From an uncultured Deinococcales bacterium (GTDB lineage Bacteria > Deinococcota > Deinococci > Deinococcales > JAAFIG01), in assembly GCA_964244895.1 (NCBI GenBank), contig CAXTKV010000156.1, positions 1-12,892 of the forward strand: a stretch of DNA of 12,892 bases, read 5' to 3'. Position numbers and translations under genes: made by a program. Below are positions 1 to 12,892 of the stretch, one piece after another. Numbering within the stretch: position 1 is the stretch's first letter; each line of letters opens with the position of its first letter. The notes under the pieces are model-generated. The model saw only the letters and a list, made by a program, of their open reading frames with translations, did not search any database and was not told where the DNA came from.

Positions 1-1
1 A

Positions 2-514
2 ACGCCGAGTTTGAAGCCGATTTGGGACAATGTGATTGAGAAAGCAGATTCGGGTGCTGTTGTTGCGCCGCCTAAATCGACTCCGATGCAGGAACAGACT
101 CCCATTTTTGGCGTGACACTTCCTGATGCGCCAATACAAGAAGTGAATTCATCTAGTGCAATGGGCCAGTTCTTTGGATGTTACAGAGTATCTGCTTCAA
201 ATTATAATGTAACCTGCTTTCTGAAATTAGTTTCAAATCGAGACATTAGTGTTTTTTTCAGAAAAAACGATAGCAAAATCACAGATGAATTTGGACGGAT
301 CATTAGCAATATAAGCGCCGGATTCATTGACTACAAAGAATCTGATGAGGTTATCAAGCAAGATTTGCGCCCAAAAGTTCCAACAATGCTAAGATTAAAC
401 TTTAAACTTGACGTCAGTATAATTGCATTTCCGATTTTAGATGTGTTTGTACCTTGCAATGGTTGTAACGACCTTCAATACAGATTTGAAAAAGTTCTCA
501 TCAGCAAAATGTAA
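2..514 (+). CDS. Hypothetical protein, probably 5'-truncated by the window edge; Pro-rich linker then a beta-rich domain with Cys pairs
   Basis: The frame is open from base 2 (acg ccg agt ttg...) to TAA at 512-514. A Pro-rich segment (VAPPKSTP...LPDAP) precedes a domain with C-x11-C and a CNGC motif. It stops 16 nt before the next gene. Sampled 60-mers at 181-300 are only ~30-32% GC. Confidence 0.7.
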   Translation, partial: TPSLKPIWDNVIEKADSGAVVAPPKSTPMQEQTPIFGVTLPDAPIQEVNSSSAMGQFFGCYRVSASNYNVTCFLKLVSNRDISVFFRKNDSKITDEFGRIISNISAGFIDYKESDEVIKQDLRPKVPTMLRLNFKLDVSIIAFPILDVFVPCNGCNDLQYRFEKVLISKM

Positions 515-530
515 GTAATTACGGGAAAAC

Positions 531-2939
531 GTGCCAAAAACATACATAACTTCCATCGAGGACGGTCAATCTCGTGATGTCCCACTCTCGAGCCAACCTG
601 TGCGTGTTGGGCGCGGCGCGAACAACGACATCGTTTTCGTTTCGGGCTTCATCTCGGGCAATCACGCCCTGATCCAACCGGATGGCATCGCGCACCGCAT
701 CACCGACCTGAACAGCACGAACGGCCTGCTGTACGAGGGGCGGCGCGTCTCGAGCGTGCTGCTCACGGACGGCGCAGTGGTTCGCATCGGCGATCCGACA
801 CTCGGGAATTTCGTGTCCATGACGTACCACAACCCGGCGCTCGGCACGCCCGGCAAGAAGCTCGCGGCGGTCTCGAGCTTCGCGCTCTCCGGGTCGCGCG
901 TGCGGATCGGGCGCGCGGGTTCCGGCTGCGAGATTGAACTCGACAGCCCTCAGGTTTCGGCCTGGCACGCCAGTGTCACACCGTCGTCGGGCGGGTTCGC
1001 GGTCTCGGATGAGGGCAGCACGAACGGCACCTTCGTCAACGGCGCGGCGGTCTCGAGCCGGGCGCTCGCGGCGGGCGACGCGATCGGTGTCGGCCCGTTC
1101 CGCCTAGTGCTGAACGGCTCGAGGCTCGAGTGGCAGACGGACCCGAACGGCCTGCGCGTGGACGCCCTCAACCTCTCTCGCGCGGCCAGGGGCAAGACTT
1201 TTCTGAACAACGTCTCGCTGACCATCATGCCGCGAGAGTTCGTGGCGCTGGTCGGCGGCAGCGGCGCGGGCAAGAGCACGCTGATGAAGGCCCTCTCGGG
1301 CTTCGCGCGGGCGGATAGCGGTCAGGTGCGCGTCAACGGCGAGGATTTCTACACGATCTACGAGGCCTTCAAATCGACGCTCGGGTACGTCCCGCAGGAC
1401 GACATCATTCATCGCACGCTCGAAGTTGGGCGGGCGCTCGGTTTCGCGGCGCGGTTGCGCCTACCGCCTGACCTCTCGAGCGCGGAGATGGACCAGCGCG
1501 TCGCGGACGTGCTCGAGCAAGTGCAGATGGAACCGCACCGCTCGAAGCTCGTCGAGACCCTCTCGGGCGGGCAACGCAAGCGCGTCAGCATCGGCGTGGA
1601 GTTGCTGGCCTCGCCGAATTTGCTGTTCCTGGACGAACCCACCAGCGGTCTCGATCCGGGCCTCGAGAAGCACATGATGTACAGCCTGCGGACCTTGGCC
1701 GACGGTGGCCGCACGGTCGTGCTGGTGACGCACGCGACCGCGAACATCCACCAGTGCGATCTGGTCGCGTTCATGGCACTCGGGCGATTGGTCTACTACG
1801 GCCCGCCGTCCGAGGCGCTCGCGTTTTTCGGCGTGACCAGCGGGGATTTCGCGGACATCTACTCGAGGCTCGAGGAGGTCTCTGGCGATACCAAACGGTT
1901 GACCCAGGAGGCGCACGCTCGAGGGCTTCAGGCGGAGCTCGCGGGCTGGTGCGCTCAGAATCCTTCGCCCTCGAGCGTGCCCAGCATCGCGGAGCTGTGG
2001 GAGTGGCGCTACCGCTCGAGTGCGCCATTTCAGCGATTCGTCGCGGATCGCCAACGCGTCGTGTCCGGACCGCCGAGCGCGAACGCGAACGCCGGACGTT
2101 CGGGCGCGAAGGCGCTACCCGCGCGCCAGTTCGGGATTCTCACCCGGCGATACCTCGAGTTGTTCTTGCAGGATCGGCGCAACCTCCTGATCCTGCTCGC
2201 GCAGGTTCCGGTGGTGGTCGCGCTGCTGCTCATCATGGTCAACCCTGACGCGCTGAGCTTGACGCGCGAGGAACCCGGCAGGCGCTATGACGCCCAGACG
2301 GTGCTCTTCATGCTCGCCACGGTCAGCGTCTGGTTCGGGATCATTAACGCGGCCCGTGAGATCACCAAGGAATCGGCGGTCTTCAAGCGCGAGCGGATGT
2401 TCAACCTGCGAATCGCGCCCTACGTGCTCTCGAAGTTCGCGGTGCTGAGCGCCGTGACCCTCGTGCAGACGCTGCTGCTGGTGGCGCTTTTGGCGCTGCG
2501 CGTGTGCTACCCGACGGACACGGGGCTCTTCACCGCGCCCGCGCTCGAGGTCTTCGTCACGGCGCTGCTCTCGGCGCTCGCGGGCGTGGCGCTCGGGCTG
2601 GTGGTGAGCGCCTTCGCGGCCACGCCCGACCGGGCGATCAGCGTCGTGCCGATGCTGCTGATCCCGCAGATCATCTTTGCGGGTTTGATCTTCGAGATCA
2701 AAGGCGCAGCCATGGTGCTCTCGTGGTTGAGCGTCAGCCACTGGACGATGGGTGCGTTTGGCGCGAGCCTGAACCTCAACCGTTTTTGTGACACCCTGCC
2801 CGCCTGCCCGAACGAGTCGCTGTACGCGCACTCGAGCGAGCACCTGGCCGTACACTGGGGTGTTCTGGTGGCGTTCACCGTTGTGGGGTTGTTGCTGACC
2901 GCGATCTTGCTGCGGCGGAAGGATGGAGTGGTCGAATGA
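531..2939 (+). CDS. FHA-FHA-ABC ATPase-permease fusion (Rv1747-like, ABCG-type half transporter), 802 aa
   Basis: Two FHA domains with G-R, S-x-x-H and S-T-N-G motifs (GRGANND..ISGNHA..STNG; GRAGSG..VSAWHA..STNGT). Walker A GGSGAGKS, Q-loop YVPQDD, signature LSGGQRKR, Walker B LLFLDEPT, H-loop VTHA. About 6 hydrophobic C-terminal helices with an ABC2-type REITKE..FKRER motif. GTG start. Confidence 0.96.
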   Translation: MPKTYITSIEDGQSRDVPLSSQPVRVGRGANNDIVFVSGFISGNHALIQPDGIAHRITDLNSTNGLLYEGRRVSSVLLTDGAVVRIGDPTLGNFVSMTYHNPALGTPGKKLAAVSSFALSGSRVRIGRAGSGCEIELDSPQVSAWHASVTPSSGGFAVSDEGSTNGTFVNGAAVSSRALAAGDAIGVGPFRLVLNGSRLEWQTDPNGLRVDALNLSRAARGKTFLNNVSLTIMPREFVALVGGSGAGKSTLMKALSGFARADSGQVRVNGEDFYTIYEAFKSTLGYVPQDDIIHRTLEVGRALGFAARLRLPPDLSSAEMDQRVADVLEQVQMEPHRSKLVETLSGGQRKRVSIGVELLASPNLLFLDEPTSGLDPGLEKHMMYSLRTLADGGRTVVLVTHATANIHQCDLVAFMALGRLVYYGPPSEALAFFGVTSGDFADIYSRLEEVSGDTKRLTQEAHARGLQAELAGWCAQNPSPSSVPSIAELWEWRYRSSAPFQRFVADRQRVVSGPPSANANAGRSGAKALPARQFGILTRRYLELFLQDRRNLLILLAQVPVVVALLLIMVNPDALSLTREEPGRRYDAQTVLFMLATVSVWFGIINAAREITKESAVFKRERMFNLRIAPYVLSKFAVLSAVTLVQTLLLVALLALRVCYPTDTGLFTAPALEVFVTALLSALAGVALGLVVSAFAATPDRAISVVPMLLIPQIIFAGLIFEIKGAAMVLSWLSVSHWTMGAFGASLNLNRFCDTLPACPNESLYAHSSEHLAVHWGVLVAFTVVGLLLTAILLRRKDGVVE

Positions 2940-5635
2940 ACGCCTGCCCGTACTGTGGCACCACCAACGCCGACACCGCCACGACCTGCGCGAACTGCGG
3001 TGCGAGCCTGGTGTTCACCGACCCCGCGCTCCCGGCGGGCACGCTGCTCGACCACGGCAAGTACAGACTCGAGCGCGTCCTCGGACAGGGCGGCTTCGGT
3101 ATCACCTACGCTGCCACTGAACTCCTGACGAACGACCGCGTAGCGATCAAGGAGCTCTTCCCGAACCAGGGCGCGACCCGCTCGAGGGCGGGCACGGTCG
3201 CGGTCATCCCGAACATCCAGGCGGATTACCAGCGCTTGCGCGACAAGGCGATCAACGAGGCGCGCACGCTCAATCACCTCCGCCATCCCGGCATCGTTCA
3301 GGTCAAGACGGTCTTCGACGAGCGCAACACGATCTACATCGTGATGGAATACCTCGAGGGCGAGACGCTCGAGGAACGCTTGAAACGCGGCGCGTTGCCG
3401 GAAGCCGAGGCGCGCGCCTACCTCGTGCAACTGCTCGGTGCGCTCGAGACCATCCACGCGCAGAGTCTGTACCACCGCGATTTGAAGCCGAGCAACATCA
3501 TGCTCACCAAATCGCATGGCCCGGTGCTGATCGACTTCGGTACGACGCTCGAGGCCGCGCCCGGTCAGAAGAAAACCCTGACCAGCGTGACGCTCACACC
3601 TGAATACGCGCCGCTCGAGCAGTACAGCACGCACGTCCCACCGACCCCGATGGCCGACCTGTACGCGCTCGGCGCGACCTTTTACCACGCCCTGACCGGA
3701 CAGCTCCCACCCACCGCGAACGAGCGGGGCAGCGGTGTCGCGTTGAAACCCGTGCGGTCCATCAAGCCGGGGGTGAACGCCGATCTGGCGACCACCCTCG
3801 AGCAGGCGCTCGAAATGCACGTCTCGAAAAGACCGCAGAGCGCGGCGGCTATGCGCGCTCTGCTGGGCACACCGTCCCAGACGGTGATCTCGAGTACAGT
3901 ACTATTTGGGACGGCGAATCCGCCGCCAGCGCCGATCCCTGGATTGGCACGAACCGTGCGAAGTCCGACTGGATCGAATCAGACCAGTTCTGTAGCGCAC
4001 ACACCACCCAAGAAAAACGCATGGTGGCTGTGGTTGCTTGTCCCCGCAATCGGGGTGGGCGGCTGGATGGTGTCCATCGGCATTTTCGGCAGCTCGGCTC
4101 CGAGTCCATCGAGTCAGAACCAGAACCCGGCGGGTGGAACGGCGACGGCAGGCTGGCGACCCTCGCGCGTCGAGGTCGCCACAGACCGATTGAACGTGCG
4201 CGCCCAGCCGGACGTCAACGCGAGCGTCGTGACAATGAACGGCAAGGACTTGCGCGTCGAACGCAACGAGATGGTCAACGTCTTCGACGCGAGCAACGGC
4301 TGGTACGAGGTCGAGGCGCGCGGTCAGCGCGGCTGGATACGCGACCGATTGACGATCCCGGTCGCGCCCGAGGTGGACGCCTCAGAACTCCAGCGCTTCC
4401 TCGAGATCGCCCGAACTGGCGGGCGCGTCGAGCTTCGGGAGGGCGTGTATATGCTGCCCAACGCGCTCGATCTCGGTCAGGCGCTCGAGATCGTCGGGGC
4501 GGGCGTGGATCGGACGTTCATCGTCTCGAACGCGGTCGGCGCGACCCTTCGGTATCAGGGCTCGGGGCGGCTGGCGTTCTCGAACCTGACGCTCGCGCAC
4601 GCGGGCGGGGCATCGGCAGCGGTTGCGGTCGTGAGTGCCGACGAGATCGAGGTTCGAGATGCGCGCTTCATCGGCGGGCAAGACACGGGCACCGACCCGA
4701 GCGGCGACGAGGGTGACGGCTTAACGCTGCGCGGCGCGACGCGCGGCCTGATCTCGGGCGGTCAGTTCTTCGGTAACCGCTGGCGCGGCCTGACGATGCA
4801 CGACTCGGTCAGCGTGCGCGTGGAGGCGAGCACCTTCAAGACGAATACGGGCAGCGGCCTGGCCGTGTACGACCGCGCCACGCCGGTCGTCACGGGCAAC
4901 GAGATTTCCGACAACGGCCTGGCGGGGGTCAAGGTCTGGGATCAATCCAGCCCGACGCTCGAGAACAACACCCTCGAGCGCAACGCCAAGGGCGGGATCG
5001 CGTTCAACGACGCATCGCGCGGTGCGGCGAGCGGCAATCACTGCGATGCGAACGAGGAATTTGCCATCAAGGTCGAGTCCAGCAAGGCGCAACCCCGTTT
5101 CGGTGCGAACCCTGGGTGCGTACTGGACCGGGCCGTAAACCCTGGCAGTTCATCGCAGTCTTCGACCCTGACGCTTCCGCGCGGCCTGCGATTGACCAGA
5201 CCCGTGCAAGATCCTCAACAACTGGGCCTCCTGCGATTGTACGAAGGGGCATCGTCGGGCGGCGATTTCCCGAGCGATCAATGCAACGTCATCGATGTGC
5301 GTTTCCCATCCAAGCAGTGCAGCGTCACCATCGATCCTGGCGGTCGATACTCCTGGGGGAGCGCCTGGTGTGCGACCAAACCGGCTGCGTTTCCGGCGTT
5401 GCTGAGCAGCACGAGCTTCGGATACGAAATTGACGGAACCGCCATCCCGGTGAGTCAATTCTGGGTTGAGAAAACGGGTATTTGCCTGCGGCGACGCGCG
5501 ATCCTGGACGGGTTTCAGTCAGGTTCATCGCACGAACTCAAGCTCGTCTTGAACATCAGTCAGGACGTGAGCGACGGTACGGAAATTTTTCGTGCAGGAC
5601 GATACGAGTTGATGCTTGAGGTGCAGGTGCAGTAA
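2936..5635 (+). CDS. Hanks-type membrane Ser/Thr protein kinase: zinc ribbon, kinase, linker, TM helix, SH3b, right-handed beta-helix, unknown C-terminal domain; 899 aa
   Basis: CPYC..CANC zinc ribbon. Kinase motifs GQGGFG, VAIKE, HRDLKPSN, DFG, TPEYAPLEQ, DLYALG. TM segment AWWLWLLVPAIGVGGWMVSIGIFG (4019-4090) preceded by KK. SH3b-like LNVRAQP..GWYEV..GWI (~4170-4355). Asn/Gly-ladder repeats (GNRWRGL, NTGSGL, DNGLAGV, RNAKGGI; ~4420-5120). ATGA overlap with the upstream stop. Confidence 0.96.
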   Translation: MNACPYCGTTNADTATTCANCGASLVFTDPALPAGTLLDHGKYRLERVLGQGGFGITYAATELLTNDRVAIKELFPNQGATRSRAGTVAVIPNIQADYQRLRDKAINEARTLNHLRHPGIVQVKTVFDERNTIYIVMEYLEGETLEERLKRGALPEAEARAYLVQLLGALETIHAQSLYHRDLKPSNIMLTKSHGPVLIDFGTTLEAAPGQKKTLTSVTLTPEYAPLEQYSTHVPPTPMADLYALGATFYHALTGQLPPTANERGSGVALKPVRSIKPGVNADLATTLEQALEMHVSKRPQSAAAMRALLGTPSQTVISSTVLFGTANPPPAPIPGLARTVRSPTGSNQTSSVAHTPPKKNAWWLWLLVPAIGVGGWMVSIGIFGSSAPSPSSQNQNPAGGTATAGWRPSRVEVATDRLNVRAQPDVNASVVTMNGKDLRVERNEMVNVFDASNGWYEVEARGQRGWIRDRLTIPVAPEVDASELQRFLEIARTGGRVELREGVYMLPNALDLGQALEIVGAGVDRTFIVSNAVGATLRYQGSGRLAFSNLTLAHAGGASAAVAVVSADEIEVRDARFIGGQDTGTDPSGDEGDGLTLRGATRGLISGGQFFGNRWRGLTMHDSVSVRVEASTFKTNTGSGLAVYDRATPVVTGNEISDNGLAGVKVWDQSSPTLENNTLERNAKGGIAFNDASRGAASGNHCDANEEFAIKVESSKAQPRFGANPGCVLDRAVNPGSSSQSSTLTLPRGLRLTRPVQDPQQLGLLRLYEGASSGGDFPSDQCNVIDVRFPSKQCSVTIDPGGRYSWGSAWCATKPAAFPALLSSTSFGYEIDGTAIPVSQFWVEKTGICLRRRAILDGFQSGSSHELKLVLNISQDVSDGTEIFRAGRYELMLEVQVQ

Positions 5636-6057
5636 CGGTCATGGCAGGCCTGCGACTGAGGTTCTGCACCTCACTCTCGACAACGCAGCTTGCCCGCACA
5701 GCCGCCGTGTTCACCAAATCTTCAGCGACCCACAACGCATGCTCGCCAACACAGCCGATGTGAGGTCGTCCTCAGCTCCAGCCTGCGGTCGCGTGAGCAG
5801 GCGCGCATTTAGGGCACTGAGTCGCGGTTCACTGTTTGGTTGAGAATCACACGTCATACCCGCATCCGAGAGACCAGCCTCGCGCCCGGGGTATGAAACG
5901 AAGAGAACCCTCGTCCCTTTTGCTGGTACGACATTTTGAATCGCAGTTTTGAACTCCAGCGCGTGCGTTTTGGCAGCTCAACGAACTACATTTCGTGCTC
6001 GAGATCGTGATTGCGCTCACTCCGATGCTGATTTCGGCTGGGAAATCGACCCGTCAT

Positions 6058-6095
6058 CAAAAGTGAAGGGCAGCCACTTCGTTGTCTACCCTTCA
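6058..6095 (-). terminator. Putative intrinsic terminator of the minus-strand catabolic operon
   Basis: Minus-strand RNA UGAAGGGUAG-ACAACGAAGUGG-CUGCCCUUCA followed by CUUUUG. The 10-bp stem has one U.G pair that works only on this strand. It lies ~40 nt past the stop at 6137. The U-tract is short. Confidence 0.6.
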
Positions 6096-6136
6096 ACACG
6101 ACCACCAACAAGACCTGAGCCCTGAACAATATGCCT

Positions 6137-6886
6137 CTAAAGTGCCATTGCCAACCGGTGCAATTGCCCGGCGGCATCCTCATGAACCAAGCCACCGTGA
6201 AAACAAAGGATCGCGGACGGCTCGAGTGCTGCCAGACGGCGCACCGAGGTGTTAGCGCTGGTCTTGTCTGGGGTGGCCATATCCAAAGGACCGGTCAAAG
6301 TTCCGTTTATCACCATCAGCGCATCTCCGGCCAGCAACACCCGCGTGCGTTCCAGGAAAAAGCTGGTATGCCCAACGGTGTGTCCCGGAGTGAAGATTAC
6401 CCGAATCCCACCAGCGAAGTTCAGAACCTCGTTGTCACTCAGGGCGCGTGTGACGGGAACGGGCGGTTGGACATGGGTCCACATCGCTCGAAAGTAAGCT
6501 CGTGCTCCTTCTGGAAAGGTTTGTAGGGCAGCTTCGACATGCTCGAGCGGCGGTGGCTTCTGGGCACGTTTGCCGTCTTGGATGTAAGGAATTTCTGAGG
6601 TTGCGGCCAGCACCTGAGCGTTTGTGGCTTCAATGATTTCTGGGAGTGAACCGATGTGGTCGTAATCGTGATGGGTGATTAACACGGTTTTGACATCCGT
6701 AAGCGGAAACCCCGAGGTCAGTAGGGCAGCTTTGATTTGCTCGAGCAGTCCGGGGACACCGGTATCAACCAGAATGGGTCCGCGTGCCGCATCCAAGATC
6801 AGGGCTGGATGAATGGCTTCCGGTCCCTTCATCAGCCCTGCGGTGAGGTTGAGGTCGATCAGATCGTCATCGATTCGGATGGGCAT
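6137..6886 (-). CDS. Metallo-beta-lactamase-fold hydrolase, substrate unknown, 249 aa
   Basis: LVDTG, THHDYDH (HxDxDH variant of HxHxDH), TPGHTVGH, LLAGDAL and CFHG metal-ligand motifs. AAGGA RBS upstream of the ATG. Confidence 0.92.
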   Translation of the reverse strand: MPIRIDDDLIDLNLTAGLMKGPEAIHPALILDAARGPILVDTGVPGLLEQIKAALLTSGFPLTDVKTVLITHHDYDHIGSLPEIIEATNAQVLAATSEIPYIQDGKRAQKPPPLEHVEAALQTFPEGARAYFRAMWTHVQPPVPVTRALSDNEVLNFAGGIRVIFTPGHTVGHTSFFLERTRVLLAGDALMVINGTLTGPLDMATPDKTSANTSVRRLAALEPSAILCFHGGLVHEDAAGQLHRLAMAL

Positions 6887-6993
6887 GGTGTTTTCCTTTG
6901 GTGTTTGGGTTCAGCGGTTGAGGGCCAATGGATTGGTGTTGAACTGCGCGAGGACACGAGTGCCCCGATTTGGCTGATCCCGCTCGAGTGCGA

Positions 6994-8658
6994 TCAAATG
7001 CGCGGAGTCAGCCCGCACACCTGGTGAAGAATGGCCCGTGCTGTCGCGTAATTCACCGCTGCACCGCGCCAAGCCACGTGCTGATCGGGGCGAACCAAGA
7101 CGAGCGGCTCGCCGTAGCGCTCGAGGCGCTGACTTTCGGGGAGTAGTTCGTGCAACTCGATGACGCGAAGCGGAATGCCTGCATTGTTCGCAGCCTCGAG
7201 AAAGCTGGCGACATCGGCGTGACCATCGAATCGCAGCAAGGAGAGTCCCTCTCCAAGTTGATCGTAGAGCGATCTGCCATCCGACATCCATACATGAGGG
7301 AGCCGCGCCCCAGGATTGGCTGTGGGTTGGTATTCCCGTTGTTCTGGGTCTGGCGCTGCTGGCGCAATGCGGTCGTTCACAATCACCGGCGAAGAGATGT
7401 AGGAGTAGCCGAGCACCAGGGTAAGACTGTGAAACTCACGGTCTTTACTGACCTGAATCGTTTTTGCCGCAGCCTGTCGTGCTTGCAGCCCAGCCAGATC
7501 ATCGCCCGCCATCTCGAGGTTGCTGAGTTCGGGGGCGAGCACTTTCATGTTAGCGCTCGCCTCGAGAATTGTTTGCTCGGCGATGGGTCGACGCTCCACC
7601 TCGTAGCTCTCGAGCAGCGTGTCCCCGCCCCAGCCGTTGAGCCTCGCCGCCAACTTCCAACCGAGGTTAACGGCATCCCCGATCCCGGTGTTGAAGCCAT
7701 GTCCGCCCCATGGTGGATTCAGGTGCGCCGCATCGCCGAGCAAGAACATTCGACGGTTCCGGTAACGGTCAACCAGCAGCATCCGCGCCGTCCAGGGATC
7801 GGTTGCCAAGACCTGTGCCTTCACTTCGCCCCCGACCAAACCCGCGATTAACTCGAGCGGATCCGCATTGACGTGAACGCCATTGACGATGGCCCACCAG
7901 CGGTCTTGCATGTCCATGCGTCCCATCAATCCAGAACTGCCCGGTTTGAGCACCCAGTACTGAACCGCCGGTCCGTGCGGTTGCTGTTCGAAAAGTCCAG
8001 GGGCGCGAAAGACGATGCCCAGGTTGGGTCGCGGATCGGATTGACCCTCGTAACGTGCGCCCATCGCCGCCCGAACGACGCTTCGCGCCCCATCGCAACC
8101 CAGGGCATAGTCCGACACGATTTGGCGCTGCTCGCCGTCTGCGTTGAGGATGATCGCCGAAATCCGGTGTTCGTCCTGCTCGATGGCTTGCAGCGTCCAT
8201 CCCAGGGCGAGGTGGCAGGACGGGAGCTCGGACACTGCCTCACGAAGCACCTCTTCGATCAGTGGCTGGGCAATTTGCTGCCCCGATTCCGGCGAGAGGT
8301 CCGCGGGTTGCGGCGAGAGTCCGAAACAGTCGTGAAAACGTGTCACCTCATGACCCAGCAGGGAGGTGCAAAACACGACCTCCTGGGACCAAGCCACCTT
8401 GAGGGGTGCGACCTCCCGGATGCGTTCGGTTATTCCCCATCGGCGAAAGTATTCCATCGTTCGCACGCTGGTCGTCTTGGCTCGTGGCTTCAGGTGCGAG
8501 ATGCTCGTTCTCGGCTCGAGGATCAAGCATGAGACGCCCTGTCGCCCGAGTTCAATGGCGGCGCTGAGTCCAACCGGACCGCCGCCGACGATCAACACCT
8601 GCACCGATGCCGGGGGCTGCCGATGTTCGTTGAATGCTCGTTCGTTGGCGAGGGTCAT
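6994..8658 (-). CDS. Group A FAD-dependent aromatic-ring monooxygenase (FAD_binding_3, PheA/TfdB-like), 554 aa
   Basis: GGGPVG Rossmann motif, GCDGARS (DG motif), [31 protein letters not shown] (GD motif), and a C-terminal [20 protein letters not shown] domain. Start set at ATG 8658, which forms an ATGA overlap with the scoB stop. Confidence 0.95.
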
Positions 8659-9287
8659 AGGTTGCCCACCCTGATCGGAGCGCCTGTTTTGTCGTGAAGC
8701 TCCTCGAGCGTCACGTTCGGCGCAAGTTCTACCAACTCGAGACCGGAGGCTGTCACATCCAACACGCACAACCCGGTGATGATCCGATTCACCACACGCC
8801 GCCCGGTCAGTGGCAAGCTGCACGCCTCGAGAATCTTGGGTTCGCCCTTGGCGGTGTGTTCCATCAGCACCACCACGCGCCGCACGCCCGCGACCAAATC
8901 CATCGCGCCGCCCATGCCCTTGACCATCCGTCCGGGAATCATCCAGTTCGCCAGATCGCCAGCACTCGAGACTTGCATCGCGCCCAAAATCGCCAGGTCG
9001 ATGTGACCACCACGAATCATGGCGAACGAATCGGCGCTCGAGAAGTGACTGGCTCCCGGCAGTGCGGTCACGGTTTGTTTGCCCGCGTTGATCAGATCGG
9101 CGTCCACTTCAGCCTCGAGAGGGAACGGGCCGATGCCCAAGAGTCCGTTCTCGGATTGCAGCACGACATCGATGCCAGCGGGAATAAAGTTCGCCGCCAG
9201 CGTCGGCAAGCCGATGCCGAGGTTGACGTAGAAGCCGTCCTGCAATTCTTGGGCGGCTCGGGTGGCCATTCTCTCATGCGTCCACAT
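8655..9287 (-). CDS. scoB: Succinyl-CoA:3-oxoacid CoA-transferase subunit B, 210 aa
   Basis: [10 protein letters not shown], catalytic-Glu motif [39 protein letters not shown] overlap with the subunit A stop. Confidence 0.93.
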
Positions 9288-10009
9288 CAGTGCACCTCGA
9301 GTTCGGTTTTGGTTGGCTCGCGGACGGTTCGTTTCTCAATGCGTTTTTCAGGATTGGCATTCAGCACCACACGCTGCACAAATACACCCGGCGTGTGAAC
9401 CTCGTCCGGCTCGAGTTCGCCGACTTCAACGATTTCTTCAACTTCGGCGATGGTGATGTCGCCGCAGGTGGCGATCGTCGGATTGAAATTGCGTGCGGTC
9501 TTGCGATACACGAGGTTTCCCAACCGATCCGCCTTCCACGCTTTGACCAGGGCGACATCGGCGCGAATGCCGCACTCGAGGATGAAGGTTTCACCATTAA
9601 ATTCCTGGTGTGGTTTGCCGTCGGCGACGACCGTGCCGACCCCGGTTTTGGTGTAGAAGCCTGGAATGCCCGCACCACCAGCGCGAAGTCGTTCGGCGAG
9701 CGTGCCCTGAGGCGAGAACTCGAGTTCCAATTCACCGCCCAAGAATTGACGCTCGAATTCTTTATTTTCGCCGACGCAACTCGAGATCATTTTCTTGATT
9801 TGCCGCGACTCGAGCAGCAAGCCCAAACCCCAGCCATCCACCCCGGCGTTGTTGCTGGCAATCGTCAAGTGGCGCACACCGCTGTCGTGCAGCGCCAGAA
9901 TCAGCGCCTCGGGAATCCCGCATGTCCCGAAGCCACCGACTGCCACGGTCTGTCCGTGTTGAACGATGTCGCTCAGGGCTTCAGGGGCGCTCGAGTAAAT
10001 CTTGTTCAC
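9287..10009 (-). CDS. scoA: Succinyl-CoA:3-oxoacid CoA-transferase subunit A, ~240 aa
   Basis: [58 protein letters not shown] and VHTPG motifs. Start placed at GTG 10009 (VNKIY) because homologues begin MNKVY-like. Confidence 0.93.
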
Positions 10010-10073
10010 GAATGGATTCCAATCATGCTGCTGGCGAGGGACCAAGGTCGGTTTCCCGTTGGATTGCTGGGTC

Positions 10074-10766
10074 TCACTTTTCCGCCGCCGAGAGCAGGTT
10101 CATGACGTGAACAACAGTCTGTTGTAGGTGGTGGCGAATGGCGCTGGCCGCCCGAGCGGGGTCGTTCGCTTGACAGGCGCTCAGAATCTCGCGGTGTTCG
10201 CCATCGAGGCGGTGCGCATCCCTGGGTACATCGTTGGCCGCGTAGAGGTGCAGGTAGGCGTTCGAGGCGTTCCGAAGCTCCTCGATCATGGTGATCAGGC
10301 GTGAACGCCCAGACAGGCGGTACAGCCCCAAGTGAAACCGCTGGTTCCGCTCGAGATACGCATCCGCGTCGGTGATGGTCTCCATTTCGTCGAGCAGTGC
10401 GTGAAGCGGTGCAGCGTCCTGGGCCCTGAATTGTTCGGCGGTTTTTTCGATGGCCAGCGTCTCGAGGGCCATGCGAATCTCGTAGTGCTCAATCAAGTCT
10501 TGGGCGCTCGGCGAAAAAACGGTGACGCCGCGGTGGGTCTCTGCCTGCACCAGACCTTCGCTTTGCAAAAGCGCAAACGCCTCTCGAACCGGTGTGGTGC
10601 TGACCCCGAAGCGGGCGGCGACCTCGACCTGGCGCAGCTTGCTTCCCGCCTTTAATTGCCCTGTGGCAATCTCGCGCCGGAGGGTGGCCGCAACCTGTTC
10701 AGCCACGGTCAGCCTCGAGACTGGCACCGGTTGGGGATGCTCGATGGATACCATGGATGAAGACAT
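10074..10766 (-). CDS. GntR-family transcriptional regulator (FCD domain), 230 aa
   Basis: Winged HTH LRREIATGQLKAGSKLRQVEVAARFGVSTTPVREA. FCD features R..LE, NQRFH, EHREIL, HHL. AAGGGAG RBS upstream of ATG 10766. Confidence 0.96.
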   Translation of the reverse strand: MSSSMVSIEHPQPVPVSRLTVAEQVAATLRREIATGQLKAGSKLRQVEVAARFGVSTTPVREAFALLQSEGLVQAETHRGVTVFSPSAQDLIEHYEIRMALETLAIEKTAEQFRAQDAAPLHALLDEMETITDADAYLERNQRFHLGLYRLSGRSRLITMIEELRNASNAYLHLYAANDVPRDAHRLDGEHREILSACQANDPARAASAIRHHLQQTVVHVMNLLSAAEK

Positions 10767-10780
10767 TTTCTAAGGCTCCC

Positions 10781-10810
10781 TTGACAGATTTATTGTGTAT
10801 TATGCATAAT
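10781..10810 (+). promoter_or_regulatory. Putative sigma70-type promoter for the FAH/VOC operon
   Basis: TTGACA (10781-10786), 18-nt spacer, CATAAT (10805-10810), in the AT-rich divergent intergenic region. Confidence 0.65.
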
Positions 10811-10813
10811 ACA
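10796..10813. promoter_or_regulatory. Perfect 18-bp palindrome TGTATTATGCATAATACA, probable GntR operator
   Basis: Exact inverted repeat with a GntR-like TGT...ACA frame, overlapping the predicted -10 element, 30 nt upstream of the gntR start. Confidence 0.78.
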
Positions 10814-10939
10814 TCAAACACGGTTTCATTTCAATACGCAATCGATCGATTCGAACCCCTTTGCCGCATTGCAATCGTGGGGATTTTAGCCGTCGTCATC
10901 GCAAGCCGGAACAAACACTTGGACATTGGGGGATTCATC

Positions 10940-11872
10940 ATGATGCTGGTCAGCTATCGAACACGTGAATCACAGGCAAAGGGGTTAGAGGCACACGGTT
11001 TGACCCAGTGGCGTGCTGGCGTCGCATTCAATCAAGTCGTGATCGACGCGGGAAGCTTTCGCCCAGCGAATTCAGACTCGCCAATCACCTCTGTTCGTGC
11101 CGTGCTCGAGCGGGGACGAGTCTACCTTCAAGAACTTTGGGTCTGGGCGCAGCAACAATTTCGAGCGGAAAGCGGGTTGATGGCGATGGAAACGCTCGAG
11201 TTGGGACCACCCGTTCCCGATCCCGACAAGATCCTCTGTCTGGGCGTGAACTACCGCGAACACGCCGCCGAGGCGCAACAGGCGCTCCCCGTCGTGCCGC
11301 TTTTCTTTGCCAAGTTCCGCAATAGCTTGATCGGACCGACCGGACAGATCGTCATCCCTCGAGTCAGCAGCCAGATCGATTACGAGGGAGAATTGGCTGT
11401 CGTCATCGGCACGCGATGTAAAGAGGTCTCCGCACAGGATGCGCTCGAGTACGTGGCGGGGTACACGATCATCAACGACATCAGCGCCCGCGACGTGCAA
11501 CTGCAAACCAGTCAATGGACGGCGGGCAAGGCGTTGGATACCTTCGCACCGATGGGACCGGGGATCATTCCAGCCTCCGCGATTCCCGATCCTCAGGTGC
11601 TCGCACTGACGACCCGAGTCAACGGTGTGGTGGTTCAGCAAGACAGCACCGCCAACATGGTCTTTTCGGTGACGCACGCCATCTCGTTCCTGAGTTCGCT
11701 GATGACCCTCGAGCCCGGCGACATCATCGCCACAGGCACACCTTCCGGCGTCGGTTTCAAGCGCACTCCGCCGTTGTTCCTGAAGGACGGCGACGTGACA
11801 GAGGTGGAAATCGAGGGTATCGGAAAGATCAGCAACCCAGTGGTGACCTCGCGCTCGAGCCGTGCCGACTAA
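10940..11872 (+). CDS. Fumarylacetoacetate hydrolase (FAH) family protein, ~310 aa
   Basis: KILCLGVNYREH, FFAKF, DYEGELAVVIG, NDISARD, WTAGKALDTFAPMGP, GDIIATGTPSGVG. Start set at ATG 10940 (or 10943) after a GGGGGA RBS. Confidence 0.95.
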   Translation: MMLVSYRTRESQAKGLEAHGLTQWRAGVAFNQVVIDAGSFRPANSDSPITSVRAVLERGRVYLQELWVWAQQQFRAESGLMAMETLELGPPVPDPDKILCLGVNYREHAAEAQQALPVVPLFFAKFRNSLIGPTGQIVIPRVSSQIDYEGELAVVIGTRCKEVSAQDALEYVAGYTIINDISARDVQLQTSQWTAGKALDTFAPMGPGIIPASAIPDPQVLALTTRVNGVVVQQDSTANMVFSVTHAISFLSSLMTLEPGDIIATGTPSGVGFKRTPPLFLKDGDVTEVEIEGIGKISNPVVTSRSSRAD

Positions 11873-11937
11873 AGACAGCTGCTTCAAACTTCTCGAGGCG
11901 GATCGGTTGTGCAAGATGATCTTGGAGGAGAACTAAA

Positions 11938-12528
11938 ATGTCTGACAGCTCAACAGTTCATCGCCCCACTTTTCACCACATCAACCTCAAGACGCTCCGA
12001 ATACAAGCATTAATTGATTGGTACGGAACCGTCTTGGGAATGAAACCAAACTTCCAGTTTCCGGGTGGAGCCTGGCTGACCAACGACGAGGCGAACCACC
12101 GCATCGCCCTGCTGACCTCCCCTCATTTGCGCGAAGATCCCGATAAGCAAAAGCACACCGGGATGCACCACAGTGCCTTCGAGTACGCCAGCATGGGCGA
12201 ATTGCTCGAGACTTACCTGCGCCTGAAAGCGTTGGGCATCGAGCCGCACGCCTGCCTCGACCACGGCATGACCACCTCGTACTATTACGCCGACCCAGAC
12301 GGTAACAGCGTCGAGTTGCAATCGGACAACTTTGGAAGCTGGCAGGAATCGGGCGAGTTCATGCGAAATACCGCAGCGTTCGCCGCCAACCCCATCGGAA
12401 TGCCCATCGATCCGGCACAGATGGCGCAGGCGTATCGGGCTGGAGCGTCATTTGCAGAACTTCACACGCGAGCCTACGCGGGCGAGTTCCAGCCGTCCAG
12501 CCCGTTGGATTTGCACGTGCCGCTTTGA
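11938..12528 (+). CDS. VOC-superfamily protein, single-domain extradiol ring-cleavage dioxygenase-like, 196 aa
   Basis: HHINLKT, NHRIAL, GMHHSAF, DHGMTTSYYYADPDGNSVELQ give the His/His/Glu metal ligands and the catalytic His/Tyr pattern. Strong GGAGGAG RBS at 11924-11930. Confidence 0.88.
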   Translation: MSDSSTVHRPTFHHINLKTLRIQALIDWYGTVLGMKPNFQFPGGAWLTNDEANHRIALLTSPHLREDPDKQKHTGMHHSAFEYASMGELLETYLRLKALGIEPHACLDHGMTTSYYYADPDGNSVELQSDNFGSWQESGEFMRNTAAFAANPIGMPIDPAQMAQAYRAGASFAELHTRAYAGEFQPSSPLDLHVPL

Positions 12529-12589
12529 ACGCAGGGGTGATTGAACCCGACCAGATTCGAGATGACGGAACCAGTCAAAGCGAGGGATT

Positions 12590-12892
12590 TTAAGCGATAC
12601 GAAGGTGAATTGCCAGAGCGTTGTAAGTCAAGAGGTCAAGGAAGAACCAACGACGGGACACCAATTCCAGGATGTGCTGACTGGTGCCATCCAATGAGGG
12701 CTGTGTGGATCGCCCATTTTGACTTGAAAACACATGAATTCGACACACCGTTGACTGCCGCACACCGCGCATGGCCACACTCGAAGGAGCAACCATGAAT
12801 CGTCTGCCGATCCATTCGTCAATCACCGACCCGACGATTGCGTAATTCACGTGAAATGGGCCACCGGGGCTCTCCCGCAGTTCGCGTGCAAC
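12590..12892 (-). other. Possible 3' end of a convergent gene entering from the right edge (uncertain)
   Basis: The minus frame is open from the window edge (VARELRESPGGPFHVNYAIVGSVIDEWIGRRF...) to the stop at 12590. No motif recognised, and it conflicts with plus-strand ORF signals. Confidence 0.25.

Follow-up and report, generated by a model that had tools for sequence, protein, structure and literature searches.

The palindrome CTCGAG is a family-wide, hyper-abundant word in relatives of Deinococcus, possibly kept by recombination drive

The six-base palindrome CTCGAG occurs at 4.3–6.8 copies per kb, i.e., one per 150–230 bases, in 19/19 genomes of a bacterial family that groups with Deinococcus (here f1), in agreement with the Deinococcota host suspected in an earlier note on the same DNA. 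We tentatively propose that this family-wide word may have been acquired and maintained through recombination drive as a perfect match over all six bases, a reading that is plausible though far from assured.

For three decades the highly iterated palindrome HIP1 of cyanobacteria has lacked an explanation; no counterpart from another phylum, nor any published report of CTCGAG over-abundance, was found in the literature searched, which did not extend to subscription papers, REBASE or bioRxiv supplements. CTCGAG in f1 is an independent case, denser than HIP1, and because f1 carries it without a shared methyltransferase, abundance is separable from methylation. The asymmetry between transitions and transversions described below can be looked for in HIP1 and uptake sequences using genomes already available, a natural density gradient spans Deinococcus-like genomes, sister families and f1, and cultured, competent relatives with mild enrichment permit direct assays.

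Results

Abundance in the window, the genome and the family

The window, a stretch of 12,892 nucleotides from genome G000, holds exactly 66 copies of CTCGAG, the number that the earlier note had reached approximately by hand. Its estimate of about 15-fold over-representation over a zero-order expectation of about 4 was borne out on recomputation (15.7-fold; expectation 4.2 at 60.4% GC), and the excess is 12.5-fold over 200 dinucleotide shuffles of the window (mean 5.30, sd 2.31, maximum 12), in which 66 copies were reached in 0/200. The permuted hexamers GAGCTC and GTCGAC occur three times and once, respectively. Sites fall in the frames CTC-GAG (43 of 66), nnC-TCG-AGn (18) and nCT-CGA-Gnn (2), with three in intergenic DNA; the individual frames, tandems and non-coding copies noted earlier all proved correct and are given below with their gene context.

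587..12210, unstranded: 66 CTCGAG palindromes scattered at 5.1 per kb, representing the genome-wide motif
531..2939, plus strand: context gene, two FHA domains and ABC transporter
587..592, unstranded: site in frame nnC-TCG-AGn, Leu-Ser-Ser, inside the FHA/ABC gene
1118..1130, unstranded: tandem pair CTCGAGGCTCGAG (sites at 1118 and 1125), Gly-Ser-Arg then Leu-Glu
1862..1874, unstranded: tandem pair CTCGAGGCTCGAG (sites at 1862 and 1869), Tyr-Ser-Arg then Leu-Glu
1918..1923, unstranded: site in frame nCT-CGA-Gnn, Ala-Arg-Gly, with the rare codon CGA
2936..5635, plus strand: context gene, Ser/Thr kinase with SH3 and beta-helix domains
5998..6003, unstranded: intergenic site, outside ORFs
6137..12528, unstranded: context, catabolic cluster (MBL-fold protein, FAD monooxygenase, two CoA-transferase subunits, GntR, FAA hydrolase, VOC protein), with the same CTCGAG density as elsewhere
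6983..6988, unstranded: intergenic site, outside ORFs
11358..11363, unstranded: site in frame nCT-CGA-Gnn, Pro-Arg-Val
11892..11897, unstranded: intergenic site, outside ORFs

Across G000, CTCGAG is the top hexamer with 21,883 sites (O/E 12.7 at order 0 and 9.8 at order 2), whereas CGATCG is depleted. An assembly or contig artefact, which the earlier note had wished to see checked, is ruled out by the presence of the motif on 328/328 contigs (1.59–9.07 per kb) and in 18/18 f1 relatives. High density persists from about 46% to 63% GC. Deinococcus-like genomes carry 0.03–0.27 sites per kb and sister families 0.6–2.9, several of the latter with mild enrichment (odds 1.8–4.7). Outgroup loci, taken from a RecA scan of named genomes with no f1 member among the matches, have a median of 0.19 per kb (78/80 loci over 4 kb).

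Frames, codons and intergenic DNA

The Leu-Glu frame accounts for 11,132 of the 15,182 coding sites (73%). Enrichment nevertheless survives synonymous-codon shuffling in every frame, with 11,132/818/3,232 sites observed in the three frames vs 3,099/64/449 after shuffles, and the odds in reachable contexts are 12.7, 20.7 and 11.2. Intergenic DNA is denser than genes (5.98 vs 3.77 per kb) and, with repeats masked, still 19–23 fold enriched; codon or protein composition as the cause is thus ruled out by the shuffles and the intergenic enrichment. Spread by a second, intergenic repeat family is likewise ruled out, since only 377 sites adjoin it and masking leaves the 19–23 fold excess.

The encoded dipeptide is itself raised, with a Leu-Glu O/E of 2.11, 2.12 and 2.29 vs 0.94 in outgroup loci. 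Leu-Glu use drops near other CTCGAG sites (raw values 0.47 to 0.79), mostly because of Leu-Glu-rich proteins, with a small residual effect of proximity itself (0.059 log-odds for each doubling of the distance to non-Leu-Glu sites, z=5.1).

Conservation, losses and gains

The own genus of G000 is a singleton, and gains and losses were analyzed in six species of a related genus, g4, using synonymous changes polarized under the assumption of a star tree. CTCGAG is 84–89% identical there, compared to 45–49% for all hexamers, and ranks first in 5/5 pairs. Only 73 synonymous losses were observed vs 551 expected (460–481 with stricter backgrounds), a ratio of 0.13–0.16 vs 0.86 for other words pooled, and a force therefore acts on the exact word. 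Gains are in excess (8 vs 2.6 expected, p=0.005). Together with the enrichment of all contigs and frames, the suppressed losses uphold the genome-wide process acting on a DNA word that had been proposed from the window. The closest homologues for a gain rate after transfer are 74–84% identical, which is too distant.

Protection is near-complete against transversions and leaky against transitions: transversion losses number 4 vs 83–144 expected (ratio 0.03–0.05) and transition losses 69 vs 332–407 (ratio 0.17–0.21), a difference with p=0.003 in the stricter model. The leakiest pair is T2/A5 (12 events vs 18.4 expected). Enrichment odds in g4 of 73 (Leu-Glu) and about 98 (intergenic) imply a bias near S=4.3–4.6 and a loss ratio near 0.05. 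Independently of the loss counts, one-off neighbours pile up in g4 intergenic DNA in the transition class only (83 vs 23.6 expected, compared to 23 vs 27.2 for transversion neighbours). In G000, transversion neighbours are also slightly raised (1.3–1.6). Transition neighbours show no consistent enrichment in coding DNA. Transition neighbours in g4 are not conserved (30 losses vs 32.1 expected) and therefore look like decay products rather than weak sites; other one-off variants are lost near background, at low counts.

Spacing, flanks, origin and phages

Gaps between CTCGAG sites are slightly more regular than expected by chance, and spacing is nearly site-autonomous: the gap CV is 0.962 vs 1.005 and 0.986 under two permutation nulls, and 576 gaps exceed 800 bp vs 662 and 623. 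In G006, a one-contig genome of which 400 kb (about 8%) was examined, no periodicity peak rose above the null maximum; no 10–11 bp spacing signal was seen by eye, and no flanking preference or longer consensus surrounds the hexamer. DnaA-box clusters of five f1 genomes have 0–3 sites per 500 bp, at or below background. Among 131 viral loci, drawn from 3/64 parts of the collection, most of those dense in CTCGAG combine high GC content with abundant GAGCTC, and 0/10 tested against G000 proteins had a match above 38%.

Methyltransferases

The link to methyltransferases suggested in the earlier note is so far unsupported, although an enzyme of an unrecognized family is possible: no DNA methyltransferase is common to f1 in the recognized families PF01555, PF00145, PF07669/PF12950 and PF02086, where clustering covered the loci among the matches listed or fetched (sets of 30, 30 and 20 loci, plus further sets). 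Active orphan m6A CTCGAG enzymes are described in Marinithermus hydrothermalis, Meiothermus ruber and M. chliarophilus (PMC4752239), and sister families with mild enrichment carry M.TaqI-like or XhoI-linked methyltransferases. The 19 f1 genomes gave only weak partial matches to either type, without an orthologue, and an XhoI-family nuclease in 0/19; G000 and G006 have no Type II methyltransferase in common. A D12 orphan resembling cyanobacterial adenine methylases is present in 7/18 f1 relatives and absent from G000, and a motif match at C158 proved to be an aconitase.

Discussion

A proposed recombination drive and its candidate readers

Under the proposed drive, a host protein would read CTCGAG on incoming or sister DNA, and the strand carrying it would be favoured in homologous recombination (molecular drive). 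We infer that, in heteroduplexes formed by transformation or gene conversion between CTCGAG and a one-off allele, the strand with CTCGAG would more often act as donor. If donor transitions are what MutS/MutL repair rejects best, the drive should have less force over the transition neighbours TTCGAG, CCCGAG and CTTGAG than over the six transversion ones. In pneumococcal transformation, mismatch repair makes transitions markers of low efficiency, but the same paper also describes multi-SNP transformations without a mismatch-repair effect (PMC3375284). HIP1 is described to raise transformation in a Chi-reminiscent way (10.1101/2024.09.10.611283), and uptake sequences double encoded peptides (PMC2817400), as CTCGAG does with Leu-Glu. 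Any effect must be local, since with a site every 200 bp uptake would be expected to saturate at the level of whole fragments. A transition-hypermutable motif, e.g., via unrecognized methylation, would give the same leak.

Candidates for the reader are the competence machinery and, acting in a Chi-like role, the AddAB helicase-nuclease. ComEC, ComEA-type HhH proteins and MutL are present in 5/5 f1 genomes tested, and G000 has pilin-like ORFs. An AddB-like gene, called from Pfam hits below threshold and from its position next to an AddA-like helicase, was found in G000 and 17/18 relatives, with an AddA-like gene in the eighteenth, and by the same query in 0/6 Deinococcus-like genomes. Against AddAB as a predictor of the motif, the Thermus-like genus g9 has AddAB with CTCGAG odds of 0.6, and a divergent AddA-like pair occurs in a Deinococcus-like genome whose CTCGAG density is 0.08 per kb; moreover, the contrast with Deinococcus (no AddB match, low CTCGAG) is a single phylogenetic event.

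A more specific version, which we regard as doubtful, is that CTCGAG could be a Chi-like mark of self, palindromic and independent of methylation, that the AddAB of Deinococcales reads, with Deinococcus having lost both AddAB and the word. If true, AddAB drive would have written a site every 150–230 bases and doubled a dipeptide in a sister family of Deinococcus, highly iterated palindromes would gain a concrete mechanism, and the transition leak would be a sequence-only signature of recombination drive.

Competing explanations

CTCGAG might instead be the binding site of an abundant chromosome-organizing or protective protein, its sites kept by weak true selection, which we consider possible if rather unlikely. 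Loss suppression, gain excess and denser intergenic sites fit selection equally well, the slightly even spacing is in its favour, and Xu et al. propose such a role for HIP1 (PMC5861425). Plain selection, however, makes no distinction between transitions and transversions unless transition neighbours are partly functional, and these are neither conserved nor consistently enriched in coding DNA; the G006 stretch lacks periodicity, no helical-scale spacing of 10–11 bp or flanking preference was seen, and no candidate protein was found. Unlikely, too, is a methyltransferase that marks CTCGAG, whether methyl-directed repair then retains the strand bearing the mark (Elhai's ratchet) or methylation renders the site prone to transitions and its use in strand discrimination preserves it. 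The active orphan enzymes of Marinithermus and Meiothermus, the methyltransferases of mildly enriched sister families, the presence of MutL and the leakiest pair T2/A5, which includes the adenine methylated by the orphan enzymes, speak for it; the lack of orthologues, of the nuclease and of a shared Type II enzyme speaks against it, as does a density 4–7 times the saturation of one per kb in the Elhai model (PMC4390886). Because mismatch repair handles transitions best, a ratchet should also protect against transitions most, and the reverse is observed; the pattern is better explained by recombination drive than by a ratchet of methyl-directed repair.

Hardly credible is an excess that arises as a by-product of codon or protein composition, a dispersed repeat or a neutral mutational hotspot. 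The predominance of the Leu-Glu frame and the sites adjoining the repeat family would suit such an origin, but it is already refuted by the synonymous shuffles and the conservation test, with losses suppressed about six-fold, beyond what replenishment alone can give, and the repeat-free intergenic excess and the constancy across GC content also count against it.

Comparison with known systems

The DNA uptake sequences of Neisseria and Pasteurellaceae are longer than CTCGAG and non-palindromic. CTCGAG is also denser than these. It resembles them in its thousands of dispersed copies, a doubled peptide and the presence of competence genes (PMC2817400).

The AddAB-like pair in f1 recalls the Chi sequences of RecBCD/AddAB. 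Thermus AddAB acts strongly on incoming DNA and Deinococcus is without AddAB, and the available text of these Thermus papers names no Chi word (PMC9751324, PMC11143384). Chi words are described as asymmetric, ORF-bound, replication-oriented and largely codon-explained (10.1101/2021.07.08.451572), whereas CTCGAG is palindromic, richest in intergenic DNA and 10–100 fold above codon expectation. The methyltransferases M.Mhy14884I, M.Mru1279II and M.Mch9957IV share the word CTCGAG and come from the same order as f1 and from mildly enriched families (PMC4752239), but were not found in f1; in the part of that source available, genome-wide over-abundance is not reported for their hosts or for Nocardia. 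Nocardia has CTCGAG clusters at the origin (PMC4752239), compared to no dnaA cluster in 5/5 f1 genomes.

CTCGAG is not HIP1 in the strict sense, as it is a 6-mer from another phylum rather than the cyanobacterial GCGATCGC, and no family-wide cognate methyltransferase was found. Its one-off variants are not conserved whereas HIP1* is, and long-range periodicity as considered for HIP1 was not seen in the 400 kb of G006. High HIP1 abundance is, according to Xu et al., absent outside cyanobacteria (PMC5861425). The HIP1-like character claimed in the earlier note is nonetheless apparent in abundance, frame spread and conservation: like HIP1 and alternate HIPs, CTCGAG is a short palindrome with genome-wide hyper-abundance in all frames and intergenic DNA, conserved beyond codon usage, clade-wide and of open function (PMC4390886, PMC5861425, PMC13756078), and it reaches 4,300–6,800 copies per Mb vs 300–2,700 per Mb for HIP1.

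Abundance of CTCGAG in the window, the genome and the family

The window holds 66 copies of CTCGAG, against 5.3 expected from dinucleotide shuffles (0 of 200 reached 66) and 4.2 from a zero-order model, and the coordinates and reading frames that an earlier note had assigned to its sites were all correct when rechecked against the sequence. Gene content is unremarkable (FHA/ABC transporter, Ser/Thr kinase, catabolic cluster), and the sites of the window are a mere sample of a genome-wide pattern. Two of its features are:

Window 6137-12528: catabolic cluster, with the same CTCGAG density as the rest of the genome
Window 11-514: AT-rich open reading frame of 167 aa, no Pfam match and no CTCGAG site

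The VOC protein of the catabolic cluster has its named matches in Ktedonobacteraceae and other Chloroflexota (~70–77% identity), suggesting old transfer.

The excess is genome-wide and holds under both order-0 and order-2 hexamer nulls. The host genome (G000; 5.12 Mb, 62.7% GC) contains 21,883 sites, CTCGAG ranking first among its hexamers (12.7-fold over order 0, 9.8-fold over order 2) and occurring on 328 of 328 contigs at 1.59–9.07 per kb. In contrast, the genome avoids most other palindromes rich in GC (30 copies of CGGCCG, 60 of CCCGGG). No conserved flank was seen around the host sites, which are close to independent of one another: the CV of their spacing is 0.962, where permutation nulls give 1.005 and 0.986, and long gaps are slightly scarcer than in those nulls. 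Neither periodicity (400 kb of the single-contig relative G006) nor clustering at dnaA (five genomes) was seen.

The best single-chain PDB match of the host RecA is 1xp8, the Deinococcus radiodurans protein. In the RecA tree the host family (f1) clusters with f3 (support 0.995) and f2 joins a named Trueperaceae locus; the labels Deinococcus-like for f3 and Thermus-like for the group g9 are interpretations from tree, genome size and gene content. The over-abundance is real and family-wide: computed with rounded genome sizes, densities are 4.6–6.8 per kb in 18 of 18 f1 relatives vs 0.03–0.27 in f3, with 0.6–2.0, 1.7–2.9 and 0.9–2.3 in the sister families f2, f4 and f5, and the median of 78 recA loci outside Deinococcota is 0.19. 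Codon-aware odds of Leu-Glu being written CTCGAG, from small samples, are 9–90 in f1, 1.1–4.7 in f2, f4 and g13, 0.6 in g9 and 0.8 in f3.

A second dispersed family in the host genome, with core ACGGTGTT, numbers 2,926 cores, none of them in the window; 2,614 of 2,915 lie outside called genes, the unit is palindromic with inverted pairs spaced at fixed 13 and 38 bp, and 377 CTCGAG sites adjoin it. Examples are:

L506:241-480: ACGGTGTT family
L507:2000-2300: ACGGTGTT family

Coding and intergenic DNA

The contention that protein sequence alone does not explain the sites is borne out in every frame and in intergenic DNA. Among 4,534 genes called by a self-trained model, the 4,144 used (each at least 300 nt) carry 11,132, 818 and 3,232 sites by frame, against 3,099, 64 and 449 after synonymous shuffling; where the protein permits CTCGAG, the odds over free codon usage are 12.7, 20.7 and 11.2. 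Repeat-free intergenic DNA has 5.98 sites per kb, which exceeds the zero-order expectation 19-fold and that of a trinucleotide log-linear model 22.9-fold. That the excess is a by-product of composition is thus extremely improbable. Leu-Glu has the highest observed/expected ratio of all dipeptides in the host (2.11) and is similarly over-used in G006 (2.12) and genus g4 of the same family (2.29), but not in outgroup loci (0.94); CTCGAG has therefore altered proteins, as uptake sequences likewise do (PMC2817400).

Conservation and the transition leak

Because the host has no congener, conservation was measured in g4 (six species, ~86% identical). Aligned CTCGAG is identical in 84–89% of cases vs 45–49% for hexamers overall and ranks first in 5 of 5 species pairs. 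A frame check retained 135 of 152 genes (76 kb covered by at least three species), in which polarisation on an assumed star tree gave 73 synonymous losses against 551 expected from matching codon changes elsewhere, or 460–481 under stricter backgrounds, the pooled ratio for all other words being 0.86. Gains numbered 8 vs 2.6 expected, conserved one-off words able to convert synonymously to CTCGAG being scarce (48 opportunities). Losses so far below expectation exclude neutral replenishment.

The protection is uneven. Transversion losses were 4 vs 83–144 expected and transition losses 69 vs 332–407 (difference p=0.003, stricter model). A symmetric bias with 73–98-fold enrichment predicts a loss ratio near 0.05, which transversion losses match and transition losses exceed 3–4 times; the leakiest pair, T2/A5, rests on 12 events and varies with the chosen background. 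Intergenic counts in g4 support the leak independently: the transition neighbours TTCGAG (30 vs 6.9 expected), CCCGAG (25 vs 3.6) and CTTGAG (28 vs 13.1) are in excess, and the six transversion neighbours are not (23 vs 27.2). The pattern recurs in a small sample from g5, the transition-neighbour excess is weak in g3 (45 vs 29), and in the host transition neighbours stand at 2.0–3.4-fold and transversion neighbours at 1.3–1.6. Conservation of the transition neighbours themselves was not seen in g4 (30 losses vs 32.1 expected), nor was a consistent preference for them in coding DNA, where the high odds of TTCGAG are probably due to avoidance of TTCGAA. The transition neighbours behave like products of CTCGAG decay; the exact word is favoured site by site, less strongly against transitions.

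Methyltransferases and restriction systems

The proposed link to a methyltransferase has so far found no support: among recognised families, no Type II enzyme is common to the host (91% complete by markers) and G006 (94%). The host encodes a beta-class enzyme with nuclease, a D12 enzyme with NotI-family nuclease, HsdM, a PglX-like protein and a DUF6094 enzyme in a mobile region, with no C5 methyltransferase found; G006 encodes a C5 enzyme, HsdM, a Type ISP protein and two D12 enzymes. Sister families carry enzymes of putative CTCGAG-type specificity, namely an M.TaqI-like enzyme in 4 genomes, a methyltransferase adjoining a broken XhoI-family nuclease (second copy in g13) and beta-class enzymes adjoining XhoI-family nucleases, none with orthologues in 19 f1 genomes. 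Active orphan m6A CTCGAG enzymes are described in Marinithermus hydrothermalis, Meiothermus ruber and M. chliarophilus (Blow et al., PMC4752239). The presence of several such unrelated enzymes in families with mild enrichment suggests that methylation may protect the abundant sites rather than give rise to them. At L501 (genome G031), an XhoI-family nuclease gene with internal stops adjoins an intact gamma-class methyltransferase, and this restriction system may be turning into an orphan methyltransferase. Further loci are:

L548:4685-6612 (G006) and L549:3236-5172 (relative G003): D12 methyltransferase, then SacI-family nuclease
L036:1273-3185 (host contig C6): D12 methyltransferase and NotI-family nuclease
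L556:6395-7243 (G006): orphan D12 adenine methyltransferase, ~282 aa, resembling adenine methylases of cyanobacteria and phages; six other f1 genomes have orthologues
L503:2128-13148 (host contig C50): mobile region with DUF6094 methyltransferase and helicase

D12 matches of similar size occur in about seven f1 genomes, not in the host, and GAGCTC is nearly absent from f1 relatives (0–161 sites vs 568 in the host), as would follow from a D12/SacI-family system. CGGCCG, the most avoided host hexamer, may be the target of the C6 pair. A three-gene set in the C50 region is presumably an ABC-3C defence system, and CTCGAG density along C50 ranges from 1 to 12 per kb. In G003 (L248–L258) GGCC is almost absent, at 0.01 of expectation, which fits the many C5 methyltransferases of g4 and g5. 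Viral contigs L409/L410 and L425 have an f1-like signature (CTCGAG 5–6 per kb, GAGCTC 0–3); no protein match to the host was found for L410 or L425.

What keeps the sites

We tentatively favour recombination drive, at somewhat below even probability. In heteroduplex DNA the CTCGAG strand would be at an advantage as donor, with mismatch repair working against it; this predicts the transition leak, transitions being low-efficiency markers of transformation according to PMC3375284, where multi-SNP crosses showed no repair effect. A chromosome-binding protein that keeps the sites is unlikely, as it requires partly functional transition neighbours, and none were seen. Methylation-linked repair or hypermutability is a still more doubtful cause, since a repair ratchet ought to protect transitions best and here they are protected less.

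For recombination drive, ComEC, ComEA-type proteins and MutL were found in 5 of 5 f1 genomes tested. An AddAB-like pair occurs in the host (C128 and C123) and throughout f1, f2, f4 and f5. The AddB query had no match in 6 f3 genomes, in line with the absence of AddAB from Deinococcus reported in PMC9751324 and PMC11143384, which describe Thermus AddAB as acting strongly on incoming DNA. Against a role for AddAB, g9 carries it yet shows no CTCGAG enrichment, and a divergent pair occurs in one f3 genome in which CTCGAG is not abundant. The host comEC (C24:15913-19151) and best comEA-like match (C225:594-779) lie on separate contigs; the two genes are adjacent in the relatives G002, G003 and G006. 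A transposase-like fragment lies upstream of host comEC.

Comparison with HIP1

No report of CTCGAG over-abundance turned up in the library searched. CTCGAG works like HIP1, but no methyltransferase shared by the family was found for it, its neighbours are unconserved, and it is a different word in a different phylum, at higher density.
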